Counted from the stretch's first letter, positions 1-64,000 are shown. The stretch is 64,000 bases of DNA from a cyanobacterium endosymbiont of Rhopalodia gibba (GCA_045159875.1 CP067995.1:2880001-2944000); one strand, 5' to 3'. Notes: generated from the sequence alone by a model not told the origin. Numbers and translations are program-made.

Positions 1-222
1 TCAAGAGATAGTTTTAGAGCCTGACTCAAATAGAATATTAACGAATAAAAGTCTAGGTTTTGATTACTTCAAAACCTAAAGAATCAAAAGTTTTTGTATC
101 TAGAATTATTGGATTGTTAAAAATTAAAATAAAAGCAATATAAGTTAACAACTACTAGCTGTAACACTCAGTTTAAAAGAAATAAAGAAACCGTATAAAT
201 TTTTATTTTAAATTTTATTTAA

Positions 223-261
223 AGATAGGAATATTTTTGTCAAGCAAAAATATTCCTATCT
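223..261. repeat. Inverted repeat, 17-bp arms, 5-nt loop
   Basis: agataggaatatttttg-tcaag-caaaaatattcctatct. Confidence 0.9.
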
Positions 262-691
262 CAATACTGTTTAGTTAAGAGAAAAGATAATTAAGATCCG
301 CGTAATGTCAACAAAAATATAAGCCTAAAATATTTTTATGAATTTGGATAGTGAGTAAGCCTTGTCAAGGCTCAGTGAGAAATAGTAAATCTAAAAACAA
401 TTCAATTATTAGATAACCACTTTGATGTTAGTAAATTTTTAAAAACTAATGTAAGGTTTATTAAGCACTCTAGGATTACTAATATTCTGTATTAATAAAA
501 TTACTTTTAATATTACTTAAATTATTAATTAATTGAAAGATAAATAATTTTTTATACGTTATTTTTTAAGAATTAAAGATAATTTACTAAATAACTTTTA
601 AGTAGCAAAAATAGCGGAAAAACTCTATTTTTAAAAGAATAAATTGGCTTAAATTACTGCCATAAAGGTTATAAATAATAAATACTATTAC

Positions 692-742
692 TATCCAAAA
701 ACGATGTAAATTTATTAGATAAATTTACATCGTTTTTGGATA
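692..742. repeat. Inverted repeat, 24-bp perfect arms, 3-nt loop
   Basis: tatccaaaaacgatgtaaatttat-tag-ataaatttacatcgtttttggata. Confidence 0.95.
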
Positions 743-1298
743 TATTTTGTCAGCGTGCTATTCAAATTAATTTTTAATTATGAGAATATGTTTTCTGGCT
801 TTTAATGCTAAGACTATACTTTTTATAAAAAATATACTGTTTTTTATCTATTAAATCGGCAATTAAACGATCAACTCTCTTCTACTTTATATCTTAAATA
901 CTGTTCGAATTATTAGTTCAGATAAATGATTTATTGATTGAACTCTTTGTTCAGCTTCTGTTGTTAGTTAACTTATCAGTCTCCTCAAAAGAAAATGCCA
1001 CAAATATATTTTTTGGAGAATTTTACATAGTTTTTTCAAAAAAGCTACATTTGTCTAAATTAGCTAAAACCCTGCATTAATTAAAATGACAATTGCACTG
1101 ATAAAAAAATTTTTTTTTCTTATATAAATGTTATTGATAGTCTGGCTTATATAACAAATGTTATAATTAATTTTTAAAAAGGCTATCAATGATTTTAGAT
1201 GTCTGGCTATATTGAATAATTGGACTGATAATTATTAAATTCATAAGAAATCTTTAGATAAATAAATTTAAAATCCTCCTTTTTATATATCATTATGT

Positions 1299-1785
1299 TT
1301 GCGTAGTTTTTATTGTAACTTTTCTCTTGGTACTTCTGTAACTAAAAAAGCTAATCAAGGAAATGAATCTCGTGCTGACTACCTAGCTGATACTCTTGAG
1401 ATAGAGCAGGATAAAATAAAACTTATCGAAGAAAAAAAGAGAATATACACCTCCTGGTTGTTGTATGATGTGGTGTTCAGCCTGAAGGCAAAATTAAACC
1501 CTATTGGGCTGTAAACTACAGGCTACTAAAAGGACTTCTTCTACCCAGTCTGAGGAGTTACATGGAGGATATGAGCGTTTGGGAGTTGCAGGGGCTTTAG
1601 CTTATGCTGGAACCGTTATGTACATGAATAGTCGAACATAGCCTTATATTCTGTCTAGAAGTTTTGACTCTTTAGTTGGTCCGATGTCTATAGCTTTAAG
1701 AAAAAAGAACCTTATGACTAATTCGCATTCATATTAAGTGAACATTGACCCCCGGGCAGTCGTTCCTTATGTCTAAATGGATTAA
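1299..1785 (+). pseudogene. Unidentified degraded coding remnant
   Basis: Higher-GC, codon-like stretch with stop-broken frames (HGGYERLGVAGALAYAGTVMYMNSRT*...IDPRAVVPYV*). Family not recognised. Confidence 0.35.
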
Positions 1786-2216
1786 GGTAAAATTTTTAAA
1801 ACATTGACTTTTGCGTATTAAAATTTAAAATTCTACTTAACCTGTAATGTGCGACTAAATACTTGAAAAGGAGGGAACTGAAGACAGATTTTAACTTTTT
1901 AGTTTTTTGAGAGGACTAATAGTCCTCTCGGTATATTGTTTTCTCCATTCCTCTTTCATATGAGCTTTAATTGAGGTAGCACTTATTTTAACTCTGTTGA
2001 ACTCTACTATAATTGTAAGTTCATCCCCAAGAAAAATTGTAGTTAGAAAGTATCGTTTTCCAGTAATGTTCATGCATTTTTTCTAAGTCTTTAAGTTTTT
2101 AAAGTTCTTAATATCCTGATATTTTCTTAATTTCTTTTCCCAACTGTTTCTTGCTCTCGATTTCTAACTATCAGTTTACTATCCTAAGTTAACTAGCACT
2201 GTATATAACCAAAACT

Positions 2217-4301
2217 ATGAGCAACGCAAGTATAAACAATAACTCTTTACTCATTGGGGAAGGACTTCCCCCGTTTCATAAAATTCGGACTGATCAAATA
2301 GTTCTGGCTATAACCGAATTACTTGAAAACTTAGATACTCAATTAACTAACCTAGAAACTAATGTCACTCCCACTTGGGAAGGATTGGTGGAACCTTTAA
2401 CAGAAATTGAAGAACGGTTAAGGTGGAGTTGGGGAATTGTCGAACATTTAATGTCAGTCAAAAATAGTCAAGAATTGCGGAAGGCTTATGAAAAATCTCA
2501 ACCTTATGTTGTTCACTTTATCAATAAAATCAACCAAAGTCAGTTTTTGTATAAGGCATTTAAAGCTCTGCAAAACAGTGAGGGATGGAATACCCTAGGA
2601 TCTGCCCAGAAGCGTATTGTTGAGACAGCTATCCGTGAAGCAGAACTCGCTGGGGTAGGGTTAGAAGGAGAAAACCGAGAACGATTTAATCAAATCCAAT
2701 TAGAATTGGCAGAACTTTCTACTAAGTTTTCTAACAATGTTTTTGATGCAACCAAAGCATTCAGACTGAAATTAAAAACAAAAAAAGAAGTTGATGGTTT
2801 ACCTGCTAGTTTGCTGAATTTAGCTGCTCAAACAGCTAGATCTGAAGGTGAAGAAAATGCTACCCCAGAGACAGGACCTTGGGTTATTACACTTGATTAT
2901 CCTAGTTATGTCCCTTTTTTAAAAAAAAGTAGCAAACGAGACTTACGAGAAAAAGTTTATAAAGCTTTTTTAACTCGCGCTTCTAAAGGAAATTTAGATA
3001 ACAATCCCTTAATAGAACAGATTTTAGAATTACGCAGAGAAAAAGCTCAATTATTAGGCTACAATACTTATGCTGAAATCAGTTTAGCCCGCAAAATGGC
3101 TCCCGATGTAGAAACAGTTGAAAAACTTCTTGAAGAACTACGTCAAGTTAGTTATAAAGCTGCAGTTCAGGACTTAAAAACTTTAAAAACTTTCGCTCAA
3201 ACTGATAACTTAAAACACTGGGATATTAGTTTTTGGGCAGAAAAACAACGGGAAATGAAGTTTGATTTTACTGCCGAAGAATTGCGCCCTTATTTTCCTT
3301 TCCCTCAAGTATTAGAGGGCTTATTTACTCTAGCACAACGGCTCTTCCAGGTAACCATAACTCCTGCTGATGGTCAAGCCTCTGTATGGCACAAAGAGGT
3401 TCGTTATTTCCAGGTTAGCAATGAATCAGGAGAAACGATTGCCTATTTTTATCTTGACCCCTACAGTCGTCCACTAGAAAAACGAGAAGGGGCCTGGATG
3501 AATAATTGTATCAGCCGGGCAAAAATTAAAACAGACGGAAGATTTTATACTCGTTTACCTATCGCTTATCTTATCTGTAATCAAACCCCTCCTGTGGGGA
3601 AAGAACCTAGTTTAATGACCTTTGATGAAGTCCCTATTTTGTTCCATGAATTTGGTCACGGACTTCAACACATGTTAACTCAAGTAGATTATCCAGGGGC
3701 ATCAGGAATTAATAATATTGAATGGGATGCCGTAGAATTACCTAGTCAATTTATGGAAAATTGGTGTTATGATCGCCATACTTTATTTGACCTAGCTAAA
3801 CATTATAAAACAGGGGAAACTTTACCCGAACATTACTACCAAAAACTAGTAGCTGCACGTAATCATATGAGTGGTTTGTCCATGTTACGTCAGTTGCACT
3901 TTAGTTTTTTGGACTTAGAATTACACTATCGTTATAACCACCACAAAAAAGAAACTCCCTCTCAAGTATGTGATCGAATTTCCCAAAAAACAATGGTAAT
4001 GAACCCATTACCAGAAGACTCATTTTTATGTACTTTTTGTCATATTTTTTCAGGAAGCTATGCAGCTGGTTACTACAGTTATAAATGGGCAGAAATATTA
4101 AGCGCAGATGCTTTTGCTGCTTTTGAAGAAGTAGGTTTAGAAAATTATCAAGCTATTGTAAAAGTAGGTCAAAAATTTCGGGATACGGTATTAGCGTTGG
4201 GAGGTAGTGTTCACCCAATGGAAGTATTTAAAACTTTTCGAGGAAGAAACTCTAAAACTGAATCTTTACTAAAACATCGTGGCTTATTACAGTATTTGTA
4301 A
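2217..4301 (+). CDS. prlC: Oligopeptidase A (M3 family metallopeptidase)
   Basis: 694 aa; HEFGH zinc motif, WDAVELPSQFMENW, YAAGYYSYKWAE. Confidence 0.95.
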   Translation: MSNASINNNSLLIGEGLPPFHKIRTDQIVLAITELLENLDTQLTNLETNVTPTWEGLVEPLTEIEERLRWSWGIVEHLMSVKNSQELRKAYEKSQPYVVHFINKINQSQFLYKAFKALQNSEGWNTLGSAQKRIVETAIREAELAGVGLEGENRERFNQIQLELAELSTKFSNNVFDATKAFRLKLKTKKEVDGLPASLLNLAAQTARSEGEENATPETGPWVITLDYPSYVPFLKKSSKRDLREKVYKAFLTRASKGNLDNNPLIEQILELRREKAQLLGYNTYAEISLARKMAPDVETVEKLLEELRQVSYKAAVQDLKTLKTFAQTDNLKHWDISFWAEKQREMKFDFTAEELRPYFPFPQVLEGLFTLAQRLFQVTITPADGQASVWHKEVRYFQVSNESGETIAYFYLDPYSRPLEKREGAWMNNCISRAKIKTDGRFYTRLPIAYLICNQTPPVGKEPSLMTFDEVPILFHEFGHGLQHMLTQVDYPGASGINNIEWDAVELPSQFMENWCYDRHTLFDLAKHYKTGETLPEHYYQKLVAARNHMSGLSMLRQLHFSFLDLELHYRYNHHKKETPSQVCDRISQKTMVMNPLPEDSFLCTFCHIFSGSYAAGYYSYKWAEILSADAFAAFEEVGLENYQAIVKVGQKFRDTVLALGGSVHPMEVFKTFRGRNSKTESLLKHRGLLQYL

Positions 4302-4370
4302 CAGTACAATTTGTGTTTTTTTTATTAAAACTTAAAAATAAACAACTGTTGACTCCAGAGTTATCCTAAC

Positions 4371-4396
4371 TCAGAAATCTCTTTCTAGATTTCTGA
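4371..4396 (+). terminator. Possible terminator hairpin downstream of prlC
   Basis: tcagaaatct-ctttct-agatttctga, about 70 nt after the stop. Confidence 0.4.
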
Positions 4397-4428
4397 TAGT
4401 TTGCTATTTTTAAACGTGAGTTTGACGA

Positions 4429-5080
4429 AAATTTATGGAGAGAAATAAAAACAATATATTTACACCAGAAGTAGTATTTATTGAGGTCTAGTATCATAGA
4501 TATAAAATCTGTTTTCAATCTCACTGAAGCATTTTGTAATCTAGAACGCTTTCGTTAAATATTTGAACAGCATTCTCATTACGTTCTTCAATTGAAAAAT
4601 TGACAGCGCATATTAGAGAAAGAAGATATTGTTCTCGTTTAAAAATAAGTGAAACTATGACTTTGAGGACCCAGGATATATTGTTCAGCAATTCTTTGAT
4701 ATGAAACTATTTTAGAACCCGGCTATTTTAAGTTTAAGAAATTCGAAAATTCAAAATAAATTTTACTTAAAAAAGTGGCTTTTTCTTTGGACATTGTAGC
4801 AAGTAGAAAAATGAATTTAATAAAACTATTTGAGTTCCCCCGTCGGTCTATTTTTACTGTCGCTAAAAGAAAAGGAATAGAACACCCTATTTTAATTTTA
4901 CAGTATCTTGTTTTGATTATTTGGGAAAAATAGTAAAAGGTACAAGAGAAAACCCAAGTAAAGCTTTAGAGTTTTTACTTTTCGGTGAACTCGAAGCAGT
5001 GTATTTTTTACTTTGTGCCTCCTGTTTTACCTCTGACTGTATTATTTAAACTTATCAATAAAAAGAGTCTTTAGGGTAAG
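4429..5080 (+). pseudogene. Unidentified pseudogene whose 5' end is paralogous to 18881-18960 (-)
   Basis: Broken frames (YLLRSSIIDIKSVFNLTEAFCNLERFR*IFEQHSHYVLQLKN*; YDFEDPGYIVQQFFD). 4467-4510 matches the reverse complement of 18881-18924 at 39/44 nt. Confidence 0.4.
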
Positions 5081-5199
5081 AGCTTACCTCCTGAAACTAT
5101 TTAATTTTTAGATAATTAGTTTCATTTAGATAGATTGAAGCAAAGAAACCACAAAATATCAGTTGCATTAAAAAATCAAGCAATACTCTATAGATTCGA

Positions 5200-6030
5200 T
5201 TATTTAAAGCGTATAAAATGATTAAGTTTAAGACTAATTAAAAAAATTAACAACTAGTAGAATATTTTCCAGTTAATTATAGTTTTGCTAATCGTCTTTT
5301 TCGATGTCATGAAATAATAAAAAACATAAAAATACTCCCTTATCTCCGGAAAAAATTTCCCTAAATTAAGACAGAAAAACTACTAGAAACAATACTACTC
5401 TACCCCTACTAAGGTTAACACTTACTTAGGCAACAAAATGAGTGTTATAATTAATAATTACATTATATGTTGTTTAGTCTAAAAACTTAAGTTACCCTCA
5501 CGAAAAGACTTCATGTCTTGATACTTTACACAGATGAAGTATTGAGCGTTACTCAGATAGCTCAAACTTTCAAACCTAGTTGTTATAGATAAAACTGTAG
5601 TTTATCCAGCTGTTCTTGTCACTATGCCAAAGAAAATAAAGTCAAATATATCACGTTAATTGGAGCGCTTGCTACATCAGGTTTTCTGGCTGTTTTAACT
5701 TATGTTACAGAAGTATTTATATCACAATTGTGGCTAGTAAAAGCTTGTGTCGTTACGGATAGTTTATAAACTCATAAATCAATAAAAACTAGAGAAATAG
5801 TAAAATCTTTAGAAGCAGAAGTTATGTTTCATTTCCTCATTTTTTTAATTTCAATTAAATTTAAAATTACTGGTTAAAAATTAAATAATTTTCACAAATT
5901 TAAAAATTTTGAAATTCTAGAGAACTCAATCAGGCTATCAATGAAGTGATTGATTCAGTAACCGATGAAGATACAATTGGCTAGTTTGTCTACTGCTGTT
6001 GTTATGAGCTACGTAACTGAGACCCTTTGC
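5200..6030 (+). mobile_element. Degraded IS630-family transposase
   Basis: Fragments FPVNYSFANRLFR, NLVVIDKTV (cf. LVFIDETG), ITLIGALATSGFLA, ACVVTDSL*THK (cf. VVMDNLxxHK), NYWLKIK, ELNQAINEVIDSVTDEDTIG*FVYCCCY; many stops and frameshifts. Confidence 0.85.
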
Positions 6031-6239
6031 AATAATAGAACTACAAATATAAAATAAAATTGTAGATAATCAAAGAGTTGAAAATATCTCGCTAGATATC
6101 TTTAATATTGTCTCAGGCATTAGTTTATTATAAATGACCATTAGTTCTAGATTGAATAATGTTGCTTTGGTTGATATTCCAGTTTTCATTGTTCCTCCCT
6201 GCGAATAGTAAGTCGTGGGTAACTAAAAATTAAAAATAA

Positions 6240-6620
6240 TCTAAAGTTAACAAGAGATAGACACACAATTAAATGAATGAAGTCAGAACTTTGGTAAACA
6301 TAATATTTTTAAAAAATTATTGACGAGTCACATAATGTTGAAAGTTTATCTCATGCAATTGACATCAATTCTAATAAAATTAATGCTCATCATAAATAGA
6401 GATTTAGTTGATAAAAGTTGGGAGATAAATAAACAGCTATTGAAAATTATACTGAAGTTTTACATATTTATTCTAGTTATGTTAAAGTTTACTCTTATCA
6501 AGATATTATTCTAGCAAGGTTAGGGAACTATAAACAAGCGGAAAAATTTAGATCTATCCACCAAATACGACTTTAAGCAAGACGATTTTAAGGGTTATTG
6601 TAAAGCCATAAATATTAACA
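6240..6620 (+). pseudogene. TPR-repeat protein remnant
   Basis: LSHAIDINSNKINAHH..KLGDK*TAIENYTEVLHIYSSYVKVYSYQDIILARLGNYKQA matches the TPR consensus, with stops. Confidence 0.65.
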
Positions 6621-7019
6621 ATTAATTATTATAATAATAGTTCTTTTTTTTAAAAAAATAGATAGCTTTGGACTCATTTATTGATTGTTATGAACAGTAA
6701 AAAATAGACAATAATGAAGTAAATATTAAACTTATTAAAGTGATTTTTATTGTATTTTTTTTATTTAAAAATTAATTTTAAAGTGTTACTTATGAACTAA
6801 AATTATGTGATTGTTTTTCGCAATTTTAGGAAATAAATAGTATTCAATGTAATCAATTTTTTAAAAAATTAACTTGTTAGTTATGGACTTTTTAAAAGTT
6901 TATCAGAGAAGTTATTTGAAGGCTATTTTTCGTTTATTCAAAATAATATTCTATTTTTTCAAACCTATTGCGTAAAAATTAAAAATACATAAATAAAGTT
7001 TAATTATGCTTTTAATGAG

Positions 7020-8200
7020 CCTAATTATATAGGCAATATAGTAGCGTATTTTAGATTTTAATTAAATTAAAGTCCGATCAAGGTTCTTGCTTTGTTTGTA
7101 TTTTAAATATCAAATCAGACACAAATAACTCCAACAACAACTTGTGTATATTATACTTCAACTATCAGTAAACTTTATCAAAATAAAAAATTCACTATTA
7201 AAGATTCGTCGTGAGCAGAGAAAACGGTCTATCTCAAGATAGATCATCGTCACCTGAAATTTAATTAATGTCAATAACATTAGCAGAATGATTAGGCTAA
7301 CTTAAAAAGAAAATAACATATCCTGAAAGATTAAAAATAAGAATGTAGCTAAAAGGAATGGAGTGAGCGAAAAAAAATAAAAACAATATCTAAGGATTTA
7401 AATTAAGCATTACAAATGTAAAAAGTTAAGACACTAAAACGGTCAACAACTGATAGAATCACTATCCATTAAAAACAGAGAAATAAATTATTATATAGTG
7501 TTAGTATTTTTAGGTAAAATAGTTGCCGTAGAAATTATAAAAAGAAGAATTTATTGAAAAGAAGTAAAATAAGTTGACACCAAGATTAAAGAAGTTAGTC
7601 TAGATTTTTTCAAAAACTCAATATTGTAAATGAATTAATGCCATAAACTGAAGTAGTAACGGATAGATTTTAATCCTATTGAACAAGTTAATACTAAGCT
7701 AAGCGATTTTAAAAAATTTTCACGAAAAAGTCCGAATATATTAAAAATTATGTTAAATTTAAATAAAAAAAAATATATTTTATTAAAAAGTAATAACATT
7801 TAAGAGAAAAAACACAAGTAGAAGTAAACTAGGTATATAAAACTTTATCAATTAAGATAAAAAATAAATTTTTTTCGAAAAATCTAGATTAGGTATCAGA
7901 TTTATTTAAATTAGCTGATTGGCATTAAAAATATTATTTTTTATCTTAAAAAGTTATTGAATAGTTAGTCAGAATATTCAAATTTAAAAATTAGTTAGCA
8001 CAATTAATGAAGTAAGAACTATCAAAGTTTACTCACGATTTAAAAAAATATTTAGAACAAAAATAAGAGCAGAAATATTTTCTTTAAATATCAAACAATG
8101 AAAAGCAAAATGAATTGAAAATTGGGAAAATTTATTACATAATATAAAAAGTTAAAAAATAAAAAAGAAAGGCAATATCGATTTAACTGTAATTGCTTAA
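7020..8200 (+). mobile_element. Degraded ISL3-family transposase
   Basis: LYQNKKFTIKDSS*AEKTVYLKIDHRHLKF, NVAKRNGVSE, IKEVSLDF, IVNELMP*TEVVTDRF, IEQVNTKL. Confidence 0.8.
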
Positions 8201-8609
8201 ATGTAAAAATGCACAATTATTTTTTTAAAGTTTGTTTAAATTTACTTGAGCTATGTTGTCCGTGGAGGAATCTGTAGTGGTTTAAATTAATTTGCTAACT
8301 CTTAATTTTAAAGCAGTGAGAGTTCGTCACAACGCTGTCTGGCTCCAACTACCGTTCCAGAAATCCCTGAATGCAAAGTGGATGTGGAAAAGTCAAAGGT
8401 TTATTTTATGACCAAAATTTGGGACTTTTGGGTTTCTTTTCTGGATGTTGCTCCTCAACTCCAGAGCTTTTAGTTAAAGTTTTTTTTGTAAAGCAGACCT
8501 GTCTGAACTGGCTATAACTAAGCTATTGACTATCTATGTATAAGTTATTCTCAAGTAGACGTCATTCCTATTTCTCCTTTCTGAGTGAATTATTCTACTT
8601 CTACTTACT

Positions 8610-8643
8610 ACTGAGTCGTTTGATCAACTGAGTCGTTTGATCA
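8610..8643. repeat. 17-bp perfect tandem duplication
   Basis: actgagtcgtttgatca x2. Confidence 0.9.
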
Positions 8644-8750
8644 TTTGCTCAAAGGAAGGAAACAGTTAACAGTAAATGCTTTCAAGGATTAGAAATGTTC
8701 TAAGATATGGGGCTATTTATTATGATATCCGAAGAAATTTTTTTTAGGGG

Positions 8751-8780
8751 TTGACAAATGCCAGTTAATTTAGTTATATT
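8751..8780 (+). promoter_or_regulatory. Sigma70-type promoter of tRNA-Asp
   Basis: TTGACA-N18-TATATT ending 19 nt upstream of the tRNA. Confidence 0.7.
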
Positions 8781-8799
8781 TGTAAACGGTTTGAAGAAT

Positions 8800-8873
8800 G
8801 GGACTGTAGTTCAATTGGTTAGAGCACCGCCCTGTCACGGCGGAAGTTGCGGGTTCGAGCCCCGTCAGTCCCG
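8800..8873 (+). tRNA. trnD: tRNA-Asp(GTC)
   Basis: gggactg/cagtccc acceptor stem, anticodon loop ctGTCac, T-loop gggttcgagccc; CCA not encoded. Confidence 0.97.
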
Positions 8874-10686
8874 TACAAATAAAACTGATTTAAAGAAAAC
8901 CGTCGGCGATTTGACACTTTGTTGTTGCTTCTAGGTACATAGTTGAGGGGGGAGATTCTTCCCGACGAATTGCGTGGGTGTATAGCGTAGATTTTCCTAG
9001 CTTACAATTAAGATTTTACTGCTTCAGTAGTCTTTTCTAGATAGAAAATGTTGCTATTCATCTACTCTTGTTCGGATACTTCGCCGGGTCAGGACTAAAG
9101 ATTATCTATGGCTTATAATGTATATGTATCATTTTTAACTACTAGAAAGACTGTTTTGAGCTTCTTAAGATTGTTGATTATCTGGCACAACTTAAACTTA
9201 GGTAGTCCCCACTACTGGCTAAAGCGGGCGGGGCTTGTACCTTTATTTTAGCCCGTTTCTAGGGGTCGATTGACTATCCTCTGTTAGTCTTCCTAGCTTC
9301 ATTGTTAAGCCCTTACTTGGCTTTAATTTAAATGCTAAAACATTGCGGATATTCCCTACAATTGGATACATTATACTTAATGTATAGCGCTGAGTTTTCC
9401 AGGTGGGAGCTAACTTCATTTAAGTCTTAATTATCTTTGCAAAATAAAATCGAACAACATCGTTTTTAAAATACTTTTCAGCACTTTAACTTTCCTTAAT
9501 TAGTTTTAATAAGCGATTGTTTAATTTTTTATTTATATCTGTAAATTTTTAGTAATTACTATTTACAAATAAGATTTCTATTATATAAAAAATTTTTTTT
9601 AAAAGAAACTAATTATTTCCTCTCGTATAATTTGGACAGAGACATTAAGCTAAAATTTTTGACAACATCAGTTAAAAATGTTTGCCTCTATTTAAGAATA
9701 CTATCTTTTTTTTATTGTATTTCTAACCTAGAAAAGAATTTATATTTCTATATATATAACTAATGAATTAACTTTAGTTAATCTTTTTAAGAAGTTTTTA
9801 ATGACTATCTTATCAATATCTAACTCTCAAGCTAATAAGGTAAATTACTTATTTAAGTATTGAATAAATTAACAGGTTCATAAGTTCCTCTTGGCTAGAA
9901 ATAATTTACCTTATCATGAGTAATTTTTGAATTGTTTTTAATAAACAATTCCAGTCTGAATATTGGGATTCAGCAAAACATATAAGCATAGAGGGATAAA
10001 TGATACTCAGCCATTGATTTCTTCATAAAAGTTACGATAACTCCCATTTATTTGATCAGTTTTCTGCTCTTTATTTTTGGTAATAGCTTTATGTTTTCAG
10101 GCAGCTTATATTTAAGTTTATCTGTAAATGCGTAATTTCTAGCACATAGGATAGTCAATCGAATTCTATTTCAAAACTAAAAATCCTTTTTTAGAAGACG
10201 TAGGATTTTTATCCTCTCACGGCAACATAGTTTTCTATCTTGCTTAATACAAATTTACCCACTGATTCTAGCTACTAACTAACTTCATTATCTGATACTA
10301 TACTCAATAGTATTACAAGAATAGAAGATGCCACAGACTTATCAGTAAATTTTAGCTTGGCAGCTATTGATTATAACGACACAAACAAAAAACTGACGCT
10401 ATTCAAACTGCTTTATTATCTAATAATTTTGTTCAATCAAACAAAATACTATCCCAATTTTTAATTCCTGAACAAAGAATAGTTCAGGAGTTGCTTTAGC
10501 CTTTGTTTAGAATCTCTAAGGGTAAATTAGCAAAACAAGAGCTAAATTCGATTATAAAAATAACTAGATTTGTAAAAATAAACATTATTGAGATTTGCTT
10601 ATAAATTTTTAATTATTGTTTAATATTTAAATATAATATTTACTCCTTAAAAGTACAGAAAATCTGTTTCCTTGAAGGAGTAAACA

Positions 10687-11292
10687 TCATCTAAAAAATC
10701 TATTTTTTAGATAAAAGTCAACCTGCTGATAGAGTATATCTAGAGTCAAAGAATTATCTAAAACCACATCAGCTAAAGTTACTTTTTCTTCTAAAGAAAT
10801 CTGACTTTTTATTCTTTTTATAGCCTGTTCTTGAGTTATTTTATTATTTTTTATGAGTCGCTTAATTTGTTCTTCATAAGAACAGTAAACAACCCAAGTT
10901 TCTGTCACTAAAGTAGTTAACTTAACCTCAAAAAGTAGAGGAATGGATAAAATTATGATTGAAGATTTTAATCTACTTATTTCTTGCTTCAACTTATTCC
11001 TGACAAAAGGATGAATTTTACTTTCTAACCACTGTCTTTCCTCTAAATTATTAAAAATAATATCTCCTAATATCTGACGATTTAAGTGTCCATCGGGTAA
11101 CTGAATCAATTGGCCATAGCGAATAAAAATTTCTTGCAAGGTCGGGGAATTTGGTTGAACAGCTTCTCTAGCATAAATATCAGCATCTAAAATAGGGATT
11201 TGATAAATCTTATTAACGTAATTAGAAACTGTAGTTTTTCCTGTGGCAATTCCTCCAGTTAACCCAATAATTCTTTGTGAGTTCGTACTCAT
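10687..11292 (-). CDS. coaE: Dephospho-CoA kinase
   Basis: IIGLTGGIATGKTTV, DADIYAR, IHPFV, IPLLFE. Confidence 0.95.
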   Translation of the reverse strand: MSTNSQRIIGLTGGIATGKTTVSNYVNKIYQIPILDADIYAREAVQPNSPTLQEIFIRYGQLIQLPDGHLNRQILGDIIFNNLEERQWLESKIHPFVRNKLKQEISRLKSSIIILSIPLLFEVKLTTLVTETWVVYCSYEEQIKRLIKNNKITQEQAIKRIKSQISLEEKVTLADVVLDNSLTLDILYQQVDFYLKNRFFR

Positions 11293-11360
11293 TTCCTATC
11301 CCTATATTTTTAGCAGTTTTAATGTTACAGGCAAGTCTATCTTGTATGTTTTTAGGATAA

Positions 11361-11813
11361 ATGTTAGATATCCTAGAAAAAGAGAATCTTAGTCAGAAAG
11401 AATTTATGAATTTATCAATTTGTCCTAAATGTGAGGGAAATTTAGAAAAAGTTACTTATGAAAAGATCGAAGTAAATCGATGTTGTCAATGTCGGGGAAT
11501 TTGGTTGGACTCTTTAAAAGTCGAACAGCTAAAAAATATTAGAGGTTCTGAGACTATAGATCTAGGAAATTTTCAAAAGGAGAGTCCATCAGAATCATTA
11601 CAAAAAAAAGTAAATTGTCCCCGATGTCAAGTACCAATGCTCAAAATATTTGATTTTGACGAATATCCCCTTTGGTATGAAACTTGTTTAGAATGCCATG
11701 GTCTTTGGTTTGATGCAGGGGAGTTCCAACAATTTAAACAAAATTTTCAACATAAAGGATATTTAGCTCGAGCTATGAAAATCTTACGCTTTAAAAAAAA
11801 TATGCTACCATAA
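11361..11813 (+). CDS. Tandem zf-TFIIB-type zinc-ribbon protein
   Basis: CPKC..CCQCRGIWLD and CPRC..CLECHGLWFDAGE; alternative start at 11406. Confidence 0.8.
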   Translation: MLDILEKENLSQKEFMNLSICPKCEGNLEKVTYEKIEVNRCCQCRGIWLDSLKVEQLKNIRGSETIDLGNFQKESPSESLQKKVNCPRCQVPMLKIFDFDEYPLWYETCLECHGLWFDAGEFQQFKQNFQHKGYLARAMKILRFKKNMLP

Positions 11814-11919
11814 ATGGTGGGGAAAGTGGTGTCTTGCAACACTGTCGGCTGTGGGGTGTGCTATCAGCACTGGTAGGGCTCAACAGGGTATTGGCAACTT
11901 CGGGTGATTTAGATTAATT

Positions 11920-13080
11920 ATGTCCCAACGTCCCATTTACCTAGACTGTCATGCGACAACTCCCATGGATGAGCGGGTGCTAGAGGCGATGATGCCTTAT
12001 TTTACTCGATATTTTGGCAACTCTTCAAGTGCTAGTCATATTTATGGATGGGAAAGCGAAGCAGCTGTTAGGAAGGCTAGAGAGACCATAGCGGATGCTA
12101 TCAATTGTTGTCCTGAAGCAATTATTTTTACCAGTGGTGCAACAGAAGCTAATAATTTAGCAATCAAAGGAATTGCTGAGTCTTATTTTAATAAAGGACA
12201 ACATATAATTACCGTCCAAACTGAACATCGAGCAGTGTTGGATCCATGTCATTATTTGGAAACACTAGGATTTGAAGTCACCTTTTTACCCGTTCAAAAG
12301 AACGGATTAATCGATTTAGATGAATTAGAAAAAGCCATTCGTCCTGAGACAATTTTACTGTCAGTCATGGCAGCTAATAATGAAATTGGGGTAATTCAAC
12401 CTTTGGCAAAAATTGGGCAAATTTGTCATGCTCATCAAGTTTTGTTCCATAGCGATGCAGCGCAGGCGATCGGAAAAATTCCTCTAGATGTTCAAACTAT
12501 GAACTTAGATGTTATGTCTTTAACTGCCCACAAAGTTTATGGACCCAAGGGCATTGGGGCATTATATGTCCGTCCTCGTAATCCTAGAGTGCGCTTGGCT
12601 GCCCAGTTGCACGGAGGGGGACAGGAAAAAAGAGTACGAGCAGGAACTCTCTACACTCCCCAAATTGTAGGGTTTGCTAAAGCTGTGAAATTGGGATTAG
12701 AAGAAATAGAATCTGAGGGAAAACGTCAAAGTCAATTGCGCAATCACCTTTGGCATCGACTAAGTCAACTCGACGGTATCCATCTTAATGGTCACCCCAC
12801 TCAACGGTTACCGGGTAACCTTAACATTAGTGTTGAGAAGGTTGATGGATCTGCCTTATTACTAGGATTACAATCAACAGTAGCAATATCTTCAGGAGCT
12901 GCCTGTTCTTCGATTGAAACAACTCCTTCTCATGTTCTCCTAGCTTTAGGACATGAGGATTCCCTCGCTTATGCCTCCTTGCGCTTTGGACTAGGGCGAT
13001 TTACCACCACCCAAGAGATTAAGCAGGTGAGTGAGTCAACAGTAAATACCATTAAGTCTTTACGTCAAACCACTATCTAA
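11920..13080 (+). CDS. iscS: Cysteine desulfurase, group I (IscS/NifS)
   Basis: YLDCHATTP, FTSGATEANN, TAHKVYGPKG, SSGAACS. Confidence 0.92.
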   Translation: MSQRPIYLDCHATTPMDERVLEAMMPYFTRYFGNSSSASHIYGWESEAAVRKARETIADAINCCPEAIIFTSGATEANNLAIKGIAESYFNKGQHIITVQTEHRAVLDPCHYLETLGFEVTFLPVQKNGLIDLDELEKAIRPETILLSVMAANNEIGVIQPLAKIGQICHAHQVLFHSDAAQAIGKIPLDVQTMNLDVMSLTAHKVYGPKGIGALYVRPRNPRVRLAAQLHGGGQEKRVRAGTLYTPQIVGFAKAVKLGLEEIESEGKRQSQLRNHLWHRLSQLDGIHLNGHPTQRLPGNLNISVEKVDGSALLLGLQSTVAISSGAACSSIETTPSHVLLALGHEDSLAYASLRFGLGRFTTTQEIKQVSESTVNTIKSLRQTTI

Positions 13081-13256
13081 CTGTAATTTTCAGTGATAAA
13101 TGGGGCAGTTAACTAATTTACTTAACAAAATCAATGTTATATAAAACCAATATATCTCTTTAAAGGAAACGATTTTGGTTAACTTATCCTTGTTAAGAAT
13201 CTATTAGGTAAAATCTTTGTTTAAGTTAAAATACGGCATAAATTTTAGTAGAACCA

Positions 13257-14048
13257 ATGAGTAAGATGAGCTAATGATTGAACAATCACTAAACTTACTG
13301 GAAGGAGAAAGAGAAGATATTAATCCTTCATCATCAAAGGAGTTTGATTTTAGTCCTTATCTCAGATAAGTCGGGCTGATTCCTCGAACAACCAGTTTGA
13401 CCACTTTTACTAGTTTGGTTCTCAGCGCGCAGAGTCCCTGTACTTACGTAGGTAATTTCTACTTACTCGTTGAGCCTATTACCTTAGCATGGACAGAAGA
13501 AGTTCCTAATGAAAGATTATTTGGTTTAGACTATTCAACAAATCTGGTGTTTTTAACCGGTCCAGAAATGACCTATAAAATTACCAAGTATGTTTATACA
13601 AAAGAAATATTTCGAGAAATGACTGTTATTTGGGAATAAGAGAAAATTTTGTCTTTTAACGCGTTAGTATCGAGGCAAGATTTGCTGTTTTGTATAAGAA
13701 AGAAAATTCGAGTTTATCCCGAAAGTATCATTTAAGATGTACCTATATATAGAGGATTTATAGATCTTAATTGCTGGAAAATTAACTTATGAGACTCCTA
13801 AAAAGTTATGGTCAATAGGATTACAAAAACTAATAGCCGAATCAGCCACACTCTATGAGCTCATAATTTATGATACGATTCACTTTCTGTATAATTCAAA
13901 TATTAAATTGATGGCAGCAAGAATCGATGACATTGTAATGGTAGTACAGATCAACAAAACATCAGTATCTTCAGTTGAAAAAGCGATTAAAGAAATTAGT
14001 CCTTTAAGACTACCTTTGTTAGTAACTGTTAATAATCAAGTTTATTAA
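13257..14048 (+). pseudogene. wzc: GumC/Wzc-like polysaccharide chain-length determinant / BY-kinase, internally deleted
   Basis: N-terminal YVGNFYLLVEPIT..GLDYST and C-terminal YELIIYDT..IDDIVMVVQINKT..LPLLVTVNN lie within about 790 bp, with stops. Confidence 0.7.
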
Positions 14049-14265
14049 CTATTAATGATTATGGTCTTAGCTAACTTAGCCTACTAAATCTGCATCTCAA
14101 AATTTCTTAATTTTTTCTTAACATTTTTACAAAAACGCTGTATGTAACTTCTTTAAAGAAAAGGGGATGAAAACTAGCTCTAGGACCTCTTGTATAGTAA
14201 GAGCTTTATTGATGTTCTAGGTTAATCCAAATAATCAAAAATTTAATCATCCTCAACGCGTCAGT

Positions 14266-15639
14266 TTATCTTTCTCCATGGAGATTTTTATCCTTTACTA
14301 CTTCGTGTAAATTCTCCCAACGAAGACTGACTGGTTTAGGGATTTTTGGTAAAGAAATAGGGGGAGCATTTTTTCTTAAAACGTTAATAGCTCCTTTATA
14401 TTGAGGGTCAGCATGAGTTCCCATTAAAGATGGATCATTTCTAAGTTGTATATGTTGCTCCATGCTTAGGTCTAGATAAATATCGGGATTAATCCCTTTT
14501 TGATTAATATCCTTCCCACTGGGAGGATAATACCGCGCAATGGTAACCGCTAACCCAGACCCATCTGATAAGGAGTGAACTGACTGTACAGTTCCCTTCC
14601 CATAAGTGGTAGTTCCCACCACTGTTGCTCGTCCATTTTCTTTCAATGCTCCTGCTAAAATCTCACTGGCACTAGCAGAACCTTCATCGACTAACACCAC
14701 TAAGGGCAAATCTGTTAATGAGGTTCCATTAGCTGAAAAATGGCGATCACCACCACGACGATCAACCGTCATAACAATTTCTCCCTTTTTGAGCCAAAGA
14801 CGAGCAATATCTATACTAGCAAGAAGTAATCCACCTGGATTTCCACGCAAATCTAAAATATAACCGGATACTTCTTTATTTCCTAGATCTTTTATAGCGT
14901 TTCTCATTTGCTCAGCAGCATGGGAACTAAACTCGTCGAGGCGAATATAACCGACGCGAAGTTGAGCTTCCTGTTTGAGGTTATAACTTACAGAAGCAAT
15001 TTCAATCTGTGATCGTGTTAGAGTGACTTGAAACACCCCTTTATTCTCGCGGGACAATTGTAGACTAACATCAGTTCCTAATTCCCCTTGAACTGCATTT
15101 CTAGCTTCTTCAAGAGTCATTAACGCTGTTGGTTTGCCGTTGATGCGAATGATGCGATCACCTCTTTTAATACCCGCCATAGCAGCTGGTGAACTTTTAA
15201 CTGCCTCCACCACGTACAATTGGCTAGTGCGTTTGTCAAATGTTAGCCTAACTCCCACACCAGATAATTCTCCAGAGGTTTGACTAGTAAGGGTAGCAAA
15301 ATTATCAGGGGTCAAAAAACGAGTATAAGGATCTCCCAACCATTTCAATGTCTTTTGAATGGCTTTGTATGCTTGTTTATGATTAGCATAATCTCGGCTG
15401 AGCAATTCTTGACGCTTTTCTTTCCATTCAACTCGATTGAATTCTTTGTCTACAAACTCATTGTTAACAATTTGCCACATCTCATCGATAACCACCTTAG
15501 GATTATCTTCCAAGATGGTTATCGATGATTTAGGAGAACTTAACGCAGGAATGGCCAGAGACTGGAGAGTTATAGCTATGATCGTCCCTCCCCAGAGACA
15601 AATTTGATGCAACCGAACGGGCTTTATCGGAGTATTCAT
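14266..15639 (-). CDS. ctpB: Carboxy-terminal processing protease (S41, PDZ), CtpB-like
   Basis: LGDPYTRFL, LDLRGNPGGLL, SASASEILAGAL, TYGKGTVQ. ATG at 15639 preferred over TTG at 15684; paralog assignment less certain. Confidence 0.85.
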   Translation of the reverse strand: MNTPIKPVRLHQICLWGGTIIAITLQSLAIPALSSPKSSITILEDNPKVVIDEMWQIVNNEFVDKEFNRVEWKEKRQELLSRDYANHKQAYKAIQKTLKWLGDPYTRFLTPDNFATLTSQTSGELSGVGVRLTFDKRTSQLYVVEAVKSSPAAMAGIKRGDRIIRINGKPTALMTLEEARNAVQGELGTDVSLQLSRENKGVFQVTLTRSQIEIASVSYNLKQEAQLRVGYIRLDEFSSHAAEQMRNAIKDLGNKEVSGYILDLRGNPGGLLLASIDIARLWLKKGEIVMTVDRRGGDRHFSANGTSLTDLPLVVLVDEGSASASEILAGALKENGRATVVGTTTYGKGTVQSVHSLSDGSGLAVTIARYYPPSGKDINQKGINPDIYLDLSMEQHIQLRNDPSLMGTHADPQYKGAINVLRKNAPPISLPKIPKPVSLRWENLHEVVKDKNLHGER

Positions 15640-15759
15640 GGGGATTTTTATAGAATAATGACAATATGAAATGGGTTCAAGCAAATTAACAAGATTTAGG
15701 TAATAGAATTAGCCGTCTTCAACCTCAATAGCTTTGATTAAACCACCACAATGGAAGAA

Positions 15760-16290
15760 TTAAGCGTGAGTAGAGGTGATAACTATATTTTCTTTTTGCT
15801 TTAAGTTGTACTCGAAAAAATCGAGTAGGATTGCCTGATGAACCTTTCCGATGGGATGAACCTTATCGGTTTTTGGAGAATAGCATCGTCCTTGTTTAAC
15901 TATATTCACAGGCACTAATCCAAAATCGACTCCTTCTTGCAAGACTAATTGTTCTATCGCAACAATTAAAGGAGAAGAATAAAGATAACGAGTAATATTC
16001 GGTTCATTATAAACTCTAAACTCAATTGGGTTAGGGACTTTATAATTAATTTCTTCAATTAATTCCCGTTTGAGTGCTTGTTCCGGGTTTTCTCCTAACT
16101 CTATATGACCCCCAAATAAACCCCAATGGTCGGGATAGGCGATCATAGATATATTATCACGCAACTGGAGCAAAAAATTATCCTCTTGGTAAACAATCGC
16201 CAAGGCGACCTGAAGAGGAGATTCAGCGTCTTTGTCCTCAAGGTTAGTTAGAGATAATTGAGGGGGAGACGAGTATTCATGCGATCGCAT
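15760..16290 (-). CDS. NUDIX hydrolase
   Basis: Nudix box GGHIELGENPEQALKRELIEEI. Confidence 0.9.
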   Translation of the reverse strand: MRSHEYSSPPQLSLTNLEDKDAESPLQVALAIVYQEDNFLLQLRDNISMIAYPDHWGLFGGHIELGENPEQALKRELIEEINYKVPNPIEFRVYNEPNITRYLYSSPLIVAIEQLVLQEGVDFGLVPVNIVKQGRCYSPKTDKVHPIGKVHQAILLDFFEYNLKQKENIVITSTHA

Positions 16291-16313
16291 AGTTATTTTA
16301 GTGTAATTTTACT

Positions 16314-16853
16314 TTATTTTGAGTTACTTTTATGGGGTAGTAGAAGTTCATTAACATCCAAATCCGATGTTGATGTAGATTCAGGTTGAGAAGAAGACAA
16401 TGGTTGTGTGGGTTGATCGGGAGTTTTGGTTTGGAGCTCAAGTTGTTCTACCTCTAAAATATACAATTCGCCCAAATCTTGGCCACCAATAGAAATTGGC
16501 TGATACTCTACTCGTCCTTTAATGGTTATAGAATCTCCTGCTTTGGGAAGGGTGCCATTGGTCAGAACCCAAACTGTCCCCGTATCATCTTGGAGTTTAT
16601 AGGAACCATTATCCATAAAAGGCGCATGATCAACCACGGTTCCTTTAATATAATAAAATGCTTCTTGAGTTTGAGAGAGTTCTTTTGGTTGCTGATATTG
16701 GATGATTTCATTGATAGGAGTTACTGGTATTTGAGCTTTTTTTAAAAAATTAAGTCGATTACAACCAATAATTTCTCCTATCAGTAAGAATAGAAATCCA
16801 CCATGGCAAATTCTAATGTTTAAATCTTTCATGATGAGTGGGAGTAGCTTCAC
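16314..16853 (-). CDS. Putative OB-fold lipoprotein
   Basis: Hydrophobic N-region ending IIGC; GSYKLQDDTGTVWV..GDSITIKGRV. Confidence 0.7.
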   Translation of the reverse strand: MKLLPLIMKDLNIRICHGGFLFLLIGEIIGCNRLNFLKKAQIPVTPINEIIQYQQPKELSQTQEAFYYIKGTVVDHAPFMDNGSYKLQDDTGTVWVLTNGTLPKAGDSITIKGRVEYQPISIGGQDLGELYILEVEQLELQTKTPDQPTQPLSSSQPESTSTSDLDVNELLLPHKSNSK

Positions 16854-16925
16854 TAAACTGAGATATTTTAACTGAAAGGATACCTTAAAATTTTTACTAG
16901 TTCCAAATTCATTAATTATTTGTCG

Positions 16926-17795
16926 ATGTCTTCTTCAACTTCTTTTATGTTAAATGGTAAGGCTTTAGCAAAAAAAATTCAGTGTAAACTCCAATCCTGG
17001 GTTCAAAAGCAACAACCCAGGATTGGCCGTCCTCCAGGGTTGGCAGTATTGATGGTAGGGGATGATCCGGCTAGTACTGTTTATGTCCATAACAAAGAGC
17101 GGGCTTGCGCTAAGGTAGGAATTGTTTCTTTTGGTCATCATTTCCCGGCTAATATCTCCCAAGACGAATTAGAAACCGTTATTGGACAACTAAATCAAGA
17201 TCCGCGAGTAGATGGGATATTAGTCCAGTTACCTTTGCCCGTCCATTTAGACGCAGTACAATTGTTATTGACTATTGACCCCGATAAAGATGTTGATGGT
17301 CTTCATCCGATGAATTTAGGACGGTTAATACGTGGTGAACCAGGGTTACGCAGTTGTACTCCCGCCGGGGTGATGCGTCTATTAGAAGAAAATCAGATCG
17401 AAGTGGCAGGTAAACACGCAGTGGTGGTAGGAAGAAGCATTTTAGTGGGCAAACCGTTAGGGTTAATGTTACTTGAAAAAAATGCTACAGTGACTATGGC
17501 TCATTCTCAAACCCGAGATTTACGAAATGTGACCCGTCAAGGGGATATTTTAATTGTTGCAGTAGGTAAACCAGAGTTCATTAACGCAGACATGGTTAAA
17601 CCTGGGGCAATAGTTATTGACGTAGGAATTAATCGTGTTGTTCGATCAGATGGAACTTCCCAACTGCTAGGGGATGTGGATTTCAACTCTGTGGCTGATA
17701 CAGCGCAATATGTTACGCCAGTTCCTGGGGGAGTAGGTCCGATGACTGTAGCGATGTTATTAAGCAATACGGTGTTAAGTTATCATCAACGGTAG
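16926..17795 (+). CDS. folD: Methylenetetrahydrofolate dehydrogenase/cyclohydrolase
   Basis: [44 protein letters not shown]. Confidence 0.97.
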
Positions 17796-17800
17796 ATACT

Positions 17801-18321
17801 ATGAATGAATTTTTTTAGAATTATACCTGTGAGTTATCCCAAGGGAAAGCCTCGCAGGTGTCCATTATCCCTGAGCAGGATGATGTAGACTTCGATTTGA
17901 TGATTTAAAGAGCCTGTAGGGAATATTATTACCCAATATATATAGTATTAATACTGATGCCTACCGTACATTTACGAGTTTTGTAAGTGGAACCTATTTA
18001 TTTAGAGTCACATCGGTTAAAGAAAGTTGTAAGTTTGCTATTGATGTTAGCCTAGTAACAATTCTTTTTTCTCGTAATTATTCCCATCATCTTGAAAATA
18101 GTGTTGTTTGGAAAGTTGCGGTGATTCCCACCGCGAAGAGCATGGATTTTAATCTTTATATTGAAAATCCCAAGGACCAAGCAATTATTCAAGATAGTAG
18201 TTTCGAGCCTTCTGCAACTTGTGTGTTTACTAGTAATATTGAAGGGAACTATTCTTTTCTGCTTAAATTCCTTAAAGGAATGAGAGATTTTAATTTTCAA
18301 ATTGAGGGATTGATAGAATAA
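17801..18321 (+). pseudogene. Remnant of a two-repeat-domain hypothetical protein
   Basis: VSIIPEQDDVDFDLMI* resembles downstream VAVIPTAKSMDFNLYI; frames interrupted. Confidence 0.35.
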
Positions 18322-18346
18322 TTTAATGAAATTAAGTGTATCCACA

Positions 18347-18405
18347 AGTTATCATGAATCCCCAAATATTTAAAATAACTAAATATTTGGGGATTCATGA
18401 TAACT
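18347..18405. repeat. Inverted repeat, 26-bp perfect arms, 7-nt loop
   Basis: agttatcatgaatccccaaatattta-aaataac-taaatatttggggattcatgataact. Confidence 0.95.
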
Positions 18406-18537
18406 CTTTTTAAGATGATAAAATCAGAAAAAATTCAACTTATTATTTATATCTTCTACTAGTTTTAGAGGGTTTTTTGATCAAAAAATACAATAATTTT
18501 TCCAATTCAACACTTAATTATTTTACAAATTTTTAAC

Positions 18538-18589
18538 TACAATAAATAAGCTTTTTAGCTACTTTGTGCTAAAAAGCTTATTTATTGTA
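18538..18589. repeat. Inverted repeat, 22-bp perfect arms, 8-nt loop
   Basis: tacaataaataagctttttagc-tactttgt-gctaaaaagcttatttattgta. Confidence 0.95.
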
Positions 18590-19173
18590 CGTCTAATGTC
18601 TAGTTTCAGCTTTACTCAAAAATTATTTTATATTCCTCTTTAGTTTAATTTATTTTTTAAACTTAAATCTTCTTTATTTGTAAGTAAGATATATGTGTTT
18701 TTAATTTCAACCTAATAAATTTTTTTTCAACTAGCTTTTAAACTATTTCACCTCTCGTTTAAGAACTTTTCTTTGATTGTATCATTGAGTATTAATCTAT
18801 TTCATCTTATGAAATCTATCTGCTACTATTTCAACTTATCGCACTAGTTTATTTAAAGGTAAAAAGTAAGCAGTCAAACGAGATTTTATATCTAAAATAC
18901 CAGACCTCAATAAATGCTGCTTCTAGCATAGAATTGATGTTCTACTCTCTTCATAAATTTACTTGCCTCACAGTAACTTAAAGCAGAGAAATTCGCGCCG
19001 TATGCCTGTATAACTTGTGGAGAGAAGTGTCACAAAATTTTCTACAGTTGTTAGACTAATCTTGTTAGGTAGTTCATTAGTATCTTCCCTATCTGGAGTC
19101 TTTCTTTTAAAATTAGAGATCTAAACGCTATATATAGAGTTTACTTTAGTTAGTCTCGGATAAAGAAGGGATA

Positions 19174-22100
19174 ATGAACCATAAACAGGAATGGCAAGAT
19201 AGCGGTGTTGACGAACAATTGATTAATCTCAATGTGATAGCTTTGGAGGGGAATTCTCCTTTAGAGTATTTGTTTTATTCTGATGCACTTTCTAGACGTA
19301 ATGATGGTCGGGTCAATAATTCCATGTTAAAACGCTATGAACATACAGAACGAGGAGGCTGGTGGTGTTCGGGAATAGATTTATTGACAGGCGGCGAGGA
19401 TTTATGGGGGTGTTTCAAACCCAATTCCCCTCGAACCAGTTATGATAAGCACAAGTTAATCAAATATGAGCATCCCCCTAAAACATCTACAGGGGTTTTT
19501 GCCTTGCGGGTTCCATTGCATCTATGGCGACAATTAGCCCAACGCCACCATCAAGATCTTACTCCAGAAGAGATTAATAATCAACTCCCAGATTTAGGTT
19601 TTTGGCAATGGGTGATAAATCATCCTTCGATTCCCCTTTGTATTACTGAAGGGGCTAAAAAAGCAGGGGCGTTATTAACAGCAGGATATGCTACAATCGC
19701 CCTTCCAGGAATTAATAGTGGCTATCGAACCCCTCGAGATAAGTTGGGCAACCGAATCGGAAAGTCTCATCTCATTCCCCAACTCGAAAAACTAGCGATT
19801 TCAGGGAGGAAAATTTATATTGCTTTTGATCAAGATAGTAAACCAAGTTCTATTAAAGAAGTGAATTCTGCTATTAGAAAATTGGGAAGTTTATTCACTC
19901 AAGCAGGATGTCAAGTTAACGTTATTGTTTGGCTACCGAAATGGGGAAAAGGAGTAGATGATTTTTTAGCGCATAAAGGACTCAAAACTTTTAATGAAAC
20001 TTACGAAAAAGCCTTATCTCTAGAAACTTGGAAAGCACAAAGCTTAAGACAACTAACTTATCCTTCTGATCTTGAAGTCAGTACTCGATATTTAGGAGAT
20101 TTACCCATTCCTACAACTGCTAAATTAGTAGGAATAAAATCTCCAATAGGGACTGGAAAAACTAAGGCTCTTGAAAAGATTGTTGAACAGGCAATCACTT
20201 CTCAACAAAAAATATTAGTAATTGGACATAGAGTTAAGTTAGTTGAGCAACTTTGTCAACGATTTAAAATTCCTTATTTAACAGAAATCGAAGGAAATAA
20301 TGTTAGAAATATAAAAGGATGTGGACTTTGCATTGATTCTCTTCATCCTAATTCTTCATTTAAATTTAATCCTAGTGATTGGACAGATAGTCTAATTATT
20401 ATCGATGAAATTGAACAGGTTTTATGGCATGGATTAAATTCAGATACTTGCAAGGAAAATAGAGTTTCTATCCTAAGATCTTTTAAGAAGTTACTTGAAC
20501 AAAGTTTATATTTTAAAGGAAGAATAGTTATTGCTGATGCAGACTTAAGTGACATTTCTCTTGACTATTTAATTTCTTTGATAGGAATTAAATTAAAACC
20601 CTTTATTGTAATCAACAATTGGAAATCTAACAATAAAGAAGCATGGGGAGTATATAATTATCCAGAAACTACCCCCCAAGAGTGGCTCAAAGATTTAATG
20701 CAACATATCCAGCAAGGGGGTAAACCTTTTGTTTGTCTATCCGCTCAGAAATTAACTAGTAAGTGGGGAACACAAACTCTAGAATTCTACTTAAAAAAAC
20801 GATTCCCAGAAGTGAAAATTCTAAGGATTGATTCTGAATCGTTAACTGACCCTAATCATAACGCTTACCAATCTATCAACCACCTTAATCAAATACTATT
20901 AAATTACGATATCATTTTGGCTAGTCCTTCCATTGAGACGGGAGTAAGTATCGATATTAAAGATCATTTTACCTCTGTTTGGGGATTAGCTCAAGGGATA
21001 CAAACTGCTACCTCTGTCTGTCAATCACTAGGACGAATTCGTGACAACATTCCTCGTTATCTTTGGTGTGCTTCCTATGGGTTTAATAAAGTGGGAAATG
21101 GTTCTACTTCAATTCCTAATTTGTTAACTTCTAGTAATCGCGTTACTCAGTTAAATATTAAGTTATTACAACAATCTGACCTAGAAGCCTTAGATGATAT
21201 AGATATAGAATTTCAAGCAGAATCTTTACTTTGTTGGGCAAAAATGGCGGTTCGCGTTAATGTTTCAATGATTCATTATCGAGAGTCTATATTAAGAAAT
21301 ATTACTGACCAAAATCATCCAGTTCTTCGTAAGAATAAAGTTTTCAAAATTCAAGATATAAAAAAATATAAAAAATATTCGTATGATAGTAAAAATTCTT
21401 GTCAATTAATGAAAGCAATTGAAAGTATTAGAGAACAAAATTATCAAGAAGAATGCCTAATGGTTGCCCAAGGCAAGGAGATTACTGATCAACAATATAA
21501 AGCGTTAAATAAGAGGTTAGTTAAAACTGTAGTTGAACGGCATAACATCAAAAAATATAATTTACAAAGACGCTATTGTATTGAAGTAACTCCTCAATTA
21601 GTTGCCTTAGATAATGAAGGATGGTACGACAGGATTCGTCTCCATTATTTCTTAACTTTAGGACGTTCTTATTTAGCAGATAGAGACACTATTCTTGCTA
21701 AAAAATTCATAGAAAAAGGACAGGGTAGTCTTTTTGTACCTGATTTTAATAGTTCTCAATTAGGGGGAATTATTGGGACAATGGAGGTATTGGGAATTTC
21801 GGTGTTACTCATGAACCATAAGCGAAAGTTAAAACCTACAGATGAAGACTTGCAAGCGATGGCAAGAATTGCTATTAAAAACCGCGCTGAAATCAAAACT
21901 ATTATGGGAATTGGTATTGCCAAAAATTCTAGTCCTATCACGATTATACGGCGGTTGTTGGATAAAATTGGCTATGGATTAACTTGTATTGGTTCTCAAA
22001 AAGTTAACAAAAAACGAGTGCGGGTGTATCAAGTTGTTCTTCCTAATGATGCTAGGCAAAAGGTGTTTAGACAATGGTGGATAAGAGATGGAAAATCCCC

Positions 22101-22209
22101 AGGCAGTTCTGAACCTTGGTTTGAAGAATATACAAATATTAAGTCAGAAATAACTAAAATTCAGCAAGAAGAAAATAAAAATTATATTCAATTAAGTTTA
22201 GAATTTTAG
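19174..22209 (+). CDS. CyRepA1-family plasmid-type replication protein (DUF3854/TOPRIM primase-like domain + SF2 helicase-like domain)
   Basis: 1011 aa; IKYEHPPK, ITEGAKKAGALL, IYIAFDQD, KGVDDF; Walker A SPIGTGKT, Walker B IIIDEIEQ, SPSIETGVSID, QSLGRIR. Confidence 0.88.
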   Translation: MNHKQEWQDSGVDEQLINLNVIALEGNSPLEYLFYSDALSRRNDGRVNNSMLKRYEHTERGGWWCSGIDLLTGGEDLWGCFKPNSPRTSYDKHKLIKYEHPPKTSTGVFALRVPLHLWRQLAQRHHQDLTPEEINNQLPDLGFWQWVINHPSIPLCITEGAKKAGALLTAGYATIALPGINSGYRTPRDKLGNRIGKSHLIPQLEKLAISGRKIYIAFDQDSKPSSIKEVNSAIRKLGSLFTQAGCQVNVIVWLPKWGKGVDDFLAHKGLKTFNETYEKALSLETWKAQSLRQLTYPSDLEVSTRYLGDLPIPTTAKLVGIKSPIGTGKTKALEKIVEQAITSQQKILVIGHRVKLVEQLCQRFKIPYLTEIEGNNVRNIKGCGLCIDSLHPNSSFKFNPSDWTDSLIIIDEIEQVLWHGLNSDTCKENRVSILRSFKKLLEQSLYFKGRIVIADADLSDISLDYLISLIGIKLKPFIVINNWKSNNKEAWGVYNYPETTPQEWLKDLMQHIQQGGKPFVCLSAQKLTSKWGTQTLEFYLKKRFPEVKILRIDSESLTDPNHNAYQSINHLNQILLNYDIILASPSIETGVSIDIKDHFTSVWGLAQGIQTATSVCQSLGRIRDNIPRYLWCASYGFNKVGNGSTSIPNLLTSSNRVTQLNIKLLQQSDLEALDDIDIEFQAESLLCWAKMAVRVNVSMIHYRESILRNITDQNHPVLRKNKVFKIQDIKKYKKYSYDSKNSCQLMKAIESIREQNYQEECLMVAQGKEITDQQYKALNKRLVKTVVERHNIKKYNLQRRYCIEVTPQLVALDNEGWYDRIRLHYFLTLGRSYLADRDTILAKKFIEKGQGSLFVPDFNSSQLGGIIGTMEVLGISVLLMNHKRKLKPTDEDLQAMARIAIKNRAEIKTIMGIGIAKNSSPITIIRRLLDKIGYGLTCIGSQKVNKKRVRVYQVVLPNDARQKVFRQWWIRDGKSPGSSEPWFEEYTNIKSEITKIQQEENKNYIQLSLEF

Positions 22210-22387
22210 AAATTTACTTCAATCCTTGATCTTAAAAACTATATTTTGTAGAGTGGATTAGATGAAGGTCAGATTTTGAATAAAAAAATCGTAAGTTCTT
22301 ATCTACGTCGTAATCCCTATGATGGGAAATCAATCCGAGTATACCGAAAGAATTCAATACGAGTGATAAATTACACCATATCTTATG

Positions 22388-22437
22388 CTAATACATCCGT
22401 AGATACCTTGTATACAAGGTATCTACGGATGTATTAG
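22388..22437. repeat. Perfect 50-bp palindrome with no spacer
   Basis: ctaatacatccgtagataccttgta|tacaaggtatctacggatgtattag, between the convergent rep gene and gor. Confidence 0.97.
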
Positions 22438-22550
22438 GCAAAAAGGGATACTAAGATGCAGATTTGTATGTAGATGATAGCTAGAAATTTTTAGGAGAAA
22501 CTTAATAGAATTGTTGATTAAATTTTCCCTAAATTCTAGAATAAAAAACT

Positions 22551-23906
22551 TTAACGCATGGTCACAAATTCTTCGGCAGAAGTGGGATGAATACCAACAG
22601 TAGCGTCAAAATCAGCCTTTTTAGCTCCCATTTTTACTGCAATCGCTACTCCTTGAATAATTTCGGCAGCATGATCTCCTACCATATGTGCGCCTAAAAC
22701 CCGATCACTTTCTTGATGAACAACAAGTTTCATCAAAGTTTTTTCCTGTTTGTCAGGCAATACATAATACATGGGACGAAACTCGCTACTATATACTTTG
22801 ATAGCATCTTTCCCATATTGTTCTTTAGCTTTTGCTTCAGTTAGTCCTACTGTAGCAGCTTCCGGAGTACTAAACACGGCAGATGGAACATTTTCATAAC
22901 TCATCAGACACGATTTTCCCCCAAATTTAGTGTCAGCGAAGGCGCGGCTTTCACTAATAGCGACGGGAGTTAGATTAATACGATCTGTACAGTCTCCGAC
23001 TGCATATATATTCGGTTCTGCTGTTTGATTATACTTGTCGACAACGATCACTCCATTTTGCACTTTAACCTCTGTATTTTCTAATCCTAAGTTCTCTAAG
23101 TTAGGAATACGCCCAGTAGCAGCCAACCCAATGATATCGGCTAACACCATGTCATTATTGCTATCCCCTTCTAGAGAAATTGTTAAACCTTGGTTTGTTT
23201 TTTTGACTTCAGAGATGGAAGAGTTCTTTAGGATGCGAATACCATGTTCTTCCATAGACTCTTGGATTGTGGTTCGGATATCGTCATCAAACCCCTTCAA
23301 GATTTTATCGCGGCGAATAATCTGGATAACATCTGACCCTAGTCCATGCATAATACAGGCAAATTCTACCCCAATGTAACCCCCTCCCCAAATGACGACG
23401 CGCTTTGGTTGTTCGGGTAGTTCAAACATAGCATCAGAGGTCACTAAATATTCTTTTCCTGGAATGTTAGGTTTAATGGGACGTCCCCCCACAGCAATTA
23501 AAACTTTATCAGTTGTAACTTTTTTGCCATCTCCGACTTCTACGGTATGGGGATCGAGTAATTTACCATGGGTACGATACAGTTGAACATTGGATTTATC
23601 CAACATTCTTTGGTAAATACCATTAAGACGACCAACTTCCCTATTGATAGCGGCTATCATTTTAGGCCAGTCGAGGATACTTTTAACCGGACTCCATCCG
23701 TATCCTTGGGATTCTTCCAAGACTCTAGGGACGTGAGAAGTATAAACCATTAACTTTTTGGGAATACATCCTCTATTAACACAGGTTCCCCCTAGACGAT
23801 TAAATTCTGCTAACCCGACTTTAGTTCCATATTCGGCAGCGCGTCTAGCAGCAGCAATTCCTCCTGAACCACCACCAATAACAAATAAATCAAAATCAAA
23901 ATTCAT
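22551..23906 (-). CDS. gor: Glutathione-disulfide reductase
   Basis: GGGSGG, GGTCVNRGCIPKK, GGGYIGVEFA, IHPTSAEEFVTMR. Confidence 0.96.
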   Translation of the reverse strand: MNFDFDLFVIGGGSGGIAAARRAAEYGTKVGLAEFNRLGGTCVNRGCIPKKLMVYTSHVPRVLEESQGYGWSPVKSILDWPKMIAAINREVGRLNGIYQRMLDKSNVQLYRTHGKLLDPHTVEVGDGKKVTTDKVLIAVGGRPIKPNIPGKEYLVTSDAMFELPEQPKRVVIWGGGYIGVEFACIMHGLGSDVIQIIRRDKILKGFDDDIRTTIQESMEEHGIRILKNSSISEVKKTNQGLTISLEGDSNNDMVLADIIGLAATGRIPNLENLGLENTEVKVQNGVIVVDKYNQTAEPNIYAVGDCTDRINLTPVAISESRAFADTKFGGKSCLMSYENVPSAVFSTPEAATVGLTEAKAKEQYGKDAIKVYSSEFRPMYYVLPDKQEKTLMKLVVHQESDRVLGAHMVGDHAAEIIQGVAIAVKMGAKKADFDATVGIHPTSAEEFVTMR

Positions 23907-24482
23907 AATTCTACTAAATCTCCTAAATTATAGGTTTAAACTTTTCCCTTGTGCTTTTTTGTACTATTTTTTATTTTAAGACAGTTAGCTATTCAAACAC
24001 AATCACTACTTCTAATTGCATATTAGACCTTGTTCGTCAGTTTTTCTAACTCCTGGAGATATTGTTACTTTTTTTCCCAATTTAAACTCTGTAACAGATA
24101 ATAGCAATATTTTCCAAATATACTTTGTTTTCAGATATATAAAAAATTATAAATTTCCAAGGTTTGTTCCACAGATTTAACTTTCAAAATTGACAAAATT
24201 ATTAATAATAAATTTAATTAATTAAGGTAATTTTTTTTCAAACTTTAGACTTTTGAGAGAGTTTATATAGGTTAAAACCGCACAATTTTTTTCTATTGTA
24301 TTTAATGTTAAATTACTAACAAGAACAATAATTTTATTATTGTTTAGTCAATAATGATACTTAATACTTTCAGTTTATATGATAGGTAAATTCTATAGTT
24401 TAAGAATATTGGCAATTTTTTGAAAGGAAGTTATAACCTCAACGTTTTATAACTAGCAAATAAATTAAATTTTAAAAAAAGT

Positions 24483-24523
24483 AATAATTTAATTGATCTA
24501 CCTTATAGATCAATTAAATTATT
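24483..24523. repeat. Inverted repeat, 18-bp arms, 5-nt loop
   Basis: aataatttaattgatcta-cctta-tagatcaattaaattatt. Confidence 0.9.
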
Positions 24524-24779
24524 TTTAATGATAATATATGTTTTTTAATTTTAATAAGCTATGATTAAAGGCATTAAAGTTATAATTAGCTATTAAGATA
24601 ACAGTTAAGCAATAGCCAATTAACTATAGAAGAATAACGCTTAAAAAAATGGTTTTCTTCAAAAAAAGTATAAAAATATTGTATTTAACCTATTTTAACC
24701 ATTAAATATAATTGACCTGTTGATTTAATCTGTTAAGTTAAAAGTTGTTAATGTTAATATTTATTTTTAATTGTATTTA

Positions 24780-25380
24780 TTATATAAATCTATAAATCAC
24801 AACTGCAATACAATCCCAAAAATATAGCTAAATTAATCACAAAGACTACTAACATCCATCCCAAAAAATTTTTTAACTCCCTTAAAGAAAGTATCCTAAA
24901 ATTATTATCAATAGAAGCTTTAAAAACTAATTTAACCCTAATAAGACTTAATCAAAATTCTTATTAAGAATGATGGTTCAGGGTTATCCCGTCATAATTT
25001 AGTTATTCCAGAAGGATTAGTTACTGTTTGAAGGTTAATGGCTAAGAGATTAAAAGCAGAAACTTATCGTCAATTTGTAGCCTTACTGGAAGTTAATGGA
25101 GCTCTTAAAACTAGTTTAAAAAACATAGTTATTGAAAATAATTTTTAAGTTAACATGGGAACCATATCTGGTATTTCTGGATTGTTGGACTATCTAATTA
25201 TTTCTAGTTATTTCCCTTTAACTATTACGCTATTAGTTTTAATATAAACTACTCAGAAGTTCTTGTGTAAGAAACTAGAAAGGAAGTTGATAGTAGTACT
25301 ATTTGACGTGGTCGATTTATTTAGAAATGTCAAGCTACATGAGGGATAGTATCGTACCATAAGATTTTGTCCTTAAGTGT
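24780..25380 (+). pseudogene. dacB: D-Ala-D-Ala carboxypeptidase/endopeptidase PBP4 (S13) remnant
   Basis: DGSGLSRHNLVIPEGLVTV*RLMA..YRQFVALLEVNGALK..F*VNMGTISGISGLLDYL, with the KTG motif decayed; 5' boundary uncertain. Confidence 0.82.
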
Positions 25381-25482
25381 AATACAAAAAAGGCAAAAAT
25401 TATACATTAGGAGTAGTTGAAATGATGAAAGAAAAGAATAAGTTTTAATGAAAAATAGCTGATAATCCATTAGTCACTTCAA

Positions 25483-26097
25483 TTATTTCATAGCCGCTAA
25501 TAAAGCAATAAGGGCATTGTTTTCATGGGGATTAATTTCTTGATCTAACCAAGCAATCCTTACCGCAATGGGAAAGGCGCTCGCCGCTACATCCGGGTCA
25601 AGTTTTTTCAATAATTCTGGTGACTGAGGAACCTTCAGAGCCGATTTGATACTAATCAGAATAGATTTATCTAACTTAAGGGGAGAAAGCTGAGTTTCTA
25701 CCTCATGCCAGTCAATCTTATCCTTGGGAATTCCTAGTTGAATTAAATAAGCCAGTAATCTAGACAGTTTCAATTGTTGGCCATCATTCATATGGCTATA
25801 ATTACCATTGGTAGGGCTATCAATTTTAGAGTGTGATTGCCCAATCTGCATTTCCGATGATCGCAGATTTTCAAGAATTTGTTGCCAGTCTTTAGCATCA
25901 CATGAATCAGGTTTAGCTACTGTCAGACAAACATTAATGCATTCAGCATGAGGAGAAAGTTGAGTCACCCTCGCCTGGACCCCAAGATAACCTAACCAAC
26001 GAGCAATGGTGTTAACTAGAGTCGCTTGGGTAGCTTGAGAATTTGCTAACAAGCGGATTTGGGTTTGAACTAGGGGGCGAACAATTTGGGAGAGCAT
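25483..26097 (-). CDS. Conserved cyanobacterial hypothetical protein
   Basis: 204-aa clean ORF with ATG start and gene-like composition (MLSQIVRPLVQTQIRLLANSQAT). Confidence 0.75.
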   Translation of the reverse strand: MLSQIVRPLVQTQIRLLANSQATQATLVNTIARWLGYLGVQARVTQLSPHAECINVCLTVAKPDSCDAKDWQQILENLRSSEMQIGQSHSKIDSPTNGNYSHMNDGQQLKLSRLLAYLIQLGIPKDKIDWHEVETQLSPLKLDKSILISIKSALKVPQSPELLKKLDPDVAASAFPIAVRIAWLDQEINPHENNALIALLAAMK

Positions 26098-26978
26098 GAT
26101 AACTAAGATGCTTTAATTTCTCTTCTTTCCGTAATATAGATCAATTGTCAAGTTTAATGTTGTCACAAGGATAGCGAAACCAATTTCGAAGAAAAGTGTA
26201 AACTTACAAATCATAGTTTTAGTATAGGCGATTTGGGTGATAAAGAATTTTTTCGGAATACATAGGAAATTATCAGGCAGTTGCTTCTCTTTAAGCTTTT
26301 TTAGTCTCGGTACCCCATTTTTACTCACGAAGCAGATTCGTTCTGACTTCCTTGTATGGTTGATTGGTGTAATTAATTCCTAGATTTTGTCAAGATCTCT
26401 TAGGATTTTGCTATTTTTAAACAAAAAAACAAAGGATGTTCAGGCTGTTTACTCAAACTGTTTTTATTAAAAGGGCGATAGTCCTTAAAGTTAGTAAAAC
26501 TAAAACTAGAATTTTACCTATTTTTTTAGTTTTTCCTCTTAAAGTTTGTGCTTTTCTTTGTCTATAGTCGTTCTCAATAAAAAAACACCGATTACAGTAA
26601 AATTATCAGTTATATGTAAATCAATCAAGCTTGACTTTAAAAGTATCATTTAAACGGAAATTTACACGGACAAATGTTAATCTCAAAACCCGTTAGTCAC
26701 GTTTTTTCTGAATTTTCTAAAAAAGAAGATTAAGTGATATTTAAATTTTTTAAAAAAATACAGTTAAATTGCTATTGCTAACCAACAATTCCATCGCATC
26801 AAAGAATTAGTTAAGAATCCTCAAGTCAGCAAAATCTTTATAAGAGCAACAACTTACTTTGGGCTAAGTTAAAAACGCTATATTACCAAAGTTGAGAGTT
26901 AAAAATTGTCTCTAATTAGTCTGTGCTAAAAAGGACAAAGTTTGCTAAACTATACGAAAATTGTTTTTTCCAACTTTT

Positions 26979-27854
26979 ATGGAATGTATCATTAGCCGCC
27001 GTGCTCAATTCTCTGCGAGTCATCGGTATTGGCTACCCGAATTCGATGAAGAGGAAAATCAACGATTATTTGGGGCTTGTACATGGTTTCCTAGTCACGG
27101 ACACAACTATGTCCTCTACGTTTCTTTAATCGGAGAAGTCGATAATTATGGCATGGTCGAAAACCTTTCCACTGTCAAGCGAGTTATAAAAAAAGAAGTT
27201 ACTGGTCAACTCGATTATAGTTATCTCAACGACGTTTGGGAAGAATTCCAACACACCTTACCCACCACCGAAAACCTAGCAAGGGTAATTTGGCAAAGGT
27301 TAGCGCCCCATTTATCTCTTGCTAATATCCAATTATTTGAATATCCCCAATTATGGGCGCAATACCAAGGAAATGCCATGAAAGCTAGTTTAACCATTCG
27401 TACCCATTTCAGTGCGGCACATCGCTTAGCTCTTCCCGAATTAAGCTTAGAAGAAAACACCAAAATTTATGGAAAATGCGCCCGTCCCCACGGACACGGG
27501 CACAATTATCATCTCGAAGTTTCCGTTACTGGAGAGATTGATCCACGTACAGGGATGTTAGTGGATTTAGTTGCCTTACAAGAGGTGGTCAATAACTACG
27601 TAGTTGAACCGTTTGACCATAATTTTCTTAACAAAGATGTTCCTTACTTTGCTCAAGTCGTTCCTACCGCCGAAAATATTACCCTTTATATTGCTCAATT
27701 ACTGCAAAAACCTATTGGAGAACTCGATGTAGACCTTGATAAGGTTAAATTAATTGAGAGTCCCAACAACTCCTGTGAGATCTATTGTCGTAAGTCTCCT
27801 CAACTCCCTCAAGGATTAACCCATCAAAAATCTGTTTTAGCAACAACTAATTAG
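26979..27854 (+). CDS. queD: Tandem-domain 6-carboxytetrahydropterin / 6-pyruvoyl-tetrahydropterin synthase
   Basis: Two PTPS domains: FSASHRY..HGHNY..PTTENLA and FSAAHRL..CARPHGHGHNY..PTAENI; ATG at 26979. Confidence 0.88.
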   Translation: MECIISRRAQFSASHRYWLPEFDEEENQRLFGACTWFPSHGHNYVLYVSLIGEVDNYGMVENLSTVKRVIKKEVTGQLDYSYLNDVWEEFQHTLPTTENLARVIWQRLAPHLSLANIQLFEYPQLWAQYQGNAMKASLTIRTHFSAAHRLALPELSLEENTKIYGKCARPHGHGHNYHLEVSVTGEIDPRTGMLVDLVALQEVVNNYVVEPFDHNFLNKDVPYFAQVVPTAENITLYIAQLLQKPIGELDVDLDKVKLIESPNNSCEIYCRKSPQLPQGLTHQKSVLATTN

Positions 27855-28070
27855 TGAATTAAAATTAAAATAAGTTCACCTCAAACTGCTAAAAATTGAT
27901 TTAAAATTAAAACTCGAAGATTACAACAGAAAGTTAACAGTTGTTTGCAGGAAATGATCTAGCCATTAGTGTGTCTGGTAATATGGGCAAACGCTAGGCA
28001 GTATACTAAATGATACGACTGTCTTGTCGCCTGCAAAAATCTCCAATCTTAGATTAAGGATAGATGTACG

Positions 28071-28523
28071 ATGGAATCCCAAGCTCAAGAAAAAACGATC
28101 CCTCAAGGCTTAGATACTGACCTTCAAGGCTTAGATACTGACCTCCAAGGCTTAGATACTGAAGTTCCAGGGATATTGACAAAGCAAACGTCTATGACTG
28201 ATCAGCCTTGGCAGGAGTGGCTAGAACCTATAATTGATCTTCTTTCTAATGCCTCTGATTACATTGGACAATGGTTCAACACTTACAAACAATTGCTGAC
28301 GACTATCGGCATTGTCCTTCTTGCCATTATCAGCGTTAAGATTATTGTGGCTGTTCTCGGAGCAATTAGTGATGTTCCTCTTTTGGCTCCTGTTTTGCAA
28401 CTTGTAGGATTAACTCACGCTGCTTGGTTTGCGTGGCGTTATCTTTGGAAGGCATCTAACCGCCAAGAGTTAATGGCTGAATTTGATGCCCTAAGAAATC
28501 AAATTTTTGGCGAAAACGCCTAA
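28071..28523 (+). CDS. curT: CAAD-domain thylakoid curvature protein (CurT/CURT1-like)
   Basis: Two TM helices, AISDVPLLAPVLQLVGL..WFAWRYLWKASNRQEL. Confidence 0.8.
   Translation: MESQAQEKTIPQGLDTDLQGLDTDLQGLDTEVPGILTKQTSMTDQPWQEWLEPIIDLLSNASDYIGQWFNTYKQLLTTIGIVLLAIISVKIIVAVLGAISDVPLLAPVLQLVGLTHAAWFAWRYLWKASNRQELMAEFDALRNQIFGENA
28101..28163 (+). repeat. In-frame 21-bp tandem repeat x3 in curT
   Basis: cctcaaggcttagatactgac / cttcaaggcttagatactgac / ctccaaggcttagatactgaa, encoding PQGLDTD LQGLDTD LQGLDTE. Confidence 0.92.
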
Positions 28524-28541
28524 ATCAACTTTTTAGTCGAC

Positions 28542-28578
28542 AAAAATCCCTCCGACTATCATAGTACGGAGGATTTTT
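28542..28578 (+). terminator. Rho-independent terminator after curT
   Basis: Imperfect stem tccctccgactat-c-atagtacggagga with A and T flanks. Confidence 0.7.
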
Positions 28579-28749
28579 TATTTACATCCCATTAATTGTC
28601 TTGCATATAAATATAAAGGAATCCATTAGGATTTAACAATTATGCCATTGTTCAACGAAACATCGGTAAAGATTTTATGATATATTCAGAACCGAAGGTG
28701 AACGTGAAAGTTTTCCCAAGGTTAGCAGATTTTAGGAGACTTATAACTT

Positions 28750-29349
28750 ATGACGACAGAAGGACGCTTGCAGGTCGGTCAACCTGCGCCAGACTTCACC
28801 GCTACAGCCGTTATTGATCAAGAATTTCAGACCAAAAGACTATCTAGCTATCGTGGTAAATATGTTGTCTTATTGTTCTATCCCTTAGATTTTACCTTTG
28901 TTTGTCCTACTGAGATCATAGCATTTAACGATCACTATGACGAATTTGCCAAACTTAACACAGAAGTTTTGGGGGTATCGGTCGATAGTGAGTTCTCTCA
29001 CCTAGCTTGGATTCAAACTGATCGTAAAGAAGGGGGAATTGGTGATATTAATTATCCCCTAATTTCTGATATTAAGAAAGAAATTAGCACTGCTTATAAT
29101 GTCTTAGATCCAGAAGCGGGAGTTGCTTTACGAGGACTATTCATCGTTGACAAAGAAGGAATTGTTCAACATTCCACTATTAACAATCTTTCCTTTGGCC
29201 GTAGTGTTGAAGAAACCTTGCGGACTCTTAAGGCAATTAAGCATGTTCAAACCCACTCCAATGAAGTCTGTCCTGTAGATTGGAAGGAAGGAGACAGAAC
29301 TATGATTCCTGATCCTGTGAAAGCGAAAGTATATTTTTCAACTGTTTAG
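28750..29349 (+). CDS. ahpC: 2-Cys peroxiredoxin (AhpC/TSA)
   Basis: [14 protein letters not shown] and EVCP motifs; RBS aggag. Confidence 0.93.
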
Positions 29350-31695
29350 TTTCTCTTTACCTGAACTAAACAAATTCCATAAGCCTCCACTGATTAAAAA
29401 TCGGGAGTCAGGTTCTGCCTGCAGTTGGAGATGTCTTAGTGTTGAAAGTTGATTTTAAAATGATTAATTTTAATCAGGGATAATGTTAACTTCTCCGAAT
29501 TTAAATTGCTTACATAAACGTTTTTGACTTTTCTCGACTAACGCGCGACAAATTAATAGCTAGGTGAAATAAGACCTTCAGTTTTTTTTATTATGATTTT
29601 GTTACAGTTAGACTAGAAGAGTCACAATTTCTTCTCGGTTTTTGTTGTTGATTGTTTACCTTGAGTTAGCATTGACTCTAATTCTGTTTTACAGCAATTA
29701 CCCGTAACGACTCCTCAAAACTATAATTTTTAGCGATAATATCCCCTGATCTTAATTTTTACACTATTTATTCACTAATAAATAATGTTTTCTTTTTTAT
29801 TATCTTCATAATACAGTAAGATCTCTTAGCCGAAATTATAAAAAGTTTGTGTAGCGAAGAATGGAGGATTAATTAATGATTACTAGTACCAATCAACAAC
29901 AAAACCGAATTGTAGTTAGGGAAGGATTTAGTATTAAAATTAAAAAATTCTGACTATTAAGTGTTCGGATGTATACACGGGAAAGTTCTAAATATACCCT
30001 TTCCAGCAAAACTTATCTGAAATCAAAAAAAATATAATATAAACATTTATTTTTTGTTCTTAAGCCCAACATGAGTGTTTACAAGTCCCAAAAATTTTCT
30101 AGCTTGAGGTAACTTTAAAAAAATTTAAATTATAACCTGGTGTGGGAGTTCTTCTCCAATTTTATTTCACAAATGAACTTAGTACAAGTATCTGCTTCAA
30201 GATCTAAAAGAGTTTCTTTTGATTTTTCTCTACCGAACGATTCAAGTTCAGGGTATTTCTGCCAAATTTTTTTAATGTCTTTTTTAAAATTATGTAATTA
30301 TTTTTTGGATAAAATAATAAAATTTTTCTTTTAAATCAGTATTTTTTTTTGTTTATTGGATAGTCTAAAACTCTTTTTAAAACAACACAATATGCTAATA
30401 TTTTAGAGGATTTTTAATAAATTTTAATAAATAGATTAACTACCAATTATTAATATTTTTTTAATTATTTATTGAGTTATTAATCCTTCAAACAAAAAAG
30501 CAAATAAAACTACTCTAAATATAGTATCGATATTTTTTATCTTTTAGGTAATAGAGTAAAAATACTTAATTTTAATGTAATGGAATACATACTCAGTAAG
30601 ATGATTTTTAAAAAATATTTTCTTGTTCACTTTTAAACGTAGTTTTTGTTAAAGTTAACGTTTTTTACTGAACTAAAATTATCCGGTATCTGGAAGTAAT
30701 TTTAGAAATTAAGCTTTAATCAATCCTAGATTATCATCTGATCCATTAAATAGAAAATAATTACGATAATTTATGACGTATTCAAGAATAACAAATTATA
30801 AATTTATTCTAAATGCTACTACAATTTTCCCAATTTATCTAATTATTTTGTTATTCAATGGGTGTTCTAGGTATAAAATAGAGTTAAAGATTGTTATTCT
30901 AAGAGAACATCAAACTATTTAGTATAAAAGTATACTCTGAAGATCTACTAAAAAATTAAATTTAATCTCGATTTACACAAAAGGACAGAAACTTATAATA
31001 GTCTTAGGAAGAAAGAAATATTTATGTTTGATATAAACCAAATTAATAATTTAAAAAAGCGATGACCACTGTCCCCTTATTAGATATAATTTTTTACTAA
31101 CTTCTAAGTCTCGAAATAGATGCCAATAGCTCACCTCTACTAATAAAGCAATTGCAAGAGATAAAGTAGTGAATTTACTAAAAGTTAAGGAGGGCTAGTG
31201 ATAGAACTAATGATTCCAACTACAGCACAAAGAACAAAAGGACAATAATTGATTGTGAACTTAAGTCAACGAAATATTTCAAGCGACTTCAAAGTAAGAG
31301 AGGTGAGAGAGAAATTTCTAGGATTGTCTCTACGGATAAACTGACTGAACGGATATCCATAAAAACTAAAGTCAATCCAACAATAACAAAACTCAGGAAA
31401 GAGTATATGAGGATTTGACGAATCTAAGAAATAATCGCCGTACTAAAAGAAGCCGGTAAGACTATTGAAAACTTCTTAAGATTAGCCTTTATCATTACAT
31501 CAGCTGCATGTAGAGTCCAAACCCATTATATTATTTCTAATTGCTGAATATCTGAGATCACTTAAGGTTAATAATTAGCCCGATGACTAAATGAATTGAG
31601 AATTAGGTAATCTCTTTACGAGCCAGTTTAAAATAGTTAGGTAAACCAATGATACAACTACTGATAACGTGCTATTGAGGAGGGGAGCTCAATCA

Positions 31696-32280
31696 ATGTC
31701 TTCTACTGTTGAAATGTCAATATCTGTGATCAGTTGGACAGAATCTTCTTTAACTAAAGTTCCAACTTCAGAAGAACTTGAACGGATCAATATCCATTTA
31801 GACTTAATATTGTTAGGATTAGAAGCTTTAACTAATCTTCATGATAATAGTCTGATTGAAGTAGCTACTGAACTAAGCTTACAGACAACCATGATTCAAA
31901 GTTGGCTTCCATGGGCACAAAGACAATCTCTAACGTCATACGAGAGCCAAAAATCAAAACCATTAAAAGTAGAAGAAGCGCGCTCGCTAATCGTTATTAT
32001 TTGCTATTTATGCAAACAAAATCAAGAAATCATCCGTCGTGCTGTCATCCTCTTGGAACAGATTACAGCCCAAAATAAAGATCCGTTGGGACTTGCCCTA
32101 CTGAACAATTACTTTAACAAGTTTGATCGTCTCTATCACTTAAACGTATCTAAAAACCAACGTCTCGAATATCCTCAGTTATCAAAATTGGCTTTTAAAC
32201 TCCTAGTAGATTTACTCTTTTACAGTACTACTAATGGCCATCACCGTCTTTGGTTAGCCATGTTAGATTATACCCGTTAG
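31696..32280 (+). CDS. DUF3038-like cyanobacterial protein
   Basis: HLDLILLGLEAL..VEEARSLIVII..LAFKLLVDLLFYS..GHHRLW; ATG at 31696 preferred. Confidence 0.75.
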   Translation: MSSTVEMSISVISWTESSLTKVPTSEELERINIHLDLILLGLEALTNLHDNSLIEVATELSLQTTMIQSWLPWAQRQSLTSYESQKSKPLKVEEARSLIVIICYLCKQNQEIIRRAVILLEQITAQNKDPLGLALLNNYFNKFDRLYHLNVSKNQRLEYPQLSKLAFKLLVDLLFYSTTNGHHRLWLAMLDYTR

Positions 32281-32335
32281 AACACCCTTTAAATTATTAA
32301 CTGCGCTCTCCCAATCCTCAATGTAAAGCTTATCT

Positions 32336-33796
32336 ATGAAATTATTTAGCAATACTCCTATTCGACGCTATACTCCTCCTACTTGTACTCTAGAATTGTG
32401 GGACAAACGCTCTTATTTATCTCGTTGGAAAGAAAAAGCCTCTCCAAAAGAATTAAATTTTGTGCTCAATTTCGATGATCCTAAACTCTTAGAAGAACAG
32501 CAAGTAACGCTTCAGGGAGATTTCCCTCAATTGGAAGTTTTATGTGACGTAGTTGCTTGTTATGCCCAAAATCTTCTCTATCAAACCGTTAATTGTTTGA
32601 CTTTTACTCATCAGTCTTCTTTTGAAGATACCAGCTGTTCGGTTGAACTTTCCTCTTTAACTCCTTCAAGTGAGAAAATAAATGAGCTCAATTTACCTCC
32701 CTCATTACGACCTAAAGGATTTTTAAGTCATCAGCTTAATTTAGGTTCCCTAGAAACTAAAGCTTCCCATTCCTTCGTTAGTTTGACTTCTTCTCAACTC
32801 TTTGATCTGCTTAACGCTTTAGAAGACTATCAAGAGGATCTGAGTGTCTTATCTTCTTCGAAGAATTCTATTCAACGTCAGGGAATTTGGGTGTGGACTT
32901 CGACAGCAGTAGTTGCTTTATTGGCTATTGCTATTCCGATATTGGGAGCAAAATGGTTCGATAGACTAAACTCTGGTGATGTGTCCCTAATTCAAAATCA
33001 AGAAAGTTCAGAACAAAGGTTATCTTTTCTAGATGTGTTGCCTCCTGTACCACCTCCACCTAGTTTCCCCATTTCTTCTCCATCAATGCCACCGATTTTG
33101 GCCACAAAAGATCCTTTACCCCCCCCCGAAAAGATTAGCATAGCGGACCCACCTCTTCGTAATCCATCTGTTGATATAAAAACCCCCACCCCTCCAGTTT
33201 TGTCACCTCCCTCTGTGTTACCCTTTGCTTCTCCACAATCCTTAACAGCTAATAACTACTATCAAGTCCATAACCAGCTTTCGGCTGAAGATATCCTAAC
33301 TCTTCAAAGAACAAGAACCCCTGCGATTATATCTTCTTCTCCTTTAACGATGACTGATCGTATTAGTGCTATTTCTAGTATTCCTACTCCACCGTCCCTA
33401 CAAGCTGAGACGTTAATAGAACGATCTCCTGAAAAACAAACCCCCCAAACTCCAATTGTTAACCCTTTGTCCGAAGATTATATCTTTGCTGAACCAACCC
33501 TCCAGACAACTCTTCTTGATGCCATCCCTCAAGTAGCAGAAGCTCGTCAGTATTTTCAGCAACGCTGGCAACCTCCTAGAAATCTTTCTCAAACCCTAGA
33601 ATATCGCTTAATAGTTCAGCCTGATGGTTCCTTGAAACAGGCGGTTCCTCTGGGAAAAGCAGCTATTGTGTATTATCAGAAAGCATCTATTCCTACCCCT
33701 GGGAGTGCTTTTGTTTCTTCTCTCGATATATCGGAGAATCAAACTATTCGCCTAGTGTTAAGTCCTAATGGTAGAGTTAAAACCTTTTTGGAGTAG
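32336..33796 (+). CDS. DUF4335-like membrane protein with Pro-rich linker
   Basis: RRYTPPTCTLE N-terminus, QLFDLLNALEDY, one TM helix, C-terminal YFQQRWQPP..QTLEYRL. Confidence 0.75.
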   Translation: MKLFSNTPIRRYTPPTCTLELWDKRSYLSRWKEKASPKELNFVLNFDDPKLLEEQQVTLQGDFPQLEVLCDVVACYAQNLLYQTVNCLTFTHQSSFEDTSCSVELSSLTPSSEKINELNLPPSLRPKGFLSHQLNLGSLETKASHSFVSLTSSQLFDLLNALEDYQEDLSVLSSSKNSIQRQGIWVWTSTAVVALLAIAIPILGAKWFDRLNSGDVSLIQNQESSEQRLSFLDVLPPVPPPPSFPISSPSMPPILATKDPLPPPEKISIADPPLRNPSVDIKTPTPPVLSPPSVLPFASPQSLTANNYYQVHNQLSAEDILTLQRTRTPAIISSSPLTMTDRISAISSIPTPPSLQAETLIERSPEKQTPQTPIVNPLSEDYIFAEPTLQTTLLDAIPQVAEARQYFQQRWQPPRNLSQTLEYRLIVQPDGSLKQAVPLGKAAIVYYQKASIPTPGSAFVSSLDISENQTIRLVLSPNGRVKTFLE

Positions 33797-35032
33797 GAGG
33801 AAACAACTTGTTGTGTTTTCAAAAAAAAATTAATCAATCAACTTTTCTGAAATTTTCATTAAAAGATTAGGTTATAAGGAAAATGAGAAAATAGACAAGA
33901 ATGGAGTAAAATCTAGTGTAGATCTACTTAATAATAGATAGTTAGTTATATTGGCTTTTTTTCTGAGATAGAATGACCAACACGTCGTTTGTCCTCACTT
34001 AATTCTCACAGAGAAACCTTATTTATTTAATTAAATAAAAATTAGCTGTCGTTTCTTATCTAGTAATCATTTTCCTAAAAAAATCTCTAATTTACCAATG
34101 AAGCAATCACAAATATTATAGTGGAAAAATACCATATAATTTATTTTATATTTCTGATATGTGCAATAATTATATTTAGAATTTCTTTAACCAATCTGTA
34201 TACTCTAAAAATCAATAGGCTAAATTTTAGTTATTCTATACAGATTTAATTTTGAAATATTCCTTGCTGAACGTTGGATTAAATTAAATGCAATTTGAAG
34301 AATAAGAAATAAAAATAATAATCATTATATGTTCTAAACAAATAGATTAAAAAAGTAATTTTTTATATAAGAAGTAATAAGTATAGTAATCGTTTATGAT
34401 ACTAACTCTGTACATAGTAATTAATTTTATTTTAAAACAATAGAGAGAAAAGTAGTTGTACATATATTTCTAATTTATACTCTCTAATTAAATAGAATAG
34501 CATTAAATAAAAAATTATAAAGTTTACAAAGTAATTTCTTAGTATAAATATGATTTGGCGAAGACAGTTAAATAAAGTTATCTTCAAAGAACAAAATAGT
34601 TACTCTAAAAAGTATTGTTTTAGCTCTAATTGTTTGAATATAAAAATATAAAATAGTTTACTTTTAAGAAAGTAATGTATAGCTATTTACTTAATAAAAT
34701 TATTTATGGTTCCAATGTCTTGGAAAGAAATAAAATTGGGATCTTTGCCATCAGCAGGAACATTAACGATGATTATTTAAATATAAAAACTGTATTATAC
34801 TCCTGAAAATACTGGATTTTAGAAAAAGAACTATAGATAAACATCAATATTGAGATAGAAAAAATGCACTCATGACAGTAAGAACAACCAACTACAATTA
34901 GATTATGCTCAATTTCTGTGGCAAACTCCTTTTGAAAATTAAAATTGAGATTATTATATCTATGTCAATGACATACTATTAATCAATAGTTCAGATGATT
35001 TTAAAATTTGATTATTTGTCTCAAAGAGCGAA

Positions 35033-35062
35033 TTTTAAGCTTAAGGAAGGACAAGCTTAAAA
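35033..35062 (-). terminator. Possible terminator hairpin downstream of the DnaJ-class gene
   Basis: ttttaagctt-N10-aagcttaaaa. Confidence 0.3.
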
Positions 35063-35214
35063 GTCAAAAAGGAAATTAATCAAGATTGAAAGTTAATATA
35101 CATAAAACTTCTAAAATCCATAAAAGACGGTTAACCCATTACATTAATAGTTCAACTATTTTTTTCTGCTCAAAAGTGGATAGTGGCTCAATCATTAAGT
35201 TTATTTTGTCTCTG

Positions 35215-36216
35215 TTAGAGACTTACTGCCTGTAAATGACTACGTGGATCATATGCACGACTAGCACTAATTTTCTGATAAAGTTCTCGTTCTGTTTCTG
35301 TTATATTTTGAGGGGTGTCAATCACAATTTTGACTAGTTGATCTCCTCGTCCATCTTTAGGGTGAACCCAACCCTTACCTCGAAGGCGCAAAGATTGCCC
35401 TGAACGAATTCCTGAAGGAACCTTTACTGTTACTATCCCATCAGGAGTAGGAACCTCAATCGACGCACCTAAGATCGCTTCATCAGGAGTAATAGGAACT
35501 TCACAGATTAGGTGCTCACCTTCAAATTTAAAAAACGTATGGGATATTAATTCAATTTTGAGGTATAAATCTCCTCGTTGCTGATTATAAGGATTAATAG
35601 AACCTTTCCCTCGGACTCTTACCCGACTCCCTGTTTTTGCTCCGGCTGGAATGCGAACATCAAGAACTTCATTGCCCAAATTAAGGCGTTTTTGTACACC
35701 TCTAAAAGCTTCAGAAAAAGTTAAATGAAGGGTTGCCGTTCGATCAGTCGCAGGAGGTTGAGCTCCAAAACCACCTGTATCAGAAAAGCTACTAGAATCA
35801 TTGTATTCTGGCTGTCTTCCAGTGGTAGTTCGATAACTGTAACCTCCTGTCGTTGATCCACTAGTTGAGCCAAAACGACCTAATAATTCATTAATAAATT
35901 CATCAAAGTTACCATATTGGCTAAAATTAAAGCCACTAACGTCAACACCACTCTGACCACTAGTCCAATTCCCTTGATTAGCCTGTTGCCAGTATTGACC
36001 GAATTGATCGTATTTCTGACGGTTTTCCTGATCTGATAAAACTGCGTAAGCTTCACTAATTTCTTTAAATTTTTCTTCCGCTTGTTTATTTGCAGGATTC
36101 CTGTCAGGATGATATTTCACAGCTAACTTACGAAAGGCTTTTTTGATTTCTTCCGCGGTAGCGTTTTTATTAACTCCTAAGATGACGTAATAATCTTTGT
36201 AGTTAGTTGAAGCCAT
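35215..36216 (-). CDS. DnaJ class B chaperone (CbpA-like)
   Basis: J-domain [14 protein letters not shown]-rich region, DnaJ_C domain, no Zn finger; ATG at 36216. Confidence 0.9.
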
Positions 36217-37561
36217 TAACAGAAACCTCCTAGCTGGTAACAAAACAACAACTTGAAATTCAACTTAAATAATTTTATCCTTCTAAATCTAGATTAACAA
36301 AGCCGTCAAGCCTATTTTGTTCGGTTCTCCCCGATATAGGAGAAAGGATTTTCCTTCCCAACACGTTTTAGCAAGTCCATCTTCTAATACAGGGGATGTC
36401 ATACTGGTATGTATTGATGTTTCTACAATAATCTGGGTTAAAATTGAGCGATCACAGTTTTAATTGCTCTCTAAACAAAGTTTAAGAAGGACATTTTACC
36501 CAATATCTACCGTACCATTAAATTCTAGCTCACGAGCCGGTTTTATCGTTTCTTTCCGTCGTTGGCTGACAAAATTGATGATGTTATAAACAGCTATAGC
36601 AGTATTTATTAATAACAGTTCTTTCAATTGCTGTTTGATTTTTCCCTAGATTAATAACTAATAACTTTGGGTATTTTAATTTTTAAAAGAATTAACTGTA
36701 TACAGCAAAAAATACTAAGATATTAATTCGTTAATTCTAATTATGTAGATAGTGTTAATTTTTCGCTTTCTAGTAGTCTAATTAGTAAAATCAGCATGTA
36801 TTATTAGTTTCATTAAACTATATTGCCTACTTTATTAAATGACTATCCTTAGATATTTGAATCGAATTTAGCTAACTTGCTTTTTTAAAAGTTGACGGTG
36901 GGGGAGTAATAGAGTGTAGAAATTCGGAGATAAAATTTTTAATCACTTGCCATCTTCAATTGAGATTGACTTTATTAAAGTCACAAACTAAGTTGATCCA
37001 GCATTCCAGCAATTTGTCTAGACTGTAGTTCTTGATAAAATCTACAAAATGGATAGTTTGAAAAAACTTTACCTAGTTTAAGATAGCAAAAATACACTAG
37101 GCTTTGACATAGTATTAATTAGCAACAGTGTTAATAATAAAAATATTAAAAATCTAGATAAGTTCCAGCAAATGGTCTCAACAATTTAACCATAATATCT
37201 ATTATAAACTATATTTATCTCTCGACAAGAGACTACTATAAAATATTTGCTAAGGCAAAAATAGAGTGTCTTATCGCAGTCTAATGTACTAAAAATTAAT
37301 AACAAGATTTTAGTACTAATTTTATAAAAATTTTAGTTTACGTTTAATAGAATTAATTAACATAACAAATTTTACTTAATGTTTTATTTTCAAATAGTTT
37401 CTAAGACTAATAACCAGTTTGTCATTAAAATCCAATAACAGCTAATAAGAGTTGAACTTATTCCTATAGAATTGCTCAAAAAAAATGACTTAGGTATATT
37501 TTTCTATGTTAAATTGATATCTGAAACCTAAAATTAAATAAAACTGTGTGAGAACGAATCT

Positions 37562-39433
37562 GTGAAACGAGTACAGTGGAACCCTCTGAGTCTTTATGGT
37601 TTTTCCCTAGTGTCAACTTTGTTAATTTATTGGTTAATTTCAGGAGGATTCGATAAAACTTCCCAATATACTCTTTTCTCTAAACCTTTATCTGTCGAGG
37701 CTTCTGATAAGTTTCAACAAGGACAAGAAATTTATCTTAATGGGAAACTATTCAACATTCCTTGGAGCCAGTGGAATCAAGGGGACAAGCAACGGATAGG
37801 AATCAGTGACACTGGAGCGATGAATTTATTAGGGATAGAACTTCTGAGCACAAGCGAACCGAGTCTACAACCTGTTAGATGGTTTTCTGCCGATTACCGC
37901 CAGTCTTTTCCTATTCCAGCACGATTTATTGCTCCCTATCGATATTTGGATGTGACTGACTTAATGAAATTAACGGAAGGAACTTTACAAGTGAAGGGTA
38001 ACTTCCTAGAAATTACCTTGCCACTAGCGCGTGTTGGTGATGTACGTGAAGGAAACCACACTTGGGGCAAGCGCATTGTAGTGGATGTTGATCGTCCTAC
38101 CGTTTGGCAGGTTAGTCAAGCGAAGGGAAAAGGAGTAGTGATTATTTCAGGGATTACTGACGTTTCTCCTTCTGCTCAAACCCCAACCAGACTACCTCTC
38201 ACTCAGGGGAATTGGAGTGATCTTGATGAAGATGATCTCGGTAACGATGTTTCTACACCTATTAATTCTCAACTTTTCTCTCTAGAAAAAAGTGGAAAAA
38301 TTACTAAAGTTCACATAAATTTACCCACAGCCCATAGTTTAAATGTTTTTAGTATTTCTAATCCTCATCGTATTGTCATCGATGTCCGTCCTGATGCCAA
38401 AATACCAAAGCAAATTGCTTGGACAAAAGATATTACTTGGCGACAACAGTTAGTTAAACTGGGGAGAGACATTTTTCCAGTTAATTGCTTAGAGATCGAT
38501 GCGAGATCATCTAAAATTGTTCTAAGACCTATCACAACATATCCTAATCGACAAGAAGGGACAGCCCCCTTAGTAACTATGGCTAAGGAGTGGAAAGCCT
38601 CAGCAGCTATTAATGGAGGTTTCTTCAATCGAAACAATAAGTTACCCCTAGGGGCAATTCGATCACAGGCTCGTTGGTTATCTAGTCCTATTTTAGGTCG
38701 AGGGGCGATTGCCTGGAATGATCAAGGACAAATAAAAATGGGTCGTCTCAGTCTTCAAGAGACTTTAGTAACTAGCAGCGGACAACGCATTCCTGTCCTG
38801 TTTCTCAACAGTGGTTATATCCAAGCAGGAATAGCTCGTTACAGCTCCGAATGGGGACCTAAATATATCCCTATATCGGATAACGAAACAATTATTTTCA
38901 TACAAAATGATAGAGTTACTGACCAAATAAAGGCCGGAAAAGCGGGGAAAACTTCTTTTCTTATCCCTCCTGACGGCTGCTTGTTGACCATTCGTAAAAA
39001 TGCTGTATCTGCTGCTGCTTTGCAAGTGGGAACGGTGGTTATGATTGAAAACACCACAGTTCCTGCTGATTTTAATACTTATCCTAATATGCTTGGGGCA
39101 GGTCCATTATTAATTAGTGATAATCGTATTGTGGTCAACGGAACTTTGGAAAAGTTTAGCAAGGGATTTCAGCAACAAGAAGCCTCTCGTAGTGCTATCG
39201 GTGTAACAGACCAAGGAAAAATCATGTTAGTAGCTGTTCATAACCGTGTTGGGGGACGGGGGGCAAGTTTAGGAGAAATGGCACAAATTATGCAAGAATT
39301 AGGAGCGGTCAATGCATTAAACCTAGATGGAGGAAGTTCAACTTCTTTAAGTTTAGGAGGACAATTAATTGATCGTTCTCCTGTCACCGCAGCACGGGTT
39401 CATAATGGGATAGGGGTTTTTATCAGTCCATAG
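37562..39433 (+). CDS. Phosphodiester glycosidase (NAGPA/DUF2233) family exported protein
   Basis: AAINGGFF, GAGPLL, RSAIG, ALNLDGGSST; AMIN-like NPHRIVIDV. Confidence 0.85.
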   Translation: MKRVQWNPLSLYGFSLVSTLLIYWLISGGFDKTSQYTLFSKPLSVEASDKFQQGQEIYLNGKLFNIPWSQWNQGDKQRIGISDTGAMNLLGIELLSTSEPSLQPVRWFSADYRQSFPIPARFIAPYRYLDVTDLMKLTEGTLQVKGNFLEITLPLARVGDVREGNHTWGKRIVVDVDRPTVWQVSQAKGKGVVIISGITDVSPSAQTPTRLPLTQGNWSDLDEDDLGNDVSTPINSQLFSLEKSGKITKVHINLPTAHSLNVFSISNPHRIVIDVRPDAKIPKQIAWTKDITWRQQLVKLGRDIFPVNCLEIDARSSKIVLRPITTYPNRQEGTAPLVTMAKEWKASAAINGGFFNRNNKLPLGAIRSQARWLSSPILGRGAIAWNDQGQIKMGRLSLQETLVTSSGQRIPVLFLNSGYIQAGIARYSSEWGPKYIPISDNETIIFIQNDRVTDQIKAGKAGKTSFLIPPDGCLLTIRKNAVSAAALQVGTVVMIENTTVPADFNTYPNMLGAGPLLISDNRIVVNGTLEKFSKGFQQQEASRSAIGVTDQGKIMLVAVHNRVGGRGASLGEMAQIMQELGAVNALNLDGGSSTSLSLGGQLIDRSPVTAARVHNGIGVFISP

Positions 39434-41871
39434 TTTACAGCCGTCAAAGATTTATTATATGTGATAATCCTAGAGGCATAAGGCTTACGTTCTAATAAAT
39501 TTTAAAGTCGGTGTATAAAAGCATAGAATAAAACCTCAAAAATCTCGCAAATATCTGTGTTGTGTTCATTTTTAATATCACAAGTTAGATTTGAACTGAA
39601 TTTTTGAACAAGGTTAATTTAGAGAGAGTTTTGTCTCAATTTGAGCTAAAACAGTAGGAAGGGACAGAATAAGCTCAAGGAAAAAATAGATTGAATTTTT
39701 AATTAGAGTATAGGATTCTAGCGAATAAAGAAAGGAACTTATCTGAATTTTAGAGAAAAAGGTAGAAACATACTCAGAAAAGAATAGCAAAAAAATGGAA
39801 ATAATTCCTACCCTTTTTATAGGGTAAATTACAATGATTATTAGTTTTTTCAAAAAGAGTTAAAATCTATTCTTCGTTTATTGTTTCCTCCTCTTGAAAT
39901 ATTGATTTTACATAAAAGGTTTGGTAGGACTAAATTTACTGGATATAAAGGTTTACTAATACTTTTTATTTATACAAATAAAAAGAGGTATAGTGGATAA
40001 TACTTGGGAGTATTTTATAACTTAGTTAATAGTAAAATTTCTAAAATATCAAAGATAATTCTAGCGAAGTAGAATTTCATTATTGTCAGCTAATTAAACT
40101 TAATGACTCTACAAGCTAATCCAGCTTCTCCGCTAGATAACTTTTCAGAAGTATAGGATAAATCATCCCCATGTAAATGAATAGTCAAAGAACTTTTTTA
40201 AAAGCTTTTTCTATCCTAGAGTAGAGGCAAAAATAAGTAAAATTACAAGTACCTCTTTGTTGGTAGTTAAAAATAATCAATTTTCTAGATAATTGTTTTT
40301 ATAGAGTCTTTCACGACTTTGAGTATTTTTTGTCGTAGTCGCCTCCAACAGACAAAGCAAAAACTATTTTGCCGTCTTTAGTTCCAGGATTTTAACTATG
40401 ATTTTTATGTAAATGTAATTTATAAGTTAAGCATCTAGAATAGATAAAGCAATCGCTATATATTAAACTAACTTAAAAATGTTCAATGATAACCAAGTAT
40501 TTTAATCAATAAAATAGGAAAATTAAATCTTAGTTTAAATATTGTAGGCAGTTGAATATAAATGAGCGATTGTATGTTAAAAATTAATGAAACAATAGAA
40601 TAATCATTAATTGATACTAAAAAAATAAACTTTTATATTGAGTTTGTAGTTAATTAATTTACTGGGCTTTCTCAATTCTTGATAAAAAATATTTCTACCT
40701 ATAAACTATTGCGTTGTTAGCAAAACTTGATGGCTTCTGTTACTGCTATCGCTAGTCTATATTTAGACTATTCTTTGCTACGTGTTATAAACAATAGCAA
40801 CTAATGAGAAGTGATGATATTCTTATTGCTATTTTAGAAAATAAAGTTAGTTTAATTTAATGCTTTACTATGAGCTGCTTTTAGATTATTTGAAAGTGGT
40901 GCATAACCAAAAATAAAGCCTGATCCATCTAGATACTTTAAATATATTTATCTTATAACTTAATAAAGTATTTGATACTTATATCAATCTAAGCTTGCTC
41001 TGTCAATTGATTATTCTGAAAACTTTCAAATAAGCTAATTTTAAGCAAATAATATTTGCTTTTTATTTTCGCCCCTATTGCTGACAGTCTAATTATCAAA
41101 AATGAGTAATTTTAAATAGACAAAAGACTGTTTATCGTCTCAATAAAATTTGATTTTAAAATGCCATTTGATTGATTATAATTTCTGACGTATTATTAAT
41201 CTTATGTTAATTATAAGTGATTAAATCAAGTCTTTATTAGTAGAAGTCTATAGAGAGTTTTTGAGTAATATATCATTTGTGTCCTAATAATTTTTTAGTT
41301 AAACCTTGCGTCTATTTAAGAACAGGTTTACAGTTATCTGTGTTATATGAAATTAACTTAAAAGTCAATAATCAACCGCTGTTGAGAGCTCTTCGAGATA
41401 TTCTATATCTTTTGTCTTCTAAGTTCCTTTGCTGCCACTATCCGAAGAAATCCACAATCGTTCTCTTCCTTGAAGAATTAATCCAAAAATTGTTTGCTAA
41501 ATTGTATTTACTGATAGTTTTACTAAATTTTTAATTTTTTTAACTTTCTATACTCTTACTTAGCTCTGTACTTTGTTTTTTAAGAAGTTCAAAAAGCTTT
41601 ACTTAATTAAAATAAAGTCCCTCTATACTCTAATTTGTAAAAAATACCCTCAAACAAAGAAGTGACGATAATATTTCAGTTAATTAGAGTCTTTACGACT
41701 TATTGAAATAACATACTTTGGAGTCTATTTGCGCTTAATCGCTTATCCAAAGTTATTGAGAGTGATCTTTTTTCTTAAAGTCCTCATCAATTAACCCTAA
41801 CTATCTCAATAATGAATGGCTTATTTGCGTTTTAAACGCCGTAACTCTTCTTGTAAAAGATATACTTTATC

Positions 41872-42192
41872 TCACAGTTCATTTATATTGTTAGATTTTG
41901 AGATTTTAGCTGTCTCTTCCTCTTCGGTAATAATTTCAATTAATCGAGGTTCCTTATCGGAAGGAGATTGAGATGAGTCTTTCTTTTTTTTCTGAGCTTG
42001 CTGTACCAAATTATCAACATACTTACGGGCTTCCTCGGCGCTTATCTCTCCTCTCGTCACCATTTGATCCGCTACTTTTTGGGCTTGTTCCTCCAACTCA
42101 GTTAGAGCTATGCGAGCTTTCTCATTTGCATAAGACGCTAGACCTATTCCCAGATAAAACGCTTTTTGAATTAAACTACTAAAATCAGCCAT
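41872..42192 (-). CDS. Phasin-family protein, C-terminally truncated by a premature TGA
   Basis: QKAFYLGIGLA..MVTRGEISAEEARKYVDNL; the frame continues DKVYLLQEELRRLKRK* to 41821. Confidence 0.75.
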   Translation of the reverse strand: MADFSSLIQKAFYLGIGLASYANEKARIALTELEEQAQKVADQMVTRGEISAEEARKYVDNLVQQAQKKKKDSSQSPSDKEPRLIEIITEEEETAKISKSNNINEL

Positions 42193-42488
42193 GATTGAAA
42201 ATTCTGTCCTTATAACTTAAGCAACATTTTTATCTCTCAGTATAATCATGTCTCGACTGAATGAATCCTAGCAAAGATAATTTGTTCTCAATTGGAGACA
42301 CCAAAGATAGACTCTGAAGTCTTCAGAATTCTCTAACAACTATCTACTCTTAGAATTATTAACTTTTATAATAAAATTTGTTAAGCTCTATTTCAAGTTT
42401 AGGCAGATTAGACTGATCACCCTTTTAAAGACAAAAATCTGTTATATGATGCTGTTCGTAACACTCGTCGAAATTTGGGAGAAAAACC

Positions 42489-43533
42489 TTGGGTTTAAGG
42501 GTCACTGTTGTTGGGGCAAGATCGCCTAGCTGGGTCTTCTACATACAACTGAAACATTAGCAAAAACTAGAATAGAAACCTACTTATTTGAGCGTAAATT
42601 AGACAAGCATAAACCGTGTATTAGATCTGTTTCTTTATGTATAGTAAACGAACTCGACTTATCACTGGAAATTATTGACCTTCGAGTGAGAAAAATGAAA
42701 ATGATCTACTCTACCAGCCTAATGTTGCTGTCAATATGAATACTAAACTGGATAATGAATATATTGGGATGTATCCTGGGGAAATTCTATACGGATTGTT
42801 ACGCGACTGCGCTGCATCATCAGGGGCGAGTTGGATTAACGAAACGGTCTATTAACTAGATCTTTCTACCTAATAACACTAATCTTTATATCCTTCACTA
42901 TGTCGACCACTCTAACAGGAATACTTAAGGGAACAAGTTAGTGATTAATGCGGGAGATTATAATTATGTGACCGCTCTTCAAGAAGGCATTCGTCTCTCC
43001 TCAAACCAAATAGCTTACTACCGAGATCTAGCTTAGATGTATGTTGATAACGATGTTTCCTCTGACTTTTATGTTTAGGGTTTCCATAGATACATTTAGA
43101 GGTAAATAAAGGGGTAATAAAGGTTAATAAGTATCTTATTAAGGATTTACAAGCAGTTATTCATGAGCAGGCTTTTTTTTACTTAGAAAGAGACAAAATC
43201 ATCAAAGTCAAAGTTTATCTTATGCTCAAATATTCTTGTCCCCGTCGGGTTGTAGATCTCTTGACTTTAGTAGGTGATGTGGCAGGAACTGTTCCTAAGT
43301 CTTCTGAAGAAGGTATTGATTCTGCTGCTGAATCTGTCCATACGTGTGTCAAAACTATTGTAGAAGTAAGGAATATGAGTCAAGGTATTCTGACCGAAGA
43401 TAAGTAAAAATCTATTTCAAACCGTGAAGCAAAAAGTATGGTATGACTTACCTTATTCTTAGTATTCTACAACGGGTCTTCTATCGTTGCAGATGCATCC
43501 CGCAAGGCTTTTGTAGAAATGTGTGCTGATAAA
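42489..43533 (+). pseudogene. chlP: Geranylgeranyl reductase pseudogene
   Basis: LRVTVVG..ETLAKTRIETYLFERKLDKHKPC..EIIDLRVRKMKMI; MYVDNDVSSDFYV*GF; LVGDVAGTVPKSSEEGIDSAAES; RKAFVEMCAD; many stops and frameshifts. Confidence 0.93.
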
Positions 43534-44682
43534 TTAGTTCTGATTGTCGCGCATTAACTTAACAAACTTCTCGAATAAATAATCTGCATCGTGTGGTCCA
43601 GGACTTGCTTCAGGATGGTATTGAACCGAAAAAAAGGGTAAAGTTTTATGAGAGAAACCTGCTACAGTTTGATCATTTAAATTAAAATGAGTAACTTCTA
43701 AATTAACATTTAAGGACTTTTCTTCCACTGCAAAACCATGATTTTGACTTGTAATTTCTACTTGTTGATTTAATCCACAAGGTTGATTTAATCCACGATG
43801 ACCAAACATTAATTTAAAGGTTTTTGCTCCCAAAGATAATCCTAAAATTTGGTGTCCCATACAAATTCCGAAAGTAGGTTTTCCTGCTTTAATTAATGCT
43901 TTAGTAACTTCGATCCCTTCTTCAACTGCTGAGGGATCACCAGGTCCATTAGACAAGAATATTCCGTCTGGATTATACTTTAAAATCTCTTCAGGGGGCA
44001 TATTGGCTGGAACTACAATAACCCGACAACCATAACTAGCTAAACGACGAAGAATATTCCGTTTGATCCCAAAATCAATAGCTACTACTGTTAAAGTATT
44101 TCTTGAAACTTCTTTATTACTCAGACGAAACTCCCAAATGGGATCGGTCGGAATAGACCACTCATAAACCTCTTTGGTAGTTACTTCCCTAACTAAATTT
44201 AAACCAGTCATCTTCGGAGTTAACTGAGCTTGACGTAGTAATTCTGTCGGTTCGAGGATTTCTGTAGAAATGGCCCCATTCATCGTCCCTACTGAACGTA
44301 TTTTGCGAGTTAAGGCACGGGTATCAATGCCATAAATTCCAATAATTTTATGGCGATTTAAATAATCAGGGAGAGATTCTGTGGATCGCCAGTTACTCGG
44401 ACGATAGGTTATATTACGCGCAATAACCCCTTTAACCTGTGGGCAAGAGGATTCCTCATCATCAGGGTTAGTCCCCGTATTCCCCAACTCAGGGTAAGTA
44501 AAGGTGACAATTTGACCACAGTAACTCGGATCGGTCAAAACCTCTTGGTAGCCAGTCATTCCTGTATTAAAAACTATCTCTCCTAAAGTAGTTCCCCTTG
44601 CTCCAAATGACCACCCCTCAAAAAAAGTCCCGTCCACTAACATCAATAGAGCTGGTGTAGTCTTTACTATTGCCATAATCAT
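43534..44682 (-). CDS. carA: Carbamoyl-phosphate synthase small subunit
   Basis: [50 protein letters not shown]. Confidence 0.97.
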
Positions 44683-44877
44683 TAAATTTTTGATACTGAA
44701 AACAGGTGAAACCCAACGGTGAGCGATAGACTGGAACAGGCAATCTATGTGAAAATGCCTGACTGTCTAGTCATCTGTTGAGACACACCCATCCCTAGGA
44801 TACAACCGATGATCTTATCAGATGTGATTCAGCGTGTTAGGGTGAAGTCAAACTGCCAAAAAGGTAGCTAGAATCCT

Positions 44878-45789
44878 ATGAGTCCCAAGAAACTGAACGA
44901 CGACGATAAGCAAGAAATTCTTAAGCTTTATCGACAAACACCAGAAACTACATCCACTCTAGCTGATCGTTACGGGGTCAGTAGCTCTACTATTAGCCGT
45001 TTTTTAAAAAGTTACCTGTCAGAGTCAGAATATGAAGAGTTAATTCAACAAAAACGTTTAGCAAGGACGGCTAAGTCTGAGTTACCATCTACACAGATTT
45101 ACGCTAAACCTGTGTTGGTGATATCAGAGAGTCAATCAAAGTCTCAAACTCCAAAGACTGAGAATGAACTTGTGCTGGTGACCTCAAAGAGTCAATTAGA
45201 GTTATCTTCAACGGAGACTAGTACAAAACAGCCCCCTATCCTAGCAAAGGATCAGTCATCAAGATATGCTCAACATTTAGACGAAGATGACGAGGAAGAC
45301 GATCTTGAAGTGGTCGATGTTATTGCCCTTGGAGAAATGATTGGGGAGGATTTATCAGATGGGATTGATGATGATGAAGACTTAGATGATGAAGACTTAG
45401 AGGATGAAGATTGGGATGAGGGAGAAGAAGAAAATTATGATCAATCTTTAACTCAAGATGGTGATGTTCAAGTTTTACCCTTATCATCTGCTATTTTTCC
45501 TAAAACCTGTTATTTAGTAATTGATCGCTCGGCTGAATTAATTGCTCGTCCTCTCAAAGAATTCGCTCATTTAGGTCAAATTCCAGTAGAAGAAGTACAA
45601 CAAAAAACTTTACCAGTCTTCGATAATCATCAAGGGGCGCGTCGCTTTTCCAATCGCTCCCAGCGAGTGATTAAGGTTCCTGATGGTCGTCTTCTGTACA
45701 AAAGTTGTCCCCATTTATACGCTAAAGGAATTACTCGTTTGTTGATGGACGGACAAATTTATTCTATAGGATCTAACTATGACGATTAA
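44878..45789 (+). CDS. Conserved cyanobacterial protein with N-terminal HTH and acidic linker
   Basis: TTSTLADRYGVSSSTISRFLK helix-turn-helix; D/E tract; C-terminal CYLVIDRSAELIARPL..LPVFDNH..KVPDG. Confidence 0.8.
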   Translation: MSPKKLNDDDKQEILKLYRQTPETTSTLADRYGVSSSTISRFLKSYLSESEYEELIQQKRLARTAKSELPSTQIYAKPVLVISESQSKSQTPKTENELVLVTSKSQLELSSTETSTKQPPILAKDQSSRYAQHLDEDDEEDDLEVVDVIALGEMIGEDLSDGIDDDEDLDDEDLEDEDWDEGEEENYDQSLTQDGDVQVLPLSSAIFPKTCYLVIDRSAELIARPLKEFAHLGQIPVEEVQQKTLPVFDNHQGARRFSNRSQRVIKVPDGRLLYKSCPHLYAKGITRLLMDGQIYSIGSNYDD

Positions 45790-45914
45790 GTCAATATTAA
45801 TGTTTAGGAATTAATTGATTATTTTAGGGTTTTTAGTCAAGGAAATACTCGGATTTAAATAATTTTATCTACTTCTTTAAAAACTAGTAGTTATGTTTAA
45901 CGGTAGAATTAACT

Positions 45915-47000
45915 AGTCAAACGCGAGTTTAAACAACTTAGTAGTTGACAATTGGCAAATTTTATAAATTCAGAAGCTCTCCACTAAATTAACTTAAATT
46001 TATTGTCAATTCCCTCGACTGTTCTTTTAATTGTTCCCTGGTCGAAATGGGCAGTGATCTTCCAAATTTAATGCCTAATTACCACACATTTTTTGTGATA
46101 GAATGAATAAGTTTTCTGTGCCAACTTATTTAAGTTTAATAATCATATTACTCAGTTTTAGTTCTATTTTTTTCAGAAATATTCAAAAGTTTTCTCTTAA
46201 TTAGAGTATTTTTTTTGAAAGTAATAGTGATGTTATTACACACCTGATTTAGTTCGACTTTTTATTGTTTACTTAAATTTTTCATGTAGCTCTGACAGAA
46301 CTTTTTCTTTTTAACTAGTATTTAAAAGTTGTTTGGTTTCTTATTTGTGTTTCAGCATCCAAGTTTTTTATTTGTAATCATCAAACTAAATCTTTTATAT
46401 ATATTTCTATTGATTATTCACTTAACCTAATTTTTTGTTGTATACTTAATATTTTTATTTAAAATTTATTTTGTAATTTTTATATTAAACATTTTAGGAC
46501 ATATTCTCTTATTTTTAAGTCAGCTTTACTCTCCTATAAATTTATTCTTGTATTTAAGAACTCATCATTTAATAAAGCCGTTTTTTTAAAAACAAACGGC
46601 TTTATTAAAAATAAAAATAGTTTATTTATTATAATGATGAAGTTTTTTAGTGGTTGGACTAGAATAAATACAAGTTATTGTTTAGTCTATTTTTTGGACA
46701 AATAAAACTATTACTTTTTATTTAAAACAAGGTAATGGAAATATTAAGTTCTTCTAAATTGAGAATTATATTTATTAAAATGTTCAGTCTAGTCAAATTT
46801 AATTTGAACATAAAGTCTGCTATAGTAACAACTATATCATTAGAAAATTTAATAAACTCTTTATCAAAAATTAAACTTTGTCCTTAAAATTTAAAACTAA
46901 ATAAGAAGGTTGAATAAATTATTTTTTAGTGACTTTTGAAAGACTTATTTATAAAAGTTAAAGAACTGTAAATTTACACTGCATATTGACTATCATGTCT
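45915..47000 (-). mobile_element. Second degraded ISL3-family transposase
   Basis: C-terminal KITAHFDQGTIKRTVEGIDNKFKLI*WRASEF (cf. EGINNKLKLIKRRAYGF); upstream boundary uncertain. Confidence 0.7.
46568..46609. repeat. Inverted repeat, 16-bp arms, 10-nt loop
   Basis: tttaataaagccgttt-ttttaaaaac-aaacggctttattaaa. Confidence 0.88.
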
Positions 47001-47242
47001 TCATAAATAGGATAATTATCTTTGATAAAAAGATAAAAAATATAACTTTTAAAATAAAGAGTTCTTATTAATACGACTTTATTTGAACCAGTTTAAGTAA
47101 AAACTAAATTAGTTAAATACTTAGGGTCTATCGAGTGATTTTAATTAAGAGTTGTAGGTAGCTAAAAAACTTAAATCTAATCTAGCTAATCGGATTTAAT
47201 AAAATTAAATCTAGTTTTAGTTTTTGAAATCTATTCATTTTG

Positions 47243-48320
47243 ATGAATGTAAGCTTTTTACTTAGTTTCTATGAACAAGGAGTTCGAAAATTTAATACTT
47301 TTGTTTTCAAAAGCAAAAATTTATTAAGGGCAATACGTATCTAGGTTAATTTAACCGAGACTATTTTAATAGGAACTAATTTGAGCTGAGGTTTTTTGAC
47401 TAAATTAATACTTAATTAAATTAACACTTAATAATCGAAGCTTAGATCGAGCTGATCTGACCCTATGTAAAAATAAGTAAAGTTCGGTTACATAACAGTG
47501 ACCTAATTAAAGGTAATCTAATAAAAACTTTTTTTGTTGAAACCAGCCTTATTTAAGCAAAACTTAGTGGGGAACTTAATATTATGCTAGTCTTTGAGTG
47601 GCTTCTCTTGAGAGAGTTAATTTCCGTCAATTCAATCTCAGTGGTGTTAATCTTACTTGAGCGAGTCTAGGAAGAGGTTGTTTGAGCTGTGCTATTTTTA
47701 ATAGGGTATTTTTTCTTTACACTAATTTTGAACGTACTTTTTTAAAAAAAATTAATTAAAGTGGAAAAAATTGAAAAGGGGTTCACCTTAGTAAGGCGGG
47801 ATTAGTGGATAGTAATTTTGAAAAATTTAACTTATTCGGGGCTAAATTTAAAAAGACAGACTTAAATGGGGCAGACTTAAGCAGAAATAGAACTTTAACC
47901 TCATATAGGTTGACATAGTCCTTTCTGAAAATTGATAAGATTCAGAACAACACTCTTGAAGTTTTAGCCTTAGTCGATTTTAGACCCTAAAACAGTGGCA
48001 ATTGTTCAAATTAATAAATCCATAGCCTACCCTAAAATTAGTGAGGACAGAACTTTCCATAAAAACGTCAACCTCAAAAAACTAGATCTCACCGCGGTTT
48101 AACTACATAAAATTTCCAAGCTCACAAGGGTAAGAGAGAACGACTCACTGCCTAGTTTAAAGTTCGTATATTCGACTAATAGGGGAAAATAGCTATCGAC
48201 TATACATAACAAATGTACTTTTTCAAGAAATTCCAAACAACTATTTTCGTTAAAACCGATGACATATAAAGAGACTAATCCGGCCGGAGTGTAGGTAATC
48301 GCAACATAATTTTTTATCCT
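47243..48320 (+). pseudogene. Pentapeptide-repeat protein pseudogene
   Basis: MNVSFLLSFYEQGVRKF start; VNLTETILIGTNLS*, FNLSGVNLT*ASL, AKFKKTDLNGADLSR repeats with stops. Confidence 0.8.
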
Positions 48321-48587
48321 AAATTCCTCCTATCGTACTGTGCATCCCCAGACTAAGATATAAATCTTACTTCTATGCCTAATTAGAACAACTGACTTAT
48401 TCTCTAAAGTAGAATTATTAGGAACTCTAGTTCCCCTCCCTTATGCTGACATAATAATGATTCCCTCAGTTAAAGTAAAGCGACTATGGTTTTTAAAATC
48501 GTCTGTTTTGTTAGGTTTTCTTGAAGCCATAACTTAAAAAATTAAAGAAAATTTCATAGAGGTTGGAGCAAAGTAACAAGCTAAGGC

Positions 48588-48633
48588 AATATCCGTTCCC
48601 ATCTCTTTTTAAAAAGAGATGGGAACGGATATT
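48588..48633. repeat. Perfect 46-bp palindrome
   Basis: aatatccgttcccatctcttttt|aaaaagagatgggaacggatatt. Confidence 0.97.
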
Positions 48634-48975
48634 TAGAAGAAGTTAGAGCAGGTAGAAAGCAGCATGGTAGATGTTTTAATGATTTTAGAAACCGCCAAAA
48701 AATAAGTTGGGTTCAACTCCCGATGTTTTGTCAGTATTGTATGGACAAGCAGGTAAAGATGTCCGTCATACAAATCGCAAAAACATCAACAGTTAATATT
48801 AAGCCGATTTTCCAATTTAGGAGGTGATTATCTGGGGAAATATAAAGAGACGAGTGAAAAGCAATCTTAACTAAAGGTAAGTTTTGAGTTTGTGAGATTT
48901 TTATGAGACAATGATTTAGTCTGTTACCCAATAAAGTTTGTTAACAGCTTACTGTTGATATCTGACGGAAAGCCA

Positions 48976-49338
48976 ATGAGCACTCAATTACCTCCTCTCA
49001 ACACCGATACTATATGGGCAATTCTTAATGAGGAAATCGATGACGAAACCGTCAACCAGTTAGTTTGGTACTATCTGGGCTATCGTTATGATCAATCTCG
49101 TCAGATTTGGGATAATACTCAAGTTGCTGAAGACTGGCGAGAAGATTACCCAGACCCCCCAGATTTTGTTGAAAATCGACCTCCTATTGTTAAGCTGACT
49201 CGTTCTATTCCTAAAGAAAATAAGCAATTACTTAAAGAAAAATTAGGATTTAAAGGTTATAAAATTGGCGAATTTGGACCGAAACAAACCCGCCGTGCTA
49301 CTATGGCAAACTGGTTGTTGAGTTATTCAACGAGTTAA
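48976..49338 (+). CDS. DUF1823-like protein
   Basis: VNQLVWYYLGYRYD..RPPIVKLTRSIPKENKQLLKEKLGFKGY..TRRATMANWLL; ATG at 48976. Confidence 0.8.
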   Translation: MSTQLPPLNTDTIWAILNEEIDDETVNQLVWYYLGYRYDQSRQIWDNTQVAEDWREDYPDPPDFVENRPPIVKLTRSIPKENKQLLKEKLGFKGYKIGEFGPKQTRRATMANWLLSYSTS

Positions 49339-49392
49339 ACCTGTAGTGAACAGTTGTTAAAATAACTTTTTATATATTATGTTTACTATTTT

Positions 49393-50337
49393 CTAAGGAA
49401 CTTGCCAAATTTTTTCATGATACTGCATCACATCATCATAGGAATTTTGAGGGTGATGATGGTGGTCATGGGAATGGTTGTGTGCGACAGGAGTGAGTCG
49501 GAATTTACACATCTCACAATTCATTTGAGTCTGTCCCAGTTGACTTTCAATTTCCCGTTCACGAATTATAAGAAATAATTCCGGAGCCAATCCAATTTCA
49601 GGAAAATTAAGGATCTCAATATCGGGATATTGTTCTTGTTGTTGGGCACAAATATAAAAAATTTTCTTAACCAATGCCCCCGTAAACAGAAAATGAGGAA
49701 GTACGATAATGCGTTTAGGATGATAGAGTCTTGCTCGTTCAAACCCTTGTTCTAGACGGGGATGAGTAATCCCAATAAAACAAGTTTCAACTGAGCGGTA
49801 GTGACTTCCTTCCCATAATAAACGGGAAAATTTATACATATCACTATTAGCATCAGGATCACTCGAACCTCTACCAACAATAAGTAATACGGTGTCTTCG
49901 GGGGCAATAGTCTTTCTATCAAGTTTAGCTAAGCGTGATCGCCATATATCTAACAGCAGGGGAGTATTACCAAAATGTCGGCCATAGTGAAACCTTAAAA
50001 AGGGGTAACGTTCTTTAGCTTGATCTAAAGCATTAGTGACATCAAATTTTGTATGACGAGCAGCGAACAATAAAAAAGGGAGAGCCGTCATCTCTCTAAA
50101 TCCCTCAGTTACACAGCGATCAATCCCGTCTTGAATTAACGGTTCTGTCAACTCCAAAAAACAGGGAATGACAGGGCGTGAGGTATCTAATCTTTGATAA
50201 GTGTCTACAAAATTAAGAAACGTTTGTTTTCCATCTATATCTCTAGTTCCATGGCCGATAATCAGTAAAGGACGTTGAAAGGGCAAACGGGGAAACTTGT
50301 CCAATATTTCTGGAAATGTCAAAGATTGAGCAGTCAT
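49393..50337 (-). CDS. cbiX: Sirohydrochlorin cobaltochelatase (long form)
   Basis: [41 protein letters not shown] Fe-S motif, His-rich tail. Confidence 0.92.
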
Positions 50338-50342
50338 CCATA

Positions 50343-50490
50343 CCTCGCAGATGAATCCAAATGGTTATAATGAAATGGTAGACGTTATGACCCAGATATG
50401 AAGTTTTATCTCATTACAGTTGCGGTACAGTAGCAAACTCATACTAAGTTTTCTCGATTACTTCTGATGACTGTTCATTATCATAACCAT
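50343..50490 (-). promoter_or_regulatory. Degenerate cobalamin riboswitch upstream of cbiX
   Basis: Minus strand has ctgtaccgcaactgtaa (50430-50414), gggtcataacgtctacc, and tctgcgagg just before the ATG; 5' stems diverged. Confidence 0.7.
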
Positions 50491-50951
50491 TTTCCTTTAA
50501 TCCTATCAAAGGTTGCCGATTTTTGCCCCCTTTGCTTGACCAATAATTAAGAGTCTAGTCATCTTAATGATGAAGGCATTTTGAGAATTAGAGTTGTGGA
50601 ATTGGATAAGAAAATACTTGTGTCGTTAGTCACGATTAAAACTATTAATGAAATTTCTCCCTTTTTTCTTGTTTAGTTAGAAATGTTTAATACTTGGGTT
50701 AAGTTTAAGACAAAATGTTCCTAAAAATTACACATTGGCAGTTAAACCTCAATATAAGCTGCCTAAAAACATAAAGCTATCACTAGAAATAAAGAGCATA
50801 AAATTAATGAAATAGAAGAAATTTTCAAAATTGGAGATAGCTATTAAAACTTCCACGGAGAAATCAATAGTTAAGTCTCATTTATTTCTCTTGACTTAGC
50901 ATTTATTCATTAAATTTTAATATTCAAACTTTAATGATTTATATAAGATGT

Positions 50952-50990
50952 CATCACGAGATAAATTGTTAAATAATTTATCTCGTGATG
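50952..50990. repeat. Inverted repeat, 16-bp arms, 7-nt loop
   Basis: catcacgagataaatt-gttaaat-aatttatctcgtgatg. Confidence 0.9.
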
Positions 50991-52021
50991 GCGCAAACTG
51001 TTTCTGGCTAAGAGAAATTTCTAAGCCTATTGATTTATTTAATAAAGTTAAATGAGATATTAACCTTATAGGTGAAATCTTAAGGATTGATAATACAGGT
51101 TGATAAAAAAACTTACAACAATGCAGACTTAAGTAGATTTATCTACTATTTGGGTTAGGCAATGAACATAGAACCATCAAAATAATTAACTTTATTACTT
51201 TATTCCACTCTAAACCTTCGGTAATCTCAGGGTTTCTTGATTATAGATTTTATAAAAAAGAAGATAATTTCTCTAAAAAACTATTTTTGACTGATGTTGT
51301 ATTAGATTGGGGTATCGGTCAAACTCATATGACATGAGATAGTTAGTCTTCTTAGAAAAAAAAGCTTAAATTTTTGAGAAAAATTGAAAATAACTTATCG
51401 GGTCATTGAATATTACGACCTGCTTCTAAACTAATTCAGTCTAATTAATAAATTAATAGTGAGACAACTCAAGAATATAAGGTTAGTTAATAATTGGTAT
51501 TCAATACAAAAAAAATTATTTTTTTAAGCTAATTTCAACTCTATTCTAGAATAGTTAAATTAAAATCAAGTTTTCCAGAAACTGAGAAAGCTACTTTAAG
51601 CAATTGTTTAAATAAACGAGTAAAATTATAATTTATTTTAATTAATTTTTTCTTCAACCTGTGATCAAGAGCATAATCTTTTAAAATTTAATTTATGAAT
51701 TAATGTGATAACAGGGGTCGCACAAAAGTAGACTAATATCTTAACTACTAACACTGATTGATGAACTGTTACTTACGCAAATGATAACCTCCATGATTAC
51801 TGGATTAATGGCATGGGCAATAATACTCTATTTGATTTTCAAGGCTCAAGAAGATTCAATTCATATTAATAAGCATATTTTAAGCTCAGCTTAGTACAAT
51901 TAGAGCCTACAAATATTAAGTTTTACAGTCTAAATTTAAGTGTTAATACTGGGATATTTTACTCAATTAATGAGATGGCTTAACCCCAAAATAGCATTAG
52001 GAAAATGATGTTTACTTTACT

Positions 52022-52831
52022 TTACTTTAGATTTAAAAATTTATCTAAAGCTGTTATCATGTGCGGCGGCCAACGACGAACTTTTATTACCCAATCTAAG
52101 TCTTGATAACGATTATCCATTCCTACTGTTGCTACCCAATTACTCTCCGCTTCCCCTTGTTTTCCTAACTCCCATAAAATAGCTGTCAATGCTGCTCGCG
52201 TATCGGGAAACATAGGATACTTTCGTATAATATTTTTCATTTGATTCAAGGCTTCTTTCGTGTTTCCCAATTGATACAATGCTAAAGCAATATTAGTTTT
52301 AGCAAAGGTAAAGTCAGGATCAATGTTTACAGCCGTCTGGTAGTCTTTTAATGCTTGTTCCCAGTTGTCTAAGCCTCCTTGGGCATTCCCTCGATTATTG
52401 TAAGCCATAGCATTATTGGGAGCAATTTCTAGTACTCGATTATAGTTTATAATTGCCTCTTGATATTTTTCTTGTCTTTCTAGGGCTGTTCCTCGATTAA
52501 GATAAAGAGCAGGCTCATTAGGAGCCAATTCAACAGCCTTATTAAAGTCTGCAATCGCTTTGTCCAATTTATTCTGCCTAACACGAGTATTTCCCCTATT
52601 ACTCCATACTGCTGAATTTCTAGGAAATTTTTCAATTAATTGAGTCCAATAGGCTTCTGCTTGGAGAAAATCTTCTTTTTGCGTTGCTTCAAAAGCTTTT
52701 TTAGCGATTCCCTCCCCCCATTCTAATTGCTCTTGAGTAATGAGAATGGGGGTTTCTTGGGCTAAAATTCTGGGAACACTCCCAAACCACAGTAAGAGAA
52801 TCCCTAATAGACTTAATATTGTGCGGATCAT
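52022..52831 (-). CDS. Exported TPR-repeat protein
   Basis: Signal peptide; repeated xxNRG..AI.DFNKA/NYNRV TPR units. Confidence 0.88.
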   Translation of the reverse strand: MIRTILSLLGILLLWFGSVPRILAQETPILITQEQLEWGEGIAKKAFEATQKEDFLQAEAYWTQLIEKFPRNSAVWSNRGNTRVRQNKLDKAIADFNKAVELAPNEPALYLNRGTALERQEKYQEAIINYNRVLEIAPNNAMAYNNRGNAQGGLDNWEQALKDYQTAVNIDPDFTFAKTNIALALYQLGNTKEALNQMKNIIRKYPMFPDTRAALTAILWELGKQGEAESNWVATVGMDNRYQDLDWVIKVRRWPPHMITALDKFLNLK

Positions 52832-52862
52832 TGGAGATTAATATTGATAGTGTTTTTACCTA

Positions 52863-53399
52863 TTATGACTTCTGTTCCATTTTTTTTAAATAGTCTTCAT
52901 AACCTAGCTGTTTGAGTTCTTCTTGCTTATTAATAACCATTTGTGTCAAATTTTGTCGATGTTCCTGGATTTTTTTGAACAGTTTAGAATCATAAGACGC
53001 TAGAATTTGAACTGCCAGTAGTCCAGCATTTTCAGCGTTTCCAATGGCAACAGTGGCAACGGGAATGCCTCTAGGCATTTGCACTATGGAATAAAGAGAA
53101 TCTACTCCCTGTAAATGATGAGTCGCTATGGGAACGCCAATGACAGGGAGGGGAGTTAAAGAGGCTACCATCCCTGGTAAGTGGGCTGCTCCTCCTGCCC
53201 CTGCAATAATCACTTTTATTCCCTGTTTATGCGCAGTTTGGGCATAGTCTACCATAACTTTTGGTGTACGATGAGCGGACACGATCCTAACTTCACAAGA
53301 AACGGCAAAGTCTTGACAAACGATAATCGCACTTTTCATGGTTGGTAAATCGGAATCACTTCCCATAATTATGCCTACACGTGAAGAAGAGTCGGTCAT
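52863..53399 (-). CDS. purE: N5-CAIR mutase
   Basis: [41 protein letters not shown]. Confidence 0.97.
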
Positions 53400-53568
53400 G
53401 ATAGTTGATCAGGTATAATTCGACAGAGTTATTCTAACAATGAAAAGCTATCTAAATATGGCATCTCTGTAATAATGTACCCATTGATTAAGCTAAGTTT
53501 TTGGGTGAACTTGCGATTCTAGGCAATTTATAGAATTTCATTTAAAAAAAGTAATTTGCACTAAAACA

Positions 53569-54738
53569 ATGCTAAAAAACATTAGAATCATTAATTCTAA
53601 AATACCTGGCTATCAAGAAAGTCAACAAGTTTCTATTAATTCTCAAGGTATTATTGAAAATATATCATCAATGAAAACAGAGTTGAAATATATCCAAAAT
53701 GAGAAAATTTTGGATTTAAAAGAAGATCATCTATCATTAGGAGGCATAGACTTACAAATTAATGGAGGGCTAGGATTATCCTTCCCCGAAATTGAAGAAA
53801 AAGATTTGCCTATGTTACAAAAAATCTGTGATTTTTTATGGAAAGAAGGAATCGATGGATTCTGTCCTACAATTGTCACAACATCAGTTAAAAATATCCA
53901 GAGATCTCTTTCAGTAATTGATAAATTTATAAGCCGACAAGTGATTAAATCTCAAGAGACAGCAAAGGTCTTAGGGGTTCACTTAGAAGGACCCTTTTTA
54001 AACCCCCAAAAAAAAGGAGCACACCCTGAACAATATCTATTAATACCTAGCGTGGAAACTGTAAAACTAATTTTGGGAGATTATGCTCATCGCATCAAAA
54101 TAATGACCTTGGCTCCTGAATTGGACTTAACTGATAAAGTAATTCCTTATTTAAAATGTCAAGGAATTATTGTTAGTTTAGGACATTCTCAAGCTACAGA
54201 CAAAGAAGCAAAAAAAGCTTTCAAATTAGGTGCATCAATGGTAACGCATGCTTACAATGCTATGCCCCCTTTACACCATCGTAATTCAGGATTATTAGGA
54301 GAAGCGATAATCAATAAAAATGTTTATTGTGGATTAATTGCCGATGGTCGACATGTCTGTCCAACTATGATGGAAATCTTACTGAAATCAAGTCATTATG
54401 AGCAAGGAGTTTTTCTAGTTAGTGACGCTCTATCTCCTATTGGTTTAGGAGATGGGATTTATCCTTGGGATGAGCGACAAATTGAAGTTAAACAAGGAAC
54501 TGCAAGTTTAACAGATGGAACATTGTCAGGAACAACTTTACCCTTGTTTTTAGGACTAGGAAACTTAGTGAAATGGGGAATATGTGGGATAGAAACTGCC
54601 ATCTCCCTAGGAACAGAATCTCCTAGAAAAGCTATTAATTTACCTGGAATTTCTATAGGACAGCCAGCTCATTTATTACGCTGGCATTGGGATAAAATAA
54701 GTCGTATTTTAAATTGGGAAAGATTAAACAAAAAATAG
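53569..54738 (+). CDS. nagA: N-acetylglucosamine-6-phosphate deacetylase
   Basis: DLQING, GVHLEGPFLN, TLAPE, SLGHS, THAYNAM, IADGRHV, VSDA. Confidence 0.95.
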   Translation: MLKNIRIINSKIPGYQESQQVSINSQGIIENISSMKTELKYIQNEKILDLKEDHLSLGGIDLQINGGLGLSFPEIEEKDLPMLQKICDFLWKEGIDGFCPTIVTTSVKNIQRSLSVIDKFISRQVIKSQETAKVLGVHLEGPFLNPQKKGAHPEQYLLIPSVETVKLILGDYAHRIKIMTLAPELDLTDKVIPYLKCQGIIVSLGHSQATDKEAKKAFKLGASMVTHAYNAMPPLHHRNSGLLGEAIINKNVYCGLIADGRHVCPTMMEILLKSSHYEQGVFLVSDALSPIGLGDGIYPWDERQIEVKQGTASLTDGTLSGTTLPLFLGLGNLVKWGICGIETAISLGTESPRKAINLPGISIGQPAHLLRWHWDKISRILNWERLNKK

Positions 54739-54810
54739 TTGTTAATAATGAAAGTTTGAAGTCAACAATAAAAGTTTCTCTTTCTTGTTTTTCGGTTTGT
54801 ACATCTTAAA

Positions 54811-55503
54811 CTAAATCCGTCGAAGCAAACTCAAACCATGAGTATCAGTTCCACAGGTTTTGAATAACCCATGGATTTTACTTAAAGCTAATACTTGTTC
54901 CGTTTGTTTTAGACTACTCGTCCAGGGTTTAGGATTGCCATAGGCATAAAAAGCCTCCACCCCATCAATGCCTAAATCAGCACAAGCGTGAATAAGCTCA
55001 TCTGCAGGACGATTGTAACGAACAGGATGGGCTAGGACTGCTAGACCACCAGCTTGATGGAAAGCGTTTATAACCTGATGAGCTGAAGCCCAACGGTTTT
55101 CGGGATGAGTCCCTCGGAGATAAGGCTGCATCAAACTGTGTTGTGGATCAAAACCATAGCCTAAAATATGAACTTCAGTATTAAGTAGATTAGCAGTAAT
55201 CTCAACCCCAGTCCAAAGATGAGGTAAAGGTTTGTGAGGATGGTGTTGGCGAGTTTCGTTAATCCAGTTTTGCGCCACTTGGTAACCATTGATAGAGTGA
55301 TGATCAGTAATTGCCATCCCCCTGAGACCGAGAGCCACTGCTTGTTCGATCAAAACCTGAGGTTTCAATCGTCCATCGGAGTGAACAGTGTGCATGTGGA
55401 AGTTATAGTTATGAGGGCAACTTTCTCGGTGCAGAGTCTGCCAAACCTTTTTAAGAGCCTCGGTATCTTGAGCTGATGGCTGAGTTAACATAAATACAAC
55501 CAT
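54811..55503 (-). CDS. PHP-domain metal-dependent phosphoesterase
   Basis: HMHTVHSDG, AITDHH, GVEI, VHILGY, LAHP, GTDTHG. Confidence 0.9.
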   Translation of the reverse strand: MVVFMLTQPSAQDTEALKKVWQTLHRESCPHNYNFHMHTVHSDGRLKPQVLIEQAVALGLRGMAITDHHSINGYQVAQNWINETRQHHPHKPLPHLWTGVEITANLLNTEVHILGYGFDPQHSLMQPYLRGTHPENRWASAHQVINAFHQAGGLAVLAHPVRYNRPADELIHACADLGIDGVEAFYAYGNPKPWTSSLKQTEQVLALSKIHGLFKTCGTDTHGLSLLRRI

Positions 55504-55681
55504 AGTCGGTGCCTTTACTGTAAAAACATTGCAAATTGTTACATCTAGGATAACAACCCTTTGCTTAAAGAGTTAGGAACTACGTATTTCGTTTATCTAA
55601 ACTGATAATATTCCCGACTCAAGTCTATTTTCTCAATAAAATGTTAAAAATTATTAAGTATATATCACTAGACAGAACACA

Positions 55682-56071
55682 ATGATCCAGTTGGGTCAGG
55701 TTACTCTAGCAACATATGTTGCTAGAGTGATTAGTGCCAATGCTACTGTGATCGTTAGAGAAATTGTAAGTCATTGTTGCATTCCGATGTCACTCATCCT
55801 GGTGGCAATATGTACACTATTCGTCATTATGTTGCTTGTACTCGTAATCTTTACTATTATCTCCGCTACTCCACCTATACGATGTTAGCTGGCGATTTCT
55901 TGATCCTTGATGAGCTGGTTCTCAACGCTTTGAAAAAAACTTACAATTCCTTAAGTATATCCATTGCTAGCACTATTCAAGCAATGAGAGAAGTTACTGC
56001 TGCTTTAATTAGTATCTATGCTGGTGAAGAAATGAGTGTTTTTTTCCTACATTGACGTTAGCTTGGGCTAG
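55682..56071 (+). pseudogene. apcB: Allophycocyanin beta subunit pseudogene
   Basis: [14 protein letters not shown] / [64 protein letters not shown] / SYIDVSLG*; two frameshifts and the 5' end missing. Confidence 0.9.
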
Positions 56072-56615
56072 GGTAACTTAGAATTCACCCTAAACGATTA
56101 GTCACTCGAAAGCCTTTTCCCTAAAAATTCTTTGATCAATTTTGGGAGAATTTTACCTATGCGGATGTTTAAAGTGACAGTCTGCGTTTCCAGATAAATT
56201 GGAGCCGGACTCAACGCTAATTACAGAATACCTAATTTACTAAGTTAGTCCCCCATTATAGTTTAGTTTTGTGAATAACAGTACATTTTTTATTAAAGAC
56301 AAACAGTAGAATTGTTAAGCTAGAATTAGTCACTGATAAGCAAGAGGTTGATAGAAATCTACTGTGATGGTAAATAGTTATTAATTAAAAGCTATTTATT
56401 AACGAGGATTAGCAAGTCGCTTGAAGATTCTAACTTACTAATCTTCGTTGATTTGATTTAAACAAATGGACAGTTTAGTTTATATGTAGACTAACAGTAG
56501 TTTATTAATGAGAAACTTAAGTTAGTTAACTATTGGAAATAATTGGTCAAAACGATTAATACTTGATTCTAGTTACAATATTTTATACGTAACGTAACAC
56601 ATAATTGATTCTCAT

Positions 56616-56659
56616 AATTAGTTGTGCTACTTTTTGCGCAAAAAGTAGCACAACTAATT
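56616..56659. repeat. Perfect 44-bp palindrome
   Basis: aattagttgtgctactttttgc|gcaaaaagtagcacaactaatt. Confidence 0.97.
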
Positions 56660-57267
56660 TACTGGCATATCCTAATTTTACTTAGAAGTGTCATTGTCAA
56701 ATAGTCCATAGTAAAAAACATAAATTTAACTAAAATAGGGTATTTAGTCAACTAAACTGGATTAGTTAAAACTTTAAAACTTATTTTATACATTTAAGAA
56801 TGGTTTTAATTTTTAAAATAGCTCCTATCTTAGACAAAAAGACCACAAGAATAAAAGAAATTTAATTTTTTTAAAAAAATAATTCAAATAATAAATTTTC
56901 CATTCTATTGGTAAAGTTAAATTTGAATAAATCTAGTCCTAAATGTGATTATTTTATGCGGAAAAAAGTAAATTACAGAATGATAATAATCAATCATATA
57001 AACTTTTAGAAAAATCTTGCAATACTGTAAATTTTTCTCCAATCATAGAGTGTCTCAGTACAGAGTACTATGCTAATAATTGTTATTAATAAAATATGTA
57101 TGATAGCATAGTATAAGTATTTTTGATTAAAAATAAACATAATTTTCTTAAATCGGTTTACTTAAATTGTTATTAACAACAAGTTTCTTATAGAAAGCAT
57201 TCACTTTTATTTAAATTTTTTTTAAAAGACTATTGTTAATAACAATTTTAAAAAAAGTTATAATTTT

Positions 57268-57318
57268 TCTCCCGATCTCCCGATCTCTCAATCCCTCACT
57301 ATCCTCTCCGATTTTCCC
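57268..57318 (+). repeat. Degenerate 8-mer tandem array (STRR-like)
   Basis: tctcccga tctcccga tctctcaa tccctcac ... Confidence 0.55.
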
Positions 57319-57378
57319 AAGAGATGACAAGATGAGTTATTTTATGGAAAGTTGGTTGTGAGGTAATCCTTGTTCAAA

Positions 57379-59154
57379 ATGCAATTGTCTCAACGTTGGG
57401 TTGATCACTTACCGAGATCAGCAGACTGGTTATTATTAGGGTTATGGGTAGTTATTGGGTCTATTCTCAGGTTTACCAAATTAAGTGCTAAGCCTCCCTG
57501 GACAGATGAATTTGCTACCATGGTGTTTAGTTTGGGAAATGATTTCACCTCAGTTCCTCTTAATCAGGTAATTTCGATTGATGCTTTGTTACAACCCCTA
57601 AAATTTAATCCTAATGCAAACATTGGAGATGTTATTTCATTACTATTGCAAGAAGATAATCATCCTCCTCTGTATTTTGTGTTAGTACATTTATGGGTAA
57701 AATTATTTCCCCCATTGGGAGAATACGTAGATGTTTGGGTGATGCGATCACTTTCTGCTTTATTAGGAATTTTATCGATTCCAGCAATTTATTTTTTAGG
57801 AAAAATTGCTTTCCGTTCCCAACGAGTCGGACAAATTAGTGCAGCTTTAATGGCAGTTTCTCCCTATGGGATTTTTCTCGCACAAGAAGCTCGCCACTAC
57901 ACATTAGCAATTCTTTTTGTAATTTTTTCTTTGCTTTGTTTTGTATATTCAATTAATATTTTTTTCACAAAAAAAATATTACCTTTGTGGTTAGTTATTG
58001 CTTGGATATTTATTAATGGAATTGGATTGTCAGTTCACTATTTTTTTGGAATAACTTTGTTATCGGAAGGAATGACGGTAATATTTTTAATTTATCGTCA
58101 TTATCAACAAAAAAATAATTATCTGTCTTTTATGTCACGAAATTTAATCCGTATTATATTGGTTTTTATAGGAGCAATTTCGGCTGGATTGACTTGGATA
58201 GCGGTTATTATTCCTAAAGGATATGGGAATGGCATGATTACCTGGGTTCATCCAATTAGCCATATTTTATATATGATTAGTCCTCCATTCCAACTGTTAG
58301 CAGTTTGGGTTCCCATGATATCTTTGCTGCCCGTTGAATCTTCTTCCCTAGCCATTGTTATTTTATCGAGTTTAATCTTATTACTCTTTTTTATTTGGTT
58401 CATTCCTTATATTAAAAAAGGAATCCAAGAAGGATTAAAATATTCAGACTGTTACTTGTCAACAAAGGGGTTGATAGGTTTTATTCTTAGTGCAATTGCT
58501 ATTTTTTTAGGAATTACTTATATTGTCGGATTGGATATTACCCGTGGTGCAAGATACAGTTTTGTTTATTTTCCAGCTGTAATCGTTTTAGTTGCTGTAA
58601 GTCTTGCTATTTTCTGGAATGAATCTAACTTTGATAATTCAATAGTTAAAGAAAAATACCGAATATTATTTGATCCTACTTATTTATTAACGATTATCTA
58701 TAGTAAACTTAATAGTAACGGGAAATTCGCTGTTTATGCTGTTTGGTTCATGGGGTTGGTAGGAGCAATTACGGTATTAGTTAATTTAGGATATCAAAAA
58801 TATTATCTTCCTGATCGCCTAATTTCAGTCATTAAAGACACGGCTTCTAGCCCGGTTTTGATTGCGACAACTCATAGAAATCTAGTCCAAACAGGGGAAA
58901 CTATGGGAATTGCTCTAGAACTACAACGACGTTCAGAGCTGCAAGATACTTTATTTTTATTGGTTCACCAAGAACAATCGAAATCCTCTGAAGCAACAGA
59001 AAATTTAACACAAGTAGTTAGCAAAATTAGCTACCCTATTGAAGTTTGGACAGTTAATTTCCAGGCTCCCATTGACTTAAAACAATGTGTTGTTGATCAA
59101 AAAAAGTTTCCTCAAGTTAATGGTTATGGTTATCAACGGTATACTTGTCAATGA
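57379..59154 (+). CDS. GT-C fold membrane glycosyltransferase (GT39/PMT-like)
   Basis: LRFTKLSAKPPWTDE, DNHPPLYF, QEARHYTL, many TM helices; ATG at 57379. Confidence 0.85.
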   Translation: MQLSQRWVDHLPRSADWLLLGLWVVIGSILRFTKLSAKPPWTDEFATMVFSLGNDFTSVPLNQVISIDALLQPLKFNPNANIGDVISLLLQEDNHPPLYFVLVHLWVKLFPPLGEYVDVWVMRSLSALLGILSIPAIYFLGKIAFRSQRVGQISAALMAVSPYGIFLAQEARHYTLAILFVIFSLLCFVYSINIFFTKKILPLWLVIAWIFINGIGLSVHYFFGITLLSEGMTVIFLIYRHYQQKNNYLSFMSRNLIRIILVFIGAISAGLTWIAVIIPKGYGNGMITWVHPISHILYMISPPFQLLAVWVPMISLLPVESSSLAIVILSSLILLLFFIWFIPYIKKGIQEGLKYSDCYLSTKGLIGFILSAIAIFLGITYIVGLDITRGARYSFVYFPAVIVLVAVSLAIFWNESNFDNSIVKEKYRILFDPTYLLTIIYSKLNSNGKFAVYAVWFMGLVGAITVLVNLGYQKYYLPDRLISVIKDTASSPVLIATTHRNLVQTGETMGIALELQRRSELQDTLFLLVHQEQSKSSEATENLTQVVSKISYPIEVWTVNFQAPIDLKQCVVDQKKFPQVNGYGYQRYTCQ

Positions 59155-59179
59155 TTACTATTAAAAGTAATCTGAATTT

Positions 59180-59760
59180 ATTTGGAAAACAAATATGATA
59201 GCCGTTATAAATCCTAATTTATTCCTGACGTCAAAATTCTTCAAGTAATCGTGTAACAGTCACTCGGGTTGTTTCCATCGCACTATCTAAATTTTGATGG
59301 GTTAAACGAACCCTCAAGTGAATTTCTTGTCCCCTGGATTCTCCCATTTTTTACTGAAGTAAATATTAATAATTTTTATAATTTTTCTTCAACTTTTTCC
59401 CTTCCTGCAATGGCTAATAACGCTTGTATTTGTCTGACACTTATCTGACACGTGCTACTACTCTCTTTAATATCTTTTAAGCTAGTCCAGGCGACGTTTT
59501 AATTTTAATCGGTACCATCTCATATAAACTTCTAGTTAAGCTTTAGCTTAATCAGAAGTTTATATGGGTTAACCATAATTTTAAAAAAGGTAGATAATTG
59601 AGCCCAACCTAATCAAATCTATTTCTCTTTACTAGAGGTTTGACTCAATTGAACAATCCTTTTATATACTCGCTATACGTCTTTAAATACCATCGTAATT
59701 TCTTTACCGCGAATAAATAAAAACGTGTCCTGTATCTTTAATTTCTCTGATTGGAGGACG
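59180..59760 (-). pseudogene. Crp/Fnr-family (CysR-like) regulator pseudogene
   Basis: V*RVYKRIVQLSQ..LGWAQLSTFF; HTH VRLTHQNLDSAMETTRVTVTRLLEEF*RQE*. Confidence 0.82.
59521..59566. repeat. Near-perfect palindrome inside the Crp pseudogene
   Basis: catataaacttct ag ttaagct tt agcttaa tc agaagtttatatg (20 of 22 positions paired). Confidence 0.88.
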
Positions 59761-61033
59761 GAAGTCAAATAAATTTATCGCTAAGTAGGTAGCATAAGCT
59801 TAAAAGTATTATCGCTGTTCTAAAGCAATAATTAATTGATTAATCTAAGTTCTTTAAGTTAACTTTTGAATGATCAAAAGTTAACAACCTTAACAGAAGA
59901 TAAAATAGAAAGTCCTTAATCTTAGCGATTGTAGTAGTTACACAGGGAACTGGACTAATTAGGTTGGGTTTAAACTAAACTTGGCACACACCGATTTGTC
60001 CATTACAGTTCCTATCTATATTCATTTCTATGATACTCTTATCCTCTGCTTGGGAAACATAAATAGTCGGACATCAATTAACAATCTATATATAAAAAAT
60101 TTCAAAAAAACAGGCTAAATATTAATTTATATCAATAAAGATGCGAATTTTTTTAGTAAAATAAACTTTAAAATTTTTTGTTTAATTTTCAGTTAATTAT
60201 TTTTTTAAATTTTCTAATTCTTAAGAAGAAATTTCTCCACTTTTAAACAATTTTATCGTGAGCATAATTTAATAGTTTCCATCACTAATTCTAAATTTTA
60301 TCTAATTCTAAAAAATAAATAGATAAATAAAAAAAATATATAAATATCACTTTTTTTATTTTTAATTTTATTTTTTATTACGTTACTAATATAAATATTG
60401 TCTTAATATTTAAGTATCATTATTTTCCAAAAATTCTTTAATCTCTCTTTAACTTTATCAGATTATTAGTGGATTAACTTAACACATAAGTCTTTACCAA
60501 AAGACTTACTTTAACTACAGTGGACTATTTAAATATTTTTTTAACAATCATATATTTTCATTTTATAAAATTATCTTTCTATATATAGTTTTTTGTTATA
60601 AGTCAACAAAAAGCACGAGTATAATATTTTTTTCTTTATTTTTTTGATTTTCTTGGAACATAGAGCAATTCTTGTACTCGTTGTTTTTATTACTATTTTT
60701 AGCTATTTCTAGAAACTCCTGTAGTATTCTTTCAGGAATTTATTTTACATTTCTTTATTTTTAAAATCTCATCAAGTCGTTGTCTATTATAAGTTTTTTT
60801 ATCTTGATATAAGAGCTTTTTAATATATTTTATACTTTATTCTTTTTACTACTTAGAGAGGTTTACGTTTTCTTGACTAGGCATTGTTTTTATAATTGTA
60901 TTTCCTCATCAATAGTTCTACTTAATTTATTTTTTAACTTTTAATTTTTTTTATTTTCTCAGAATATTTTTACTGTTATATTTTTTCTATAGGTAACTTT
61001 TAATTTTTGAGCTGACTGCAATAGTTGTTATCT

Positions 61034-61080
61034 TACTAATTATATTAGTCTGCTTTTTAAGCAGGCTAATATAATTAGTA
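61034..61080. repeat. Inverted repeat, 22-bp arms (one G.T mismatch), 3-nt loop
   Basis: tactaattatattagtctgctt-ttt-aagcaggctaatataattagta. Confidence 0.9.
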
Positions 61081-61374
61081 TATTCTTCTGTTTATTAATT
61101 TTTAATTTACACTTATTCAAAATCGTTTATTTAGAGATATCAATATGGTAAAGAATATAAAAAAGAACCATATTTTTTCTCTAAGAAGTGAGACATCTCC
61201 TACCTTTAAAATCAAGATTTGATAGTGGAAAACTTTAAAATTTTACTATTGCGTGGTCTCGTAGGTAGAAAACATCCATTTCAGCATCAGCGAATGTATG
61301 TAGTTTACAAAAAATGTTGAAAGCAATCAATTAAGGCGATAAGTCGTGTACCATCTATTCTTCAGATCACTCGT

Positions 61375-61998
61375 TTAGGTAATTAGGGTACATGACGAGT
61401 AGGCACGCCAAACTCCTACCAAAACCCCTTGAATTTCTACTTCGGAAGTTTTAAGTTCCATCGGTTTATACTGAGAATCTGATGGTTTAAGTAATACCTT
61501 TTCACCATTTTGATAGAATCGTTTTAGAGTTGTTCCATGACCTTGAACAATGGCAGCTACAATTTCTCCATCTTTGGGGTGTTCATCTCTAGATAAGGAT
61601 CGCATGATAGCTAAATCGCCTTCGGTGATTAAATCTCCGATCATGCTGTCTCCTATAATCTGTAACCCATAGTAATTTTTCTGCTCAGTGATTTCAGATA
61701 AATCTAATTTAGTTTGCTCATCGGCATGGAGTTCAACTAATGTGCCAGCCGTAATCGCTCCTACAATAGGAATACCCTTGGGTTTAGGACGTAAAATTTG
61801 AATTGTACGGGCTTTGCCTTCTATCCAATCGATATAACCTTTATTTCGTAATTTTTCTAGACGACTCTGAACAGGAGCTGGTGATCGTAAATGCATAGCG
61901 TGCATCATCTGGCGGATAGAAGGAGCATACTGGGTTTTGTCAATATACTCAACTAACCAGTCGAATAGTTCTTGTTGGGCAGGAGTTAAAGATTCCAT
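61375..61998 (-). CDS. lexA: LexA repressor
   Basis: LTPAQQELF..PSIRQMM..SPAPVQSRL..GKARTI; Ala-Gly site (ITAG), GDSM, TLKR. Confidence 0.95.
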   Translation of the reverse strand: MESLTPAQQELFDWLVEYIDKTQYAPSIRQMMHAMHLRSPAPVQSRLEKLRNKGYIDWIEGKARTIQILRPKPKGIPIVGAITAGTLVELHADEQTKLDLSEITEQKNYYGLQIIGDSMIGDLITEGDLAIMRSLSRDEHPKDGEIVAAIVQGHGTTLKRFYQNGEKVLLKPSDSQYKPMELKTSEVEIQGVLVGVWRAYSSCTLIT

Positions 61999-62032
61999 AA
62001 GTTTTAACGAGAACGGAAATAGTTATAAATTA

Positions 62033-62060
62033 AAGGTAAGATTTTTACCTCTTTTGTCAA
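62033..62060 (-). promoter_or_regulatory. Putative lexA promoter
   Basis: Minus strand TTGACA (62060-62055) N16 TACCTT. Confidence 0.5.
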
Positions 62061-62074
62061 CGAACATAAGTACT
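62061..62074 (-). promoter_or_regulatory. Cyanobacterial LexA box
   Basis: AGTACTTATGTTCG fits RGTACNNNDGTWCB and abuts the putative -35 of lexA. Confidence 0.8.
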
Positions 62075-62701
62075 ATGATAAACCTATTTTATCTTTTGTT
62101 TAATTTTCATGATTTTCTTCTGATACTGACTACAGACAAGCCAAAGTTTTCGGGATATCGGTCGTGATGTTATAGTTGACAGATAACAAAGTCAAAAACT
62201 GGAATCGTGAAGTATTGGAATCCTTGAAATATTTCTTCGGCATATTTCAAGAATGAAAATTTTTTAGTAAAACGGGGAAGACAGTAATACCACCGCGATT
62301 AACAGCTCGACCTGTCTTGACAAATCCTAATTTAAGATAAATTAGCACAGCATAGTTAGTTGAGCTAGCAGTAATTCTTTCTAAGACATAACTTTTAGCA
62401 TGATTACAATAGTATCTTCGTAATTTTTTGCCATCGATAGTTTTTTTACAAAAAAGAGTAAGATATGATTGTTTTGATTTATCTTGAAAATTCCGATTAA
62501 TTCAGTGTTTATTTTGTATAATTTCATTTTATACCCGCCGTCCGGTCTTTTTCTTAAGGAACTATAGGCAATAAATTCAAGAAAATTATCACATCCTTGA
62601 ACTGTTATTTTAGTTAACTTCTTTTCAGAAAATATTTGTTTGATTAATTGATGAATATCTAAGAGATCAGCCTGAGTTGCTAAGTCAATTGATGGAATAA
62701 A

Positions 62702-64000
62702 TTACCAGTCATCCTCCTCTAGAGTAGCTTTTTGTTTTATAGATGCTAGAGTAAATTTCTCTTCGTCCTCTTCCCAAGTTGATGTTAAAGGTTCTACTAC
62801 CTTAGCAATAGCGTCGGTAACAAATCTTTTGACAAATTCATCCTTACGACTCAGTTCAAATTGACGTTGTACAACTTCGGTAATTCCTCCATCCCCCCAG
62901 TCTTGATCGTGACGAAAATATTCAACAAAACTTTTTCCAGCAATACGGGTTAAATAAGCAGCTGTGACTCCTTGAATTGCTTTCCCAACTAAATAAGTAG
63001 TTACATTTAATTGTAGGGCTTTACTTAACAAATCCAAAGCTCCTTTGACTATTCCTAAACTTACTAAAGTTTTTCCTAAAGAAATGGCCAATTCCTTCCC
63101 GCGATCACTATTTAATTCACAGCCATAGATTTGTCCAATTTCAATTACCATTTGGGCATTAACTGCCGCCATTGCCAACATATCAACTACCGGTAAAGGA
63201 GTAATAGAAATAACCCCGGCACCAATCCATCGATAACGATCTATTATTTTATCTGCCTGTTGTCGTCTTTGACGATCAATCATTTTTCTGGCTTCTTCCC
63301 CCAGACGTTGAGATTGCAACAAAATATTATCAGCAATTAAATCTTCTCCCTCTGCTCTTAAAACCACAACAAGACGCTTAATTAGGGGGATAATTTCTGG
63401 TTCTGGCTCAACCATTTCCTTGGTTTCTAATAGAAATGATTGAGGCTTAGCGGCTACTGCAATAATATCTAAAGGGGAAATTAATCCTTTAACTTTTTGT
63501 TGTAACTGCTTCATCAGAAGTGTCAGTTCTTTTTTGGGATAAAGATCAATTTTATTTAAAATTAATAATGATCGTTTACCAATATTGACTAAAGTTTGTA
63601 GGGGGTCATATTCCGATTGACGTAAATCATTATCTACCACAAATAACAATAAATCTGCTTCTGTCGCTAATTTTCGTGCCAACTGTTCTCGTTCAGTTCC
63701 TTCTACTCCTACTTCCAAAATTCCTGGGGTATCTGTGATTAAGATATCTCTAGGAACTGCTGGTAGCTTAAGGGAATAGGTCTCCCCCATTTTAGTAGTC
63801 CCGAGAGTGGCTTCTACATTGCCCACCATTTCCCCAATTAAGGCATTAACTAGAGATGTTTTTCCCGCCGATCCTGTACCAAAAACTACAACTTGTAAAT
63901 CGCCTTTAGCCAAGCTAGTTTCGATTTTACGAGAACGACTCAATAACGCTTTTTGAGTGACTTTATCTTGGATCTGTTGTACTTGGCGGCGTACTGCTTT
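62702..64000 (-). CDS. Era-like GTP-binding protein with DUF697/YcjF domain (5' end outside window)
   Basis: GTGSAGKTS, DTPG, NKID; frame open to the window edge (KAVRRQVQQIQDKVTQKALL). Confidence 0.88.
   Translation of the reverse strand, partial: KAVRRQVQQIQDKVTQKALLSRSRKIETSLAKGDLQVVVFGTGSAGKTSLVNALIGEMVGNVEATLGTTKMGETYSLKLPAVPRDILITDTPGILEVGVEGTEREQLARKLATEADLLLFVVDNDLRQSEYDPLQTLVNIGKRSLLILNKIDLYPKKELTLLMKQLQQKVKGLISPLDIIAVAAKPQSFLLETKEMVEPEPEIIPLIKRLVVVLRAEGEDLIADNILLQSQRLGEEARKMIDRQRRQQADKIIDRYRWIGAGVISITPLPVVDMLAMAAVNAQMVIEIGQIYGCELNSDRGKELAISLGKTLVSLGIVKGALDLLSKALQLNVTTYLVGKAIQGVTAAYLTRIAGKSFVEYFRHDQDWGDGGITEVVQRQFELSRKDEFVKRFVTDAIAKVVEPLTSTWEEDEEKFTLASIKQKATLEEDDW

Follow-up and report, generated by a model that had tools for sequence, protein, structure and literature searches.

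The window analyzed here, a stretch of 64,000 nt from the chromosome of the nitrogen-fixing cyanobacterial endosymbiont of the diatom Rhopalodia gibba, harbors an ORF of 1011 aa on the plus strand (19174..22209; chromosome position C1:2899174-2902209) that encodes a CyRepA1-family primase-helicase. Its upstream housekeeping neighbor is folD (16920..17795, plus strand; Pfam domains THF_DHG_CYH_C and THF_DHG_CYH), and downstream the glutathione-reductase-type gene gor is convergently oriented (22551..23906, minus strand; Pyr_redox_2 and Pyr_redox_dim). In sister endosymbionts folD shows 89–91% and gor 92% identity. Directly upstream of the ORF, positions 17801..18318 (plus strand) carry the dead remnant of a 172-aa gene, detected by tblastn with the ORF of genome G001: the match, of 71–77% identity, is split between two frames and interrupted by an internal stop. 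The 172-aa gene is intact in G001, G006 (87%, full length) and G004 (83%, full length), and the G003 copy is also broken. The GC content was 0.276 over 18001-19000.

A preliminary description of this DNA had placed an ORF with intact TOPRIM-like and SF2 motifs between folD and gor, and all quoted motifs (ITEGAKK, AFDQD, GVDD, GTGKT, DEIE and QSLGRIR) were indeed present in the translation. Pfam identified DUF3854 (E 5e-52, aa 143-270) and ResIII (E 5e-9, aa 316-370). The description had also seen no integrase, par or conjugation genes nearby, and the scan agreed: none of the 31 window ORFs of at least 100 aa contained integrase, partition or conjugation domains. The gene is not plasmid-encoded, as contig C1, on which it lies, is the 3.06-Mb chromosome (3,058,178 bp). 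It is the single DUF3854 gene in the genome, and the 6464-bp contig C2 gave no DUF3854 match.

With the NCBIfam model NF042913 (CyRepA1) the protein scored 542.2 bits over aa 316-937 at a cut-off of 200, and with PF12965 (DUF3854) 175.6 bits at a cut-off of 23. It is thus an intact, chromosomal member of the CyRepA1 family, as had been proposed. Slr7037, the CyRepA1 protein reported to be required to keep pSYSA of Synechocystis PCC 6803 as a separate replicon (PMC9978351), itself scored 596 bits with NF042913 and has the same architecture of DUF3854 and SF2 helicase. The characterized Reps of the family are CyRepA1 of pSYSA and CyRepA2 of pCC5.2, and in these reports Slr7037 and ORF B of pCC5.2 are the only members with demonstrated Rep function (PMC9978351, PMC10079941). 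Unlike Slr7037, the endosymbiont gene is chromosomal and belongs to a separate clade. All 243 plasmid records matching the endosymbiont protein had less than 60% identity, the best 51%.

Full-length best matches with 54–91% identity were found in 36/36 same-family genomes searched, two of which are 1.4–1.5 Mb in size. In a tree of 40 rows (quick search, LG+G4), with groups defined by best hit, the 21 best-hit-per-genome copies formed one clade (SH-aLRT 100) apart from the 19 plasmid or second copies including Slr7037; 13 of the 21 clade rows were on contigs of at least 1.4 Mb. The clade has one vertically inherited copy per genome and short branches, and it excludes the plasmid copies; the gene is thus not the surviving plasmid-type gene of the earlier view. 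Gene order around the gene was kept in all five endosymbiont genomes (the four sisters and the genome under study, G000). Purifying selection, which had been suspected from the survival of the gene, was confirmed by dN/dS values of 0.13–0.19 (folD, 0.09–0.24; gor, 0.12–0.16). The acidic Toprim residues E159, D219 and D262 and the helicase residues G328, K329, D411 and E412 were invariant in 47 sequences. We concluded from these sequence comparisons that the ORF is the endosymbiont copy of an old chromosome-resident CyRepA1 branch, the group of slr0554 of Synechocystis.

Chromosomal CyRepA copies as such are already published in the form of a table. Sakamaki et al. 2024 (PMC10899382) reported chromosomal CyRepA in 80 of 145 cyanobacteria and stated that the function needs validation. 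Supplementary Data 1 of that paper lists slr0554, alr3925, UCYN_11190, Aazo_4775 and one copy each in two spheroid-body genomes, which by identity and by our tree belong to the same orthologous group as the endosymbiont gene. The word dnaA has no occurrence in its main text; we found no fold, cis-element or selection analysis in the parts of the paper considered here, and the endosymbiont genome is not in its table.

A protein combining Toprim and helicase domains may also belong to an element of selfish or defence type that contributes nothing to host replication, and the family is indeed abundant on plasmids, often with several copies per genome. The single, strictly vertical copy per genome with its short branches, the lack of mobile-element genes nearby, and the retention in endosymbiont genomes of 1.4–3 Mb with dN/dS values like those of housekeeping genes make this reading of the gene highly improbable.

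Structure prediction divided the protein into two parts. The N-terminal domain (aa 1-290; 19174..20043, plus strand; model pLDDT 92) comprises DUF3854/Toprim and is predicted to be a DnaG-type primase RNA-polymerase domain: the model of the N-terminal 300 residues matched the whole RNA-polymerase domain of DnaG (Bacillus subtilis, 5guj), with Z 14.0 and an rmsd of 3.5 over 223 aligned residues. T7 gp4 primase followed with Z 11.9, and other Toprim proteins reached Z ≤7.3. Primase and helicase are united in one chain in gp4 (T7 gp4/Twinkle), as in the endosymbiont protein. In contrast to DnaG and gp4, the endosymbiont protein has no zinc-binding domain, and its helicase is of SF2 and not of the DnaB/gp4 type. 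Residue 1 of the model aligned to DnaG residue 122-138 in all four DnaG structures listed, and no zinc-finger family was found in the Pfam scan of the 1011-aa protein. The genome also retains its own DnaG and DnaB beside this DnaG-like protein.

The SF2 helicase core and C-terminal domain (aa 291-1011; 20044..22209, plus strand) resemble in the model the origin-binding protein UL9 of HSV-1 (PDB 9hgj, 9hgi). Foldseek gave E 2e-14, and comparison VIA gave Z 23.4 for an alignment of 491-517 residues between positions 267-978 of the model and 16-833 of the chain, so that helicase and C-terminal DNA-binding domain aligned over most of both proteins. Generic SF2 cores reached Z ≤19.5; compared with the next SF2 helicases, UL9 scored 4 Z units higher and aligned over about 170 residues more. 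The resemblance is one of predicted fold, with an identity of only 15–16% and an rmsd of 12–13 Å, the latter because the domains differ in orientation. UL9 also lacks a primase domain. In sequence searches the family cut-off of Pfam Herpes_ori_bp (PF02399) was not reached (14.5 bits at a cut-off of 20, E 0.0093), and the PDB sequence search gave E 0.9-1.0 for the herpesvirus origin-binding protein. As modelled, a single polypeptide combines a DnaG-type primase domain lacking the zinc-binding domain with a UL9-like SF2 helicase. These predicted folds are compatible with a role as replication initiator.

The gene is flanked by conspicuous hairpins. Two perfect hairpins lie upstream, one with 26-nt arms and a 7-nt loop (18347-18372 / 18380-18405) and one with 22-nt arms and an 8-nt loop (18538-18559 / 18568-18589), and a perfect 50-bp palindrome (25+25; 22388..22437) lies between the convergent genes, 179 bp past the stop codon. 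Arm lengths, approximate positions and perfect pairing of all three (100% complementary) were as previously described. The same description had considered them as cruciform origin or priming sites of a domesticated plasmid initiator. The hairpins are real, three with arms of at least 22 nt inside 4.2 kb occur at only two places of the chromosome, this locus being one, and dnaA is dead (see below). Moreover, a palindrome corresponding to the downstream one, though imperfect or shorter, exists in three sister genomes: in G001 the homologous place has 16-nt perfect arms, and three positions differ from G000, on both arms. Templated repair inside a palindrome can likewise introduce matching changes into both arms, which would explain this pattern as well, and no T-tract terminator was called at 22388..22437.

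The upstream hairpins speak against cruciform origins. Neither was present as a perfect hairpin in any of the four sister loci; both are lineage-specific. For the 26-nt hairpin, an inverted duplication, alignment A2 showed that G006 and G001 have single-copy homologues of the left arm and that the right arm is a recent insertion restricted to G000. G003 aligns across 18538-18589 and is not self-complementary there, and in another population the loop of the 22-nt hairpin is flipped, as read from run X5, where the sequence at 18560-18567 is changed to the loop's reverse complement. In addition, the chromosome contains 292 perfect hairpins with arms of at least 16 nt, 93 of them with arms of at least 22 nt. 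Chance alone would, according to our own calculation, give about 0.04 perfect hairpins (arms of at least 16 nt) per 3 Mb of the same composition; the hairpins are therefore not chance sequences, and neither are they peculiar to this locus. Nearly all of the long hairpins (92/93) do not fall within long ORFs; the arm sequences are unique, and the orientation of the flanking genes is unbiased. Four other endosymbiont loci (60 kb) contained seven hairpins at different places, and 11 non-endosymbiont orthologue loci (165 kb) contained none. We concluded that inverted duplication (template switching) in decaying non-coding DNA has produced the long hairpins as by-products and that they have no part in the function of the CyRepA1-family gene; that they serve as origin or priming sites is very unlikely. 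The practical result is a correction of the hairpin reading: the hairpins represent a separate, genome-wide mutational phenomenon of the decaying genomes of these endosymbionts and are unfit as origin markers.

A different cis element was found directly in front of the gene. Two boxes on the plus strand, 41 bp apart, bracket its predicted promoter (19087-19141). Box A (19087..19100; matrix score 13.1) overlaps the -35 position, and box B (19128..19141), a palindromic element also seen as repeat I5, scored 19.2 on the plus strand and 20.0 on the minus strand (from 19124). Between them a -10-like hexamer (19108..19113, plus strand) was read by eye, where the promoter scan lists no promoter. Boxes paired at 40–42 nt were present in 13 of 19 upstream regions of chromosomal orthologues and in 0 of 16 upstream regions of plasmid or second copies (Slr7037 and 15 others); the lack of such boxes upstream of Slr7037 is a further difference to the pSYSA system. 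Single boxes were not enriched in the chromosome (59 matches, 67–98 in shuffles), and in the whole-chromosome scan boxes A and B formed the only same-strand pair spaced 38–44 nt.

The sites recognized by UL9 are paired boxes on either side of an AT-rich spacer. Boxes A and B resemble this arrangement. On the sequence evidence, these two short boxes and not the long hairpins are most likely the cis partner of the protein. We infer that the protein may bind the boxes and so regulate its own synthesis. Simple control of transcription, perhaps through a different regulator, would account for boxes on both sides of a promoter.

In the endosymbionts the chromosomal protein might instead replicate contig C2, a conserved feoAB plasmid of 6464 bp without a recognizable Rep gene, in trans. 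On C2 lie genes for an aquaporin, a 363-aa protein, FeoB, FeoA and a tyrosine recombinase; the 363-aa protein matched a ribbon-helix-helix family only weakly (CopG_antitoxin, 24.9 bits at a cut-off of 28). The feoAB plasmid was reported in all spheroid bodies at 1–2 copies per chromosome (PMC11131595; bioRxiv 10.64898/2026.03.19.712447), and no second DUF3854 gene is found in the genome. Against such a function, C2 contained 0 box matches and had no significant similarity to the flanks of the gene, and the orthologue is kept in the plasmid-less single-contig assembly of G033 and across free-living relatives. We consider replication of C2 in trans unlikely.

A search of the whole genome, which the preliminary description had put forward as a check, revealed only a relic of dnaA: the best TIGR00362 match had 37.1 bits, with six stops, at a cut-off of 343.9, and tblastn with the DnaA of G007 gave fragments of 46–57% identity at C1:2619290-2619977. 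No dnaA match was found in the four sister endosymbionts or in either of the two 1.4–1.5 Mb g13 genomes. By our tally, 14 genomes had no dnaA match exceeding the cut-off, and 11 of these carry a chromosomal CyRepA orthologue. Among the 47 dnaA-positive genomes about three quarters carry it as well, and the 28 belonging to the same family do so without exception. The presence of the orthologue does not track the loss of dnaA. In genome G051 dnaA is missing and the protein gave no match, and the copies in G037 are only 34% identical and lie on small contigs. The published table (PMC10899382 Supplementary Data 1) counts 0 CyRepA for Cyanobacterium aponinum and C. stanieri, both dnaA-less, and plasmid copies only for Geminocystis.

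Strand skews did not locate an origin. In G000 neither skew was significant (GC p 0.05, CDS p 0.18), and faint minima were near 2.0 Mb, with the CyRepA1-family gene at 2.90 Mb. In G033 (GC p 0.08, CDS p 0.14) the extremes were at 0.04 and 0.91–0.97 Mb and the gene at 1.26 Mb. Irregular skews were reported for related polyploid cyanobacteria, and replication from many sites was reported for Synechocystis and Nostoc 7120 (PMC7198777), even though both carry the chromosomal CyRepA orthologue. DnaB, DnaG and PriA are intact in the endosymbiont genome, and therefore other DnaA-independent routes exist.

These data also bear on a reading of the protein as a replication or repair factor that is not an initiator, for example in re-priming or restart at stalled forks, with PriA initiating at R- or D-loops and the boxes only regulating the gene. 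This would agree with the gene's presence in most dnaA-positive relatives, with dnaA-less cyanobacteria having no CyRepA at all, with the intact PriA, DnaB and DnaG, with the operator-like location of the boxes at the -35 and +1 positions, and with the replication from many sites reported for related model species (PMC7198777). On the other hand, all characterized family members are Reps according to the two reports (PMC9978351, PMC10079941), the modelled UL9-like C-terminal domain suggests sequence-specific binding of duplex DNA rather than of fork structures, and our literature searches found no restart function for the CyRepA family. We regard a non-initiator role as a real possibility with the odds against it.

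The explanation that we favor as a whole, with a probability of roughly 45%, combines a chromosomal CyRepA1 branch, the boxes as its cis partner, a possible initiation module, and hairpins that are by-products. In this explanation the protein would bind boxes A and B in front of its own gene and control its own synthesis; it may also open the DNA at the boxes and lay a primer. If so, gene and boxes would form a resident Rep-plus-origin module for a DnaA-independent start, a step that is possible but doubtful. We hold a role of the protein as DnaA-independent initiator to be similarly tentative. Slightly more doubtful is the reading in which the protein of the chromosomal clade would be the missing DnaA-independent chromosome initiator of this cyanobacterial lineage, acting by UL9-like binding to the boxes, opening of the AT-rich spacer and priming by the DnaG-like domain.

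How chromosome replication starts independently of DnaA in many cyanobacteria, in their endosymbiotic descendants and ultimately in plastids is an unsolved problem. DnaA-independent replication is described in PMC7198777, where we found no factor named, and our literature searches found no paper tying CyRepA to chromosome replication. Three independently dnaA-less endosymbiont lineages retain the chromosomal CyRepA gene. Its product is a candidate for such a factor: a chromosome-inherited, self-contained primase joined to a helicase of predicted origin-binding type, with a private conserved DNA element. If this is true, it would be the sole initiator left in dnaA-less endosymbionts (spheroid bodies, UCYN-A and Nostoc azollae), and therefore a place where the host might control the division of its endosymbiont.

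The 1011-aa ORF at window positions 19174-22209 on the forward strand is flanked by folD and a glutathione-reductase-type gene and showed Pfam matches to DUF3854 (E 5e-52) and to the ResIII helicase N-terminus. It lies on the chromosome (3,058,178 bp, 33.9% GC) of the endosymbiont, and the closest named proteins belong to spheroid bodies, the cyanobacterial endosymbionts of rhopalodiacean diatoms. The preliminary description was confirmed for the ORF, its motifs and the hairpins: all claimed motifs were present in the translation, and perfect inverted repeats were found at 18347-18405 (26-nt arms), 18538-18589 (22-nt arms) and 22388-22437 (a 50-bp palindrome). The lack of integrase, partition or conjugation genes also held, as no such domain was detected in the 31 ORFs of at least 100 aa in the window. 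The NCBIfam model for CyRepA1 scored 542 bits with the protein (cut-off 200), near the 596 bits of Slr7037, the original CyRepA1 from the Synechocystis plasmid pSYSA.

The gene proved to be a chromosomal orthologue and not a plasmid gene stranded on the chromosome. A full-length best match with 54-91% identity was present in all 36 genomes of the same family, including two that measure only 1.4-1.5 Mb, and 55 of the 61 genomes searched (the studied genome counted) had a match. Homologues were carried by 243 of 72,556 plasmid records, all with less than 60% identity and the best with 51%. A tree of 40 proteins, from a quick LG+G4 search, united the 21 best-hit-per-genome copies in a single clade with SH-aLRT support of 100, apart from the other 19 sequences, which are plasmid or second copies and include Slr7037. 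Defining the groups by best hit is partly circular, yet 13 of the 21 copies are on contigs of at least 1.4 Mb. Within the chromosomal clade the branching followed kinship and the branches were short.

The gene order ctp-nudix-orf179-folD-X-gor-orf204-orf297, with X as the CyRepA gene, was retained in all five endosymbiont genomes and was not retained in the free-living congener or in 10 other genomes. No neighbours of the orthologue were conserved outside the endosymbionts (11 loci); two genomes of group g13 shared neighbours only with each other. The dN/dS values of the CyRepA gene among the five endosymbiont copies were 0.13-0.19, similar to those of folD (0.09-0.24) and gor (0.12-0.16), and the catalytic-motif residues E159, G160, K162, K163, D219, K259, G260, D262, G328, K329, D411 and E412 were invariant across 47 aligned orthologues and paralogues. 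Selection was therefore neither relaxed nor the gene lost in the sister symbionts, and the earlier supposition that the gene survives under selection was borne out. We put the probability that identity, ancestry and constraint of the gene are correctly assigned at about 95%. For the NUDIX gene near this block (window 15760-16290), dN/dS was 0.72 between the studied genome and the sister endosymbiont G003, and in another sister, G004, the match was in two pieces with 44-51% identity (loci L022 and L024). Judged by these values its constraint looks weaker, and in some endosymbionts the gene may be in decay.

The full-length structure model had a pLDDT of 86 and a pTM of 0.84. It matched best to UL9, the origin-binding protein of HSV-1, in its OriS-bound form (Foldseek E 2e-14; VIA Z 23.4; 491-517 residues aligned, model residues 267-978 versus chain residues 16-833), while generic SF2 helicase cores ranked below it (Z ≤19.5, about 320 residues). 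The N-terminal 300 residues, modelled separately with a pLDDT of 92, matched the complete RNA-polymerase domain of DnaG with Z 14.0, compared to 11.2-11.9 for the primase parts of T7 gp4, T4 gp61 and Twinkle and ≤7.3 for other Toprim proteins. The zinc-binding domain of DnaG was outside the match, as the alignment starts after that domain. Because of its UL9-like and DnaG-like folds, the protein is predicted to have parts for the recognition of duplex DNA, for unwinding and for priming, a common fold in itself showing no activity.

The preliminary description had considered the flanking hairpins as origin or priming sites. Searching for perfect hairpins with arms of at least 16 nt and loops of at most 12 nt, we found 292 in the chromosome, 93 of them with arms of at least 22 nt. 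All but one of these 93 were outside long ORFs, and their arm sequences were unique. Other hairpins in the window are at 692-742, 24483-24523, 48588-48633 and 56616-56659. Three long hairpins within 4.2 kb occur at only two places in the chromosome, and the CyRepA locus is one of them. In the 15-kb loci around the orthologue, the four other endosymbionts had seven such hairpins, all at non-orthologous places, and the loci of 11 non-endosymbiont genomes had none, the AT-rich genomes G019 and G033 included.

At neither upstream site did any of the four sister loci contain a perfect hairpin. A dead gene (17801-18318), of which three sister endosymbionts (G001, G006 and G004) have an intact copy, ends 29 bp before the start of the first hairpin. 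The left arm of that hairpin corresponds to a single-copy sequence in G006 and G001, and in the alignment the right arm is an insertion in the studied genome only; this hairpin arose as an inverted duplication. A different 27-nt hairpin is located nearby in G003. For the 22-nt hairpin, the 8-nt loop (18560-18567) was the reverse complement in a DNA run from another sample (X5), as read from the listed changes, which is what strand switching within the palindrome would yield; the loop appears to flip-flop between populations. The downstream palindrome, situated between convergent genes and lacking a T-tract, is older. Its counterpart in G001 is a homologous inverted repeat with 16-nt perfect arms, both of which are changed at three positions, and imperfect homologues are present in G006 and G003.

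Several other explanations for the hairpins were tried. Loss of the nuclease SbcCD was dropped because SbcD, which the search covered, is intact (238 bits). A role as terminators did not agree with the unbiased orientation of the genes flanking the 93 long hairpins (26 convergent, 24 divergent, 42 tandem, 1 inside an ORF), and no T-tract terminator was called at 22388-22437. The hairpins do not form a repeat family, only three 12-mers being common to any two of the 93, and known RNAs gave just sub-threshold matches to microRNA precursors, as any long hairpin yields. With an upstream pair that is lineage-specific, 292 hairpins genome-wide and nothing that ties the three to the gene, the proposed origin or priming function was not upheld; that the hairpins are unrelated to the CyRepA gene is well supported. 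Genome-wide, where nearly all of the 292 fall in non-coding DNA, they look like the product of ongoing inverted-duplication mutagenesis. The endosymbiont-genome papers that we searched do not mention palindromes or hairpins.

Short-read contigs of four public runs break exactly at the palindrome centres (18363-18369, 18557-18570 and 22408-22418), and such sites will probably cause breaks or wrong joins when these genomes are assembled. Contigs from the RNA libraries X2-X4 were rejected as evidence for transcription, since they extend over all 6.2 kb, the non-coding parts too, and are interrupted at the palindromes. The second contig of the genome, C2 (6,464 bp), is a small feoAB-aquaporin plasmid without a recognisable Rep gene. 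All that it offers in this respect is a tyrosine recombinase and a 363-aa protein that matches ribbon-helix-helix proteins weakly. It also has a perfect hairpin with 35-nt arms; the stretches of interest on C2 include 810-1901 and 2143-2218. The similarity of C2 to the flanks of the CyRepA gene was limited to short AT-rich chance matches.

Among the endosymbionts there is sequence conservation in the 130 bp directly upstream of the start codon. Upstream of 13 of 19 orthologues, from distant families, two sites of a short motif lie 40-42 nt apart; the remaining six had at most one site by a loose pattern, and no such pair precedes any of 16 plasmid or second copies. In the studied genome these are box A (19087-19100) and the palindromic box B (19128-19141), with a -10-like hexamer between them (19108-19113) that was read by eye, the promoter scan calling none. 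When the chromosome was scanned with a matrix built from 20 sites, the CyRepA boxes were the sole same-strand pair 38-44 nt apart; single matches numbered 59, versus 67-98 in five shuffles, and C2 had none. The layout is compatible with an operator bracketing the promoter, and also with the arrangement of many plasmids in which the Rep gene stands beside the origin. That the CyRepA protein binds the boxes in front of its own gene can reasonably be supposed, with about even odds. An intact lexA gene at window 61375-61998 is retained in this reduced genome; we know of no LexA box that matches the boxes.

The whole-genome search revealed no intact dnaA. The highest-scoring hit for the DnaA model reached 37 bits (cut-off 344) and contained six stop codons, and DnaA of the free-living congener aligned in fragments with 46-57% identity at C1:2619290-2619977, outside the window. 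We therefore regard this locus, about 280 kb upstream of the CyRepA gene and with many stops, as a dead dnaA relic. Intact DnaB, DnaG and PriA are present. The sister endosymbionts G001, G003, G004 and G006 gave no dnaA match, nor did the compared genomes G014, G029, G019, G033, G043, G051 and G057. Two sources report that symbiotic cyanobacteria and spheroid bodies have lost dnaA (PMC7198777; bioRxiv 10.64898/2026.03.19.712447), the latter, a 2026 preprint, stating universal absence from spheroid bodies. Fourteen genomes lacked a dnaA match above the cut-off, and 11 of them have the orthologue; in G037 there are just copies of 34% identity, located on small contigs, and neither G051 nor G053 has any. 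The orthologue was likewise present in 28 of 28 dnaA-positive genomes of the same family. The presence of the orthologue does not track dnaA loss.

The cumulative skew gave no significant signal for an origin near the locus. Strand asymmetry in the studied genome was not significant by permutation of windows or genes (GC p 0.05, CDS p 0.18), nor was it in G033 (GC p 0.08, CDS p 0.14), which has its extremes at 0.04 and 0.91-0.97 Mb and its copy of the gene at 1.26 Mb. Faint minima of both skews in the studied genome are at about 1.98-2.01 Mb, with the CyRepA gene at 2.90 Mb; they may be the fading trace of an old origin, or noise. As skew is known to be irregular in this clade (PMC7198777), the flat skews neither support nor exclude an origin at the CyRepA locus. 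For PCC 7002, a read-depth peak around dnaA at position 1 appears in published data.

Our literature search retrieved no paper linking CyRepA to chromosome replication, and the supplement of PMC11131595 contains nothing on the gene. Sakamaki et al. 2024 (PMC10899382) state that chromosomal copies need functional validation, and dnaA is nowhere in their main text. Their Supplementary Data 1 lists one chromosomal CyRepA each for Synechocystis 6803 (slr0554), Nostoc 7120 (alr3925), PCC 7002 (A0214), UCYN-A (UCYN_11190), Nostoc azollae and two spheroid bodies. Their table shows no chromosomal CyRepA for S. elongatus 7942 or the 12 Prochlorococcus strains included, copies on plasmids only for Geminocystis, and no CyRepA whatever for the dnaA-less Cyanobacterium aponinum and C. 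stanieri. The pattern of DnaA-dependent model species without the gene and of DnaA-independent species and symbionts with the gene is suggestive, and it is not clean because some dnaA-less species have no CyRepA. That the CyRepA protein starts chromosome replication, as the preliminary description had proposed, is a hypothesis, which we consider possible and rather doubtful.
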